32,000 nt of DNA, from the NCBI GenBank assembly GCA_016700375.1, contig CP065016.1, forward strand, positions 300,001 through 332,000, read 5' to 3'. The notes below the pieces were generated by a model. That model was not told the origin of the DNA. It did not search any database and worked only from the letters and a program-made list of their open reading frames with translations. How positions within the stretch are numbered: the stretch's first letter is position 1; each line of letters begins with the position of its first letter. This document shows, one piece after another, positions 1 through 32,000 of this stretch. The DNA comes from Candidatus Saccharimonadota bacterium. GTDB taxonomy: Bacteria > Patescibacteriota > Saccharimonadia > Saccharimonadales > UBA4665. Made by a program: the position numbers and the translations under genes.

Positions 1-1
1 A

Positions 2-175
2 CTGGAAGCCAAGACACAAGGCCGCACTATTGTCCCGCTCGAAATCCTTACCGCTGGCCGCTACATCAAGCTCCGCATTGCCATCGGCAAAGGCAAGAAA
101 ACTTGGGACAAACGCCAAACCTTACGCAAGCGAGACGATGCCCGCGACTCCGAGCGTGCTATGAAAAATCATTAG
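2..175 (+). CDS. smpB: SsrA-binding protein SmpB, C-terminal 57 codons (5' end outside window)
   Basis: Frame 2 is open from the window edge to TAG at 173-175. It reads LEAKTQGRTIVPLEILTAGRYIKLRIAIGKGKKTWDKRQTLRKRDDARDSERAMKNH. The GKGKK-x-WDKR...K-RD basic tail is the characteristic SmpB C-terminus. Confidence 0.85.
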   Translation: MEAKTQGRTIVPLEILTAGRYIKLRIAIGKGKKTWDKRQTLRKRDDARDSERAMKNH

Positions 176-277
176 CACTGTTATAAGCACAACTTTTTTC
201 TGTGAGAAATCTTACAAAAAACATGAGCACTTTCTGAGATACTACTCTTGAAGACTATGTAAATGAGGGGTTATCTC

Positions 278-2719
278 ATGTGGAAACAAAGACTCATAAA
301 CCTAACGCTTGCTGTGGGTATCGCAGTAAGCGCACTTGCCGCAATACCAAGCTCTGTGTGGGCTGCGGCTGATACGTGTACCTGGTCTGGCGCTGTCAAC
401 GCAGACTGGAGCAACGGTGGTAACTGGTCAGGCTGTGATAACGGCAATGTTCCTGACGCCGGCGATACTCTAGAGTTCCCAGCTGGAACCGCCAACAAGG
501 CTATGAACAATGACATCGCCGGACTCTCTGTCGCAACGCTCAACTTTAGCGATAGCGGGTATTCGGTAACTGGTAATGACCTCACCATCACAAACGTCAC
601 AGCTATTTTGGCAACCCAATCAGTCTCTATTGATGTCAATGTCAGCTACACAGCCTTCAATGTCGTACTCATCGCGAGTACAGGCCGAACAATAACGCTC
701 AGCGGTACCAGTAACTTCTCGGCGGCTGGCGAGGTAAATGTCGGGCAGTCTGGCTATGACGGTACGGTCGATTTTACCGACAACATCACCGGTACAACGA
801 CTCAATTTGTTGCCGTTAATGACGCAACGGCAATCGTACGCGGCGCCACAAACACCTTTACGGCGGGTACCGTTGGAGCCGAATCAAATGCCTCATTTGA
901 ATGCCGCTCAGCCACCTGCTTTGGCAGTAACGCCAACGACATCTACATGGGCGGCGGAGTGGTTTCTATATATGTAAATGCCGCCTTTGCAAATGATTGG
1001 CAAACCAGCGTGACGACGCCAGACACCTCATGGCTTGCCGCATACGACAACATCACAATTACCGGAAACGGGGTTGTCAACGATAGTATTGGCATAAGTC
1101 AAGAAACTGCCAGCAGAAATCTGCAGTTTACCGGAACCATTACCAACAATAGCGGTATCTCTCTGTTTACAGTAGACGCTTCTGCGCAAATACGGGTCGA
1201 TGGCACGGTCAGCGGCAATGGCGGCTTTTCTATCGGCGGTGGTAGCTTCCGCCTAGCCGGGGCAAACACCTACGCGGGCACAAACACTGTCAACAGCGGC
1301 GCGCTTGTCATGGTAACTAACGAGCAAGGCTTGGGCAGCACCGCCGGCGACACGAATATCCTTTCAGGCGGAACGGTGCGCTTTGACTTTGCCGGTGCGT
1401 CAAGCGTCGCCGAGAATCTGTGGGTTGATGGCAGCGGTGTCGGTGGCAACGGTGTGCTTGTCCAGGCGGGCGAGTCAACCACGCTTTCGGGGGACATTGT
1501 ATTGTCGGGCAACTCAGTCTTTAGCGTCGATAGCAGTGCGCTGTTTTCAGCCTTCACCCTATCGGGAGTTATATCTGGCACTGGCAATATTACCCTTACC
1601 ACCAGCCCAACGACGGTCGTCGCCAATAGCTCCATCCAGTTTACTGGTGCCTCGGCCAACACCTACGCTGGCAAGCTAACTGTTCAAGGCGTGCGGTTTT
1701 ACCCCAGCAAAGCAGCAGATGTCGTTGCGGTTACCGGCGACATGGACGTGCTTGCGACAAGCACTAAGCCATCAACCGTTGAAACGTCTTTCGATGAATC
1801 GATTGCCGACACAAGCCATGTGCATCTTGTCAAAAACGGTAGCAACAAAGCCGCTCTGTATATCGGCACAACAGCAACTGAAACCATCGGCTATGTCACG
1901 GGTGATGGTGAATTGTCGGTCGGCGGCAATGGCGCAGCCATTGTTCTTGCTAGCAACGCCAACTACACATTTGGCGGGACTGTCTCGAAATTTAGCAACG
2001 TCCCCGCTGGCGATTCCTTTGTCGTCAAAAAAGGGACCGGTACAGCAATCCTGACTGGGGGTCTCGATACCAGCTATGTCCCTGGTGTTGCTCCAGTATT
2101 TGGCAGTCAAGAAGGCTCCCTCATCTTAAACGGTGCATTTTCAGAAGCAGGTACCTACGTTCTCAGTGGTTCAACCCTTAAGGGCACTGGGTCTGTTGGG
2201 GATGTCGAGGTAGATAGTGGCGGAACTGTAGCCATAGGCAACAGCCCTGGCTGTATGACGTTTGGCTCACTCTTGCTCAATACTGGCTCAACCTGGCAGC
2301 AAGAAATGACTGGTACAACGGCATGCAGCGGCTACGACCGCGCTACCGTAAACGGAGCAGTTGACCTGGGTGGCGCAACGCTGCAAGTTAGTCAGCTTGC
2401 TGGCTTTAGCCCTGTGCAAAACCTTGTCTTTACCATCATAGACGGTACGTCGCTTACGGGCACATTTGCTGGTTTGGCCAACGGGGCAGTGTTTACAGCC
2501 AGTGGCGTCAACTACCGCATAAACTACTATGCCAGCGGCGAAGTAACCCTTACGGTAGTTTCAACCGCTGCAACCGCAACAACACCTACCTCAACACTCG
2601 CGAACACTGGTTCGTCTACAGGGGTTATCACGGCACTAAGCTTGAGCATAATCGCCCTTGCTGCCGGTACATTCGTGTTCCGTCGTCAGGCTCTCGCGTT
2701 TATCCGTGGTAAAAAGTAG
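278..2719 (+). CDS. Sortase-anchored giant surface protein with autotransporter-associated (PATR-like) beta-strand repeats; putative adhesin
   Basis: ORF 263..2719. I prefer ATG 278 because GAGGGG (266-271) lies 7 nt upstream. It has a signal peptide (LINLTLAVGIAVSALAAIPSSVWA|AAD). The body is a G/T/N/S-rich repetitive beta sequence with motifs such as LAGANTYAGTNTVNSGAL and GASANTYAGKLTVQG. The C-terminus has LANTG, a hydrophobic span and RRQALAFIRGKK, which is an LPXTG-type sorting signal. Confidence 0.8.
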   Translation: MWKQRLINLTLAVGIAVSALAAIPSSVWAAADTCTWSGAVNADWSNGGNWSGCDNGNVPDAGDTLEFPAGTANKAMNNDIAGLSVATLNFSDSGYSVTGNDLTITNVTAILATQSVSIDVNVSYTAFNVVLIASTGRTITLSGTSNFSAAGEVNVGQSGYDGTVDFTDNITGTTTQFVAVNDATAIVRGATNTFTAGTVGAESNASFECRSATCFGSNANDIYMGGGVVSIYVNAAFANDWQTSVTTPDTSWLAAYDNITITGNGVVNDSIGISQETASRNLQFTGTITNNSGISLFTVDASAQIRVDGTVSGNGGFSIGGGSFRLAGANTYAGTNTVNSGALVMVTNEQGLGSTAGDTNILSGGTVRFDFAGASSVAENLWVDGSGVGGNGVLVQAGESTTLSGDIVLSGNSVFSVDSSALFSAFTLSGVISGTGNITLTTSPTTVVANSSIQFTGASANTYAGKLTVQGVRFYPSKAADVVAVTGDMDVLATSTKPSTVETSFDESIADTSHVHLVKNGSNKAALYIGTTATETIGYVTGDGELSVGGNGAAIVLASNANYTFGGTVSKFSNVPAGDSFVVKKGTGTAILTGGLDTSYVPGVAPVFGSQEGSLILNGAFSEAGTYVLSGSTLKGTGSVGDVEVDSGGTVAIGNSPGCMTFGSLLLNTGSTWQQEMTGTTACSGYDRATVNGAVDLGGATLQVSQLAGFSPVQNLVFTIIDGTSLTGTFAGLANGAVFTASGVNYRINYYASGEVTLTVVSTAATATTPTSTLANTGSSTGVITALSLSIIALAAGTFVFRRQALAFIRGKK

Positions 2720-2843
2720 TATTTGTGATAAATATCGCTGCATTGTGGATAAACTGTGAGTTTTGGCCTTTACACACGTAGTCGAACCCGGTATGATACT
2801 AGTTGTATCTCCCTTACGGGAGTAAGCACCTTATATCTACATC

Positions 2844-2914
2844 GCTCCGATATTGTTCCCTGGTTATGGTGCTACAAGCACCGGCGGGAAGGGTATCGGA
2901 GCACTTTGTTTTAT
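2844..2914 (+). terminator. Long hairpin plus U-tract; terminator of the surface-protein gene or 3' end of a small RNA
   Basis: GCTCCGATA (2844-2852) pairs with TATCGGAGC (2894-2902). Inner helices are TTCCC/GGGAA and GGTGC/GCACC. The hairpin is followed by CTTTGTTTTAT. Confidence 0.5.
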
Positions 2915-3053
2915 AAGGGGTTTTATGTACAATACATGGTAACCGTTTGAGGGCGAATGAAAACTGATTTGCAAGAAGTCACTTATCACCCGTCCTTAAG
3001 TATTAAGCGCAAAAATTTAGCTTACATAGTAAAGGACTGGACGTACATTACAC

Positions 3054-3098
3054 AATATATTCCGGGGTAGTCCGTCAGCTGACGGACGGGTGGCTGTA
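3054..3098 (+). repeat. Partial duplicate of the tRNA 5' half, with the D-arm replaced by the palindrome TCCGTCAGCTGACGGA
   Basis: AATATATTCCGGGGTAG (3054-3070) is identical to 3342-3358. CGGGTGGCTGTA (3087-3098) is identical to 3372-3383. The 13 nt CTCAGCGGTAGAG of the real D-arm are replaced by the 16-nt perfect palindrome at 3071-3086. Confidence 0.85.
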
Positions 3099-3109
3099 TA
3101 ATAAACTTC

Positions 3110-3358
3110 ATGCTTGAAGTTTATGTGCTTTACAATGCAGTTGCTAATAAGATATATATTGGTCAAACTAATAATCTGAAAGTGAGACTCGCTTCACATA
3201 ATAATAAAAGGGGCAACCACTTTACAGCGAAGTTTGAGGGTGATTGGGAGCTGATTTATTCTGAATCAGTCGCCACTCGCTCTGAAGCACTTCAGCGCGA
3301 AAGACAATTAAAATCGTCAAGGGGACGAGCGTTCGTTAAAAAATATATTCCGGGGTAG
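3110..3358 (+). CDS. Small stand-alone GIY-YIG nuclease domain protein (82 aa)
   Basis: The sequence MLEVYVLYN..NKIYIGQTNNLKVRLASHN...RSEALQRERQLK carries the GIY (VYVLY) and YIG (IYIGQT) motifs plus the conserved Arg and Glu of the GIY-YIG fold. Its stop codon TAG (3356-3358) lies inside the first 10 nt of the tRNA. Confidence 0.85.
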   Translation: MLEVYVLYNAVANKIYIGQTNNLKVRLASHNNKRGNHFTAKFEGDWELIYSESVATRSEALQRERQLKSSRGRAFVKKYIPG

Positions 3359-3679
3359 CTCAGCGGTAGAGCGGGTGGCTGTAAGTCGCCTTGAAGAGTT
3401 ACTTCATAAATAAATGCAGCCTACTTGGGCAATCAAGTAGTGAACATCGGGTGAATTGACGGGAAGCCTACATCGAAAGACAAGGTAATCCGCAGCCAAG
3501 CCTTGCTTAGGTTAAAAGAGCAGGGAAGGTTCAGAGACTAGAGAGTGAGCCTAACAATAATCTCTCGTAAGCGCCCGACAACCGTTATGCGACGGTTGAT
3601 AAGATAGTCCGCCCTTGCACGAAAGTACAAGATAAGCATAACCACTAGGTCGCTGGTTCGAATCCAGTCCCCGGAGCCA
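3349..3679 (+). tRNA. Intron-containing tRNA, body most like tRNA-Asn(GUU); CCA encoded
   Basis: Exon parts by hand: TCCGGGG TA GCTC AGCGGTA GAGC G GGTGG CTGT | intron | TAA CCACT AGGTC GCTGG TTCGAAT CCAGT CCCCGGA G CCA. All four stems pair. U1-A72, G73 and the overall sequence closely resemble bacterial tRNA-Asn as I remember it from E. coli and B. subtilis. The exact splice junction, and hence the anticodon, is not fully resolved (see findings). Confidence 0.8.
3383..3638 (+). ncRNA. Group I intron (~256 nt, no ORF) in the anticodon loop
   Basis: The four classical conserved elements are present in order. P: GAATTGACGGGAAGCC (~3453-3468). Q: AATCCGCAGCCAAGCC (~3487-3502). R: GTTCAGAGACTAGA (~3529-3542). 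S: AAGATAGTCCG (~3601-3611). A P9-like hairpin with a GAAA tetraloop lies at 3614-3631. The candidate P1 pairs exon GGCTGT with GCAGCC (3415-3420), with a U.G pair at the splice site. Confidence 0.85.
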
Positions 3680-3715
3680 AGAAAAGACGAGTCGTTTGGG
3701 CTCGTTTTTTCTTGG
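3677..3715. terminator. Bidirectional-looking rho-independent terminator after the tRNA
   Basis: CCAAGAAAAGACGAG (3677-3691) pairs with CTCGTTTTTTCTTGG (3701-3715) with one G.U position. T-runs are present on both strands. Confidence 0.6.
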
Positions 3716-3719
3716 CTCA

Positions 3720-3923
3720 GAGATTGGTTTGAAACTGCGACCAGCGAGCAAAGCGAGTGAGGTCGCTGGTTCGGTGAAGCGAAGCCACGCGCAGTCCATC
3801 TACTGACGGACGAGCATGGTTGAGGGGAGGAGTACAAAGTCCGCCATCCAGTCCTCGGCCCCAAAAACCAATCCCAGACGAACCCACCAGAGGGAACCAT
3901 ACCATCCCGGGTGAAATCACATT
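3720..3923 (-). ncRNA. Unclassified conserved non-coding element, copy A (candidate structured RNA; strand tentative)
   Basis: It aligns along its full length with 10133-10340. The end blocks are near-identical (GAGAYTGGTTTGAAAC ... CCAAAAACCAATCCCAGAYGAACCCACCAGAG ... TACCATCCCGGGTGAAATCACATT) and the centre is diverged. The conserved blocks fall in different reading frames in the two copies. A long-range helix GATTGGTTT (3722-3730) / AAACCAATC (3865-3873) and an internal TCCATC-TACT-GACGGA hairpin are present. Confidence 0.45.
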
Positions 3924-4013
3924 GTAGGCCCGATTATACAGTCAATTGTAAAATCGGCCTTATTACATCTCTTTAGGGTTAGACCTTGCTTCACCCTGCT
4001 TCACATTAAATCT

Positions 4014-5022
4014 GGCTAACTGAAAGATTTTAGGGTACTCTTTCACCGTTTTTCTGTCATGCTGATTGCATGAAAAAAGATGTTCTCATTGTCATAGCAT
4101 ACGGATTAATCATGTAGGGATGCAGTCTGGGCGTCCACGGTACCTTTGTCGGGATTGCCGCAAGAAGTTTCAAGATAAACGCAGACAGATACGTTCATCG
4201 GTTGCCTTCATGCATTGGGATAGCTATGTCTGGGGAAAGCAAACAGTCGAGCAGCTGGCCAAAGAGCTTCGTGTCAGTGTTCCGGCCATGCGAGCGAAGC
4301 TTGACGCCTACAACATCCCACAGACGCTCCCGTACCAGGAATTACTACCCACCTCAACTACACTCGCTATCGACGCCTACTTCCGTTCACGCGGTGACGG
4401 TACCCTTATCTTCCGCTCACCTGAGCTACGACGTAATCTTCTCTGGTACGATATTCGGTACGAAACTGTCGAGGAGTATCTACGAGGTATCCGTTTGATG
4501 CAAGAAGCGGGTTGGGTATTCACTGGCTTTGTGGTTGATGGTCGTAAAGGCGTTGTCAAAGCTCTTTCTAGCCTTGCTCCGGTGCAGTACTGCCAGTTCC
4601 ATCAGAAGAAGACTATTCGGAACTATCTGACAAAGCATCCCAAAACAGATGCCGCTAGAAAGCTCAAAGACATCGTCGATCTTTTGACGCTGACCGACGA
4701 AGCCTCGTTCCGGGCATGGCTTGGAGTGTGGCATCATACATGGGACACATTCCTGAAAGAGAAAACGATTCACCCCGATGGGAGTACCAGCTACACTCAC
4801 AGAAGACTTAGAGCAGCTTACCGCAGCCTCAAGACAAATCTACCGAATTTGTTTACCTGCCACACGGTCGATAACCCACCAAACACGACGAATACGTTAG
4901 ATGGTAGTATTAGTCATCTCAGAACAATGCACCGAGTCCATAGAGGCATAAAATTACGACGACGCCGTAAAGTAACAGATACGCTCCTTCGAGGAAAGTA
5001 CCCTAAAAAGTTTCAATGAGCC
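4014..5022 (+). mobile_element. Insertion sequence (~1.0 kb, single ORF; IS1/IS1595-like by architecture)
   Basis: The imperfect terminal IRs are GGCTAACTGAAAGATTTTAGGGTACT (4014-) and the reverse complement of AGTACCCTAAAAAGTTTCAATGAGCC (-5022), sharing a 12-nt perfect core TTTTAGGGTACT. A direct repeat TTAAATC(Y) lies immediately outside both ends (4006-4013 and 5023-5030). Confidence 0.8.
4066..5019 (+). CDS. Transposase with N-terminal InsA-like zinc ribbon and DDE-type core
   Basis: The N-terminal C-x2-C ... RYLCRDCRKKFQ resembles the IS1 InsA / IS1595 zinc finger. VVDGRKGVVKAL...YCQFHQKKTIRNYL resembles the D-x-G...C-x2-H block of Mutator/IS256-type cores. The start is TTG and the stop lies inside the right IR. 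Family assignment is tentative. Confidence 0.7.
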   Translation: MHEKRCSHCHSIRINHVGMQSGRPRYLCRDCRKKFQDKRRQIRSSVAFMHWDSYVWGKQTVEQLAKELRVSVPAMRAKLDAYNIPQTLPYQELLPTSTTLAIDAYFRSRGDGTLIFRSPELRRNLLWYDIRYETVEEYLRGIRLMQEAGWVFTGFVVDGRKGVVKALSSLAPVQYCQFHQKKTIRNYLTKHPKTDAARKLKDIVDLLTLTDEASFRAWLGVWHHTWDTFLKEKTIHPDGSTSYTHRRLRAAYRSLKTNLPNLFTCHTVDNPPNTTNTLDGSISHLRTMHRVHRGIKLRRRRKVTDTLLRGKYPKKFQ

Positions 5023-5262
5023 TTAAATCCTCAAAAATACGAAACCACCCGTCGATACTGACGAAATAATCACAACTATCTTACCCGTGATCAATAGCAA
5101 TAACTGAGAAAAAAATTGTGAGTGGATACTTTGTGATATTCTCATACAAAAAGTGAACAACGTACTTAAAAGCACCAGCTAATGCAATGCTTTAATCGTT
5201 CGTGCAATAGCAACATAAGTATAATGTTTGGTGAGTGGCGGCACGGCCGCTATAATTAGACT

Positions 5263-6303
5263 GTGAGCAATACTACATACACTACTATTGATCTGTTTGC
5301 GGGGATAGGCGGTATCCGCAAAGGGTTCGAAGCAACTGGCAGATTTAGGACAATTTATGCCAATGATTTTGATAAGCACTGCAAGTTGACCTATGACGCC
5401 AATTTCAAAAACACACCCCTTACTGTCAAAGACATTCACGAAGTCGGACTAGTTAAGGACGGCGTTGAGTCGTTTGATTTTCTATTAGGCGGGTTTCCAT
5501 GCCAGGCATTTTCTGTTGCAGGCCACAAGCAGGGGCTTGACGATCACAAGGGACGAGGTATTCTCTTCGAAGAAATCGAACGCTTACTTAAAGAGGCAGC
5601 CGACACGCAGACCATACCTCCTCAGGGTTTCATGTTAGAAAATGTTAAGAATCTCCTTAATCATGACAATAAACGAACCTACCCTATTATTAAGCAAAGG
5701 CTCGAAGCGCTTGGTTATCACCTGGATGAAAGAGTTTACAACAGTCTAGATTTTGGTGTGCCACAAAACCGTGAAAGGGTGTACATTGTGGGCTTTCGTT
5801 CGCCTGAAGTCATGGCAGCATTCAAATGGCCTGAGATACCTGGTCGCGGTAATCTGCAAGTACAAGATTTGCTGGATTCAGAAGTTGACCCCGTTCATTA
5901 CTATGAGGGTAAGCCGCTTTATGATCGCATCAAGGATTATGTTACTTCTGACTCAACCGTTTATCAGTACCGCAGGAATTATGTACGCGAGAATGCCAAA
6001 GGAGTATCACCAACACTAATGGCGAATATGGGCATGGGTGGCCATAACGTGCCAATCATAAAAGATGCGTATGGCATACGTCGGCTCACTCCTTCTGAAT
6101 GCGGTCGTTTGCAGGGATACAATAATTTAGTAATACCTGCCGGGCTTTCATATCATCAAATCTATCGACAGATCGGCAACTCAGTTACCGTACCAGTGAT
6201 TAACGCTGTAGCTGAGGCAATGCTACAGGCACTCGATTCTGTAAAGAATAAAAAAATGTCTATACCCGAGATCACTAAGAGAGAGCTAGTATCCATTAAA
6301 TAA
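5263..6303 (+). CDS. DNA (cytosine-5) methyltransferase
   Basis: All canonical C5-MTase motifs are present: I IDLFAGIGG, IV GGFPCQAFS, VI ENVKNL, VIII QNRERVYIVG, X GNSVTVPV. The start is GTG, directly after a TATAAT-like box (5251-5256). Confidence 0.92.
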   Translation: MSNTTYTTIDLFAGIGGIRKGFEATGRFRTIYANDFDKHCKLTYDANFKNTPLTVKDIHEVGLVKDGVESFDFLLGGFPCQAFSVAGHKQGLDDHKGRGILFEEIERLLKEAADTQTIPPQGFMLENVKNLLNHDNKRTYPIIKQRLEALGYHLDERVYNSLDFGVPQNRERVYIVGFRSPEVMAAFKWPEIPGRGNLQVQDLLDSEVDPVHYYEGKPLYDRIKDYVTSDSTVYQYRRNYVRENAKGVSPTLMANMGMGGHNVPIIKDAYGIRRLTPSECGRLQGYNNLVIPAGLSYHQIYRQIGNSVTVPVINAVAEAMLQALDSVKNKKMSIPEITKRELVSIK

Positions 6304-6346
6304 TTATTTTCTTGACTACATTTCCGCTATATAGTAGCCTGGAATT

Positions 6347-6568
6347 ATGCAGGAAGATAAGCATGGCAAATTTAAGCGACTCGCAAAGCAGCGCGGAGAA
6401 CGTATACTAAAAGACTTACAATTATTGGGCAACTTATCCAACACGAATAATTACACCTACACTGAAGCGGACGTCAAAAAAATATTTGCCACCCTTGAAC
6501 AAGAGCTTAGGTTTTCTCGTTCACGTTTTCAAAAAACCATAAGCCGAAATAGGGGGATCGATATATGA
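6347..6568 (+). CDS. Small basic, probably helical protein (73 aa), no recognisable domain; first gene of a translationally coupled four-gene unit
   Basis: The ORF begins with ATG. Its stop overlaps the next start (ATGA at 6565-6568). I recognise no motif. Confidence 0.55.
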   Translation: MQEDKHGKFKRLAKQRGERILKDLQLLGNLSNTNNYTYTEADVKKIFATLEQELRFSRSRFQKTISRNRGIDI

Positions 6569-8454
6569 GCAGTGATCTTGGCTGGCGTTTCCCAGCACTG
6601 GACGATTCAGAGCGTGAAGGTATCAATGACTCCATTACTAAGGCATTTGCAGGTGATCACGAGCACTTTATAGCTCGTGAGTGTATACAGAATTCGATTG
6701 ACCACCGCCTGGATAAGACAGCCCCAGTCCGGGTAGAGTTTAGACTTAAAAGTTATCCTCGGTCAGTTTTCCCGGCTATAGACGAACTTGCCGATATAGT
6801 TGACTGTTGCATCAACGCGTCCAGCAGTTCTCGTGCAAAAGAGGAGCTGGCGGTTATTAAAAAGTCCGTATCCAGTCAGCAGATACGAACACTTACTGTA
6901 CGAGATTACAACACGGAGGGTCTAACTGGCGGAGATTATGATGAGGCCGGAAGCTGGCATAGGCTTGTGCGTGCCGTGGGTTCTAACGATCCATCGGGTG
7001 TAGGCGGTGGCTCTTACGGTCTTGGCAAGGGTGCTCCATTCGCAGCGTCAGGTATTCGTACTGTTTTTTATGCCACGTATAACGAAAAGAGTGAGAATGT
7101 TTTTCAGGGCAAAACACGACTAGTCAGCCATATGGGCTCAGATGGCAAGATGAAGCGAGGCGTAGGATTCTACGGTGCAAGATCAAATGACGCATGCCGA
7201 TCTATTCGTACAAAAGCAGAAATGCCTGCTGAATTCGTGAGGGGCGAACGCGGTACGGACATCATAATACCTGCCTATCGAGCAGTGTCAGACAACTGGC
7301 AGCTAGGTCTGGTGCATTCTGTTCTCAAGAATTTTTGGCCAGCAATACACGAACGCATGCTGGAAGTTGAAATTTACGACGGTAACGACTTAAAGCAAAA
7401 CATTAACGCCGAGAACCTAGCCGCTCTTCTTGAACAATATCCAGGCGAAGAAACGGGCAACGCCTACTATTACTTCTTGGCAAAGACCAGTCCTGATAAG
7501 GACGGCTATTTCAGCGAGCCAATCGATGGACTCGGCGAAGTCGAACTGTATATTAAGCGGGGTGATGATTATCCGAAAAAAGTTCAGCAAATGCGTGCGC
7601 CACTGATGGTGGTTTCTTCCGAACCTTACCGCCGTGCGTTACTTGATCCTTTTGCGGCAGTACTTATTTGCAGAGACGAAGAAGGCAACAATTTTCTCAA
7701 AGGGCTTGAGCCACCACAACATGATACATGGGATCCAACACTTGGCGACGATACCGACGTTATTAGAAATAATAAACGTATATATAAATCGCTGCAGGAT
7801 TGGGTACGAAGCAAACTAAAAAGTCTCTCGCGTGCTTCCGACGGAGAAGTCATGGAAATACCAGGATTGGCAGAATACTTAGCCAGCATGGAGCGTGATG
7901 ACCTTGCACTATTTGGCCGAGTGGACAAATCTGATGATGATCCAGATTCTGAGACTGATGTAGAGCGCATTATTCCCGTCAATTCTGCTGTATCGGCTCG
8001 TCGACCTCTACAGTACAGCCTCAATGCAGTTAAAGCTGATACTGGTCCTGATGAGGGCGGTAGTGGTGGTAGTGGTGGCGGTAGTGGCCGAGGGGGTGGA
8101 GGCCAGCCAAACCCGGGCGGAAGATCGCGTAGATTACAGAACCGTTCAACCATCCGCGTTAGGAATATCGGCATGACCCCCTCCGGCGAGTTTACAGATG
8201 TTGAGCTATGTCTTTACTCGAAGCAACCCTTCGAGGGCACGATCAGATTAGTCGCTGCGGGGGAAGATATGAATACGGGTATACGCGTACTACACGCTAA
8301 TGCGGATAGTAGCGGCGCGGCTTATCCTATCAAAAGCGGTCGCATACAAAACGTAAAGATTGATCCGTCTCGTCCTACAAGAATAACTGCTCGCATGGAC
8401 GGTAAGAATATTAGATACGCAATAGGAGTTGAGAGCCATAAAAACAATTCTTAG
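6565..8454 (+). CDS. GHKL-superfamily (Bergerat fold; HATPase_c_3 / MORC / sacsin-like) ATPase with Gly-rich linker and C-terminal beta-rich domain
   Basis: N box: FIARECIQNSIDH. G1-like box: VRDYNTEGLTGG. G2 box: GGGSYGLGKGAPF. After ~330 further residues comes an acidic stretch, then GGSGGSGGGSGRGGGGQPNPGG (nt ~8056-8120), then a ~110-aa beta-looking tail. No histidine-kinase H-box and no nuclease motif were recognised. Confidence 0.7.
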   Translation: MSSDLGWRFPALDDSEREGINDSITKAFAGDHEHFIARECIQNSIDHRLDKTAPVRVEFRLKSYPRSVFPAIDELADIVDCCINASSSSRAKEELAVIKKSVSSQQIRTLTVRDYNTEGLTGGDYDEAGSWHRLVRAVGSNDPSGVGGGSYGLGKGAPFAASGIRTVFYATYNEKSENVFQGKTRLVSHMGSDGKMKRGVGFYGARSNDACRSIRTKAEMPAEFVRGERGTDIIIPAYRAVSDNWQLGLVHSVLKNFWPAIHERMLEVEIYDGNDLKQNINAENLAALLEQYPGEETGNAYYYFLAKTSPDKDGYFSEPIDGLGEVELYIKRGDDYPKKVQQMRAPLMVVSSEPYRRALLDPFAAVLICRDEEGNNFLKGLEPPQHDTWDPTLGDDTDVIRNNKRIYKSLQDWVRSKLKSLSRASDGEVMEIPGLAEYLASMERDDLALFGRVDKSDDDPDSETDVERIIPVNSAVSARRPLQYSLNAVKADTGPDEGGSGGSGGGSGRGGGGQPNPGGRSRRLQNRSTIRVRNIGMTPSGEFTDVELCLYSKQPFEGTIRLVAAGEDMNTGIRVLHANADSSGAAYPIKSGRIQNVKIDPSRPTRITARMDGKNIRYAIGVESHKNNS

Positions 8455-9259
8455 AACCTATTCGCATCCAGTTCTTGGCAACGGAGATGATTTCAGTAAC
8501 CCATTCGATGTTGCATATGGCATTGAGGTATCCGAAGACAAGAGCGACTGGGTTATTGGGCTAAAGGTAGCAATGGATAATGAACAACTACAGAAGCTCG
8601 TTAGCACAGGATTAGCTGCATACCACCTTGAAGTTGAGTGCGGAAACACCTTCTACCGGTACTCGTTTGATACAAACCAGCAGACGGCACAGTTCACTAT
8701 TCCTACAACCCGGTTACGTGGCAAAGTTAAGCTCGATACGTTCATTGTTGCGCTTCAGCCTATTCAGGAATACAAGCCGACTGACGCACATGAGGACTAT
8801 GGGAGCCGTGCGTACAAAATTTCAACAGGAGATATTCTCGGAGTCGGAGGATCCCAGACATTTATTGCCGATACAGAGTTTGACCCTCTTCGTGCCTCAG
8901 CTAGTTCATTTATTAAAATCGAGCGAGGACCAAAAGCTAAAGGAAACATTATTGCCGAACATGGCTCCAGTGAAATAATCATACGACTGCCCCAGGAAGA
9001 CTATGATCGCTTTCAAGAAGTGGCAGGCCAAAAGCTGGTTGAAGATATTCTGCACGCGGCGATTGTATTTCCCGTTCTTGTTGAAGCCGTACAGTTCGCC
9101 CAGAACAAGAGAGGCAACGATTATAATGATCGTTTGCTCGCAATTCTTGAGCAGAGGGGGTTAATGAAAGAAGAAGCATTTGTGGCCGCACAGGAAATTT
9201 TACAGGCCCCGGTTTCCAGAGCTTTATCTAAGCTGCAACAGATAAGGGAGGCTGAGTAA
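8429..9259 (+). CDS. Hypothetical protein (276 aa), no recognisable domain
   Basis: It is a long ORF on the operon strand. The only canonical start in frame is TTG 8429, which overlaps the upstream gene by 26 nt, so the start is uncertain. Its stop overlaps the next start (TAATG at 9257-9261). Confidence 0.6.
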   Translation: MRAIKTILRTYSHPVLGNGDDFSNPFDVAYGIEVSEDKSDWVIGLKVAMDNEQLQKLVSTGLAAYHLEVECGNTFYRYSFDTNQQTAQFTIPTTRLRGKVKLDTFIVALQPIQEYKPTDAHEDYGSRAYKISTGDILGVGGSQTFIADTEFDPLRASASSFIKIERGPKAKGNIIAEHGSSEIIIRLPQEDYDRFQEVAGQKLVEDILHAAIVFPVLVEAVQFAQNKRGNDYNDRLLAILEQRGLMKEEAFVAAQEILQAPVSRALSKLQQIREAE

Positions 9260-10020
9260 TGAAGCTATTCAAATCATCATACTGTGCGGAACTTGCCGAA
9301 GCGGTGCGTCTTGGTAGCGGTCTTGAAGCATATGACAGCAGACAGTTTGAACCAGAGTCGGAGAAGTGCATTGATGGACCTGCCATAAAAACGAATGGCG
9401 ATGCACCCGTACTTGGGGGCAATAGTAATGACGCCTCAGCCGCTATTGCTGTATATGGCTATTTAGGTGAACTAAACGAACTGCAAGCTTCTGACAAACG
9501 GCTGTGGACCACACTTACTCACACCACATTTCGAGGGTACGTTATTGACAGATGGCCAGCCAAATCTGACGACGTAGAGGCAAAGAAAAACGCTGTAATG
9601 AGGCGCTGGTTTGCCGAGGGTGGCAGTGATCGTACGCTAGAAAATAACGCTATCGCCCGGCTTTGGTGGGGTGCTCGCCTTACATTTTCTCCATGGAAAG
9701 TAAATCCTGATGAGTTCGGCCACCTTGAACATGAAGATGACTTCTACTTTACTAAAAAGCTCTTTTCTTTACAGGAACTCATTAAAGTAACGATGGAGAG
9801 CAGTCTCGGACGATCAAGCAAGGTATTGATTGCCCTGCTAGCTTACCTGGACAAACATCCCGAACTAGTTAATAACGAAGACGTAGGCGACCTAATGAAA
9901 GAGCTTAACCTCATATCAGGTGCTAATAAAATTCTAGTTCTGAATGCAAAGGAGCTCGAGTCGTTAATCGAGGAAGCTGCCGACTCTTTATTTGAAGCGC
10001 GTACTTCTACTTACGCGTAG
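9259..10020 (+). CDS. Hypothetical protein (253 aa), Trp-rich helical, no recognisable domain
   Basis: The ATG start is coupled to the upstream stop. There is a conserved-looking central block, LWTTLTHTTFRGYVIDRW...MRRWFAEGG...NNAIARLWWGARL. The gene is followed by a terminator. Confidence 0.6.
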   Translation: MKLFKSSYCAELAEAVRLGSGLEAYDSRQFEPESEKCIDGPAIKTNGDAPVLGGNSNDASAAIAVYGYLGELNELQASDKRLWTTLTHTTFRGYVIDRWPAKSDDVEAKKNAVMRRWFAEGGSDRTLENNAIARLWWGARLTFSPWKVNPDEFGHLEHEDDFYFTKKLFSLQELIKVTMESSLGRSSKVLIALLAYLDKHPELVNNEDVGDLMKELNLISGANKILVLNAKELESLIEEAADSLFEARTSTYA

Positions 10021-10090
10021 GATCGGGTCAAATAACCACCAAATCGGCTTTAATTGCAGTTATAACATTCTCTATTGTTGTGAGCCATAT

Positions 10091-10123
10091 AAAAAGAGTC
10101 GGGCTGAAAGTCTGGCTCTTTTT
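10091..10123 (+). terminator. Rho-independent terminator of the cassette
   Basis: AAAAAGAGTCGGGC-TGAAA-GTCTGGCTCTTTTT. Three G.U pairs make the stem stronger on the + strand. Confidence 0.6.
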
Positions 10124-10132
10124 ATTTATCCC

Positions 10133-10340
10133 GAGACTGGTTTGAAACAGTGACAGAAATTTTGCCAGATGCGAAAGATCTTAGTTGCTGGCTCGGTGAA
10201 GCGAGGGCACACACAGTCCGTCGGTTGACGCACGAGCATGGGAAGGCGGAAGAGCACAGCGGCCCAGTCCCTGGGAGCCAAAAACCAATCCCAGATGAAC
10301 CCACCAGAGTAAAACGTACCATCCCGGGTGAAATCACATT
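10133..10340 (-). ncRNA. Unclassified conserved non-coding element, copy B (paralogue of 3720-3923)
   Basis: The alignment is as described for copy A. On the minus strand a promoter-like CTTACA (10367-10372) - 17 nt - GATAAT (10344-10349) sits just upstream of the conserved block. The long-range helix has a U.G pair only when read on the minus strand; it is a C.A mismatch on the plus strand. Confidence 0.45.
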
Positions 10341-10428
10341 TATATTATCTGTACGAAGTCGAGTCCTGTAAGCCGTTGTAGCTGCATACCGCTAGCGTTG
10401 TTAAGGTAATTTTTGTTACAGTGTAGTT

Positions 10429-10743
10429 ATGAAATCACGAAAGAATAAAAGTTTCTTAAAGAGACATTCACACAACCAGCTAGAAAAGACCGCGTTGGCT
10501 TTAGGCTTAATAGAGTCGGGACTATTCTTATTAGGTACTATATGGGCATTTTTGAATAGTGACAGTTTGGGCGGGGTCCTTGCCGTATTCATATGGTACG
10601 CTTGCATTCCATTTGTAGTTACGAGCTGCCTTCTCAGTTTGGCTACTATTCGCACTCTGGGCGAAGCAACGAGCGCGTACCGCATATTTTTCCTTATAAA
10701 TTGGGGTGTTGTCATCAGTCTATTGGTTAACATAAGCGACTAA
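10429..10743 (+). CDS. Small membrane protein (104 aa, about 3 TM helices), hypothetical
   Basis: Hydrophobic segments: ALALGLIESGLFLLGTIWAFL, VLAVFIWYACIPFVVTSCLLSLATI, IFFLINWGVVISLLV. The overlapping antisense ORF looks less protein-like. Confidence 0.45.
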   Translation: MKSRKNKSFLKRHSHNQLEKTALALGLIESGLFLLGTIWAFLNSDSLGGVLAVFIWYACIPFVVTSCLLSLATIRTLGEATSAYRIFFLINWGVVISLLVNISD

Positions 10744-10942
10744 TCTCTCGATGTTTTCGGCTAGCTAATCTCTCCAGCGTAAGGGTTTCGCCCTTACATC
10801 TCTGATTTTGTGTCAAGGACAATTGGGCATACGACTTATGCCCATAGAAGTGCCTGCGACGCTATTCCTGATTCAGCAGCATACTGATTGCACCAGGGGC
10901 GGGGAGGTGGTATATTGCAAGCGTAGTCGAAGCATAAACACA

Positions 10943-12364
10943 ATGCATATATCACCCCTCAAAAGCCGGTTTGTAGCAGTTATTTTCAGCGCTGCGCTAC
11001 TGATGTCGCTCGTTCCGGCGCGGCAGACCCTTGCCGCCACCGCAAACATCTACCTTTCGCCGGCAGCACAAACCGTAACAAAGGGTACGATATTTACGGT
11101 GGCCGTGGGTATATCTACGGCTTCAGAAATTACCGAGGCAGATGTATACCTGACTTACCCCTCAAACCAGATATTGTTTCAGGATGTTTCCTACAGCGGT
11201 TCGGCGTTTAGCAACAAAATGGCATGGTCGGGTGGCGGCGGGAACATTCACATAAAACGAAGTGCAGACGCTGCTGTCAGCGGCGAACTCCCGCTGGCTG
11301 TGCTTACCTTTACCGTCACGGCAGAGTACGGTACCGGCACAATGAGCGTACAAAGTAACTCCGCACTTAAGAATACCGATGCGCCAGTCGCAGCAACCTA
11401 TGGTAGTGCAGCACTAGATTTTGGCGCAAAAGCACCCCCAGTGGCAGCGCCGCAAAAACCCCCTACCACATACACCATACTTGCTTCTCCCCGCGATTTC
11501 GACGGCGCTGCGCCCATTTTGTCGAACATACAAAGTATCCAAACAGGTGCAAATGCCGTTTCGGTCAGCTGGACCACAAACGAACCCAGTACGTCTACGG
11601 TGGAATACGGCCTAGACACTTCCTATGGCCTGAGCAGCAGTGAAAATACTCGCTCAACCTCGCACAGTGTGGCCCTGAAGACACCATTTTTACTGCCAAA
11701 CTCGCTGTTTCACTACCGTGTCACCAGTGTGGATAGCAGCAACAACACAGTGCGAAGCACAGACCTTGTTTTTACGACCAAAGGTGTGCAGTACATTCTC
11801 ACGGTGCGCGGTTCGAACGGCAAGCCGCTGCCAAATGCCAGCGTAACCCTAAATGGCCAAACAGCGCAAACCGACGGAAGTGGCAAGGCAGTGCTCACCA
11901 GCAATACCGGCAACCAAGCACTGACTGTTAGTTATAACAACCTAAACCTTTCAAAAACCGTCAAAGTCGCTCCCGACAAGCTGGTGCAAACGGACTCCGT
12001 TCAGTTAGCTGCTAGTCGGGTACTGGTAGACAGCCGTTACATTGTGTATCCGTTTTTGGTTGGAGCGGGGCTGCTAGTCGGGCTCGCCTCACGCAGCTAC
12101 TTACTCAAATACCCGCTTCTTGTGTTGCGTCGCAAGAAAAATAAGTTTCTCAGCATGACCATATCAAGCATGCAACGAGAATACGGCGACAAAAACCCAG
12201 CGCACAACCCTTACCAGGTACGGAGCATCTTTAGCTTCTGGGGCGTGTGGAATTCGTTTGTCGATGTGTTTGGCCGCCCCAGCAAAAAACTGTCTAAGAA
12301 AATTCGCGAAGAAGTCAAAGCCTCCAGCACCCCCGAAAAACCTTCACCCCAAAATAAAAAATAG
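10943..12364 (+). CDS. Secreted, membrane-anchored multidomain surface protein (cohesin-like + FN3-like + CarboxypepD_reg-like domains, C-terminal TM and basic tail)
   Basis: ORF 10808..12364. I place the start at ATG 10943 because MHISPLKSRFVAVIFSAALLMSLVPARQTLAA is a signal peptide. ANIYLSPAAQTVTKGTIFTVAV is cohesin-like. VSVSWTTNEPSTSTVEYG is FN3/PAP-N-like. YILTVRGSNGKPLPNASVTLNG is a Big/CarboxypepD_reg-like module. The TM segment is YIVYPFLVGAGLLVGL. Confidence 0.7.
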   Translation: MHISPLKSRFVAVIFSAALLMSLVPARQTLAATANIYLSPAAQTVTKGTIFTVAVGISTASEITEADVYLTYPSNQILFQDVSYSGSAFSNKMAWSGGGGNIHIKRSADAAVSGELPLAVLTFTVTAEYGTGTMSVQSNSALKNTDAPVAATYGSAALDFGAKAPPVAAPQKPPTTYTILASPRDFDGAAPILSNIQSIQTGANAVSVSWTTNEPSTSTVEYGLDTSYGLSSSENTRSTSHSVALKTPFLLPNSLFHYRVTSVDSSNNTVRSTDLVFTTKGVQYILTVRGSNGKPLPNASVTLNGQTAQTDGSGKAVLTSNTGNQALTVSYNNLNLSKTVKVAPDKLVQTDSVQLAASRVLVDSRYIVYPFLVGAGLLVGLASRSYLLKYPLLVLRRKKNKFLSMTISSMQREYGDKNPAHNPYQVRSIFSFWGVWNSFVDVFGRPSKKLSKKIREEVKASSTPEKPSPQNKK

Positions 12365-12498
12365 CCCTTAGGTGCCCCAAACGGTACCTTTGGCTCCTTG
12401 TCGCCAAAATATATCCCAGACGAAAACTCCAGATGAGTTTTCCTCACCCCAAGTGAAATACTCGGCAATAAATATGAAACCTGAGTCACGAAACTTTT

Positions 12499-12790
12499 GT
12501 CCTTGTCATTCTGAGTGAAGTCGAGGAATCTCCTTGTCCTACTTGTAGCTATACGGTGAAAGGAAGATCTTTCGACCTGACCCACGTGCACTTTTTGGGT
12601 GTCATCTTGAGCGAAGTCGAAAGATCTCATCGTATTTACATCTAACGGGATCCCTCCACGGAGTTTACCCCGTACTTGATACGGGGGTCGGGATGACAAT
12701 GGAATAAAAAGTGCACATGGGTCAGTCTTTCGACTTCGCTTTGTTTCACTCAAAGCCTGCCCTCGACCCGATCGGGGGATGACATTGTAT
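12499..12790. repeat. Nest of short palindromic / inverted repeat units (GTCATYYTGAGYGAAGTCGARRAWCTC family and GGGATGAC-ended hairpins)
   Basis: Units lie at 12505-12533 and 12601-12629 (forward) and 12726-12760 (reverse, with an insertion). GGGATGAC-type ends lie at 12690-12697 and 12775-12783. A CCCCGTA/TACGGGG hairpin lies at 12668-12686. The 213-aa antisense ORF over this region is an artefact of the repeats. Confidence 0.75.
12577..12725. mobile_element. MITE-like element (149 bp) with 20-bp terminal inverted repeats and 9-bp target duplication
   Basis: TIR-L is CTGACCCACGTGCACTTTTT (12577-12596). TIR-R is AAAAAGTGCACATGGGTCAG (12706-12725). They are 19/20 complementary. An identical TCTTTCGAC lies directly outside both ends (12568-12576 and 12726-12734). 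Confidence 0.7.
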
Positions 12791-12861
12791 GATGTTTTTT
12801 TGTTTCGTGATTCAGCTATATGAACCGCTAGGTGACACTGCATTATATTCACGCTCTATAG

Positions 12862-12891
12862 TTGCAAACCCCGTGTTACAATATGTATAGT
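12862..12891 (+). promoter_or_regulatory. Candidate sigma-70-type promoter of the XRE operon
   Basis: TTGCAA (12862-12867) - 18 nt - TATAGT (12886-12891), 12 nt upstream of ATG 12904. Confidence 0.35.
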
Positions 12892-12903
12892 TAACCATAC
12901 ATT

Positions 12904-13128
12904 ATGTTTATACGAGATAGAAATCATACCGTCGTAAATCGGGTACGCGAAGTGCGCACCGGGCTAAAGATGACCCAAGACGAGCTAGCAGAGCGGGTGG
13001 AGGCAACCCGACAAACAATCATATCCATTGAAAAAGGAAATTATGTGCCGAGCGTACTGCTTGCGCTACGGATTGCGAGTATACTAGAGAAAAACGTTGA
13101 GGAGCTCTTTCGCTATGAAAAAATATAA
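12904..13128 (+). CDS. XRE/Cro-C1 family helix-turn-helix transcriptional regulator
   Basis: NRVREVRTGLKMTQDELAERVEATRQTIISIEKGNYVPSVLLALRIASIL is the canonical HTH_3 pattern. Confidence 0.88.
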   Translation: MFIRDRNHTVVNRVREVRTGLKMTQDELAERVEATRQTIISIEKGNYVPSVLLALRIASILEKNVEELFRYEKI

Positions 13129-13480
13129 ACCAGTACTCGACATTGTCCTACTAGTGAGCCTCACGGCCGTATCACTGCTTGCCGTCGCCCCTAAGACCTT
13201 TGTGATGCCTTCCAGTTTACAAATGCTAATACTCGCCTGCGCCTTTGGGCTTATAGCGGCATTTCTTGTCCTACTGTGGCGTGAACAACCGAGCGATGAA
13301 CGGGAAATGCAAAACCAGGCTCTAGCGAGCCGCCTGGCGTACGTCGTCGGCTCGGTGGTGCTTATTGGCGCTTTGTTTATCCAAAGTCTGCGCCACCAAC
13401 TCGACTCTGCTATACCGCTTGCCTTACTGGCCATGATTGCCACAAAGGTCATAGTGCAACGGCACAAAGATCAAGAATAA
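13115..13480 (+). CDS. Small membrane protein co-transcribed with the XRE regulator
   Basis: I prefer the start MKKYKP at 13115, which overlaps the regulator stop. There are 3-4 hydrophobic helices. The pairing of a small XRE regulator with a membrane protein is a common operon type. Confidence 0.6.
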   Translation: MKKYKPVLDIVLLVSLTAVSLLAVAPKTFVMPSSLQMLILACAFGLIAAFLVLLWREQPSDEREMQNQALASRLAYVVGSVVLIGALFIQSLRHQLDSAIPLALLAMIATKVIVQRHKDQE

Positions 13481-13563
13481 TATGTAAAGTCGACTTGACA
13501 TTCTCAATATAGCTCAATACACTGGTGTATAGCTCATAAACGTAAGCGAGGGTACATAGCAAT

Positions 13564-14106
13564 ATGAATAAAAAAGCACTTATTAGCATCGTTATCATAG
13601 GGCTCATACTTATCGGGGGCGGAGTATTCGCCTACACAAACAACCAAAATAATGAAAAAGAAGAAAAGATGGCTATGCAGAAGAAATCCGACGAAGCAGC
13701 CATGGAAAAAAAGCAGTCAGACGCAGCCATGGAACAGGACGCTATGACCAAAACCGAAGACTCCACGATGAAGGATGATGCTATGGCGAAACACGGCAGT
13801 TACATTACACTCGCCGACTACACGAAAGACCCGAACGCCTACGTAGACAGCAAGAAAGTATATTTTTTCCACGCGAGCTGGTGCCCTATTTGTCAGGGTA
13901 TAGACAAGGAAATCAAAGCCGACATGACAAAACTTCCCACTGGAGTCACACTCATTAAAACCGACTTCGACAGCTCAACAGAACTGCGCAAAAAATACGG
14001 CGTCACCACGCAGTACACGTTCGTTCAGGTCGATGCCAACGGCAACGAAACAGCCCAGTGGTCGGCAACCTCACTTTCTGATGCGCTCGCTGGTATAAGG
14101 GCGTAG
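13564..14106 (+). CDS. Membrane-anchored thioredoxin-fold protein (CxxC)
   Basis: An N-terminal TM anchor is followed by a Met/Lys/Asp-rich linker and FFHASWCPICQG (a WCxxC active site). Confidence 0.8.
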   Translation: MNKKALISIVIIGLILIGGGVFAYTNNQNNEKEEKMAMQKKSDEAAMEKKQSDAAMEQDAMTKTEDSTMKDDAMAKHGSYITLADYTKDPNAYVDSKKVYFFHASWCPICQGIDKEIKADMTKLPTGVTLIKTDFDSSTELRKKYGVTTQYTFVQVDANGNETAQWSATSLSDALAGIRA

Positions 14107-14118
14107 GCAAACGTACCA

Positions 14119-15834
14119 ATGCTCGTTACTATTGTCCTTTCCTACCTAGCCGGACTACTCACCGTACTTGCTCCGTGCGTGCTGCCCATGCTCCCCATTA
14201 TCCTGGGCGGCAGTCTTGCGGGTGAGAAAAAAGACCGGTGGCGACCGTACATCATCACCGCCAGCCTGGTCGTGTCGCTCATAGTATTTACCATTTTACT
14301 GAAAGCCTCGACGGCACTAATTGGTATAGACCCGCGTGTATGGTCTATAGGCTCGGGATTGCTGGTTGTAACGCTTGGAATTTTCATGCTATTTCCAATG
14401 CTTTGGGCGCAGATGATAGGTCGGCTCGGAATTGAGCACCGCACGCAGGGCCTATTGGGTAAAGCGTACCAGAGCGGAAACGGTACTCTTTCAGCCGTAC
14501 TCATTGGTGCCGCACTCGGACCGGTCTTTAGCAGCTGCAGCCCAACCTACGCATGGGTCATCGCAACCGTACTGCCCGAAAGTACTCTGCGCGGCGTTTT
14601 TTATCTCGGCGTATATTGCCTTGGTGTTGCATCGTCGCTGCTGGCAATTGCGCTTTTGGGCCGCCGTCTGTTGCAAAAAATCAAGTGGGCAACCAACCCC
14701 GGCGGTTGGTTCCAGCGGGCTATTGCCGTACTTTTTATTCTCGTTGGCATATTTGTCGCGACTGGCTGGGATAAAAAAATCCAAACCTACCTGGTCGACA
14801 AAGACATTTTGAACCTCATTCAGCTTGAACAAAAACTAGTCCCTAAAGACTCCTCCACAACGGCGCCTGCTTCCACCACATCTGGCAGCAAAAAGCGGTT
14901 TAATGTTACGCCCTACAGCGCACCAGAATTTAAAAATATATCTACATGGCTAAACACAGCGCCACTGACCGTAGAAAGCTTGAAAGGGAAGGTTGTTCTC
15001 ATAGACTTCTGGACATATTCGTGCATAAACTGCCAGCGAACACAGCCGTACCTGAATGCATGGTATAGCAAGTACAAAGATGCCGGGTTTGAAATAATCG
15101 GCGTGCATGCGCCCGAATTTGCGTTCGAAAAAGTGCCCGAAAACGTCAAACGCGCCATAGCAGACGAAAGCATTTTATATCCGGTAGCACTCGACAACGA
15201 CTTTGCGACTTGGCGGGCGTATCGTAACCAATACTGGCCCGCAAAATACCTCGTGGACAAGGACGGCCAAGTACGCTACACCCACTTCGGCGAAGGCGCC
15301 TACGACGAAACCGAAAGAACCATTCAGGCGCTATTGAAAGAATCCGGTAACGCCGTTACTGCTCCGCTCGAAGCCGCACAAAAAGGAAGCAGCGTTAGAC
15401 GCGGGCAAACCCCCGAGACATACCTTGGCTACGACCGCGCAGCCCGTTTTATGAACGCCGACCAATTTGTGGCCGACAAGCCCGTTACCTATACAACCGC
15501 TCAGAATCTTGAAAGGGATAGCTGGTCGATCGGTGGCCGCTGGCAAATGGGCGACGAATCGAGCCAAAGCCTCGCGCAAGGCGCAACGCTCACACTGAAG
15601 TTCTCTGCCCGCCAAGTCTACCTCGTCATGAGTGGTCCGCCCGGTGCCCGTATCGATGTAACGGTCACTGGCCAACCTGCACCAGGGAGCAAAGAAAGCA
15701 AGAACAGTTCCGTTACCCTCGACGGTCCACGTTTGTACACCCTGGCCAGCCTAGACCAGTTTATGACCGACCAAACGCTCAAACTGACGTTCCCAGCAGG
15801 TGTTACCATAAACGCCTTCACGTTCGGCAGCTAG
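14119..15834 (+). CDS. DipZ-like fusion: CcdA/DsbD-type transmembrane electron-transfer domain + periplasm-side thioredoxin-like domain + C-terminal beta domain
   Basis: The N-terminus is LTVLAPCVLPMLP (a CcdA motif) followed by multiple TM helices. Then comes FWTYSCINCQRTQPYLNAWY (a redoxin CxxC) and a ~170-aa tail. This is the same architecture as actinobacterial DipZ. Confidence 0.8.
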   Translation: MLVTIVLSYLAGLLTVLAPCVLPMLPIILGGSLAGEKKDRWRPYIITASLVVSLIVFTILLKASTALIGIDPRVWSIGSGLLVVTLGIFMLFPMLWAQMIGRLGIEHRTQGLLGKAYQSGNGTLSAVLIGAALGPVFSSCSPTYAWVIATVLPESTLRGVFYLGVYCLGVASSLLAIALLGRRLLQKIKWATNPGGWFQRAIAVLFILVGIFVATGWDKKIQTYLVDKDILNLIQLEQKLVPKDSSTTAPASTTSGSKKRFNVTPYSAPEFKNISTWLNTAPLTVESLKGKVVLIDFWTYSCINCQRTQPYLNAWYSKYKDAGFEIIGVHAPEFAFEKVPENVKRAIADESILYPVALDNDFATWRAYRNQYWPAKYLVDKDGQVRYTHFGEGAYDETERTIQALLKESGNAVTAPLEAAQKGSSVRRGQTPETYLGYDRAARFMNADQFVADKPVTYTTAQNLERDSWSIGGRWQMGDESSQSLAQGATLTLKFSARQVYLVMSGPPGARIDVTVTGQPAPGSKESKNSSVTLDGPRLYTLASLDQFMTDQTLKLTFPAGVTINAFTFGS

Positions 15835-15895
15835 AACTCGGTAGCGAGGAAAATGCAGTGCTTGATTCATCGGTCATATAGGCTACACTAGAAAC

Positions 15896-16150
15896 ATGAA
15901 AGATGTCTCGTTGGCAGACGGTGTTGTACACAAACTTCCCGACGATTTGCGGGCAGCCATACTAGCTGACTCCAAGATGCTCAACATGTGGCATAGCATC
16001 ACGCCGCTCGCCAGAAACGAGTGGATTTGCTGGGTCGCAGATGCCAAAAAGCCCGAAACCCGCGCTCGGCGCATAGAGGTAGGTCGCTCCAAAATGCAGT
16101 CCGGCATGCGCCGCCCCTGCTGCTGGGCCGGCTGCACCCATAGAAAGTAA
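15896..16150 (+). CDS. YdeI/OmpD-associated (OmdA) domain protein
   Basis: TPLARNEWICWVADAKKPETRARRIEV...MRRPCCWAGCTHR matches the OmdA-family signature as I recall it. Confidence 0.7.
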   Translation: MKDVSLADGVVHKLPDDLRAAILADSKMLNMWHSITPLARNEWICWVADAKKPETRARRIEVGRSKMQSGMRRPCCWAGCTHRK

Positions 16151-16226
16151 TGCCGGGTTGGTAGTATGTTGTCGAAATAGTATATTCCAATCCAAGAATG
16201 AGCCTGAAGCTACCAGAAACAAACAG

Positions 16227-17454
16227 CTAGCGTTTTGTATATAGTGTCTTCAACAACTGGTCTTTTGCTTTGTTCATGGCTATCGCCCAAGCTGTATCAC
16301 TTTCAGCATACGCCACTTCGTCTAGTTTCTCAAAACTGCTGCCTGTCTTCAGGTATTGTTTGGCGTCTGGCAATGACTTCAGCTTCTCGTACGGTACCAT
16401 GTACCCATTGACTGGGTAGCGATGTGTCCTCTTGCCCGTCTTTGAGTCAACGCTCGTTATGCGGTAACCGCAGGGTCGGTGGAAGTTCAGGTAGGGCACA
16501 AACCACGTACAGTACCAGCTGTTAATATCCGGAGCATATTCCCTGGGTATATGCGCATAGCCTAGGGCTTTTCGGATAATGCTACCATTCTTGGTTTCAA
16601 CCAATCCATTGTCTCCGCTTTGGTAGGCTCGAGACTTACTGAGCTTGATGAGCATTGCTTTCAGGAGGGCAGCAACTTGTTTGTTGATGTACTCCGAGCC
16701 ATTGTCGGCGTGGAATTCTACAATGACAAATGGGAACAGCACCAAAGCTGCTTCGAGGGCTGGCAGCATGTAACGCTCAGTGATTCTCTCGACCGCGACC
16801 ACCACCTCCCACTGGGTAACTTCATCAACCAGATTGATGTGGTACACACCCTTTTCTTTGTCCTTATCTCCCTGGTGGACAGTATCTATACGGATGAAGC
16901 CAGGTTGACCGTTCGGGCGTGGTTTGCGGCGCTCGCCAATAGCTATTGTTGTTGCTTGCGTTTTGGTGAACGTATGGCTTTGGTTACGGTATGTTACGGT
17001 GCCACGTAGATTGTATATGTGGCTGACGGAGATTGCGCTAAGTCGTTCGTAGCGTGCATCGCCAAATGTCACAAAGGCTCGTTGGGCTAGAACTTTTGCC
17101 GCTTTGCCACTGAGCCGATCATGGGCATCATCCAGCTCTGCTAGCAGCCCAATGTCTTCACGCGTGTAGCGCAGTGCAAACTGGTTTCTCATGTTCACTG
17201 GCTCCAGCGCAATACAGCCAGTCCGCAGGTACTGTCCAATAAGCCGAGTCACCTGGGCACGGCTGTACCCCGTGACGGCTATGGCGTATTCTCGAACGAC
17301 GCCTTTGTCTTTTTTGCCCAAGTGCTGGTAGTCAAGACGAACGACCAGTTGCTGTAACCAGGCATAAGCCTCTTGCTTATGTACGATTGTAAGGTCAAGT
17401 GACTGAGTGCCTGAGACAAACTGTCTGAGTTCTTCAATAGTTGGTAGCGTGTGT
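16227..17454 (-). pseudogene. DDE (rve, integrase-core) transposase gene, separated from its first four codons by the IS3 insertion
   Basis: The rve core is DTVHQGD...VDEVTQW...FHADNGSEY...SGDNGLVETKNG. The frame stays open upstream of the tracked TTG as far as the IS3 boundary. Removing 17455-18678 joins it in frame to ATG CAG CAA CAC (18686-18675), which is preceded by GGGAGG, giving a 411-codon ORF. Confidence 0.8.
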
Positions 17455-17533
17455 TGTCACCCTCCCCATATACTGAACACACCGTCTAGCTAGCAGGCGG
17501 TACAATATATCTAATCTGAAGGGAGTTTTTCGT

Positions 17534-17791
17534 ATGCCTGTTGGCAAACATATTGAGCAACATATAAAAGATGAAATCATCCTCAAAATACGAGATGGTG
17601 GTCTCAAGGTCAGTGAAGCTGCTGACCAGTACGGGGTTAGTAGCAAGACCATCTACGGTTGGCTAAGAGCTGGTGTTGTAGACGGCAACCGTAACCTCAT
17701 CCTCGAAAACAATCGACTCAAGCGTGAGCTTGAGCAGGCCTACCGAGTGCTTGGTAGGCTGACCGCCGAAAGTCAGCGCCCAAAAGGTTAG
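17534..17791 (+). CDS. IS3 OrfA (HTH + leucine-zipper-like)
   Basis: VSEAADQYGVSSKTIYGWLR is an HTH, followed by LENNRLKRELEQAYRVL as a coiled segment. Confidence 0.85.
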   Translation: MPVGKHIEQHIKDEIILKIRDGGLKVSEAADQYGVSSKTIYGWLRAGVVDGNRNLILENNRLKRELEQAYRVLGRLTAESQRPKG

Positions 17792-18672
17792 CTGCCCTGG
17801 ACGAGGTCGACCCAGGGTGGCGCAAGCAATACAGCAAGCTCCTGGGCCTTGGCCGGACAAGCTACTATGTTCGTCCAGCGAAACAAGCAGAAACCGACCG
17901 ACAGGCTATTGCGCGGCTACAGGCAGCCCACGAACTCCACCCATTCTACGGCGTCGACCGGTTAGCACTGCACCTTGGCTGGAACAAAAAGAAAACCAGA
18001 CGTATCCGTACGCTTGCGGGTGTTATCATACCGACACCAACTAAGAAGCGTCGGAGCGGTTGGTCTGCAGCAGCAGAGATTAGCGCACCGCCTAACGCTC
18101 TACAGTGCTACGCTCGTCTTAAAGACGAGCTGCGGCCACAGGACGGTCAAAGCTATGCCGACATGGTCAATGCTCATGCGTGGGCGCAGGACTTTACATA
18201 CCTGTGGTTCGAGAAGCGCTGGCACTATCTGGCGGTGGTGCTCGACCTGAAAACCAGGCAAGTGGTTGGTTGGCGGCTCGGTACACGACATACCAGCGAG
18301 CTGACCCACGAGGCACTACTCGATGCACTCAGCAAGCATCCAGCGCCAGCAATCCTCCACTCTGATCAAGGTTCTGAATACTTGAGCTACAGGCACCAAG
18401 ACCTCTGCAACAAAATGGAAATCCAACTTAGTGCGAGCACCAAAGCCAGCCCCTGGCAGAATGGTTTCATGGAGCGATGGTTTGGTGGCTTCAAGCGCGA
18501 AGTCTGCAACCTGACACAATACAAAAACTTAGCGGCACTCCACGAAGCCATTGCCCTGCACATCTACTATTACAACCATAAGCGTATCCACAGCGCATTA
18601 AAGATGAGCCCGGCAGCTTACGCTGCCAGTCTCAACAAGAGAGACAGGGTGTTCGCTAAAAGGGGAGGTTGA
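17779..18672 (+). CDS. IS3 OrfB (rve/DDE), reached by programmed -1 frameshift from OrfA
   Basis: The -1 frame is open from 17779 with no start codon until 18163. The slippery heptamer C CCA AAA lies at 17779-17785, just before the orfA stop. The DDE core is DFTYLWF...LHSDQGSEY...WQNGFMERWF. Confidence 0.85.
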   Translation, partial: PKRLAALDEVDPGWRKQYSKLLGLGRTSYYVRPAKQAETDRQAIARLQAAHELHPFYGVDRLALHLGWNKKKTRRIRTLAGVIIPTPTKKRRSGWSAAAEISAPPNALQCYARLKDELRPQDGQSYADMVNAHAWAQDFTYLWFEKRWHYLAVVLDLKTRQVVGWRLGTRHTSELTHEALLDALSKHPAPAILHSDQGSEYLSYRHQDLCNKMEIQLSASTKASPWQNGFMERWFGGFKREVCNLTQYKNLAALHEAIALHIYYYNHKRIHSALKMSPAAYAASLNKRDRVFAKRGG

Positions 18673-18961
18673 CAGTGTTGCTGCATAGTAATAGTCATCC
18701 TCCCATGCTATGCCAGCTGTCGATATTTCAGGCTCATAGTATTTTAGAACCTGATAGGCGGTTCAGGCTCATTTTGCGTTGGATAAGAGTGAAATTTGCG
18801 ATTTGATTCTATTTATGCTAAGATGTAAGGGAATTGTTATTTGATGCGTTAAGGTACGTCCCGCGCAGCACCAAGAGTCCAGAAGTGGTTTCGTAGTTAT
18901 TACTCTCAGGATTCATAGCAATCTGTTTGTATTAACCAAGCTACAAAAAGGACTTATTTTT

Positions 18962-20158
18962 ATGCCCACATCAACAAGACGTGGCTTTGCTTACAAAAGC
19001 AGCCGTTCGCCGTACAGCAAACCAAAACCGCAGCGCAAACCGCGCGGCCGCGGTCAGTATATTAACCCAGAGCGTTTTGTTCGCGTCGCGACACCTAAAG
19101 ACAGCGAGTCGTACGAGACAAAGCACAAATTTTCTGACTTTGCGCTCGACAAACGATTGCAGCAAAACATAGCTCGCAAAGGCTACGACACCCCAACGCC
19201 TATTCAAGACCAAACCATCGCGCTTGGACTGGCTGGGAAAGACGTCATCGGCATCGCGGGAACCGGTACCGGCAAAACAGCCGCATTTGCGCTACCCATT
19301 TTGCACCAAATACTAAACGACCACACGAGCCGCGCCCTCATTGTTGCCCCAACAAGGGAACTTGCCCAGCAAATCGCAACCGAGTGCCGAGGCATGGCGC
19401 AGGGCAGCAATATTATGAGCGCGCTCCTCCTTGGCGGTATGTCCTACGGTCCTCAGCTTCGTGACCTGCGCTCTCGACCGCGACTTGTCATAGGTACACC
19501 GGGCCGGATAAAGGACCACCTCGACCGCGGCACGCTCCAGCTTGGTCAGTTCAACCTGGTTGTATTCGACGAAGTTGACCGAATGCTCGACATGGGTTTT
19601 GTAAACGACGTCCGTTTACTCCTCGAGCATGTGGCTCCAAAACGCCAGTCGTTTTATTTCTCTGCAACCATGGATACCCGCGTCGACGGACTCATTCGAA
19701 CATTCTCACCACACGCAGAACTTGTCACCGTAAAAACAAATGACACCAGTGAGAACGTGCATCAAGACGTTGTTCGTTTTAGCGGCAAGACAGACAAAGA
19801 AAACAAACTCCACGACACCCTCATTCACCCAGACACAGAAAAAGCCATTATATTTGAGGCGACCCAGCGCGGAGTAGAACGGCTGGAAAACGAGCTTCGT
19901 CTGCGCGGCTTCAATGTTGCCAGCATCCATGGCGGCAAAAGCCAGGCCAAGCGCGCCCATGCCCTCGCCAGCTTTAAAAAAGGCGATGTAACTATTCTGG
20001 TCGCCACCGACGTTGCAGCGCGTGGTCTCGACGTTACCGACATAACCCATGTCATTAACTACACCCAGCCACAGACATACGACGATTACATTCACCGTAT
20101 TGGGCGTTCTGGCCGAGCAGGGCGTATTGGCTATGCATTAACGTTTGTAGAGCAATAA
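18962..20158 (+). CDS. DEAD-box ATP-dependent RNA helicase (DEVD variant) with basic N-terminal extension
   Basis: Q motif GYDTPTPIQ, motif I AGTGTGKT, Ia PTRELA, Ib TPGR, II DEVD, III SAT, VI HRIGRSGRAG. Confidence 0.92.
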   Translation: MPTSTRRGFAYKSSRSPYSKPKPQRKPRGRGQYINPERFVRVATPKDSESYETKHKFSDFALDKRLQQNIARKGYDTPTPIQDQTIALGLAGKDVIGIAGTGTGKTAAFALPILHQILNDHTSRALIVAPTRELAQQIATECRGMAQGSNIMSALLLGGMSYGPQLRDLRSRPRLVIGTPGRIKDHLDRGTLQLGQFNLVVFDEVDRMLDMGFVNDVRLLLEHVAPKRQSFYFSATMDTRVDGLIRTFSPHAELVTVKTNDTSENVHQDVVRFSGKTDKENKLHDTLIHPDTEKAIIFEATQRGVERLENELRLRGFNVASIHGGKSQAKRAHALASFKKGDVTILVATDVAARGLDVTDITHVINYTQPQTYDDYIHRIGRSGRAGRIGYALTFVEQ

Positions 20159-20160
20159 TC

Positions 20161-20409
20161 ATGCCGTCTTCCACAAAAAGCGCCGCCTTCTTCGCCAGCG
20201 AAGAAGGACAGGCATTTATACAGTCTCTGAAAGAAATGACGGCCGACGCTCGCTACATTACCAACCCAGGCTACAGCCCAAACGGCGAACTCTACCCGAG
20301 CCATGTCATTCCGTTTGTGGAAAAGCATATTGAATACCTACGCACGCACCCCACTACCGACCCACAGCACTACCTCTCAAACCTTCGTCTCATTACCCGC
20401 ATCCGATAA
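20161..20409 (+). CDS. Hypothetical small protein (82 aa)
   Basis: The ATG lies 2 nt after the helicase stop, on the same strand. No motif was recognised. Confidence 0.5.
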   Translation: MPSSTKSAAFFASEEGQAFIQSLKEMTADARYITNPGYSPNGELYPSHVIPFVEKHIEYLRTHPTTDPQHYLSNLRLITRIR

Positions 20410-20462
20410 GTAAATACTGGCGACATATAGCGTTCGTACCAGAACCACGGTACCATAGTGCT

Positions 20463-21269
20463 ATGAGTTTTTCGTTTTTTTCGCGGGGCGGCGTTGTATT
20501 GCCCGTAGAGCAGGCGACAGTGCCGCTTGCGAGCATCGAGTATTCCTACGGCTACGGCGTGTACGAAACCATCCGCGTTTCGCACGGCATAGCACGTTTT
20601 GTAGATGAGCATTGCCGCCGGCTAGAACTATCTGCAGACGCAATTGGGCTCGAACACCACTACCAACCAAGTGAAATTGAGCGGTATATAACAGATATCA
20701 TCGCTGCAAATGAAGTGGAAACGTGTAACATCAAACTACTGCTCATTGGGGGCAAAACAGCGGCCGATGCCGAGCTATACATACTCTGCCTGGCGCCGTA
20801 TTTTGTTGAGCGCAAACTCTACAAAACTGGCTGTCACTGCGTTACCTATGAGTACGAGCGCATGTACCCTCACGCCAAAACGCTCAATATGCTGCCGAGT
20901 TATTTGGCGTACCGCGGCGCCCAATCACAGGGCGCACATGACGCGCTGCTTATAAACCGCCGCGGCGAAATTACCGAAGGTACGCGCAGCAACTTCTTTA
21001 CACTGAAGGGCAGTACCATTTACTCACCGCCCGAGGAAGATATTTTGCTGGGCGTCACGCGCGACCATGTGCTCGCGCTTGCGAAAGAACAGGGCTTTGA
21101 CATTGTTCACCAGCCCATACCTCTCGACACACTCAGCAGCTACGACGCCGCGTTCCTCACCAGCACCAGCGCGAAAATCCTTCCAATCCAGTCAATCGCG
21201 GGGAAAACATTCGAATCTGTACCAGCAGCACTTCGTAGTCTAATGAACACATTTAACGCATTGTATTAA
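20463..21269 (+). CDS. Class IV (fold type IV) PLP aminotransferase: branched-chain/D-amino-acid aminotransferase or ADC lyase family
   Basis: GYGVYETIRV, LNMLPSYLA, ITEGTRSNFF and LLGVTR are class IV hallmarks. Substrate cannot be assigned by eye. Confidence 0.8.
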   Translation: MSFSFFSRGGVVLPVEQATVPLASIEYSYGYGVYETIRVSHGIARFVDEHCRRLELSADAIGLEHHYQPSEIERYITDIIAANEVETCNIKLLLIGGKTAADAELYILCLAPYFVERKLYKTGCHCVTYEYERMYPHAKTLNMLPSYLAYRGAQSQGAHDALLINRRGEITEGTRSNFFTLKGSTIYSPPEEDILLGVTRDHVLALAKEQGFDIVHQPIPLDTLSSYDAAFLTSTSAKILPIQSIAGKTFESVPAALRSLMNTFNALY

Positions 21270-22558
21270 CGGATGATGACCTGGTCGCGGCGGGGGCCAA
21301 CGCCTATGTAGGTAACGGGGAGGCCGGTCCATGTTTCGAGTGCGGTTATATAGTCTTGAGCGGCCTGCGGCAAATCCGCGAAGGAACGCACCTCTGTTAT
21401 ATCTTCGCCCCAGGAGGAAAGCTCTTCGTACACCGGCTCGCACTTTTCGAGCGCCCAGGCAGAATCTGGCGCCATGGTCAGTGTTTCACCGCGGTATGTG
21501 TACGAGATACACACTTTGATTGTTTTGCCGTAGCGAGGCACCCAGTCGAGCTTAGTAATGGCGAGTTCGGTTGTGCCGTTGACCATATTCGCGCGGCGTA
21601 TGCCGGTAATGTCTAAGTAGCCCAGCCGGCGGACGCGTCCGGTCGTGGTGCCTTTTTCGGCATCTATAGTCGACATGTCGCCGTGGAGAACGCTCAGAAG
21701 TTTTTCATCATGAATTTCCGTTACAAACGGCCCGCCGCCCACGTGTGACTGCACCGCTTTAACAATACCTATTGAACGCTCGAGGGTCGTCGGGGCAATC
21801 CCGAGCCCAGGCGCCACACCACCTGCTGTAGTAGAGGAGGACGTGACGTACGGGTACATGCCATGGTCTATGTCCAGTAAAAATGCCTGTGCCCCTTCGG
21901 CAAGCAGCGTTGCGCCGCCAACTAGCCTCTCGTTTACGTACAACGATGTGTCGGTTACAAACGGCTGGAGTTTTTGGAGCGCTAGCGCGTACGATTTCAC
22001 TTCATTTTCTATGTCAACAGATGCTAGACCATGCTCTTTTCGTGCCGGCCCCACAGACTCAAGCCCTTCGCGCACAACCTGTAGGAGCGACTCATGGCTC
22101 CCGAGCAGGCGCTCTGCGCGTACACCAGCACGCTGCGCCTTGGCGGCGTACGTGTCAGCTATACCGGCCTTGGTAGAGCCCTGCGCACCACGGCCGAGCT
22201 CGCGGATTTCCTCGAGCTGCTTATAATGCGGCAGCACCAGGTGAGCGCTGGCGCTCACCTTTAAGTTTTCCGGCGTAACCTGTATGCCAAGTTTTTCGAT
22301 GTCACGTAACTCATCGGCAAAGCGTACAGGGTCAACAATGGTGCCATTGCCTATAACGTTCACGGCCTTCGGGTGAGCAATGCCGGAGGGCACAATGTGC
22401 AGGGCGAGTTCCCGGCCGTCCGGCAGTACCACGGTGTGGCCAGCATTACTGCCGCCATTGAACCGCGCTACAATGTCACATTCCTCTGCGAGCATATCCA
22501 CAACACGGCCTTTGCCTTCGTCGCCGCGTTGCTGCCCAAATACACCGATGATTTTCAC
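21266..22558 (-). CDS. purA: Adenylosuccinate synthetase
   Basis: MKIIGVFGQQRGDEGKGRVVD...FNGGSNAGHTV...C-terminal YIGVGPRRDQVI. Some internal motifs are divergent, e.g. GSTKAGIADTY where the GTTGRGIGP-type loop is usual. Confidence 0.88.
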   Translation of the reverse strand: MKIIGVFGQQRGDEGKGRVVDMLAEECDIVARFNGGSNAGHTVVLPDGRELALHIVPSGIAHPKAVNVIGNGTIVDPVRFADELRDIEKLGIQVTPENLKVSASAHLVLPHYKQLEEIRELGRGAQGSTKAGIADTYAAKAQRAGVRAERLLGSHESLLQVVREGLESVGPARKEHGLASVDIENEVKSYALALQKLQPFVTDTSLYVNERLVGGATLLAEGAQAFLLDIDHGMYPYVTSSSTTAGGVAPGLGIAPTTLERSIGIVKAVQSHVGGGPFVTEIHDEKLLSVLHGDMSTIDAEKGTTTGRVRRLGYLDITGIRRANMVNGTTELAITKLDWVPRYGKTIKVCISYTYRGETLTMAPDSAWALEKCEPVYEELSSWGEDITEVRSFADLPQAAQDYITALETWTGLPVTYIGVGPRRDQVIIR

Positions 22559-22607
22559 CTGTATATGGTACGCGTACGGCTTCTAACAGTCAAGTAAACG
22601 GGAAAGG

Positions 22608-23003
22608 TTAGCGGTCTTTTGTACGGTAGACAAATTTCAGCCCCGACCACTCGGCATCAATTGCTGCGACCTTGACGTCGACTAATCCAATAGAAAGCCC
22701 GTAGGCTCGTACAATATTGCTACTCAGCACCGCTGTGGGGTTCGCTGTTTGTTTTGGCCATGAAATCCATAACATACCGTTCTTTGCGAGCTTGGAGGTA
22801 GCGTAGTCGGCTGAGCGTTGGAGCTCGTCGGGTGTTTTTACAAAAATATGAATGAAATCGTATGAGCTGGGAGCGTTCAGTGTGATATCATCACGTACTT
22901 CTGTAAAGTAGGGGGCAATACTGTCCACGTACGATATCTTGCCAGGGACATAGCCGAGTTTTTGTAGCAGCGGTGTGCCGCTATACCCTGCGGGAGCACT
23001 CAT
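22608..23003 (-). CDS. DUF3052-family protein
   Basis: The N-terminus GYSGTPLLQKLGY and the overall size match my recollection of DUF3052. Confidence 0.6.
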   Translation of the reverse strand: MSAPAGYSGTPLLQKLGYVPGKISYVDSIAPYFTEVRDDITLNAPSSYDFIHIFVKTPDELQRSADYATSKLAKNGMLWISWPKQTANPTAVLSSNIVRAYGLSIGLVDVKVAAIDAEWSGLKFVYRTKDR

Positions 23004-23374
23004 GCTCGGCTCCTCGTTTTTTGGTGCTCCGAAGCAGAACGATTCACTTCCGCTATGCGGTACGTCACCACACGTCGAATAAGCTCTTCTGGCAGGGGCT
23101 GATTGTGCGGGAATTGCACGGAACCTTTGCCCTGTACATAGGGAGCAAACTCGGTTTTAAATGCCTCATGGCCGTTGGGAGTTGCATAGAAGCCAATGTG
23201 AGTATCGTAGCCAGCAAAATACACGAGCGGTTTGTTATGCAGCTTGTACGCTGGCATAGCGTACGCCACCGACTCAACGGCGTCTGGTGCTGCAGCGCGA
23301 ATAATACTGCGTATGGTACAGAGCCGCCGAAGAGTTTCGCCGCTGAAGTTGCTGAGGTATTCGTCGATGCTCAT
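23000..23374 (-). CDS. DUF1801 (YdhG-like) domain protein
   Basis: I prefer the start MSIDEYL (ATG 23374-23372), which overlaps the upstream stop as ATGA. The body reads MPAYKLHNKPLVYFAGYDTHIGFYATP...GKGSVQFP. Confidence 0.7.
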   Translation of the reverse strand: MSIDEYLSNFSGETLRRLCTIRSIIRAAAPDAVESVAYAMPAYKLHNKPLVYFAGYDTHIGFYATPNGHEAFKTEFAPYVQGKGSVQFPHNQPLPEELIRRVVTYRIAEVNRSASEHQKTRSRA

Positions 23375-23793
23375 GTAGTAGTAGTGTGGTGATAGGCATT
23401 TGTAATCATCTGCCGCAGCGTTGCCTCGTCCACCGCATGCAAGTTCTTTATGTACAAGCAACCTTTGCCTCGTTCGTGTGGGCCAAGGCTACCAAGCAGT
23501 TCGCTGTTCACTTCATTTTCCTCGTAGTGCACAAGCCCATAGAGTACGAGTGCTGGTTTGCGCGGTGAAAAACCAATTTTGAGCATGTCGCCCTCGCGGC
23601 CAGATGCATACGTGTAATGATAGCTGCCAAACCCAATCATGCTCGGCCCCCACATCACTGGCTCCTCGCCTGTTATGTCGCGCATGATTGCTAGTAGTTT
23701 GCGTGCTTCACCCTGCCGAGGTTCCGCCACGCCAGCAATAAACGCATCGACGCTGACATCGGTCGGTTTGGTCTTGTTTTCGCTTTTTGCCAT
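23371..23793 (-). CDS. DUF1801 domain protein
   Basis: VDAFIAGV...EARKLLAIMRDITGEEPVMWGPSMIGFGSYHYTYASGREGDMLKIGFSPRK is the typical DUF1801 pattern. Confidence 0.7.
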   Translation of the reverse strand: MAKSENKTKPTDVSVDAFIAGVAEPRQGEARKLLAIMRDITGEEPVMWGPSMIGFGSYHYTYASGREGDMLKIGFSPRKPALVLYGLVHYEENEVNSELLGSLGPHERGKGCLYIKNLHAVDEATLRQMITNAYHHTTTT

Positions 23794-23819
23794 ATGGTAC
23801 CTCCTGTATGTACGCTATT

Positions 23820-24629
23820 TTATGACGTTGTTTTACGACGAAAAAGCTGGGCAGCGACTGGCACGGCAATGACAAGCAGCAGCACGCACCAGGCAGCCGC
23901 CTTCCACAGGTACCCGCCAACCGGGTTACCAAGTATGAGTGCCCGAATCGCTTCAACCACCTGAGTGATTGGTTGATTTTCGGCAAATAGTTTCAAATAC
24001 TTTCCCATGCCGTCGGTTGGGGTAAACGCACTCGAAGCAAAGGTGAGCGGAAAAATAATGACAAATGTCAGCCACTGTACCGCCTCAACGCTTTTTGCAA
24101 GCACCCCAATAATGGCCGACAGCCAGGAAAACGTGAGCGTAAAGAGAAGCAGTAAACCAAGTATCTGAAACCATTCAAACACACTGGCTTGCGGCCGAAA
24201 CCCAATTACAAAACCCGCCACCAGCATAACCAGCGTGGAAATGCCGTTTCGCAAAATATCTGATATGACATGGCCATTCAACACCGCCAAGTTAGACATG
24301 GGAAGGCTACGAAACCTGTCGACAATACCTTTTTTGAGGTCATTCGTAACCGCAATAGCAGTGGTCGTCGAGCCAAACGCCACCGTCTGCACAACAATGC
24401 CCGCCATGAGAAAGTTTATGTAGCTCACACCGCTCGGCAAGGCCTTTTCTATAGAGCCACCAAACACCGATGCAAACAGCACCAGAAACATAATTGGCTG
24501 AAAAAACGCGCCCAGCAGCTGGTCGGTATTGCGCAGTATGTGACGGCTACTGCGCCGTATCATAATGAGCGAATCGCTTACCATAGAACCTATTTTTGAT
24601 TTTGAGGTAAAGACAAGTTCAACCGCCAT
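23820..24629 (-). CDS. ABC-2 type exporter permease (DrrB-like)
   Basis: It has six predicted TM helices and an ABC-2 style layout. It lies 2 nt downstream of the ATPase gene. Confidence 0.8.
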   Translation of the reverse strand: MAVELVFTSKSKIGSMVSDSLIMIRRSSRHILRNTDQLLGAFFQPIMFLVLFASVFGGSIEKALPSGVSYINFLMAGIVVQTVAFGSTTTAIAVTNDLKKGIVDRFRSLPMSNLAVLNGHVISDILRNGISTLVMLVAGFVIGFRPQASVFEWFQILGLLLLFTLTFSWLSAIIGVLAKSVEAVQWLTFVIIFPLTFASSAFTPTDGMGKYLKLFAENQPITQVVEAIRALILGNPVGGYLWKAAAWCVLLLVIAVPVAAQLFRRKTTS

Positions 24630-24631
24630 AC

Positions 24632-25597
24632 TTACACATCTTCCTTTCCGGCCCCCGTTGGTTTTTTGGTAACCGCCAAAAAAACGTCATCCAGCGTCGG
24701 CTTATGAATATCAAGCGAAGCTACCGTAATCTTGTGCCGCTGAAGGAGCTCGAGAACAGTTTTGACCTCAGTGGGGTGCTCGATAGGCAAGGCTACCTGC
24801 AGTGTTTCGGGGTGAGCAACACCACCATGCGTTTCAAGCACACGGGCCGCGTCCTGCACCTGTTTGTTTTGCGCAAACGTCAGTACCAGCCGGTCTTTAC
24901 CAACCTTACTCTTTAACTCCGCCGCTGTCCCTTCGGCCACCACCTTGCCACCGTCTATGAGTACAATCTGGTCAGCCAGTTGGTCAGCCTCCTCAAGATA
25001 CTGCGTCGTGAGCAAGATAGTCGTACCCTGGCTCATAAGACGTTTAATAATATCCCACATGACCAGTCGCGAGCGAGGGTCAAGCCCGGTTGTTGGTTCG
25101 TCCAAAAAGATGACGGGGGGCGTCGCAATCAGACTCACGGCCAAGTCAAGCCGGCGGCGCATACCGCCCGAGTACGTTTTGCTAGGGCGGTCTGCTGCGT
25201 CCACCAGGTCAAACTCCTCCAGGAGTTCTTGGGCCCGAGCCTTGGCACTTGGGGTCGTCAGGCGGTACAGCTGGCCCATCATAACCAAGTTTTCACGACC
25301 GGTCAGCAGTTCGTCTACTGCGGCTGACTGGCCAGTCAGCCCAATAACAGAGCGGACCGCTTCGGCATCGTCGCGCACATCGTGTCCTTCCACTGTTACC
25401 GACCCGCTATCAGGCAGTAACAGCGTACTCAAAATACGAACCGTTGTCGTCTTGCCCGCGCCATTCGGGCCAAGCAGTGCGAGCATGGTCCCGCGTTCGA
25501 CCACGAAACTAACGCCGCGCAGGACTTCGTTGCTACCATACGACTTACGCAGGCTCTGAACGACTATAGCCGGTTTACGAGTAGAGCTCACACTCAT
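24632..25597 (-). CDS. ABC transporter ATP-binding protein (DrrA-like)
   Basis: Walker A GPNGAGKTT, signature YSGGMRRRL, Walker B IFLDEPTTGLD, and a DrrA-type C-terminal domain. Confidence 0.92.
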   Translation of the reverse strand: MSVSSTRKPAIVVQSLRKSYGSNEVLRGVSFVVERGTMLALLGPNGAGKTTTVRILSTLLLPDSGSVTVEGHDVRDDAEAVRSVIGLTGQSAAVDELLTGRENLVMMGQLYRLTTPSAKARAQELLEEFDLVDAADRPSKTYSGGMRRRLDLAVSLIATPPVIFLDEPTTGLDPRSRLVMWDIIKRLMSQGTTILLTTQYLEEADQLADQIVLIDGGKVVAEGTAAELKSKVGKDRLVLTFAQNKQVQDAARVLETHGGVAHPETLQVALPIEHPTEVKTVLELLQRHKITVASLDIHKPTLDDVFLAVTKKPTGAGKEDV

Positions 25598-25844
25598 ACG
25601 CGACTACCGTCTGTTGTGTCCCTTTTAAACATACCTTACATCTCCATTCTAACTTATTAAATCATGTCCTGTGGCACTGTCACGGTATCGCTGCAAGCGC
25701 AGCGTCAGATTTACGACACAAACAGAGACGGTGTTCTAGTAATACCTATAATGATTTTTGCTGCACTCACTATTTCTTTTGCCTTTTTAAGTATACCGAA
25801 TTGAGCAAAAAAAACTGTAATGTATCAAACAGTTCGAGCCCAGA

Positions 25845-26012
25845 CACGCATTTCGCACTTTGAGCTCATGTGCATTTTCTCCTTGAAGCACGGAAGGAGC
25901 CGTACTGAGGTACGGCGAGTGAGTACTGGAAAGGAAAAATGTGCAGGAGTCAAAGAAGCCAGCGGTGCAAGCAGCTTTGCTGGTTGGCTGGCTGGCTGGT
26001 GCGAAATGCGTG
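25845..26012. repeat. 168-nt imperfect long hairpin closed by a 14-bp perfect inverted repeat
   Basis: CACGCATTTCGCAC (25845-25858) pairs with GTGCGAAATGCGTG (25999-26012). Inner partial pairings are CTTTGA/TCAAAG and a CCGTAC-TGAG-GTACGG hairpin. Confidence 0.6.
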
Positions 26013-26018
26013 CCAGAT

Positions 26019-26034
26019 TGTGGTCTAGACCACA
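26019..26034. promoter_or_regulatory. Perfect 16-bp palindrome TGTGGTCTAGACCACA upstream of htpX; candidate operator
   Basis: The palindrome lies ~70 nt upstream of the htpX start, just upstream of a TATACT box (~26054-26059), in the divergent ABC/htpX intergenic region. Confidence 0.35.
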
Positions 26035-26106
26035 GTTTATTCACTCCCATTCGCTATACTATAGGTTGGTACCGTGGCAACAGCACGGCACGACTAAGGA
26101 GGATTG

Positions 26107-26955
26107 ATGAAAAGTTTTGCAAAAACAACACTGCTACTGGGCGCCCTGACAGGTCTGTTTCTTGCCGTGGGTTACATGCTCGGCGGGCGGAGCGGGGCAA
26201 TTATTGCGTTGCTGCTCGCTACCATCATGAACTTTGGCATGTACTGGTTTAGCGGCAGCATGGTCCTAAAAATGCAGCGCGCCGTGCCGCTTGACGTCAA
26301 AGCGTACCCGCACATAGAAAAAGCCGTACGAGAACTGGCTAAAAAAGATGGCCTGCCCATGCCAAAACTTTACTTCGTAGATTCACCCATTCCAAACGCC
26401 TTTGCCACTGGTCGCAGCCCCAAACATGCCGTTGTAGCGGTAAACAGGGGGATTACCGAAATCCTGAACGAACGTGAGCTTCGCGCCGTTATTGCCCACG
26501 AACTCGGCCACGTTAAGAACTACGATATGCTGGTTTCTACCATAGCCGCAGCCGTTGGCGGCGCCATATCCATCTTGGCGGAAATGGCGTTTTGGGGCGG
26601 TTCTCTTTTTGGCGGAAATGACGAAGAAGGCAACAACTGGGTTGGCGGCATAGCTATGCTTATTCTTGCGCCGTTTGCCGCCATGCTCATACAAATGGCC
26701 GTGTCACGTAGCCGCGAGTTTGGTGCTGATGAGCACGGCGCACACTTGATAGGCCAGGGCGGCGACCTTGCCAGCGCCCTAAAGAAGCTCGAAGATTTCA
26801 AGCCAAACATGGCAGGCTTACAGCCACGCCCGAACGACCAAGCGACCGCACACCTCATGTTTACCAACATGTTTAGTATGCAGGGACTGTCCAGCCTGTT
26901 TTCCACCCACCCAAGTACTGCCGCCCGGGTTGAACGGCTCCAGCGAATGAGATAA
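26107..26955 (+). CDS. htpX: Zinc metalloprotease HtpX (peptidase M48)
   Basis: HELGHVKN (HExxH), four TM segments, C-terminal FSTHPSTAARV. ATG 26107 is preferred because AAGGAGG lies 5 nt upstream. Confidence 0.92.
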   Translation: MKSFAKTTLLLGALTGLFLAVGYMLGGRSGAIIALLLATIMNFGMYWFSGSMVLKMQRAVPLDVKAYPHIEKAVRELAKKDGLPMPKLYFVDSPIPNAFATGRSPKHAVVAVNRGITEILNERELRAVIAHELGHVKNYDMLVSTIAAAVGGAISILAEMAFWGGSLFGGNDEEGNNWVGGIAMLILAPFAAMLIQMAVSRSREFGADEHGAHLIGQGGDLASALKKLEDFKPNMAGLQPRPNDQATAHLMFTNMFSMQGLSSLFSTHPSTAARVERLQRMR

Positions 26956-27026
26956 GACTCAACGTTCAGCAATCAACTACCGAGTTATCAACAAACAACT
27001 TACAACGAATTGCGAAACACAGGTTA

Positions 27027-27055
27027 ACGACAAACGAATGCGGCCGTAAGGCCGC
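27027..27055 (-). terminator. Rho-independent terminator for a minus-strand transcript
   Basis: The perfect GCGGCC-GTAA-GGCCGC hairpin (27040-27055) is followed on the minus strand by ATTCGTTTGTCGTT. There is no U-tract on the plus strand. Confidence 0.55.
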
Positions 27056-27168
27056 TACATACCATCATCGCGCAAGCGATGTAACTAGTGGTGGCCATGC
27101 GGAAGCACCTGGCCAGACTGTTGTCGGCTTCTACAACTTCCGACAGGCAACGAGACTTGTTTGACGAA

Positions 27169-27197
27169 CAGTTAGTATGCCGGTGGCATACTAACTG
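27169..27197. repeat. Perfect 13-bp-stem hairpin
   Basis: CAGTTAGTATGCC-GGT-GGCATACTAACTG. Confidence 0.7.
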
Positions 27198-27273
27198 AGA
27201 GGAGTTGTCGAGTTGGTTGTAGAAACGAAAAACATGTCTGCCAAGACGCTGGAGCTCTGGCCTGGTTTTGGTT

Positions 27274-27303
27274 CCAAGGCCTTTTGACAGCAAAAGGCCT
27301 TGG
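27274..27303. repeat. Perfect 12-bp-stem hairpin
   Basis: CCAAGGCCTTTT-GACAGC-AAAAGGCCTTGG. Confidence 0.7.
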
Positions 27304-27408
27304 TCGGCTGGAAGTCCGAGAACTGCCATGTGAAGCAAGGTTTAGTGATACTGTGAAGTTCGGTAAATACGCTAACGCCTGAGAAAGCGCATGGATCCTG
27401 AAACAAGT

Positions 27409-28491
27409 TCAGGATGACGGGGTGGAGTATACGGTCTTGACGTCCTGCGAGAGGTGTTCGTTCCACATAGGAGCGGTCACGGCCTGCACTACGTCTGCAC
27501 CGGCTGCACGATACTCGGCAAAGTCAGCCGGCGTCATGACGCCGCCCACACCAATAATTTCGTAGCCGTAGCCTTCTTTTTTGCGGAGCGCATCCAGCCG
27601 TCGTACCATATCCAGCCCCGCCCAACGTATGCCCGCACCGCACACGCCGCTTCGTAGCCGACCCGGCCCAGGTAACGCTTGCTCGCCGTTTTCATCCACA
27701 ATGGTTCCTTGTAACGTGTTGATAGCACTAATGGCAGCGACATACTCATTGACATCCCGGATGATTTCCTCAAGGGTAATTTGCTGATCCCGGGTGAAAT
27801 AGCCAATTTTTATGACGAGCGGAGTATCACCCAACACTGCTTTGGTACGCTTACATATTTCAACGACCGCATCGTGGCTGTAGCAGATAACACCCTCGCT
27901 TGCGACATTCGGACACGATAGGTTTATTTCGACCACTTTTGCACCCGCTTGTTTGGCGAGGCCTGCGGCCGTGGCAAAGTCATCATAATATTCATTTGCC
28001 CCATAGCCCTCACGGATTGTCCCCACCACGCTCATTATGAGCAGCTGCCCGTCGCCCACACCCGCGAGCGCAGCAGGCAGGTCTGCTGTCCAGACGCTCG
28101 GGTCTGGCGACGGCACGCCAAATGAGTTAGTGATGTTTAAGGCAGTCGGGGTGGGCGGATAGTCGGGAAGCACGACCAGCGGTTGTTTGAGCTTTTCGAG
28201 CGTCAAATCACCATCTACCGCAATCGGTAGAACGTTCGGGAAAGGATTGCACGGAAACTCGTGTGCTCGCTGGGTTTTATACACCACTACATCGTAGCCC
28301 AGGCGAAAAGCCGCGCTTGTATGCCGAGAGGTCGGCAGGGAACCAGCCGCTATGCCAAATGGGAAGTTTATAGGAAAGCCGAGAAACGTATAGGCCGGTT
28401 CAACACTTGAGTCGCGGTAATCTTTGGCATCAACATCAAAGGGCCCCTCCGCTACGTTCTCTGCATATGTTTTGGTTGGGTCGTATAGCAT
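27409..28491 (-). CDS. pyrD: Dihydroorotate dehydrogenase family protein (class 1-like FMN TIM barrel)
   Basis: GIAAG...YKTQ...NPFPN, EINLSCPNV, IGVGGV...GADVVQAVTA. Its start overlaps the upstream stop (TAATG at 28489-28493). It is the third gene after pyrF and the PRTase. Confidence 0.7.
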   Translation of the reverse strand: MLYDPTKTYAENVAEGPFDVDAKDYRDSSVEPAYTFLGFPINFPFGIAAGSLPTSRHTSAAFRLGYDVVVYKTQRAHEFPCNPFPNVLPIAVDGDLTLEKLKQPLVVLPDYPPTPTALNITNSFGVPSPDPSVWTADLPAALAGVGDGQLLIMSVVGTIREGYGANEYYDDFATAAGLAKQAGAKVVEINLSCPNVASEGVICYSHDAVVEICKRTKAVLGDTPLVIKIGYFTRDQQITLEEIIRDVNEYVAAISAINTLQGTIVDENGEQALPGPGRLRSGVCGAGIRWAGLDMVRRLDALRKKEGYGYEIIGVGGVMTPADFAEYRAAGADVVQAVTAPMWNEHLSQDVKTVYSTPSS

Positions 28492-29165
28492 TACTCTACG
28501 CTCAATAATTTTACATACCCGCCGGCATAATCGGGGTGGTCAGCCTGAAAATCATCGCCATGACCTATATCGGTCACTATCGGCTCGCTTTTTGCGCACA
28601 GCCCATTTGCAGCGCATTCTTCCGCCGTCCAAACTTCGTATTCAACACTGGTCAGTTTCACAAACTTTGGCACATCCAGTTCATCTGCTGTCGCCCCTTT
28701 ATTCGCTGCAACACAACCAACCCCCACAACTATGCCACCAGCTTCACGTACCGTTTTTATCATAGCCTTAACAGAAGCCATTTGGTTTACCATGTCCTCC
28801 AGTATGAGTACACGTTTGCTTGCGACCGCTTTGGCGAAACCTTCACGTTCGAATACAAATTCTCGTTGAGACGCACCCGAAACTTTATCTGCCCACACAC
28901 CTAATATGTCTTTTGTGGTGCCTTCCATAAGATGTTGTGCTCCCCAGTGCGCAAATGGAATTGCGCCCACAGCGGGCGATGCAACAACCTCCACGTTTTC
29001 ATCCGAAAAATGGCTCACCAGCACCTTCATTAGTTCGCCCACCTCGCGCACATGGGGCATAAGTGGGTCTATGTTGCAGTAACCGGCTAGGTGTTTCGTA
29101 CTCACACCTACGAAATGACCCGTGTAAATACAGCCCATTTGCTTCAAAATATCTTCTGGCTTCAC
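28491..29165 (-). CDS. pyrE: Type I phosphoribosyltransferase, probable orotate PRTase by context; divergent PRPP loop
   Basis: ...YTGHFVGVSTKHLAGY... and VLILEDMVNQMAS follow the PRTase pattern of a hydrophobic strand then acidic pair. The tracked 339-aa ORF has a spurious N-terminal extension over pyrF. Candidate starts are GTG 29165 (1 nt after the pyrF stop), ATG 29210 and ATG 29138. Confidence 0.55.
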   Translation of the reverse strand: MKPEDILKQMGCIYTGHFVGVSTKHLAGYCNIDPLMPHVREVGELMKVLVSHFSDENVEVVASPAVGAIPFAHWGAQHLMEGTTKDILGVWADKVSGASQREFVFEREGFAKAVASKRVLILEDMVNQMASVKAMIKTVREAGGIVVGVGCVAANKGATADELDVPKFVKLTSVEYEVWTAEECAANGLCAKSEPIVTDIGHGDDFQADHPDYAGGYVKLLSVE

Positions 29166-29166
29166 T

Positions 29167-29994
29167 TCATTTGCCCTTTCTGTAGGAGTTAATTTCACTT
29201 CGGAGTGCATCTGCTTTGCTGCGGGCGGCCTCGGCAAAGTCGCTGCCGGAGGATACAAATAGTATCTCGCGCGAGCTGGAAATAATGAGCCCGTCGCCGT
29301 GGCTATTCTGCGCGGCCGCCATGGTAGCTTCCACGCTGCCGCCCTGCGCGCCCACACCCGGCACCAAGAACCAAACATCATCGCCCACAATCGCACGAAC
29401 GCGCGCAGCTTCTTCGGGGTAGGTTGCACCGACCACCAGCATGCAATTTTGCTGCCCATTCCAGTCGTTTGCCACCATCTTCGCAACGTGCTCGTACAGC
29501 TTGTGACCATCGATTAGCCGGTCCTGGAACTCACCCGAGCCGGGATTTGAAGTGCGGCAAAGAATAATTGCACCCTTATGACCACGCGCCAGAAACGGCT
29601 CGAGTGCTTCACCCCCAAGATACGGGTGCAGGGTAATCGCATCTGCCCCCAAATATTCGTAGGCAAACTGCACATACCCGGCGTTGGTATTGCCTATGTC
29701 GGCCCGCTTGGCGTCGAGTATGATAAGCACATTGGGCGCCACCGAACGAATGTAGCCGCACGTGTCTTTCAGTACCTGAATGCCTTCGGCACCCCGCGCT
29801 TCATAAAACGCCGTGTTTGGTTTGTAGGCGCACACCAGGTCATGCGTGGCATCGACTATGGCCTTATTGAACGCCAGCTGGTCAAGACCAGCAGGCAGCT
29901 TCGTAACCTCACTATCAAGCCCAATACATACTAGAGAACCGTTTGCCGTAGCCTGTCCTAATCGCTCCTGAAAATTCACGTCCGAGCCCTCCAT
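29167..29994 (-). CDS. pyrF: Orotidine 5'-phosphate decarboxylase (type 2)
   Basis: LVCIGLDS, ILDAKRADIGNT and LVPGVGAQGG are typical of long-form OMP decarboxylases. Confidence 0.88.
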   Translation of the reverse strand: MEGSDVNFQERLGQATANGSLVCIGLDSEVTKLPAGLDQLAFNKAIVDATHDLVCAYKPNTAFYEARGAEGIQVLKDTCGYIRSVAPNVLIILDAKRADIGNTNAGYVQFAYEYLGADAITLHPYLGGEALEPFLARGHKGAIILCRTSNPGSGEFQDRLIDGHKLYEHVAKMVANDWNGQQNCMLVVGATYPEEAARVRAIVGDDVWFLVPGVGAQGGSVEATMAAAQNSHGDGLIISSSREILFVSSGSDFAEAARSKADALRSEINSYRKGK

Positions 29995-30165
29995 TTGCTG
30001 CTATCAGTCTAGCGGAAAACCTTTCTCTTGACCAGACAGCGAGATATTTATATAACCCAGATAGCGTCAGACATATGCTATGCTTGAGATGGTATAAATC
30101 TAACCAGGGTGGCGTGAAATTCGCCAATCGGACGTGATTGACCGTTTGGGGTCATAAGTCGTCGA

Positions 30166-30181
30166 TCCGTCAGCTGACGGA
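30166..30181. repeat. Perfect palindrome TCCGTCAGCTGACGGA (identical to 3071-3086)
   Basis: It is an exact 16-nt match to the palindrome that replaces the D-arm in the tRNA 5'-half duplicate. It lies in the divergent pyrF/EamA intergenic region. Confidence 0.8.
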
Positions 30182-30220
30182 ATGAGAACGTGCAATTCGT
30201 TCACCGGCCGTACAGTCGGA

Positions 30221-30238
30221 ATCCGTCAAACGACGGAT
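30221..30238. repeat. Related hairpin ATCCGTC-AAAC-GACGGAT
   Basis: It has the same TCCGTC/GACGGA stem with a different 4-nt loop, and lies 40 nt downstream of the previous copy. Confidence 0.75.
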
Positions 30239-30268
30239 GCTTCCCAAGGAGGCAGAAAGGGAACTAGT

Positions 30269-31177
30269 ATGAAGAAGATTGCCCAGGCGGGAGCTTTGGC
30301 TGTTATTATCGCCGCATTGCTATGGAGTATAGATGGCCTCCTGCGTCGCCACCTATACTCGCTGCCACCAAGCGTCATCGTGTTCTGGGAGCACTTGCTT
30401 GGGCTGGTTTTTCTGGTACCGTTTCTTCTAAAAACACGCGAAAAGTTTGGCGAACTCACCCGTAAACAGTGGTGGGCGATGGGTCTTGTGGCGCTACTAT
30501 CCGGCGCCCTCGGAACCATACTCTACACAGCAGCACTTGGGCAAATTAACTTCATCAACTTTTCGGTTGTAGTACTTCTGCAGCAACTCAACCCCATCTT
30601 TGCCATAGCCACCGCCGCCGTGCTGCTGCGTGAAAAACTGAGTAAACAGTTTATTTTGCTTTCGGTCATTGCCCTCGCAGGCGCCTACCTGGTGAGCTTC
30701 CCAGACATGCGCGTAAACCTCGATACGGGCAAGGGGACACTTATTGCTGCGCTGTACGCCGCTGGTGCTGCCGCAAGTTGGGGTATCGGTACGGCGTTTT
30801 CAAAGTACGCGCTGAAGGGCACATCCTATCCGCATGTCACGGCAGCACGGTTTGGACTTACGGCCGTACTATCACTGTTTTTCGTCATTGGCAGCGGCTC
30901 GGCTAGCGCGATTTCTGCGCTCACACAAACACAGTTTTTCTACCTACTTGCTATTACGTTTAGCACTGGCCAGGTTGCACTACTCATCTATTATTATGGG
31001 CTACAACGAGTAGCTGCGAGCCGCGCCGCAATCCTAGAACTCGCCTGGCCCCTCAGTGCCGTCATCATCGGCTGGCTCTTCCTGAGCCAAGGCCTGACCC
31101 TCACCCAAGCCCTAGGAGCCATAACCCTGCTCGCCACAACTTACCTGCTTGTTTCTTCAAACAACGAAATTACATAG
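30269..31177 (+). CDS. EamA/DMT-family transporter (10 TM)
   Basis: I prefer the start MKKIAQAG at 30269, preceded by GGAGG/AAAGGG. The two-fold repeated 5-TM pattern is typical of EamA. Confidence 0.8.
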   Translation: MKKIAQAGALAVIIAALLWSIDGLLRRHLYSLPPSVIVFWEHLLGLVFLVPFLLKTREKFGELTRKQWWAMGLVALLSGALGTILYTAALGQINFINFSVVVLLQQLNPIFAIATAAVLLREKLSKQFILLSVIALAGAYLVSFPDMRVNLDTGKGTLIAALYAAGAAASWGIGTAFSKYALKGTSYPHVTAARFGLTAVLSLFFVIGSGSASAISALTQTQFFYLLAITFSTGQVALLIYYYGLQRVAASRAAILELAWPLSAVIIGWLFLSQGLTLTQALGAITLLATTYLLVSSNNEIT

Positions 31178-31196
31178 CCGCCACAACAGGACCTGT

Positions 31197-32000
31197 TTAC
31201 TTTTTTTTAGAAAAATGCTGCCAGTCTTTGTTCAAGCCGTTAAAATCGCCACCCCAAGTCCAGCCCCGTTCAGTGAACAGTTGAATTACCTGAGCACCCA
31301 GCGCGGTATCTCTGCCGAGCATTCCAGGACTTAATTGATCCCTATTGAGATAATCTGTTCCTGCTAATGGCGATACTTTTGTTCCGTTCAAGCTTAGAAA
31401 TGGATTCTGCAAGGGGTTAATATCTACCGCGAGTCCATATCCGTGGCTAGATACGGTCGGCGGTGTTTTATCGGGAACATTCCGGCAATTGAACCCAGAC
31501 GTGTTATTCGCTTTCATAGAATATGCGTCGATTTTTTGTGCCTCAAATAGATTGGGTGTTGCCAAAGTTTTTGGTGCAAGCTTTTCAAGCGGCTTAACGG
31601 TGTCGAGCGGAAACCCTAACGAATACATTTTCTCAAAGATTTCGGCAATATCATTAGCGACCGATTTATGCACATCAATCTCACCCGTGCGACTACTGCC
31701 ATCAAAGGCAACATACGGAACATACACTCGCCTGAGTTCAGCTGGCGTAGCCAAGCAACCAGCCCGCCACGACACATTATTCATTCTAGCTATTTGCAAA
31801 TCTGTAAGGGTATTTATACGACTTTTTGGCAACCCTATGCAACCACCGCCTGTCTGCAGAACGGCGCCCAAAACTGCTTCACCTAGAACAGATTGATTAA
31901 ACCGGCGAATATCTTCCTCGGGCAATCCCTCTCGAGTTGCTATTTGCCCGAGGTCCATCGGTTTTTCGACAGGGGTACGCGTGTGTCCTGTGGCCACAAG
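31197..32000 (-). CDS. M15-family (VanY / D-Ala-D-Ala carboxypeptidase-like) zinc peptidase; may be 5'-truncated by the window edge
   Basis: SSHGYGLAVDINP (the H-x6-D zinc motif) and GWTWGGDF...DWQHF are M15 hallmarks. The frame is still open at position 32000. Confidence 0.75.
   Translation of the reverse strand, partial: LVATGHTRTPVEKPMDLGQIATREGLPEEDIRRFNQSVLGEAVLGAVLQTGGGCIGLPKSRINTLTDLQIARMNNVSWRAGCLATPAELRRVYVPYVAFDGSSRTGEIDVHKSVANDIAEIFEKMYSLGFPLDTVKPLEKLAPKTLATPNLFEAQKIDAYSMKANNTSGFNCRNVPDKTPPTVSSHGYGLAVDINPLQNPFLSLNGTKVSPLAGTDYLNRDQLSPGMLGRDTALGAQVIQLFTERGWTWGGDFNGLNKDWQHFSKKK

Follow-up and report, generated by a model that had tools for sequence, protein, structure and literature searches.

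The window, by which we mean the whole 32,000-nt stretch of DNA that was analyzed, contains a small gene for a predicted GIY-YIG nuclease (82 aa, 3110–3358, + strand) lying between an altered partial copy and the intact copy of a tRNA-Asn gene. An exact 17-nt repeat (AATATATTCCGGGGTAG, 3054–3070 and 3342–3358) and an exact 12-nt repeat (CGGGTGGCTGTA, 3087–3098 and 3372–3383) bracket the gene with duplicated tRNA sequence, and between the upstream copies of the two sits the perfect palindrome TCCGTCAGCTGACGGA (3071–3086), whose stem measures 6 bp (7 bp when the flanking G/C is counted) around a 4-nt loop and for which 0.18 matches are expected in the window. The palindrome takes the place of the 13-nt D arm of tRNA-Asn (CTCAGCGGTAGAG). 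Every element that the original prediction had read directly from the letters, including these repeats and the D-arm swap, was recovered in place. We refer to the upstream copy as a decoy: a tRNA-Asn 5′ fragment (3061–3097, upstream of the GIY-YIG gene) in which arm a (tRNA nt 1–10, TCCGGGGTAG, 3061–3070, + strand) and arm b (nt 24–34, CGGGTGGCTGT, 3087–3097, + strand), both identical to the resident tRNA, enclose the hairpin TCCGTC-AGCT-GACGGA (3071–3086, on neither strand in particular) in place of nt 11–23. A3098, directly after arm b, also equals the first intron base. Local alignment of 2912–3098 with 3205–3383 gave a score of 112, compared with 30.6 ± 6.2 for shuffles, and the resemblance of the upstream and downstream copies is not due to chance.

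At its 3′ end, the gene runs into the real tRNA, as had been predicted: its last 10 nt are tRNA nt 1–10, and the stop codon TAG (3356–3358) is made of tRNA U8-A9-G10, the gene having no stop codon of its own. At the 5′ end, a perfect 10-bp hairpin (ATAAACTTCA TGCT TGAAGTTTAT, 3101–3124, + strand; DNA fold z = −5.4) carries the start codon at its top. That the ORF starts inside a hairpin was correctly seen; the likeness also claimed to a hairpin at the 5′ end of the intron comes down to a shared 5-bp stem that is unconserved in relatives, the intron hairpin being ordinary conserved intron sequence, and we put it down to coincidence. The start-codon hairpin is lineage-specific and not conserved in relatives, and start-codon sequestration was rejected as a feature of the family (median z ∼0 over 30 loci). 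A TATAAT hexamer 7 nt before the ATG (3097–3102, + strand), read from the sequence, might possibly serve as the −10 box of a leaderless transcript; a −10-like hexamer occurs 6–9 nt before the ATG in 11/26 relatives against a background of 16%, an enrichment limited to a subset of relatives.

The intact tRNA gene, intron included, spans 3349–3679. Exon 1 of tRNA-Asn(GUU) (nt 1–34, 3349–3382, + strand) and exon 2, with its encoded CCA (3639–3679, + strand), were assigned by ARAGORN in intron mode and by their identity to the intron-less tRNA-Asn(GTT) of L019 and 57 metagenome loci. In its default mode, ARAGORN is misled by the intron and misses the tRNA in the window; the intron-mode label, Tyr(gta), stems from a one-base ambiguity of the junction and was rejected, given that the exons are those of tRNA-Asn. 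The intron itself is an ORF-less group I intron of 256 nt (3383–3638, + strand; Rfam RF00028, 103.8 bits), inserted in the anticodon between U35 and U36 at the exon-intron junction CTGT/A, with an internal guide GCAGCC (3417–3422) that pairs with GGCUGU. Its terminal nucleotide is A, not G: the 3′ end reads GCA/TAACC in the window and 9 strain contigs, and GTG/TAACC in 19/19 related introns. A terminator-like inverted repeat followed by a T run overlaps the tRNA 3′ end (3674–3718, + strand; 18-nt arms, 94% complementary) and is also present in the syntenic relative L225. Repeat and palindrome analysis further revealed a downstream pseudo-copy of the tRNA 3′ half (AGGTCGCTGGTTCG ... ATCCAGTCCTCGGCCCCA, 3760–3863, + strand), interrupted by a 72-nt T-loop insert that holds a relative of the cassette hairpin (3795–3810), which is a perfect TCCGTC-TACT-GACGGA in four strain contigs. 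Its membership in the cassette is uncertain because L225 has the same split tRNA 3′ half with another insert, without the hairpin or the GIY-YIG gene. We note that an IS256-family transposase gene lies nearby (4066–5019), outside the unit described here, and is not found in the units of relatives.

Comparison with L225 identifies the gene as an insertion, as the original prediction had supposed, and supplies the allele without the ORF that it had proposed to compare. L225 is a syntenic empty site, so that the gene is polymorphic for presence and absence, and the ancestral arrangement has smpB adjoining tRNA-Asn. A leader inverted repeat of the window (GCTCCGATATTGTTCCC / GGGAAGGGTATCGGAGC, 2844–2902, + strand) has a homologous hairpin in L225; there, the hairpin is followed by 5 nt (gatat) and then tRNA nt 1, whereas in the window, where the inserted block has its left boundary at this repeat, a 444-nt cassette (2905–3348) intervenes. 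A promoter-like TTTACA-17-TATGAT (2769–2797, + strand; 10/12 matches) has a homologue, TTTACAC...TATGAT, upstream of the L225 tRNA-Asn and probably represents the original promoter of tRNA-Asn, which now precedes the entire cassette. Among 80 metagenomic loci that share the tRNA-Asn 5′ half, none carries the GIY-YIG gene or the cassette.

The inserted block holds more than one gene. A second copy of the GIY-YIG gene, decayed and represented by its 3′ part (∼codons 32–82; 2912–3070, + strand), with a stop codon and a frameshift, is recognizable from the tblastn fragments FEGE*KLICKKSLITR and YITQYIPG* and ends in the gene's own ...TATATTCCGGGGTAG. Because the homology of the upstream copy reaches ∼150 nt further left, into this frameshifted C-terminal-half remnant, the flanking repeats are the ends of a ∼288-nt tandem unit; the upstream copy terminates the 3′ half of a decayed second gene, and the window is therefore a degenerate two-unit tandem array. 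The simple short target duplication that had been proposed does not describe this arrangement, in which the upstream copy is part of an earlier unit. Tandem arrays with periods of 288–352 nt occur in the window, L013, L041, L053, and L058. Upstream arrays of 3–4 decoy-plus-hairpin units were seen in few loci only (L041 and L053), and most loci examined have a single ORF-adjacent hairpin. The only protein encoded in a 288–352-nt unit is the 82-aa GIY-YIG ORF; there is no site-specific recombinase (integrase).

The protein has the hallmarks of the GIY-YIG superfamily, namely, the motifs, the conserved Arg and His, the metal-binding Glu, and an ∼80-aa α/β domain. The Pfam PF01541 match covers residues 4–73 (E = 6e-18), and Y5, Y16, G18, R26, H30, N31, and E64 are invariant in 33 homologs. 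An AF2 model (pLDDT 93.8) shows the GIY-YIG fold. The best matches in a PDB profile search were the UPF0213 proteins 1ywl (EF2693, E = 1.6e-7) and 1zg2 (BH0048, 3.1e-6), followed by SLX1 (2.6e-3) and I-TevI (3.2e-3), and Foldseek likewise placed 1zg2 and Slx1 (TM-score on the query [TMq] 0.65–0.70) above UvrC and I-TevI. Judged by these profile and model comparisons, the protein is a minimal nuclease domain of the Slx1/UPF0213 type. The UPF0213/prokaryotic Slx1-like proteins resemble it in being domain-only and in sharing its catalytic residues, although sequence identity is only ∼24–25%, and in the literature searched we found no report that links them to tRNA genes or hairpins. The entire protein is the 82-aa catalytic domain, with no DNA-binding extension or auxiliary domain, whereas a Seg-type homing endonuclease joins a catalytic to a DNA-binding domain; I-TevI-type enzymes are encoded inside a group I intron, and here the ORF lies upstream of the tRNA and the intron is ORF-less.

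These features bear on the proposal made in the original prediction, that a homing endonuclease, either free-standing or originally carried by an intron, cleaves tRNA-Asn without an intron at or near the intron site, duplicates its target on insertion, and homes in collaboration with the ORF-less intron, which would protect the resident allele. Collaborative and intron-less homing are established pathways (PMC3984707), and the window resembles them in that a free-standing nuclease gene adjoins a gene with an ORF-less group I intron at a recurrent site. The homology between decoy and tRNA stops at CTGT(A), the exact point of intron insertion, the decoy of the closest relative, L011, ends in CTGTAAG like the window's own junction CTGT/AAG, and the presence/absence polymorphism of the ORF would also be expected. 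Mobile introns have a hot spot here, occupied in ∼22/80 loci that lack the GIY-YIG ORF. However, the ORF-bearing introns at this site encode HNH proteins (L225 and L028), no GIY-YIG ORF was seen inside an intron there, and nothing suggests that the ORF was once intron-borne. At least 20 relatives, moreover, carry the GIY-YIG ORF directly before an intron-less tRNA-Asn, and the enzyme therefore cannot cut that site without destroying its own host gene. With intron and ORF uncoupled in relatives and the resident allele usually intron-less, the intron is not needed to protect that allele, and by these locus comparisons it is independent of the cassette. Other end points, at tRNA nt 25–39, are the rule among decoys, with the hairpin mostly in the D loop; the protein falls in the Slx1/UPF0213 branch and lacks the DNA-binding domain of Seg proteins and I-TevI, which lends no support to placing it among the homing endonucleases; and neither the conserved hairpin nor the Bacteroidota layout described below is explained by homing. 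We consider this account of the locus very improbable.

The hairpin proved to be a frequent companion of the gene family, with the consensus TCCGCC-AGCT-GGCGGA and compensatory changes in the stem. Counting only hairpins within 90 nt upstream of the start in Patescibacteria-type loci or within 90 nt after the stop in Bacteroidota-type loci (Bacteroidota/Ignavibacteriota), we found a local tRNA copy interrupted by the hairpin shortly before the gene in 29/34 of the former and shortly after it in 28/41 of the latter. Other copies of the ORF are thus mostly flanked by a tRNA duplication and the hairpin, a check that had been suggested, and the alternative raised alongside homing, in which the mobile unit itself includes the tRNA-like hairpin module, gains strong support. 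The hairpin stands in for 3–13 nt of the tRNA copy and always lies within the copy, never merely beside one. Its position within the tRNA varies between lineages and therefore marks no single fixed cleavage site. The remainder of the decoy matches the intact tRNA beside it, with an identical acceptor strand in 14/14 loci checked, compared with 6.05 of 8 positions matched against the tRNAs of other genomes.

Could the gene be an ordinary, vertically inherited small gene near a tRNA, with decoys that are debris of tRNA duplication and a palindrome that is an unrelated REP-like repeat or terminator? Solo hairpins do occur away from ORFs (at 30166 in the window and in L024, L052, and L056), and no family members were found in phage records, IMG/VR contigs, or plasmids, where the matches were to the generic N-terminal GIY-YIG motif only. 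The lineages of the ORF also track the tRNA partner, which long vertical co-inheritance fits as well as target-specific mobility does. Nevertheless, the hairpin is tied to the gene family across phyla: we counted 105 within 700 nt of the ORFs (∼124 kb) vs 9 in 296 kb of outer flanks, a ∼28-fold higher density. It is absent from the 80 ORF-less tRNA-Asn loci of relatives and from five proteobacterial outgroup loci, which also have no tRNA neighbor, and the decoys have stayed identical to the resident tRNA without drift. Such a passive by-product is, in our estimation, the least credible explanation.

Covariation indicates what is being conserved. At the inner pairs 5–12 and 6–11 of the hairpin there are 11 and 13 double changes, respectively, with one single change each, a pattern that 0/500 shuffles reach; by this measure, the hairpin is conserved as a structure, beyond sequence alone. 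The stems are nearly always perfectly Watson–Crick. The loops are 3–4 nt long and often non-palindromic, and the commonest form is a perfect 16-bp palindrome that includes the center (AGCT loop in 42/112). Strand-specific G-T wobble, as a discriminator of RNA from DNA hairpins, showed no excess over other mismatches; this is weak evidence only, but since G-T pairs are not favored, it leans toward a DNA-level constraint on both strands. The window hairpin has 0 variable sites among 10 strain contigs, a measure of constraint that is biased by the selection of contigs with an identical protein. A search of Rfam at gathering and E-value thresholds, covering the window and seven loci, matched neither the decoy nor the hairpin to a known RNA family.

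The same observations weigh on a function at the RNA level, in which a leader-encoded nuclease would act on tRNA or pre-tRNA (in processing, quality control, or as a toxin) and the RNA of the hairpin mimic would bind or regulate it, in the manner of a type III toxin-antitoxin system. The ORF would lie within the tRNA transcription unit, and RNase P cutting at tRNA nt 1 would strip its last three codons and stop. A fusion of a prokaryotic Slx1-like GIY-YIG domain with a TrmH-type tRNA methyltransferase has been reported, for which a role in RNA metabolism was suggested (PMC1564403). The decoys are sense-strand mimics of the tRNA, and the tandem upstream units of L041 and L053 recall ToxIN. The stem also recurs in two FMN riboswitch hairpins of the window (30166 and 30222), one of which contains the cassette 16-mer with no ORF near. 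Against this, near-perfect Watson–Crick stems with G-U no commoner than other mismatches are unusual for a conserved RNA helix, and symmetry through the center is meaningful in DNA only. The hairpin also changes sides between phyla, preceding the ORF in one and following it in another, and to our knowledge, the characterized GIY-YIG enzymes are DNases. The patchy occurrence (0/80 close relatives), the pseudogenes, and the arrays look selfish and not like housekeeping. We regard an RNA-level role as unlikely, though deserving more weight than homing.

Taken with the anatomy of the locus, these results lead us to favor, with some reservation, a reading of the window as one member of a large family of selfish, tRNA-embedded cassettes in which the hairpin-split tRNA mimic would act as a cis element. 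Many species-level genomes of Patescibacteria, Bacteroidota, and Ignavibacteriota contain the cassette, the culturable Maribellus sediminis (L055) and Ancylomarina euxinus (L074) being two carriers, and in 22 loci the stop codon of the gene falls within the neighboring tRNA (Asn 19, Lys 2, His 1). The unit consists of a minimal GIY-YIG nuclease gene, the conserved 16-nt hairpin, and two short arms taken from the neighboring tRNA, the arms and hairpin making up the decoy, a tRNA copy with the hairpin in place of its middle. Two such units are stacked in the window, downstream of the probable tRNA-Asn promoter and ahead of tRNA nt 1; the older one has lost the 5′ part of its gene, and the cassette is probably transcribed within the pre-tRNA leader. 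The Patescibacteria and Bacteroidota layouts are circular permutations of one unit. Seen as a cycle of ORF, arm a, hairpin, and arm b, the unit may recombine with the resident tRNA via one arm, either by unequal exchange or by a Campbell-type single crossover, for which the unit would be excised or in tandem. A crossover in arm a would give the Patescibacteria layout (decoy, ORF, intact tRNA) and one in arm b the Bacteroidota layout (intact tRNA, ORF, decoy), with only those products surviving that keep one intact tRNA. Because the nuclease has no DNA-binding domain and resembles a structure-specific enzyme, the hairpin is its most likely target, presumably recognized as an extruded cruciform or on single-stranded DNA; a break or nick there could trigger recombination and tandem amplification.

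Several points tell against this cassette model. An 82-aa predicted nuclease domain without a DNA-binding module has no demonstrated route for finding a site, a crossover in arms of 10–33 nt would be inefficient for ordinary homologous recombination, and no circular or excised form of the unit was seen. The shifting position of the hairpin within the tRNA, the occurrence of its 16-mer in an FMN riboswitch hairpin far from any ORF, the lack of matches in phages and plasmids, and the agreement of ORF lineages with their tRNA partners count against the model as well. The model leaves unexplained the strong sequence conservation of the hairpin and the identity of the decoy arms to the resident tRNA, which needs recent formation or ongoing gene conversion. 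The cassette may nonetheless be a new kind of selfish genetic element. More tentatively, we raise the possibility of a new class of mobile element of ∼300 nt, free of recombinase and transposase, in which the mimic would serve as the attachment site, a structure-specific GIY-YIG enzyme would be the sole protein, and nuclease-triggered entry and amplification in tRNA genes would leave one working tRNA. Our literature search, which included the hairpin sequence, found no published description of the module, an absence that is no proof that it is undescribed.

Known systems share parts of this anatomy. SegB is a protein of ∼220 aa with a C-terminal DNA-binding region and belongs to the homing endonuclease branch. 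Like the cassette, segB of phages T4/T6, a free-standing gene within tRNA gene clusters, is a GIY-YIG gene physically tied to tRNA genes, with presence/absence polymorphism and tandem amplification. Unlike the cassette, it is phage-borne, far longer than 82 aa, and has no conserved hairpin, hairpin-split decoy, or resting-state overlap of ORF and tRNA; the cassette encodes an 82-aa Slx1/UPF0213-type domain on bacterial chromosomes. The phage enzyme recognizes a sequence in a tRNA gene and drives tandem amplification of the tRNA plus segB, the 3′ end of segB meets the 5′ end of the tRNA at the amplification junction, and truncation of 28 C-terminal aa leaves a working gene (PMC2330249, PMC13096335). 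In tRNA-targeting integrative elements, as in the cassette, tRNA-identical sequence is carried along, and the intact tRNA and a partial duplicate form direct repeats. The cassette differs in having no tyrosine or serine recombinase, in its size (∼290–350 nt), and in a duplicate split by a conserved hairpin; the Patescibacteria cassette also duplicates the 5′ part of the tRNA, whereas integrative elements duplicate the 3′ part. IS200/IS605 (TnpA) and REP/RAYT systems likewise tie a small conserved hairpin to a small nuclease gene, with solo hairpins elsewhere, but their transposases are of the HUH/Y1 type and their hairpins lie at the ends of the element, in contrast to a GIY-YIG protein and a single hairpin within a tRNA mimic. 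Eukaryotic Slx1-Slx4, which cuts branched and stem-loop DNA, shares the nuclease-domain fold (TMq 0.60–0.70), and its upkeep of rDNA arrays parallels the pairing of a hairpin with tandem tRNA/decoy arrays. Slx1 differs in its RING domain and its need for Slx4 and in being a host repair factor, not a cassette in its own target locus. As a structure-specific nuclease, Slx1 keeps up the number of rDNA repeats, and for the prokaryotic Slx1-like family a role in DNA repair has been predicted only (PMC1564403).

If our interpretation is correct, a selfish gene can shrink to no more than an 82-aa nuclease domain and a 16-nt hairpin, with tRNA genes, among which are biology's most conserved sequences, serving as portable homology, and the host would be unable to silence or delete the cassette without losing an essential tRNA. 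The cassette would be a chromosomal parallel to the SegB-driven amplification of phage tRNA genes. The bacterial Slx1-like/UPF0213 proteins, long uncharacterized, gain a testable candidate substrate in TCCGCC-AGCT-GGCGGA; were the new-class reading true, it would give them their first function and substrate. The cassette might also offer a small structure-guided nuclease for engineering. Finally, many contigs in the retrieved loci seem to end just beyond these genes, which the cassette may explain together with the partial tRNA "genes" found there.

Two direct repeats are present, the 17-mer AATATATTCCGGGGTAG (3054-3070 and 3342-3358) and the 12-mer CGGGTGGCTGTA (3087-3098 and 3372-3383). A perfect palindrome, TCCGTCAGCTGACGGA (3071-3086), links them in the upstream copy; a normal D arm does so in the downstream copy. 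Direct reading of 2700-4000 and a repeat finder thus confirm the repeats, the palindrome, the GIY-YIG ORF (3110-3358; Pfam E=6e-18) and the tRNA described in the original prediction. The TAG of the ORF forms nt 8-10 of the downstream tRNA gene (3349-3679), which ARAGORN calls in intron mode only. Because its exons are identical to the intron-less tRNA-Asn(GTT) genes of the related locus L019 and of 57 metagenomic loci, this gene is assigned to tRNA-Asn. A group I intron (3383-3638; Rfam RF00028, 103.8 bits) lies between U35 and U36; on reading the sequence, GCAGCC (3417-3422) pairs with the 5' exon end GGCUGU, placing the customary U-G pair at the splice site.

Saccharibacteria and other Patescibacteria carry many close homologs, most of them 79-87 aa long, with (Y/H/F)-I-P-x at the C-terminus; a profile search at E <= 1e-10 returned 2,253 clusters (50% identity). 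We fetched 79 genomic loci, and at least 521 of 600 candidate stretches encode relatives. The stop codon lies within an ARAGORN-called tRNA in 22 of the 79 loci. Fifteen tRNA-Asn and two tRNA-Lys genes start 9 nt ahead of the stop-codon end, the stop being U8-A9-G10 of the adjoining tRNA, which explains the variable last residue of the protein; the D-loop UAG serves as stop at four tRNA-Asn loci, and the remaining case is a tRNA-His. Of 34 Patescibacteria-type loci, 29 have a hairpin with the consensus TCCGCC-AGCT-GGCGGA at 29-71 nt before the start codon, within a partial copy (decoy) of the 5' part of the same tRNA that follows the gene. It usually takes the place of D-loop nt 14-16; nt 11-23 are swapped for it in the window and its closest relative, L011, nt 9-11 or 26-28 in other decoys, and roughly nt 22-34 in tRNA-Lys copies. 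The decoy acceptor strand is that of the resident tRNA in 14 of 14 loci checked, and the acceptor sequences vary between genomes.

The Bacteroidota/Ignavibacteriota version is a circular permutation of this unit. An intact tRNA and terminator end 14-290 nt upstream of the ORF in 28 of 41 such loci (initiator-type Met, another CAU tRNA, Val or Asn; a tRNA-Arg, with no hairpin, at locus L064). A 5'-truncated copy of the upstream tRNA directly follows the stop, likewise in 28 of 41, its hairpin replacing, for example, nt 38-48 and being followed by the T arm, acceptor 3' strand and terminator. In both layouts, most other copies of the ORF are therefore flanked by a partial tRNA and the hairpin, which bears out the alternative, raised in the original prediction, that the hairpin module is part of the unit itself.

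The hairpin is concentrated near the gene, with 105 copies within 700 nt of an ORF versus 9 in 296 kb of outer flanks; none was found at the loci of the five proteobacterial relatives. Among 16-mers anchored only on the outer TCCG...CGGA, which leaves the inner pairs unconstrained, these pairs show covariation, with 11 and 13 double changes versus 1 single change each (the observed score was reached by 0 of 500 shuffles), and the hairpin is thus a conserved structure. Its stems vary (TCCGTC/GACGGA, TCCGCT/AGCGGA, TTCGCT/AGCGAA, TCCGGC/GCCGGA), and many of its 3-4 nt loops lack palindromic symmetry, making a simple symmetric binding site on duplex DNA less likely. Since mismatches show no preference for G-T and the most frequent form is perfectly palindromic over 16 bp, the constraint may tentatively be placed on two-strand DNA (cruciform or hairpin) rather than on an RNA helix. 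The tRNA-like fragments close to the cassettes of loci L041 (2690-2720), L052 (~2205-2225) and L055 (~2845-2875) also contain an inserted palindrome of another type, related to CCTGCCTGCCGGCAGGCAGG, which suggests more than one hairpin species in the decoy role. A sub-threshold FMN riboswitch (45.9 bits; curated 66.2) upstream of an EamA/DMT transporter (30096-30237) carries a variable hairpin (30166-30181) matching the cassette hairpin at 16 of 16 positions and an expression-platform hairpin (30222-30237) with the same stem; six relatives have both, with different stems. This likeness may reflect conversion by the hairpin of the cassette, a binding factor common to both, or coincidence.

Scanning with the exact tRNA-Asn 5' half gave 80 metagenomic loci, none with a relative of the GIY-YIG gene or a consensus-type hairpin upstream of the tRNA; in many, smpB ends 120-250 nt upstream of the tRNA. 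The metagenomic locus L225, syntenic with the window on both sides, offers an empty site: its leader hairpin is homologous to 2844-2902 and tRNA nt 1 comes 5 nt later, and the window has 444 extra nt (2905-3348) in this interval. From these alleles, the cassette is an insertion. A probable tRNA promoter (2769-2797), which is conserved in L225, precedes the insert, so the cassette probably sits within the pre-tRNA leader.

The original prediction read the ORF as a possible homing nuclease, free-standing or formerly intron-borne, that had duplicated its target on insertion, with the intron protecting the resident allele. This reading holds only in part. The segment 2912-3098 aligns with 3205-3383 at a local score of 112 (shuffles, 30.6 +/- 6.2), and tblastn identifies FEGE*KLICKKSLITR and YITQYIPG*, in two frames, as protein residues 42-57 and 75-82. 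The order is thus a remnant of the gene's 3' part, the hairpin-split tRNA fragment, the intact gene and the intact tRNA. Rather than being a short target-site duplication, the upstream copy belongs to a decayed older unit; the two units form a degenerate tandem array that repeats every ~288 nt. Locus L013 has decoy and ORF twice, the arrays of L058 and L041 have periods of 342 and 352 nt, L041 has four 52-nt decoy-plus-hairpin units ahead of tRNA-Val, and L053 has three 87-nt units.

As in the window, group I introns occupy the CTGT| site of the tRNA-Asn anticodon in approximately 22 of the 80 gene-less loci (19 of 20 tested were confirmed by Rfam), and at least 20 relatives carry the GIY-YIG gene ahead of an intron-less tRNA-Asn. 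Gene and intron thus do not travel together, and the resident tRNA does not need the intron as a shield. The site itself is a group I intron hot spot; tRNA-Asn goes unmentioned in a review on bacterial group I introns from 2014. HNH endonuclease ORFs are present near the 5' ends of two introns (L225 2757-3312; L028 3275-3608). In all 19 related introns that are complete, the 3' end reads GTG|TAACC, whereas the intron of the window ends ...GATAAGCA|TAACC (3636-3639), i.e., GCA|TAACC, fixed in nine strain-level contigs reaching the junction (97.8-99.7% identical). The terminal G of group I introns is normally invariant, and its replacement by A makes splicing, and hence the function of this tRNA-Asn gene, doubtful.

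The AF2 model of the 82-aa protein is confident (pLDDT 93.8). Sequence profile and fold both place it closest to UPF0213 proteins (1ywl, 1zg2) and the Slx1 nuclease domain, ahead of UvrC and I-TevI; the catalytic residues are invariant among homologs, and there is no DNA-binding extension. A published survey regards such proteins as a minimal, possibly ancestral GIY-YIG form and notes one fused to a TrmH-type tRNA methyltransferase; no link to tRNA genes is reported there (PMC1564403). Drawn as a cycle, each layout reads ORF, arm a, hairpin, arm b. In the mechanism that we propose, this Slx1-like nuclease would act on the hairpin, starting exchanges in which a single crossover joins the unit, as an excised circle or neighbouring repeat, to the resident tRNA. 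Crossover in arm a would give decoy, ORF and intact tRNA (Patescibacteria), and in arm b intact tRNA, ORF and decoy (Bacteroidota); other crossovers would leave no intact tRNA and be lost. This scheme would account for the constant pairing of intact and hairpin-bearing copies, the arrays and the borrowed stop codon. Its main weaknesses are the short arms and the hairpin sequence conservation, which it does not explain; no intermediate or horizontal vector of the cassette was observed. The nearest precedent is phage SegB, which recognises sequence within tRNA genes and shows homing in crosses (PMC2330249); in T6 it causes a 718-bp unit of tRNA-Tyr plus segB to amplify in tandem, with microhomology joining the segB 3' end to the tRNA 5' end (PMC13096335). 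ORF lineages track the tRNA partner, with Met-type partners interleaved, which fits target specificity or long co-inheritance alike. We found no description of the hairpin-gene module or the hairpin sequence in the literature, coverage of which was incomplete, so novelty is not proven. The cassette probably belongs with the free-standing, selfish nuclease genes linked to tRNA genes, with a real chance that it represents a new element class.

The tRNA-Asn locus has further features. An 818-aa repeat-rich surface protein (263-2719; weak PATR repeat match, C-terminal LANTG motif, membrane anchor) lies between smpB and tRNA-Asn, which directly adjoin in many relatives, suggesting a second insertion. 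Beyond the terminator, the 3' half of tRNA-Asn recurs in split form (3760-3863), its T loop interrupted by a 72-nt insert with a relative of the hairpin that is perfect in four strains; the same split half in L225 (3474-3511) has a different 51-nt insert with no hairpin. This second copy may be what remains of an old cassette, or a scar of integration. Approximately 200 nt beyond it is an IS256-family transposase of the zinc-binding variant (4066-5019; NCBIfam NF048019, E=9.6e-78). Rfam DUF3800-IX small RNA matches (48-49 bits) occur a few kb from tRNA-Asn at two related metagenomic loci, L159 (4877-4940) and L217 (6166-6229).

What the first reader, a model, noticed from the sequence alone, without database searches (positions are those of the whole stretch)
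3720..3923. Pair of diverged ~205-nt non-coding elements with RNA-like compensatory changes (copies at 3720-3923 and 10133-10340)
Directly seen: the two regions align end to end. The terminal blocks are near-identical and the centre is substantially diverged and carries indels. Conserved nucleotide blocks (CATGCTCGT, GGACTG, TCGCTTCACCGARCCAGC on the minus strand) fall in different reading frames in the two copies, so the conservation is not protein-coding. The 67- and 71-aa minus-strand ORFs share only their first ~20 residues. Structure signals are as follows. A 9-11 bp long-range helix (GATTGGTTT with AAACCAATC) encloses ~135 nt. In copy B the single change gives U.G on the minus strand but C.A on the plus strand. 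The internal hairpin in copy A (TCCATC-TACT-GACGGA) is likewise fully paired only as minus-strand RNA (G.U). The stem ACCAGCGA/TCGCTGGT in A is replaced by GCCAG/CTGGC in B. On the minus strand, copy B has CTTACA-17-GATAAT just upstream of the conserved block and copy A has TATAAT. Both copies run into a hairpin/T-run terminator. I cannot match them to tmRNA, 6S, SRP, RNase P or any riboswitch by eye.
Basis: partly seen in the sequence, partly recalled or inferred. Interest (0 to 1): 0.7.

Follow-up and report, generated by a model that had tools for sequence, protein, structure and literature searches.

The report
tRNA-derived repeats bracketing a defence island
The two ~205-nt look-alike stretches are real and non-coding, but they are best read as mosaic repeats built from pieces of the neighbouring tRNA gene that mark where foreign gene blocks are swapped in and out of a Saccharibacteria genome, not as a proven new structured RNA.

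Summary
The repeat is real: 3718-3923 and 10131-10340 align end to end at 79% identity, and a shorter third copy lies at 12404-12462. Rfam has nothing on either strand, and the ORFs across the copies are not conserved. The proposed helices can form, but 9 variants from related Ca. Saccharimonadales contigs show no covariation beyond sequence conservation (92.9% of cells paired against 92.8% in shuffles). The closing helix carries uncompensated mismatches in several variants. The helices are largely explained by what the element is made of. Its plus strand carries the adjacent tRNA's 3' half, split in the T-loop by an unrelated, type-specific 51-72-nt insert, plus an inverted copy at the left end. 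The two copies bracket a 6.2-kb block (an IS256-like IS, a Dcm methylase and candidate defence system PDC-M33). That block is missing in a related strain, where copy A joins copy B's flank directly. The block's right edge is a tRNA-like GAGCCA junction, and a viral contig carries only the last ~41 nt of this tRNA. A minus-strand promoter (CTTACA-17-GATAAT) is conserved, so transcription is plausible. In other strains it leads into a CdiA_C toxin gene. Verdict: island-boundary repeats at a tRNA integration hot spot. A functional RNA is not excluded.

The parts
3349..3679 (+). tRNA gene interrupted by a group I intron (Rfam match 3395-3631). Exon 2 starts at about 3639 (TAACCACT...). The 3' half supplies blocks T1 (3647-3660) and T2 (3661-3679).
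   Evidence: Rfam RF00028, 103.8 bits. Exon sequences read. The orthologous intron-less gene in L016 is called tRNA-Asn(GTT) by ARAGORN.
3680..3717 (.). A-type bidirectional terminator hairpin and T-run directly after the tRNA. It travels with the element as one unit.
   Evidence: Sequence. The same terminator follows GAGCCA in L007, L029, L016, L035 and L042.
3718..3759 (.). Copy A, left part: a diverged inverted copy of the tRNA T-arm and acceptor 3' strand, plus a spacer. It supplies one strand of both reader helices.
   Evidence: clear in B: 22/27 matches, 0/300 shuffles; weak in A. Pair analysis.
3760..3773 (+). Copy A, block T1: AGGTCGCTGGTTCG, 14/14 identical to tRNA positions 42-56, in the same orientation as the tRNA.
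   Evidence: z=6.0, 0/300 shuffles.
3774..3845 (.). Copy A, insert X (72 nt), sitting where the T-loop would be. Homologous only to X of copy B (72%) and unrelated to X of types D and E (43-57%).
3846..3863 (+). Copy A, block T2: ATCCAGTCCTCGGCCCCA, matching the tRNA T-stem 3' strand, acceptor 3' strand and CCA (83%).
3864..3923 (-). Copy A, 60-nt 'module' (AAAACCAATCCCAGACGAACCCACC...GGGTGAAATCACATT). This is the best-conserved block of the family and the first ~60 nt of the putative minus-strand transcript.
   Evidence: nhmmer E=1e-18; 80-93% between types.
3924..4013 (.). Flank unique to the window's copy A; homology with related strains stops at 3923. Contains TGTATAAT (3933-3940, minus strand).
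4014..5022 (+). IS256-family (Zn-binding variant) insertion sequence with 26-nt inverted repeats.
   Evidence: Inverted repeats; NF048019 at 261 bits.
5025..10081 (+). Accessory block: Dcm-type C5 methylase (5263-6303), a 73-aa ORF, and PDC-M33 A/B/C (6565-8454, 8429-9259, 9259-10020).
   Evidence: Pfam; PADLOC. The same block occurs at 98% identity in L042/L043 in another context.
10082..10087 (+). GAGCCA, identical to the last 6 nt of the tRNA. Homology of the accessory block with L042/L043 ends exactly here, so this is the island's right junction.
   Evidence: window 5025-10087 = L042 2977-8043; different sequence follows in each. The same GAGCCA junction occurs in L012, L013, L026 and L009.
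10088..10130 (.). B-type bidirectional terminator.
   Evidence: plus-strand terminator 10101-10118 plus T-run. The same unit follows the true tRNA in L013.
10131..10340 (-). Copy B: inverted tRNA-like left part 10131-10182, T1 10183-10195, X 10196-10262, T2 10263-10280, module 10281-10340.
10344..10372 (-). Minus-strand promoter-like site CTTACA-17-GATAAT, immediately upstream of copy B in minus-strand sense. It is part of a ~35-nt conserved flank.
   Evidence: Conservation of the hexamers against the spacer across 7 flank variants.
12404..12462 (-). Copy C: a short, diverged module only, preceded by ...GTCGCCA and running into the terminator of the 518-aa gene.
   Evidence: nhmmer E=1.3e-12. 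The orthologous copy is at L016 4974-5032.

Best explanation
The element is a mosaic, tRNA-derived repeat unit of about 250 bp. Its order is: tRNA-like GAGCCA end, bidirectional terminator, inverted tRNA-3'-half copy, T1, variable insert X, T2, 60-nt module, outward-facing promoter. It belongs to the region just downstream of a tRNA gene that is an integration and recombination hot spot in this Saccharimonadales lineage. When a circular or incoming DNA segment carrying one version of the unit recombines with the resident version, the accessory genes end up bracketed by two direct copies. That recombination could be site-specific at the GAGCCA / T-loop-like junctions or homologous across the conserved blocks. 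In the window, resident and incoming alleles A and B flank the IS + Dcm + PDC-M33 block. Recombination between the copies removes the block again and gives hybrid elements. 'Conserved ends, diverged centre' therefore reflects block-wise mosaicism. T1, T2 and the module are kept, or repeatedly re-copied from the tRNA, while X and the left part are swapped. It does not reflect an RNA with a variable domain. The helices are by-products of inverted tRNA-like repeats. Shown: the tRNA-derived composition, the bracketing, the empty site, the junction positions and the mosaic variants. Inferred: the direction and mechanism of recombination. The minus-strand promoter is probably functional. At empty sites it would give a ~240-nt non-coding read-out that stops at the terminator, and at sites holding a minus-strand cassette it drives that cassette (a CdiA_C toxin gene in related strains).
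For: (1) T1 and T2 match the adjacent tRNA's 3' half in direct orientation with z=3.8-6.0 and 0-1/300 shuffles. The split falls at the same T-loop position in four types, and the left end is an inverted copy. (2) Block-wise identity between types: T1 71-93%, T2 68-89%, module 80-93%, X 43-57%. X sequences occur nowhere else. (3) Empty site: L029 matches the window to 3923, then continues with copy B's flank (to 10374) and the 518-aa gene. (4) Mosaics: L013 has a B-type terminator and left part with an A-type centre and right part. L007, L004 and L029 have an A-type body with the B-type flank. (5) Bracketing recurs elsewhere: D...CdiA_C...E in L016, L035 and L037; B...129-aa ORF...E in L012; short modules between HNH, 272-aa and 104-aa genes in L016-L024. 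(6) The defence block's right end is exactly GAGCCA in two strains with different elements after it. A large serine recombinase island starts exactly after the tRNA's GAGCCA in L026, L027 and L009. (7) A viral contig holds only the last ~41 nt of this tRNA with no 5' half, which looks like an att fragment. (8) No covariation. (9) Only 3 copies in 32 kb, all within the 9-kb variable zone next to the tRNA.
Against: No integrase lies in or next to the window's island, only an IS256-like transposase. Standard integrase models predict a contiguous tRNA 3' copy at attR and do not explain the insert X between T1 and T2. Breakpoints fall at several positions (GAGCCA|, CACATT|, |CCCAGAC, the X borders), so no single crossover core is defined. 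The conserved minus-strand promoter, the unit boundaries at promoter and terminator, and the excess of G.U over A.C pairs on the minus strand (36 against 8 cells) are what a real RNA gene would also show. T1, T2 and the module are better conserved than a decaying scar should be.
Confidence: 0.55

Rival explanations
1. A genuine structured small RNA family (about 210-240 nt), transcribed from the minus strand from the CTTACA-17-GATAAT promoter to the bidirectional terminator. It would have a conserved 5' domain and a variable central domain, with paralogues that happen to sit at island borders or are used as integration targets.
For: The promoter hexamers and 17-nt spacing are conserved while the spacer diverges. 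Conservation runs from the promoter to the terminator. The helices form in every long variant (92.9% of cells paired against 35-48% for slid registers). There is one compensatory A-U to G-C pair, and six changes give G.U on the minus strand only. No ORF is conserved.
Against: There is no covariation above shuffles. The closing helix has uncompensated mismatches in 5 of 9 variants and is absent in type E. The D-type copy has lost the -10 box (GGGAAG) and the L013 copy has another flank with no promoter. Copy C keeps the primary-sequence motifs but has a different hairpin. Folding z-scores are unremarkable. The helices are explained by inverted tRNA-derived repeats. The sample is narrow, so power is low.
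Confidence: 0.2
2. A promoter-plus-leader module for minus-strand cassette genes. The conserved first ~60 nt would be a 5'-UTR regulatory element, and the long terminator-ended forms in the window would be orphan leaders left after loss of the downstream gene.
For: In E-type copies (L014, L035-L040) the same promoter and module run, with no terminator, about 250 nt into a CdiA_C-domain ORF on the minus strand. In L016 and L001 the module is followed by other sequence leading towards the same gene. The module is the best-conserved block.
Against: No regulator or ligand is identified. Rfam finds no cis-regulatory family. The module hairpin is not conserved in structure. The window's A, B and C copies precede no minus-strand gene. 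The module also always follows a tRNA-like ...GCCA end, which a leader does not need.
Confidence: 0.12
3. A functional tRNA mimic or anti-tRNA RNA. The minus-strand transcript carries two arms antisense to the tRNA's T-arm and acceptor 3' strand, separated by a variable linker, plus a sense-like T-arm near its 3' end. It would act on the tRNA, on a tRNA-cleaving toxin (as decoy or antitoxin), or in guiding recombination at the tRNA gene.
For: T1 and T2 are conserved far better than X and stay close to the tRNA sequence (79-100%). The toxin gene bracketed by E and D copies has a CdiA_C domain (E=2e-15). Its nearest solved relative, on a weak match (E=0.11), is the Bp1026b CdiA-CT, a tRNA-cleaving PD-(D/E)XK toxin (PMC9086364). 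No protein immunity gene is called next to it.
Against: This is entirely circumstantial. The toxin is not in this window. The PDB match is weak. Conservation of T1 and T2 can come from gene conversion with the nearby tRNA or from repeated att duplication. B-type T2 resembles the other tRNA allele (GCCCAG...), which favours repeated copying from the tRNA.
Confidence: 0.06
4. A small protein gene on the minus strand (67 and 71 aa), or a plus-strand regulatory region for the downstream genes.
For: ORFs span both copies. Each module lies 70-90 nt upstream of a plus-strand ORF.
Against: The ORFs share only about 20 residues, are 18-25 aa in L001 and L004 and 22 aa in type D, and type E lacks the ATG. 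There are no Pfam hits. Only one called protein exists among 5.8 billion clusters. The downstream plus-strand genes are unrelated to each other, and their own promoter-like sequences lie closer to their starts.
Confidence: 0.04

Closest known systems
Genomic islands and prophages integrated at tRNA genes, bounded by direct repeats of the tRNA 3' end (attL/attR); sublocation classes described by Williams 2002, Nucleic Acids Res (cited from my own knowledge)
   Same: The repeats contain the tRNA 3' half in the same orientation as the gene. They lie downstream of an intact tRNA and bracket accessory genes that are absent in relatives. A GAGCCA junction recurs, and a viral contig carries just the tRNA's 3' ~41 nt.
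   Different: The repeat is ~250 bp and only 79% identical. The tRNA copy is split in the T-loop by a variable 51-72-nt insert. There is an additional inverted tRNA-like copy. No integrase accompanies the window's island, and breakpoints fall at several positions.
Integron gene cassettes with attC sites and a Pc promoter
   Same: Co-oriented repeats with conserved ends, a variable centre and internal inverted repeats separate single accessory genes. A promoter at one side can drive an adjacent cassette.
   Different: There is no IntI integrase and no R''/R' GTTRRRY boxes. Cassettes occur in both orientations and reach 6 kb. The repeats are tRNA-derived.
Small RNA and tmRNA genes used as integration targets (such as ssrA islands)
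   Same: A non-coding transcription unit with a tRNA-like 3' portion is duplicated at island borders.
   Different: No evidence that the unit is a functional RNA, no Rfam family and no covariation.
Orphan toxin/immunity cassettes downstream of CDI or Rhs loci, exchanged by recombination at short shared segments
   Same: A CdiA_C-domain toxin gene sits between repeated homologous segments in a highly variable array.
   Different: There is no full-length cdiA or rhs gene, and the shared segments are non-coding and tRNA-derived.
MITEs / REP-type intergenic repeats
   Same: Short, non-coding, multi-copy, with inverted repeats that fold.
   Different: No terminal inverted repeats or target-site duplications. 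Copies are confined to one 9-kb zone. A true MITE with both features lies next to copy C, for contrast.

Membership tests
Any Rfam 15 family (6S, tmRNA, SRP, RNase P, riboswitches, HEARO, IS605-orfB and others) | Covariance-model match at or near the gathering score | tested here: not met
   The only hit in the window is the group I intron. At E<=10 nothing overlaps the element bodies except chance miRNA or sRNA hits on the terminators.
Structured non-coding RNA (generic) | Base pairs maintained by compensatory substitutions above a null model | tested here: not met
   (covariation term +1.06; 1 of 40 pairs). (92.9% against 92.8% paired, 247/500; score reached by 70/500 shuffles). The power is low: 9 variants from one narrow clade.
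Structured non-coding RNA (generic) | Own promoter and terminator delimiting the conserved unit | tested here: met
   (hexamers conserved against the spacer, p=0.008). The terminators are shared with plus-strand genes. There are no expression data.
tRNA-gene att repeats of integrative elements | Direct repeat of the tRNA 3' segment downstream of an intact tRNA gene | tested here: met
   (T1 14/14, T2 16-18 of 17-19; 0-1/300 shuffles). The copy is, however, split by insert X.
tRNA-gene att repeats of integrative elements | Repeats bracket DNA that is absent from the same site in related genomes | tested here: met
   (L029 is the empty site). One search shows the same block elsewhere with the junction at GAGCCA.
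tRNA-gene att repeats of integrative elements | Integrase gene at the tRNA-proximal end of the bracketed DNA | tested here: not met
   only an IS256-like transposase. A large serine recombinase island occupies the same tRNA end in L026 and L027.
tRNA-gene att repeats of integrative elements | Excision and integration demonstrated (circular junction, restored empty site in one population) | not testable with these tools
   This needs read-level metagenome data or experiments.
Integron attC sites | IntI integrase nearby; R''(RYYYAAC)...R'(GTTRRRY) boxes; 57-141 bp | tested here: not met
   No tyrosine recombinase in the window. The sequences read lack GTTRRRY ends, and the length is ~205-250 bp.
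MITE | Terminal inverted repeats and target-site duplication | tested here: not met
   The element's ends (AGAAAAGACGAG... / ...GAAATCACATT) are not inverted repeats. Compare the true MITE at ~12479-12823.
Diversity-generating retroelement TR/VR pair | Reverse transcriptase nearby; differences confined to adenines of the template; no indels | tested here: not met
   No RT in the window. The copies differ by indels and by all substitution types.
Small protein / type I toxin gene | ORF conserved in frame and length | tested here: not met

The most novel reading that the evidence does not exclude
The unit is a transcribed, purpose-built tRNA-directed RNA. Two arms antisense to the T-arm and acceptor 3' strand of the neighbouring tRNA flank an exchangeable linker, and a tRNA-like T-arm follows. 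This RNA would work with the cassettes it borders. It could act as a decoy or antitoxin for an acceptor-stem tRNase (the CdiA_C gene bracketed by E and D copies has no called immunity gene), or as an RNA that targets recombination to the tRNA locus. That would be a previously undescribed RNA class in the CPR bacteria.
Probability: 0.07. Interest if true: 0.8.

Novelty: new variant of a known kind. Interest (0 to 1): 0.35.

Why it matters
Saccharibacteria have tiny genomes, and how they gain and lose defence and toxin genes is poorly described. This locus shows a compact, reusable docking zone next to a tRNA gene where a defence system, a toxin gene, an HNH gene and a recombinase island alternate between close relatives. 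Each is bounded by the same tRNA-derived unit with an outward promoter. If the unit is only a recombination substrate, it is a neat but unsurprising variation on tRNA-linked islands. If its conserved, split tRNA-complementary blocks are functional RNA, it would be a new type of tRNA-directed RNA in an understudied phylum.

Tried and rejected
- Rfam at gathering and permissive thresholds found nothing on the elements. ARAGORN found no tRNA or tmRNA in the window because the tRNA is intron-split.
- Single-sequence folding on both strands gave z-scores from -0.3 to -2.1, which is not informative.
- The genome-collection scan with the 20-nt core found only 3 loci, all Ca. Saccharimonadales. The JGI metagenome scan with a looser pattern gave only a chance hit on a simple repeat (L015). 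Viral scans for the module, the T2-module junction and the T1-X-T2 pattern found nothing.
- Using the spurious minus-strand ORFs as a protein handle found one protein only. Homologues of the 104-aa neighbour formed one cluster, which was still useful through its members.
- Small protein reading: rejected. DGR, integron attC, MITE and IS110 bridge RNA (no DEDD recombinase) readings: rejected on missing defining features. TIGR arrays (PMC12045711, seen) were considered, but these are not tandem short-unit arrays and no Tas/Nop protein is present.
- The remnant next to the tRNA fragment in L041 reads like a tyrosine-integrase C-terminus (..KKLETTKIYLH..). My Pfam test of it failed on a coordinate error in the same call, so this is my reading only.
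- Literature searches found no described ncRNA or island system of this kind in Saccharibacteria.

Full report
**Observation.** The right-hand ~70 nt are nearly identical, and the centre is diverged and carries indels. The conserved 32-nt and 24-nt blocks each occur exactly twice in the window, with none expected by chance. A direct-repeat search and a profile search add a third, shorter and more diverged copy at 12404-12462. No further copies exist in the 32 kb. Rfam release 15 gives nothing for the elements on either strand, even at E<=10. The minus-strand ORFs share only about their first 20 residues. In other variants they are 18-56 aa or lack a start codon. They have no Pfam match and essentially no called homologues among 5.8 billion protein clusters. 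So the elements are real, repeated and non-coding.

**Context.** The window comes from a closed 1.26-Mb Candidatus Saccharibacteria genome. All relatives found are Ca. Saccharimonadales MAGs or metagenome contigs.

- Copy A lies 38 nt downstream of a tRNA gene (3349-3679) that is split by a group I intron (Rfam 103.8 bits).
- Between copies A and B lie an IS256-family Zn-variant IS (4014-5022, 26-nt inverted repeats), a Dcm-type methylase and the three genes of the PADLOC candidate system PDC-M33.
- After copy B come a 104-aa membrane protein gene and a 518-aa gene, then copy C.

**Is it a structured RNA?** I collected nine distinct full-length variants (types A, B, a B/A mosaic, and D) and partial types (E, S2, S3, C).

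Column shuffles give 92.8% (247/500 reach it), and the covariation score is 0.090 against 0.086 (70/500).
- Pair by pair, the closing helix has a U.C mismatch in L004, L029 and L031 and an A.C mismatch in L007 and L013. It is absent in type E.
- Among roughly 13 independent changes inside helices, one is compensatory (A-U to G-C at the outer pair of the ACCAGCGA/TCGCTGGT hairpin), six give G.U on the minus strand, two or three favour the plus strand, and four break the pair.
- The strand asymmetry (92.9% against 84.6% paired; 11 against 5 pairs) is not significant (p=0.21).
- Single-sequence folding is unremarkable on both strands.

The sample is narrow, so this is absence of evidence with low power. 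Still, the specific claim of RNA-like compensatory change is not supported.

**What the element is made of.** Local alignment against the spliced tRNA, with shuffle controls, shows that the plus strand of every long variant carries the tRNA's 3' half in the same orientation as the gene. The copy is split into two blocks at the same T-loop position:

- T1, (T)AGGTCGCTGGTTCG, matching tRNA positions 42-56: 14/14 in A, z=6.0.
- T2, ATCCAGTCCC-CGGAGCCA, matching positions 57-75: 18/19 in E, z=5.6; 16/17 in B.
- The left end of the element is a diverged inverted copy of the same T-arm and acceptor segment: 22/27 in B with 0/300 shuffles, and weak in A.

Between T1 and T2 sits an insert X of 51-72 nt. 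X is homologous between A and B (72%) but unrelated between A/B, D and E (43-57%). By contrast, T1, T2 and the 60-nt module that follows T2 are 68-93% identical between types. X sequences occur nowhere else in the held data. The closing helix is the inverted T-loop/T2-like segment pairing with the start of the module. Both are consequences of inverted tRNA-derived repeats.

**The elements as boundaries.**

- L029 matches the window up to 3923 and then continues directly with copy B's right flank and the 518-aa gene. This is the empty site, and exactly the product of recombination between A and B.
- L007 and L004 likewise have an A-type body with the B-type flank. L013 has a B-type terminator and left part joined to an A-type centre and right part.
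- The Dcm + PDC-M33 block recurs at 98% identity in L042 and L043. Homology ends exactly at ...GTTGTGAGCCA (window 10087). There it is followed by an A-type terminator and another element variant instead of B.
- The same GAGCCA junction, at the true tRNA end, is followed in L026, L027 and L009 by an island carrying a large serine recombinase.
- A viral contig (L041) carries only the last ~41 nt of this tRNA with no 5' half. Next to it is what I read as a tyrosine-integrase C-terminal remnant (not tested).
- In L016-L025 and L035-L040, D- and E-type copies bracket a minus-strand CdiA_C-domain gene. Short modules separate HNH, 272-aa and 104-aa genes. L012 shows a B-type copy, a 129-aa minus-strand ORF, then an E-type copy.
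- Flanks change at several fixed points: GAGCCA|, CACATT| (three different right flanks), |CCCAGAC, and the borders of X.

**Transcription.** The ~35 nt beyond the module carry CTTACA-17-GATAAT on the minus strand. Across seven flank variants the hexamers show 4 changes in 84 positions, against 21 in 119 for the spacer (Fisher p=0.008, with the caveat that the sequences are related). Spacing is always 17. In type E this promoter and module lead, with no terminator, into the CdiA_C ORF. In types A, B and C they lead to a bidirectional terminator. Type D has lost the -10 box, and L013 has another flank. So a minus-strand transcript is likely but not shown. At empty sites it would be a ~240-nt non-coding RNA.

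**Explanation.** I think the most likely reading (about 0.55) is that the unit is the tRNA-proximal docking and boundary sequence of a recombination hot spot. Accessory blocks carrying one version of the unit recombine with the resident version and end up bracketed by two diverged direct copies. Recombination between the copies deletes or swaps blocks and creates the observed mosaics. The outward promoter expresses minus-strand cargo. Three things remain unexplained: the insert X splitting the tRNA copy at one fixed position, the high conservation of T1, T2 and the module, and the missing integrase in the window's island. The rivals are a real sRNA (0.2), a leader element (0.12), and a functional tRNA-directed RNA (0.06). 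The last is suggested only by the split antisense arms and by the neighbouring toxin's weak similarity to the tRNA-cleaving Bp1026b CdiA-CT.

**Comparison and novelty.** The closest known kind is tRNA-linked genomic islands bounded by repeats of the tRNA 3' end. Membership is met for the repeat's origin, the bracketing and the empty site. It is not met for an accompanying integrase, and it is untestable here for excision. Integron attC, MITE, DGR, small-protein and Rfam memberships all fail tested features. I rate it a new variant of a known kind, with interest 0.35. It is a tidy picture of cassette turnover in a CPR genome with one odd feature (the split tRNA copy), but it is not the novel structured RNA that was proposed.

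Noticed in passing
window 3349-3679 (intron about 3383-3638; Rfam match 3395-3631): The tRNA gene is interrupted in the anticodon loop by a group I intron. The orthologous gene in L016 is intron-less and is called tRNA-Asn(GTT). In the window the exon junction is ambiguous. Alignment to L016 implies anticodon GTT with an intron ending in A, whereas the usual U / omega-G splice rule would give anticodon CAT.
   Followed up: partly
window 3042-3358: An 82-aa GIY-YIG nuclease ORF (3110-3358) ends inside the tRNA's 5' end. It is flanked by a 29-nt direct repeat (3042-3070 / 3330-3358) that duplicates the tRNA's first 10 nt plus upstream sequence. L016 lacks both this gene and the intron (window 2935-3638 has no counterpart), so the free-standing homing-type nuclease and the intron are present or absent together.
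   Followed up: partly
window about 12479-12823: A ~345-nt insertion relative to L016, with 14-nt terminal inverted repeats (12481-12494 / 12802-12815), internal palindromes and a duplicated TATGAA. It looks like a MITE landed 15 nt from copy C, displacing whatever lay upstream of C on the minus strand.
   Followed up: partly
window 4014-5022: A compact (~1 kb) IS256-family Zn-binding-variant IS whose transposase ORF ends inside the right inverted repeat. It replaces the left part of the defence island that L042 still has (DUF4352 and HTH genes).
   Followed up: partly
window 5263-10020: A Dcm-type C5 methylase is tightly linked to PDC-M33 A/B/C (C is a DUF6339 protein). The same five-gene block is 98% identical in L042/L043 and about 85% identical in L044/L045 in other contexts, which suggests a mobile methylase-associated defence module.
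   Followed up: partly
L026 4570-8249 (also L027, L009): In some strains the tRNA is followed directly by a different island (GyrI-like protein, large serine recombinase, DUF4352, HTH, ParB/methylase), and no copy of the element lies within 3.7 kb.
   Followed up: no
L041 (IMGVR_UViG_3300033074_000763), minus strand around 7078-7118: A viral contig carries exactly the tRNA's last ~41 nt and no 5' half. It sits beside a short ORF remnant ending ..KKLETTKIYLHAS.., which reads like a tyrosine-recombinase C-terminus. This is a candidate att fragment of a Saccharibacteria phage.
   Followed up: partly
L012 3720-3753, L016 2766-2850, L035 2250-2345: A second recurring pseudo-tRNA-like 3' end (..GTGACCA(G/C)(C/T)(G/A)TGGGGAGCCA) precedes terminators or modules in several loci. 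Its origin is unknown.
   Followed up: no
window 16227-17321 (-) and 18163-18672 (+): Two rve-domain (IS3/IS481-like) transposase ORFs, one apparently truncated. L014 and L029 show reduced synteny with the window around 12.9-18.8 kb, so this is a second variable patch.
   Followed up: no

Follow-up and report, generated by a model that had tools for sequence, protein, structure and literature searches.

A mobile operon in a Candidatus Saccharibacteria genome links a C5 DNA methyltransferase to the candidate defense module PDC-M33 and its predicted GHKL ATPase

Five overlapping genes on the plus strand, with a terminator downstream, were called at positions 5263 to 10020 of the window, by which we mean the whole 32,000-nucleotide stretch of a Candidatus Saccharibacteria genome that was analyzed. 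The first encodes a Dcm-type C5 DNA cytosine methyltransferase (MTase; 5263 to 6303, 346 amino acids, GTG start). It is followed by genes for a 73-residue protein read by eye as a helical hairpin (S; 6347 to 6568), a predicted GHKL ATPase of 629 residues (A; 6565 to 8454), a 276-residue protein (B; 8429 to 9259), and a 253-residue protein (C; 9259 to 10020). An ATGA overlap at 6565 to 6568 couples the translation of A to that of S, and B and C have TAATG at 9257 to 9261 in common. If B begins at TTG 8429, its gene shares 26 nt with that of A; B homologs begin at the position of ATA 8438, 10 nt after AGGAG. A TATAAT box, read by eye, lies just 5′ of the MTase gene (5251 to 5256), and a terminator-like hairpin (10101 to 10118) with a T-run, together spanning 10101 to 10127 on the plus strand, marks the operon end. 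The GC content is 0.43 to 0.48 in the cassette versus approximately 0.50 to 0.55 across most other parts of the window. The original prediction, made from this sequence alone, had described five same-strand genes, the last four of them tightly coupled, that are closed by a terminator and look more AT rich than their flanks, and these points were confirmed. Together, the genes make up a single mobile operon of approximately 4.85 kb.

Upstream, also on the plus strand, a tRNA gene (approximately 3349 to 3683) is split by a group I intron (3395 to 3631; Rfam RF00028, 103.8 bits); ARAGORN found no tRNA in the intact sequence and detected it only once the intron was removed. An insertion sequence (IS) of the IS256 Zn-variant type with 26-nt inverted repeats (4014 to 5022, plus strand; NCBIfam NF048019, E 9.6e-78) lies directly upstream of the cassette. 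Two direct repeats of approximately 220 nt, 78% identical (3706 to 3923 and 10119 to 10340, plus strand), bracket the IS and the cassette together. The first description of the context, with a neighboring tRNA and IS and bracketing repeats, was mostly right. In close Saccharibacteria relatives the same five genes occur at different places, beside conjugation genes and recombinases, and DNA homology among these relatives stops at the cassette borders. A temperate Clostridium innocuum phage carries S-A-B-C with an HTH-C5 MTase adjoining the phage integrase, and the cassette is also found in chromosomal settings among housekeeping genes. No defense island was detected around the cassette within the window.

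The MTase matches Pfam PF00145 (DNA_methylase) over positions 1 to 323 of 324 (E 1.8e-71), as expected for the complete C5 DNA methyltransferase that had been proposed, and it also matches TIGR00675 (dcm) of NCBIfam (E 2.1e-80) and PADLOC MTase_II (E 3.2e-99).

Protein A matches PADLOC PDC-M33A over positions 3 to 625 of 627 (E 8.8e-116). Residues 1 to 245 (6565 to 7299, plus strand; boundary from predicted secondary structure) form a putative Bergerat-fold ATP-binding domain with the GHKL boxes E39/N43/D46, D114-x-N-T-x-G119, and G148-G-S-x-G-x-G-K155. E39, N43, D46, D114, G119, G149, G152, and G154 are invariant in 76 homologs, as is R344 in the transducer. Conservation and the structural model place this transducer (S5-like) domain, followed by a long helix, at residues 246 to 425 (7300 to 7839, plus strand). 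An invariant ExxxH motif (E382-x3-H386; codons 7708 to 7710 and 7720 to 7722) directly follows the last transducer strand and helix in the AlphaFold model (pLDDT 81). Foldseek matched this model to Hsp90 (2.5e-9), TopoVI-B (4e-8), GyrB (5e-7), MORC4 (4e-5; TM 0.53 on target), and also GRP94, and the approximately 450 columns aligned with Hsp90, GyrB, and MORC4 correspond to the ATPase and middle domain of A. The invariance of the three Bergerat boxes that had been recognized in the 629-residue protein, together with the modeled fold, identifies A as a predicted GHKL ATPase with a transducer domain. Of the earlier label “GHKL/MORC-like,” the first half holds; the second is not specific, given that Hsp90 and TopoVI-B are the best matches and MORC4 is only the seventh fold match. 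Judged by eye, the residues preceding R344 (GDDYPKKVQQMR) show no evident agreement with the MORC-specific S5 motif GhXhhpXXRhl (Iyer et al. 2008). A shares with MORC, MutL, Hsp90, GyrB, and TopoVI-B a predicted fold of approximately 450 residues, conserved ATP-binding residues, and the transducer arginine. It differs from GHKL relatives in motif II, which is D-x-N-T-x-G-L instead of DxGxG, and it lacks the endonuclease domain of MutL and the coiled coil and CW domain of MORC.

The poly-Gly/Ser linker and beta-rich tail noted earlier in A were also recovered. The Gly/Ser-rich linker (residues 440 to 526; 7882 to 8142, plus strand) is predicted to be disordered (pLDDT <50) and shows low identity in every pairwise comparison. 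The tail is modeled by AlphaFold as a C-terminal beta-sandwich (residues 530 to 629; 8152 to 8451, plus strand) that ends in a conserved R-Y-A-L-G-V-E strand and has weak CBM2-like and mu-homology-like fold matches.

The three partners of A had been described as being of unknown fold, which is only partly correct: B has a modeled fold, and C has a Pfam family. S has invariant residues F9, R16, N32, and Y36, and Pfam and PDB sequence searches returned no relatives of it. B matches PADLOC PDC-M33B over positions 6 to 283 of 289 (E 2.7e-51), has a conserved N-terminal YPHPVLG motif, and is invariant at P14, T74, R77, and G134. Its AlphaFold model (pLDDT 87) comprises two Ig/FN3-like beta-sandwiches (approximately residues 26 to 187) and a helical C-terminal domain (189 to 275), and fold searches against PDB and BFVD gave weak Ig/FN3 matches only. 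Given this model of two Ig-like sandwiches and a helical tail, we rejected B as a nuclease. C matches Pfam DUF6339 (E 3.7e-38) and PADLOC PDC-M33C (E 9.8e-33, positions 64 to 243 of 247), is rich in Trp and Arg, and carries the motifs QASDxRLWxYLTH and ARLWW; one C homolog is fused to Top1-type Zn ribbons. The view that the four partners of the methylase lack nuclease and helicase signatures was upheld, with none detected in S, A, B, or C in Pfam, NCBIfam, PHROGs, PADLOC, or PDB sequence searches. Neither a nuclease family nor a nuclease fold turned up in S, A, or B, and C yielded none by sequence.

The original prediction held that the cassette matches no defense system that could be named, and this claim is in part wrong: the PADLOC profiles PDC-M33A, PDC-M33B, and PDC-M33C match A, B, and C, respectively, over their full length. 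The PDC-M33 gene order A>>B>>C is found here on one strand with overlapping genes (6565 to 8454, 8429 to 9259, and 9259 to 10020). By these profile matches A-B-C is the already catalogued PADLOC candidate PDC-M33, and the module is therefore not new. PDC-M33 corresponds to cassette CAS_00129 (FAM_02818>>FAM_02838>>FAM_01881; 98 RefSeq instances), a computational “guilt by embedding” candidate drawn from cassettes inside BREX, DISARM, or type I restriction-modification (R-M) systems, and GHKL, HATPase, and MORC go unmentioned in the main text of the paper that describes it (Payne et al. 2024, bioRxiv 10.1101/2024.01.29.577857). We found no experimental validation of PDC-M33 or of any member in the literature. 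Its definition consists of three genes, without the near-constant C5 methylase, the frequent Vsr, or the small S protein seen here. What is new in the present work is the contiguity of A-B-C, the linkage to C5 MTase, Vsr, and S, the fold of B, and the swapping of methylases.

As early as 2008, GHKL families with links to Dcm and Vsr had been reported, among them paraMORC2, which is defined by ExxxH (Iyer, Abhiman and Aravind 2008, PMC2292703). A resembles paraMORC2 in its GHKL and S5 modules, in the conserved ExxxH at the C-terminal end of S5 (here the invariant E382/H386), in its cytosine methylase and Vsr neighborhoods, and in its sporadic distribution. That paper stresses SF-II helicase and RE-fold nuclease partners, both of which are absent at A-B-C loci. 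On the published description, as distinct from reference sequences, A is probably paraMORC2; we found no use of this name in other papers.

The other systems that had been set aside at the outset (BREX, DISARM, Dnd/Ssp, Mza, Wadjet, Lamassu, Gabija, and Septu) indeed do not fit. Searches of PADLOC-DB and NCBIfam detected no signature proteins of these systems, Dpt, or Druantia (PglZ, BrxC, DrmA/B, DptFGH, MzaA-E, and JetABCD, among others), and PADLOC-DB returned PDC-M33 alone for A, B, and C, while the MTase matched generic methylase models, including DrmMII and DruM. The cassette resembles BREX, DISARM, and MANTIS/Gao_RL in being multigenic, in having a methylase that presumably marks self DNA, and in placing ATPases on the interference side, and BREX is not known to contain a nuclease. 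Apart from generic methylase models, however, no component HMM of those systems gave a match, and their methylases are integral, coevolving subunits, whereas the one here is freely exchanged. The GHKL ATPase of VcSduA, a type I-D Shedu (GHKL-Shedu) of Vibrio cholerae modeled as a dimeric clamp, is experimentally required for antiphage defense (PMC12137116). VcSduA, however, consists of one polypeptide that carries a PD-(D/E)xK DUF4263 nuclease at its C terminus, and it has no methylase; the present cassette has three partner proteins, a linked methylase, and no recognizable nuclease domain. Dcm-Vsr modules and type II R-M systems share with the cassette a C5 methylase, often with Vsr, in a tight, mobile operon. 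Type II R-M systems also have an endonuclease and a sequence-specific element matching the methylase, neither of which is recognizable here; we found no restriction endonuclease and no recognition element that covaries with the methylase, and a classical type II R-M system was rejected.

Relatives of A occur in at least 540 of 185,579 species-representative genomes, as well as in plasmids, a temperate phage, and haloarchaea. A-B-C loci span CPR, Proteobacteria, Bacteroidota, Planctomycetota, Verrucomicrobiota, Firmicutes, Deinococcus, and haloarchaea. The genes are contiguous and overlapping in 73 to 76 of 80 loci, and an S homolog lies directly upstream of A in 49 to 51 of the 80, which makes S a fourth conserved component outside the PDC-M33 definition. 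Conservation of the gene association in unrelated genomes had been proposed as a check, and the association persists over many phyla (A-B-C contiguous in 73/80 loci, C5 MTase in 46/48). The latter count refers to the fetched regions of the 48 well-flanked loci, those of the 80 with at least 3 kb on each side. The MTase belongs to the same tight same-strand chain in approximately 50 of the 80 loci, and in approximately 20 it lies within 14 nt of the A start or overlaps it. The linked methylase is always of the C5 type. Besides Vsr, no recurrent extra gene was found at A-B-C loci.

A, B, and C coevolve (Spearman 0.85, 0.68, and 0.63), whereas methylase similarity tracks them weakly (Spearman 0.30 to 0.40), and the position, strand, and family of the linked methylase vary between loci. 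Methylases of unrelated sequence have been exchanged between closely related A-B-C sets. Where A/B/C pairs are 65 to 77% identical and their methylases 29% identical, no localized variable segment is present except the disordered linker of A, and this linker is variable as well in a pair whose methylases are similar. Pairwise comparisons thus revealed no segment of A, B, or C that covaries with methylase identity. Since methylases are swapped and no A/B/C segment changes in step, the module itself probably does not read the target sequence of the methylase, unlike a classical sequence-specific restriction enzyme.

Linkage to the methylase holds up strongly from phylum to phylum, which makes a methylation-linked self/nonself system the most economical reading, and we think it somewhat probable that the cassette is an R-M-like mobile defense (or addiction) module. 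We infer a defense role, dependence on methylation, and the following mechanism. The methylase would mark resident DNA with 5-methylcytosine (5mC), and an ATP-driven dimer of A, assembled with B, C, and usually S, would act on DNA that lacks the mark. A-B-C would detect whether 5mC is present without regard to the surrounding sequence, or else would do so via the conserved core of the methylase. Interference might proceed by cleavage at an unrecognized active site, for example, ExxxH in A or D/H/E residues in C, or by nuclease-free clamping or compaction of DNA. The defense role draws on the derivation of PDC-M33 from cassettes nested in other defense systems and on the mobile settings of the module. 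Counting against it, neither a nuclease, a helicase, nor any other known effector was recognized in S, A, B, or C, and this cassette lies outside a defense island. Methylation may not be obligatory for the module, as a few loci have no nearby methylase (L049, L054, the Deinococcus locus L089, and a Lactococcus conjugative plasmid). If the defense reading is true, the cassette represents a widespread methylation-linked immune module with neither a recognizable nuclease nor a sequence-reading element of its own, and it raises the question of how one conserved machine works with interchangeable cytosine methylases. It would also bear on the old proposal that eukaryotic MORC ATPases descended from GHKL components of prokaryotic R-M systems.

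The main rival to the defense reading is repair of 5mC deamination damage, which we consider unlikely. A-B-C, with or without S, would be a MutL-like machine that accompanies Dcm methylases as they move and helps Vsr or T:G glycosylases fix the T:G mismatches that arise from 5mC deamination, with no part in immunity. A is a GHKL and S5-type ATPase of the MutL/Hsp90/topoisomerase assemblage, and E. coli MutL stimulates Vsr. Of the 80 loci, 36 encode Vsr, often within the same gene chain, and HhH-GPD glycosylases adjoin the methylase in Paenibacillus-type and Haloarcula loci; these enzymes and a MutL-like A fit a repair role equally well. Repair would need no methylase-specific recognition, in agreement with the absence of a covarying segment, and the MutL/VSR analogy has been drawn before (Iyer et al., PMC2292703). 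More than half of the loci, however, including this window, have neither Vsr nor a glycosylase, and a MutS-like mismatch-binding component is absent. The family is found embedded in known defense systems, and on the Lactococcus plasmid A-B-C lies between an AlwI R-M system and AbiGI/GII without a C5 methylase, which also argues against repair.

Methylase-less loci are consistent with another improbable alternative, in which PDC-M33 is an autonomous defense or abortive infection system that is comobilized with, or guards, methylases and R-M systems (as PrrC guards type I R-M), the methylase not being its self-marker. The definition of PDC-M33 by A-B-C alone, its nesting in other systems, and the variable, weakly tracking methylase would all fit. 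Yet a methylase in 46 of 48 well-flanked loci far exceeds loose comobilization, and the close or overlapping placement of the methylase at the A start speaks against it as well. So does the constancy of the C5 type, with no other type of methylase among the tested neighbors of the two well-flanked loci that lack one.

Within the self/nonself reading, a rather unlikely form is immunity without a nuclease. Here a GHKL clamp (two copies of A with B, C, and S) would load onto DNA and be released or held off by 5mC in any context, so that an unmethylated invader would be entrapped or compacted rather than cut. With 5mC read in any sequence context, any C5 methylase could serve as the self-marker. 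If real, such a clamp would parallel in prokaryotes the connection of MORC ATPases with DNA methylation that exists in eukaryotes.

It is very unlikely that A-B-C is a modification-dependent, type IV-like system that attacks foreign cytosine-modified DNA, with a linked methylase of nonoverlapping specificity or another role. The invariant Trp, Tyr, and Arg residues of C could form a modified-base pocket, and a Haloarcula island joins two A-B-C triads, a C5 methylase, and an AspBHI/Mrr type IV enzyme, but operon coupling to methylases is not normal for type IV enzymes, a tight link with such diverse C5 methylases would expose the cell to self-attack, and no known reader fold (SRA, EVE, YTH, or MBD) was seen in A or B. 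Equally hard to credit is a module that works for the mobile element rather than in immunity, for example, in DNA topology, segregation, or control of conjugative transfer, with the methylase as an antirestriction factor: GHKL ATPases do act in topology and chaperoning, and close relatives place the cassette beside conjugation genes and recombinases, but it also sits among chromosomal housekeeping genes, and neither replication nor partition genes recur consistently at A-B-C loci.

Two points of annotation follow from the family-wide comparison. Pfam HATPase_c and HATPase_c_3 matched none of 26 A family members, even at E ≤5, and a GHKL annotation, which present Pfam models fail to provide, would be warranted for the family. 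The definition of PDC-M33 could also take in S, Vsr, and the methylase.

The gene set, which comes from a Candidatus Saccharibacteria genome, consists of a C5 DNA methyltransferase followed by four genes whose products we call S, A, B, and C (73, 629, 276, and 253 aa); A, B, and C together are referred to as the triad. All five ORFs were found on the plus strand at the positions of the original prediction: the methyltransferase at 5263-6303, S at 6347-6568, A at 6565-8454, B at 8429-9259, and C at 9259-10020. The first gene is a complete C5 methyltransferase, as had been claimed, with a full-length match to PF00145 (1-323 of 324; E = 1.8e-71) and a match to TIGR00675. An ATGA is common to S and A, a TAATG is common to B and C, and A overlaps B. 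A hairpin and T-run resembling a terminator (10101-10118) lie 3' of C. The start of B is ambiguous (8423-8440). Its first start codon, TTG 8429, lies 1 nt past an AGGAG (8423-8427); homologues start at the position of ATA 8438, where the spacing is ideal, and B is called at 273 aa in close relatives. These observations suggest that B has a noncanonical ATA start or that its start has shifted in this genome.

Using PADLOC-DB HMMs, we identified A as PDC-M33A over its full length (E = 8.8e-116), B as PDC-M33B (E = 2.7e-51), and C as PDC-M33C (E = 9.8e-33); C also matches Pfam DUF6339. PDC-M33 belongs to the 145 "phage defence candidates" of Payne et al. 2024 (bioRxiv 10.1101/2024.01.29.577857), which derive from cassettes nested within loci for BREX, DISARM, or type I R-M. 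The supplementary table of that study counts 98 RefSeq instances of the cassette, which comprises three families, and carries the remark "assign as candidate"; according to later papers, most PDCs are unvalidated. The central claim of the original prediction, that the system is unnamed, thus fails: cassettes of this kind are already catalogued computationally, as PDC-M33 (2024) and among GHKL/paraMORC R-M associations (2008). Our literature search found no paper naming PDC-M33 or DUF6339 in its text and no experimental work on PDC-M33, DUF6339, paraMORC2, or GHKL proteins in defense.

Protein A is 100% identical to one NCBI hypothetical protein. Pfam HATPase models matched neither A nor any of 25 diverse homologues, and PDB sequence searches with A were empty. 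We nevertheless identify A as a GHKL ATPase because of its invariant motifs and the fold of its predicted structure. Across 76 homologues, E39, N43, and D46, D114 and G119, and G149, G152, and G154 are invariant. An AlphaFold model built from the homologue alignment (mean pLDDT, 81) had Hsp90 (2.5e-9), GRP94, TopoVI-B, GyrB, and MORC4 as its top PDB fold matches, in alignments of ~450 columns that span the ATP-binding and transducer domains. The GHKL part of the predicted "GHKL/MORC-like" assignment is therefore upheld, though the likeness is not specific to MORC. R344 in the transducer is invariant and is followed by invariant E382 and H386; residues 440 to 526 are predicted to be disordered, and residues 530 to 629 are modeled as a beta-sandwich. 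A fits the published description of paraMORC2, a GHKL family with an ExxxH motif (Iyer, Abhiman and Aravind 2008; PMC2292703), and the same study reported DNA methylases (mostly cytosine) and Vsr in the neighborhoods of paraMORC2-5.

Pfam, NCBIfam, PHROGs, and PDB were queried with S, A, B, and C, both as single sequences and as profiles, and DUF6339 was the sole match. The model of B (pLDDT, 87) contains two beta-sandwich domains and then a helical domain; fold searches of PDB and viral structures gave weak generic matches of the Ig/FN3 or glycosidase-sandwich type. Few residues of B are invariant and none suggest catalysis, and B had no nuclease identity in any test that we ran. A possible PD-(D/E)xK site in B (H-x-D-Y...I-x-K-G-D) was rejected, as its Lys is not conserved (T133 in the window) and the fold is Ig-like. 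We also rejected B as a phage structural protein, the viral similarity being only generic Ig/FN3 with all E values of >1e-3.

C belongs to a stand-alone family of ~250 aa that forms 922 clusters in a set of 1.84 billion representatives; a check of this set for recurrent DUF6339 domain fusions found that nearly all matches are proteins of this size without other domains. Trp, Tyr, and Arg are among its invariant residues, and D79, H88, and E180 are nearly invariant. A HEPN-like R-x6-H (R81...H88) was discarded as a catalytic motif since two homologues (at loci L071 and L076) lack the R or the H. At another Saccharibacteria locus (L037, 2855-4399), the C homologue carries two C-terminal topoisomerase-I-type C4 zinc ribbons, the sole domain fusion seen for the family; this hints that C may bind DNA. 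For S, no relatives were detectable in Pfam or PDB.

When one genome per species was scanned, a relative of A turned up in at least 540 genomes; the best 80 loci were analyzed by ORF calling and iterated HMM searches. A was present in 80 of 80 loci, B in 76, C in 73, a C5 methylase (PF00145) in 70 to 71, S directly upstream of A in 49 to 51, Vsr in 36, and an HhH-GPD glycosylase in 5. The A-B-C order was constant, with overlapping or abutting ends, and no nuclease or helicase family recurred across the 80 loci. Hosts include CPR, Gammaproteobacteria, Alphaproteobacteria, Bacteroidota, Planctomycetota, Verrucomicrobiota, Acidobacteriota, Firmicutes, and Deinococcus, as well as haloarchaea. The cassette is a candidate system that lacks a recognizable effector, and S is a fourth conserved protein beside the triad.

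Methylase linkage is nearly strict: of the 48 loci that have a complete triad and flanks of at least 3 kb on both sides, 46 carried a C5 methylase, and in the two exceptions no other methylase was found among the neighbors tested. The methylase lies within the same tight same-strand chain at ~50 of the 80 loci, and at ~20 it is within 14 nt of the A start or overlaps it. On a Priestia plasmid (L083, 5725-13124), S-A-B-C adjoins a MutH/Sau3AI-family endonuclease with dcm on the opposite strand, and the C5 methylase at some loci may therefore be part of a full type II R-M system instead of the triad. In one close relative (L086, 4282-5739), the methylase is split into ORFs of 99 and 223 aa beside intact Vsr, S, A, B, and C. 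The split could reflect a true pseudogene, in which case the triad is tolerated without a methylase, or a frameshift error in an assembly that appears to be nanopore based.

The methylase is almost obligatory yet interchangeable. Pairwise similarities of A, B, and C indicate close coevolution (Spearman coefficients of 0.85, 0.68, and 0.63), whereas methylase similarity tracks that of the triad weakly (0.30 to 0.40). In natural "swap" pairs, A, B, and C are 65 to 77% identical while the methylases are 29% identical and their target-recognition regions near 0 to 13%. Sliding-window identity across these pairs revealed no localized stretch of variability in any of the three proteins except the disordered linker of A, which was equally variable in a pair with 72%-identical methylases. 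Nothing in the triad, therefore, corresponds to a target-recognition domain. Should methylation be the self-mark, A, B, and C would have to sense 5mC status independently of the site, or the conserved methylase core would have to serve as the reader. We lean toward an R-M-like defense or addiction module in which a GHKL-driven complex would interfere with DNA lacking the mark. We regard this model as somewhat better than an even bet because of the strict methylase linkage, the operon coupling, mobility, carriage in plasmid defense islands and by a prophage, and the embedded-cassette origin of PDC-M33. A methylase swap would be a sharp experimental test. That the system acts as a nuclease-free GHKL clamp with sequence-independent 5mC sensing seems unlikely.

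In three Saccharibacteria relatives (A, 71 to 80% identical), all five genes recur in other surroundings, next to conjugative-transfer genes or a serine recombinase. Their DNA is homologous to the window from about 5162 to about 10016, the borders of the cassette. The family is carried by 26 plasmids. On the Lactococcus conjugative plasmid pS127, A-B-C has no C5 methylase and is flanked by an AlwI R-M system on one side and AbiGI/AbiGII on the other. In a temperate phage of Clostridium innocuum, S-A-B-C and an HTH-fused C5 methylase lie next to the integrase. A Haloarcula contig (L088, 1-12741) holds two paralogous triads on opposite strands flanking a C5 methylase, an HhH-GPD glycosylase, and an AspBHI_N/Mrr_cat type IV restriction enzyme. 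This archaeal island joins the writing of 5mC to 5mC-dependent restriction and has the triad in duplicate.

An alternative hypothesis is that the triad is a MutL-like helper for Vsr/glycosylase repair of 5mC deamination. It agrees with the GHKL fold of A, with how often Vsr is present, and with the missing site specificity, but Vsr is missing from most loci and methylase-free copies sit within defense islands, and we consider it unlikely. We give similarly little credence to an autonomous or "guard" module that merely travels with methylases. A type IV-like system and a role in the mobile element's own biology are both very improbable. Known systems also differ from the cassette: MANTIS/Gao_RL in composition, VcSduA in being a single-protein GHKL nuclease, and HEF_HK/paraMORC two-component-like genes in architecture. 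BsuMI/LlaJI-type systems, which are multisubunit C5 R-M systems, were considered alongside MADS.

The predicted context of the cassette was largely confirmed, with an intron-split tRNA gene and an IS256-type IS upstream, bracketing repeats of ~220 nt, and GC below that of the flanks; the wider neighborhood in the window is no defense island. The IS (4014-5022), an IS256 "Zn-binding variant" with 26-nt inverted repeats, lies directly upstream, and two integrase-core (rve) transposase ORFs (16227-17321 and 18163-18672) lie downstream. The direct repeats (3706-3923 and 10119-10340; 78% identical over 163 nt) enclose the IS and the cassette and hold strings resembling a tRNA T-arm and acceptor 3' half. 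They had no match in Rfam and were absent from related Saccharibacteria loci, and metagenome scans with two conserved substrings gave 0 matches. A two-sequence fold has a conserved terminal helix, but the covariation evidence from two copies is too thin for a call. Candidate origins are an old att-site duplication and a lineage-specific RNA.

The tRNA gene (3349-3683) is split by a group I intron (3395-3631; Rfam RF00028, 103.8 bits). ARAGORN reported no tRNA in the whole window, and the gene was found once the intron was removed in silico; its anticodon hinges on the exact splice sites and is CAU if the exon junction is 3380|3637. The 5' end of the tRNA contains the end of a small ORF for a GIY-YIG nuclease (3125-3352; Pfam E = 2.9e-16). 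Positions 2945-3098 are a diverged duplicate of 3232-3383 (the GIY-YIG 3' end and the tRNA 5' half to the intron site), which looks like a tandem duplication of this unit.
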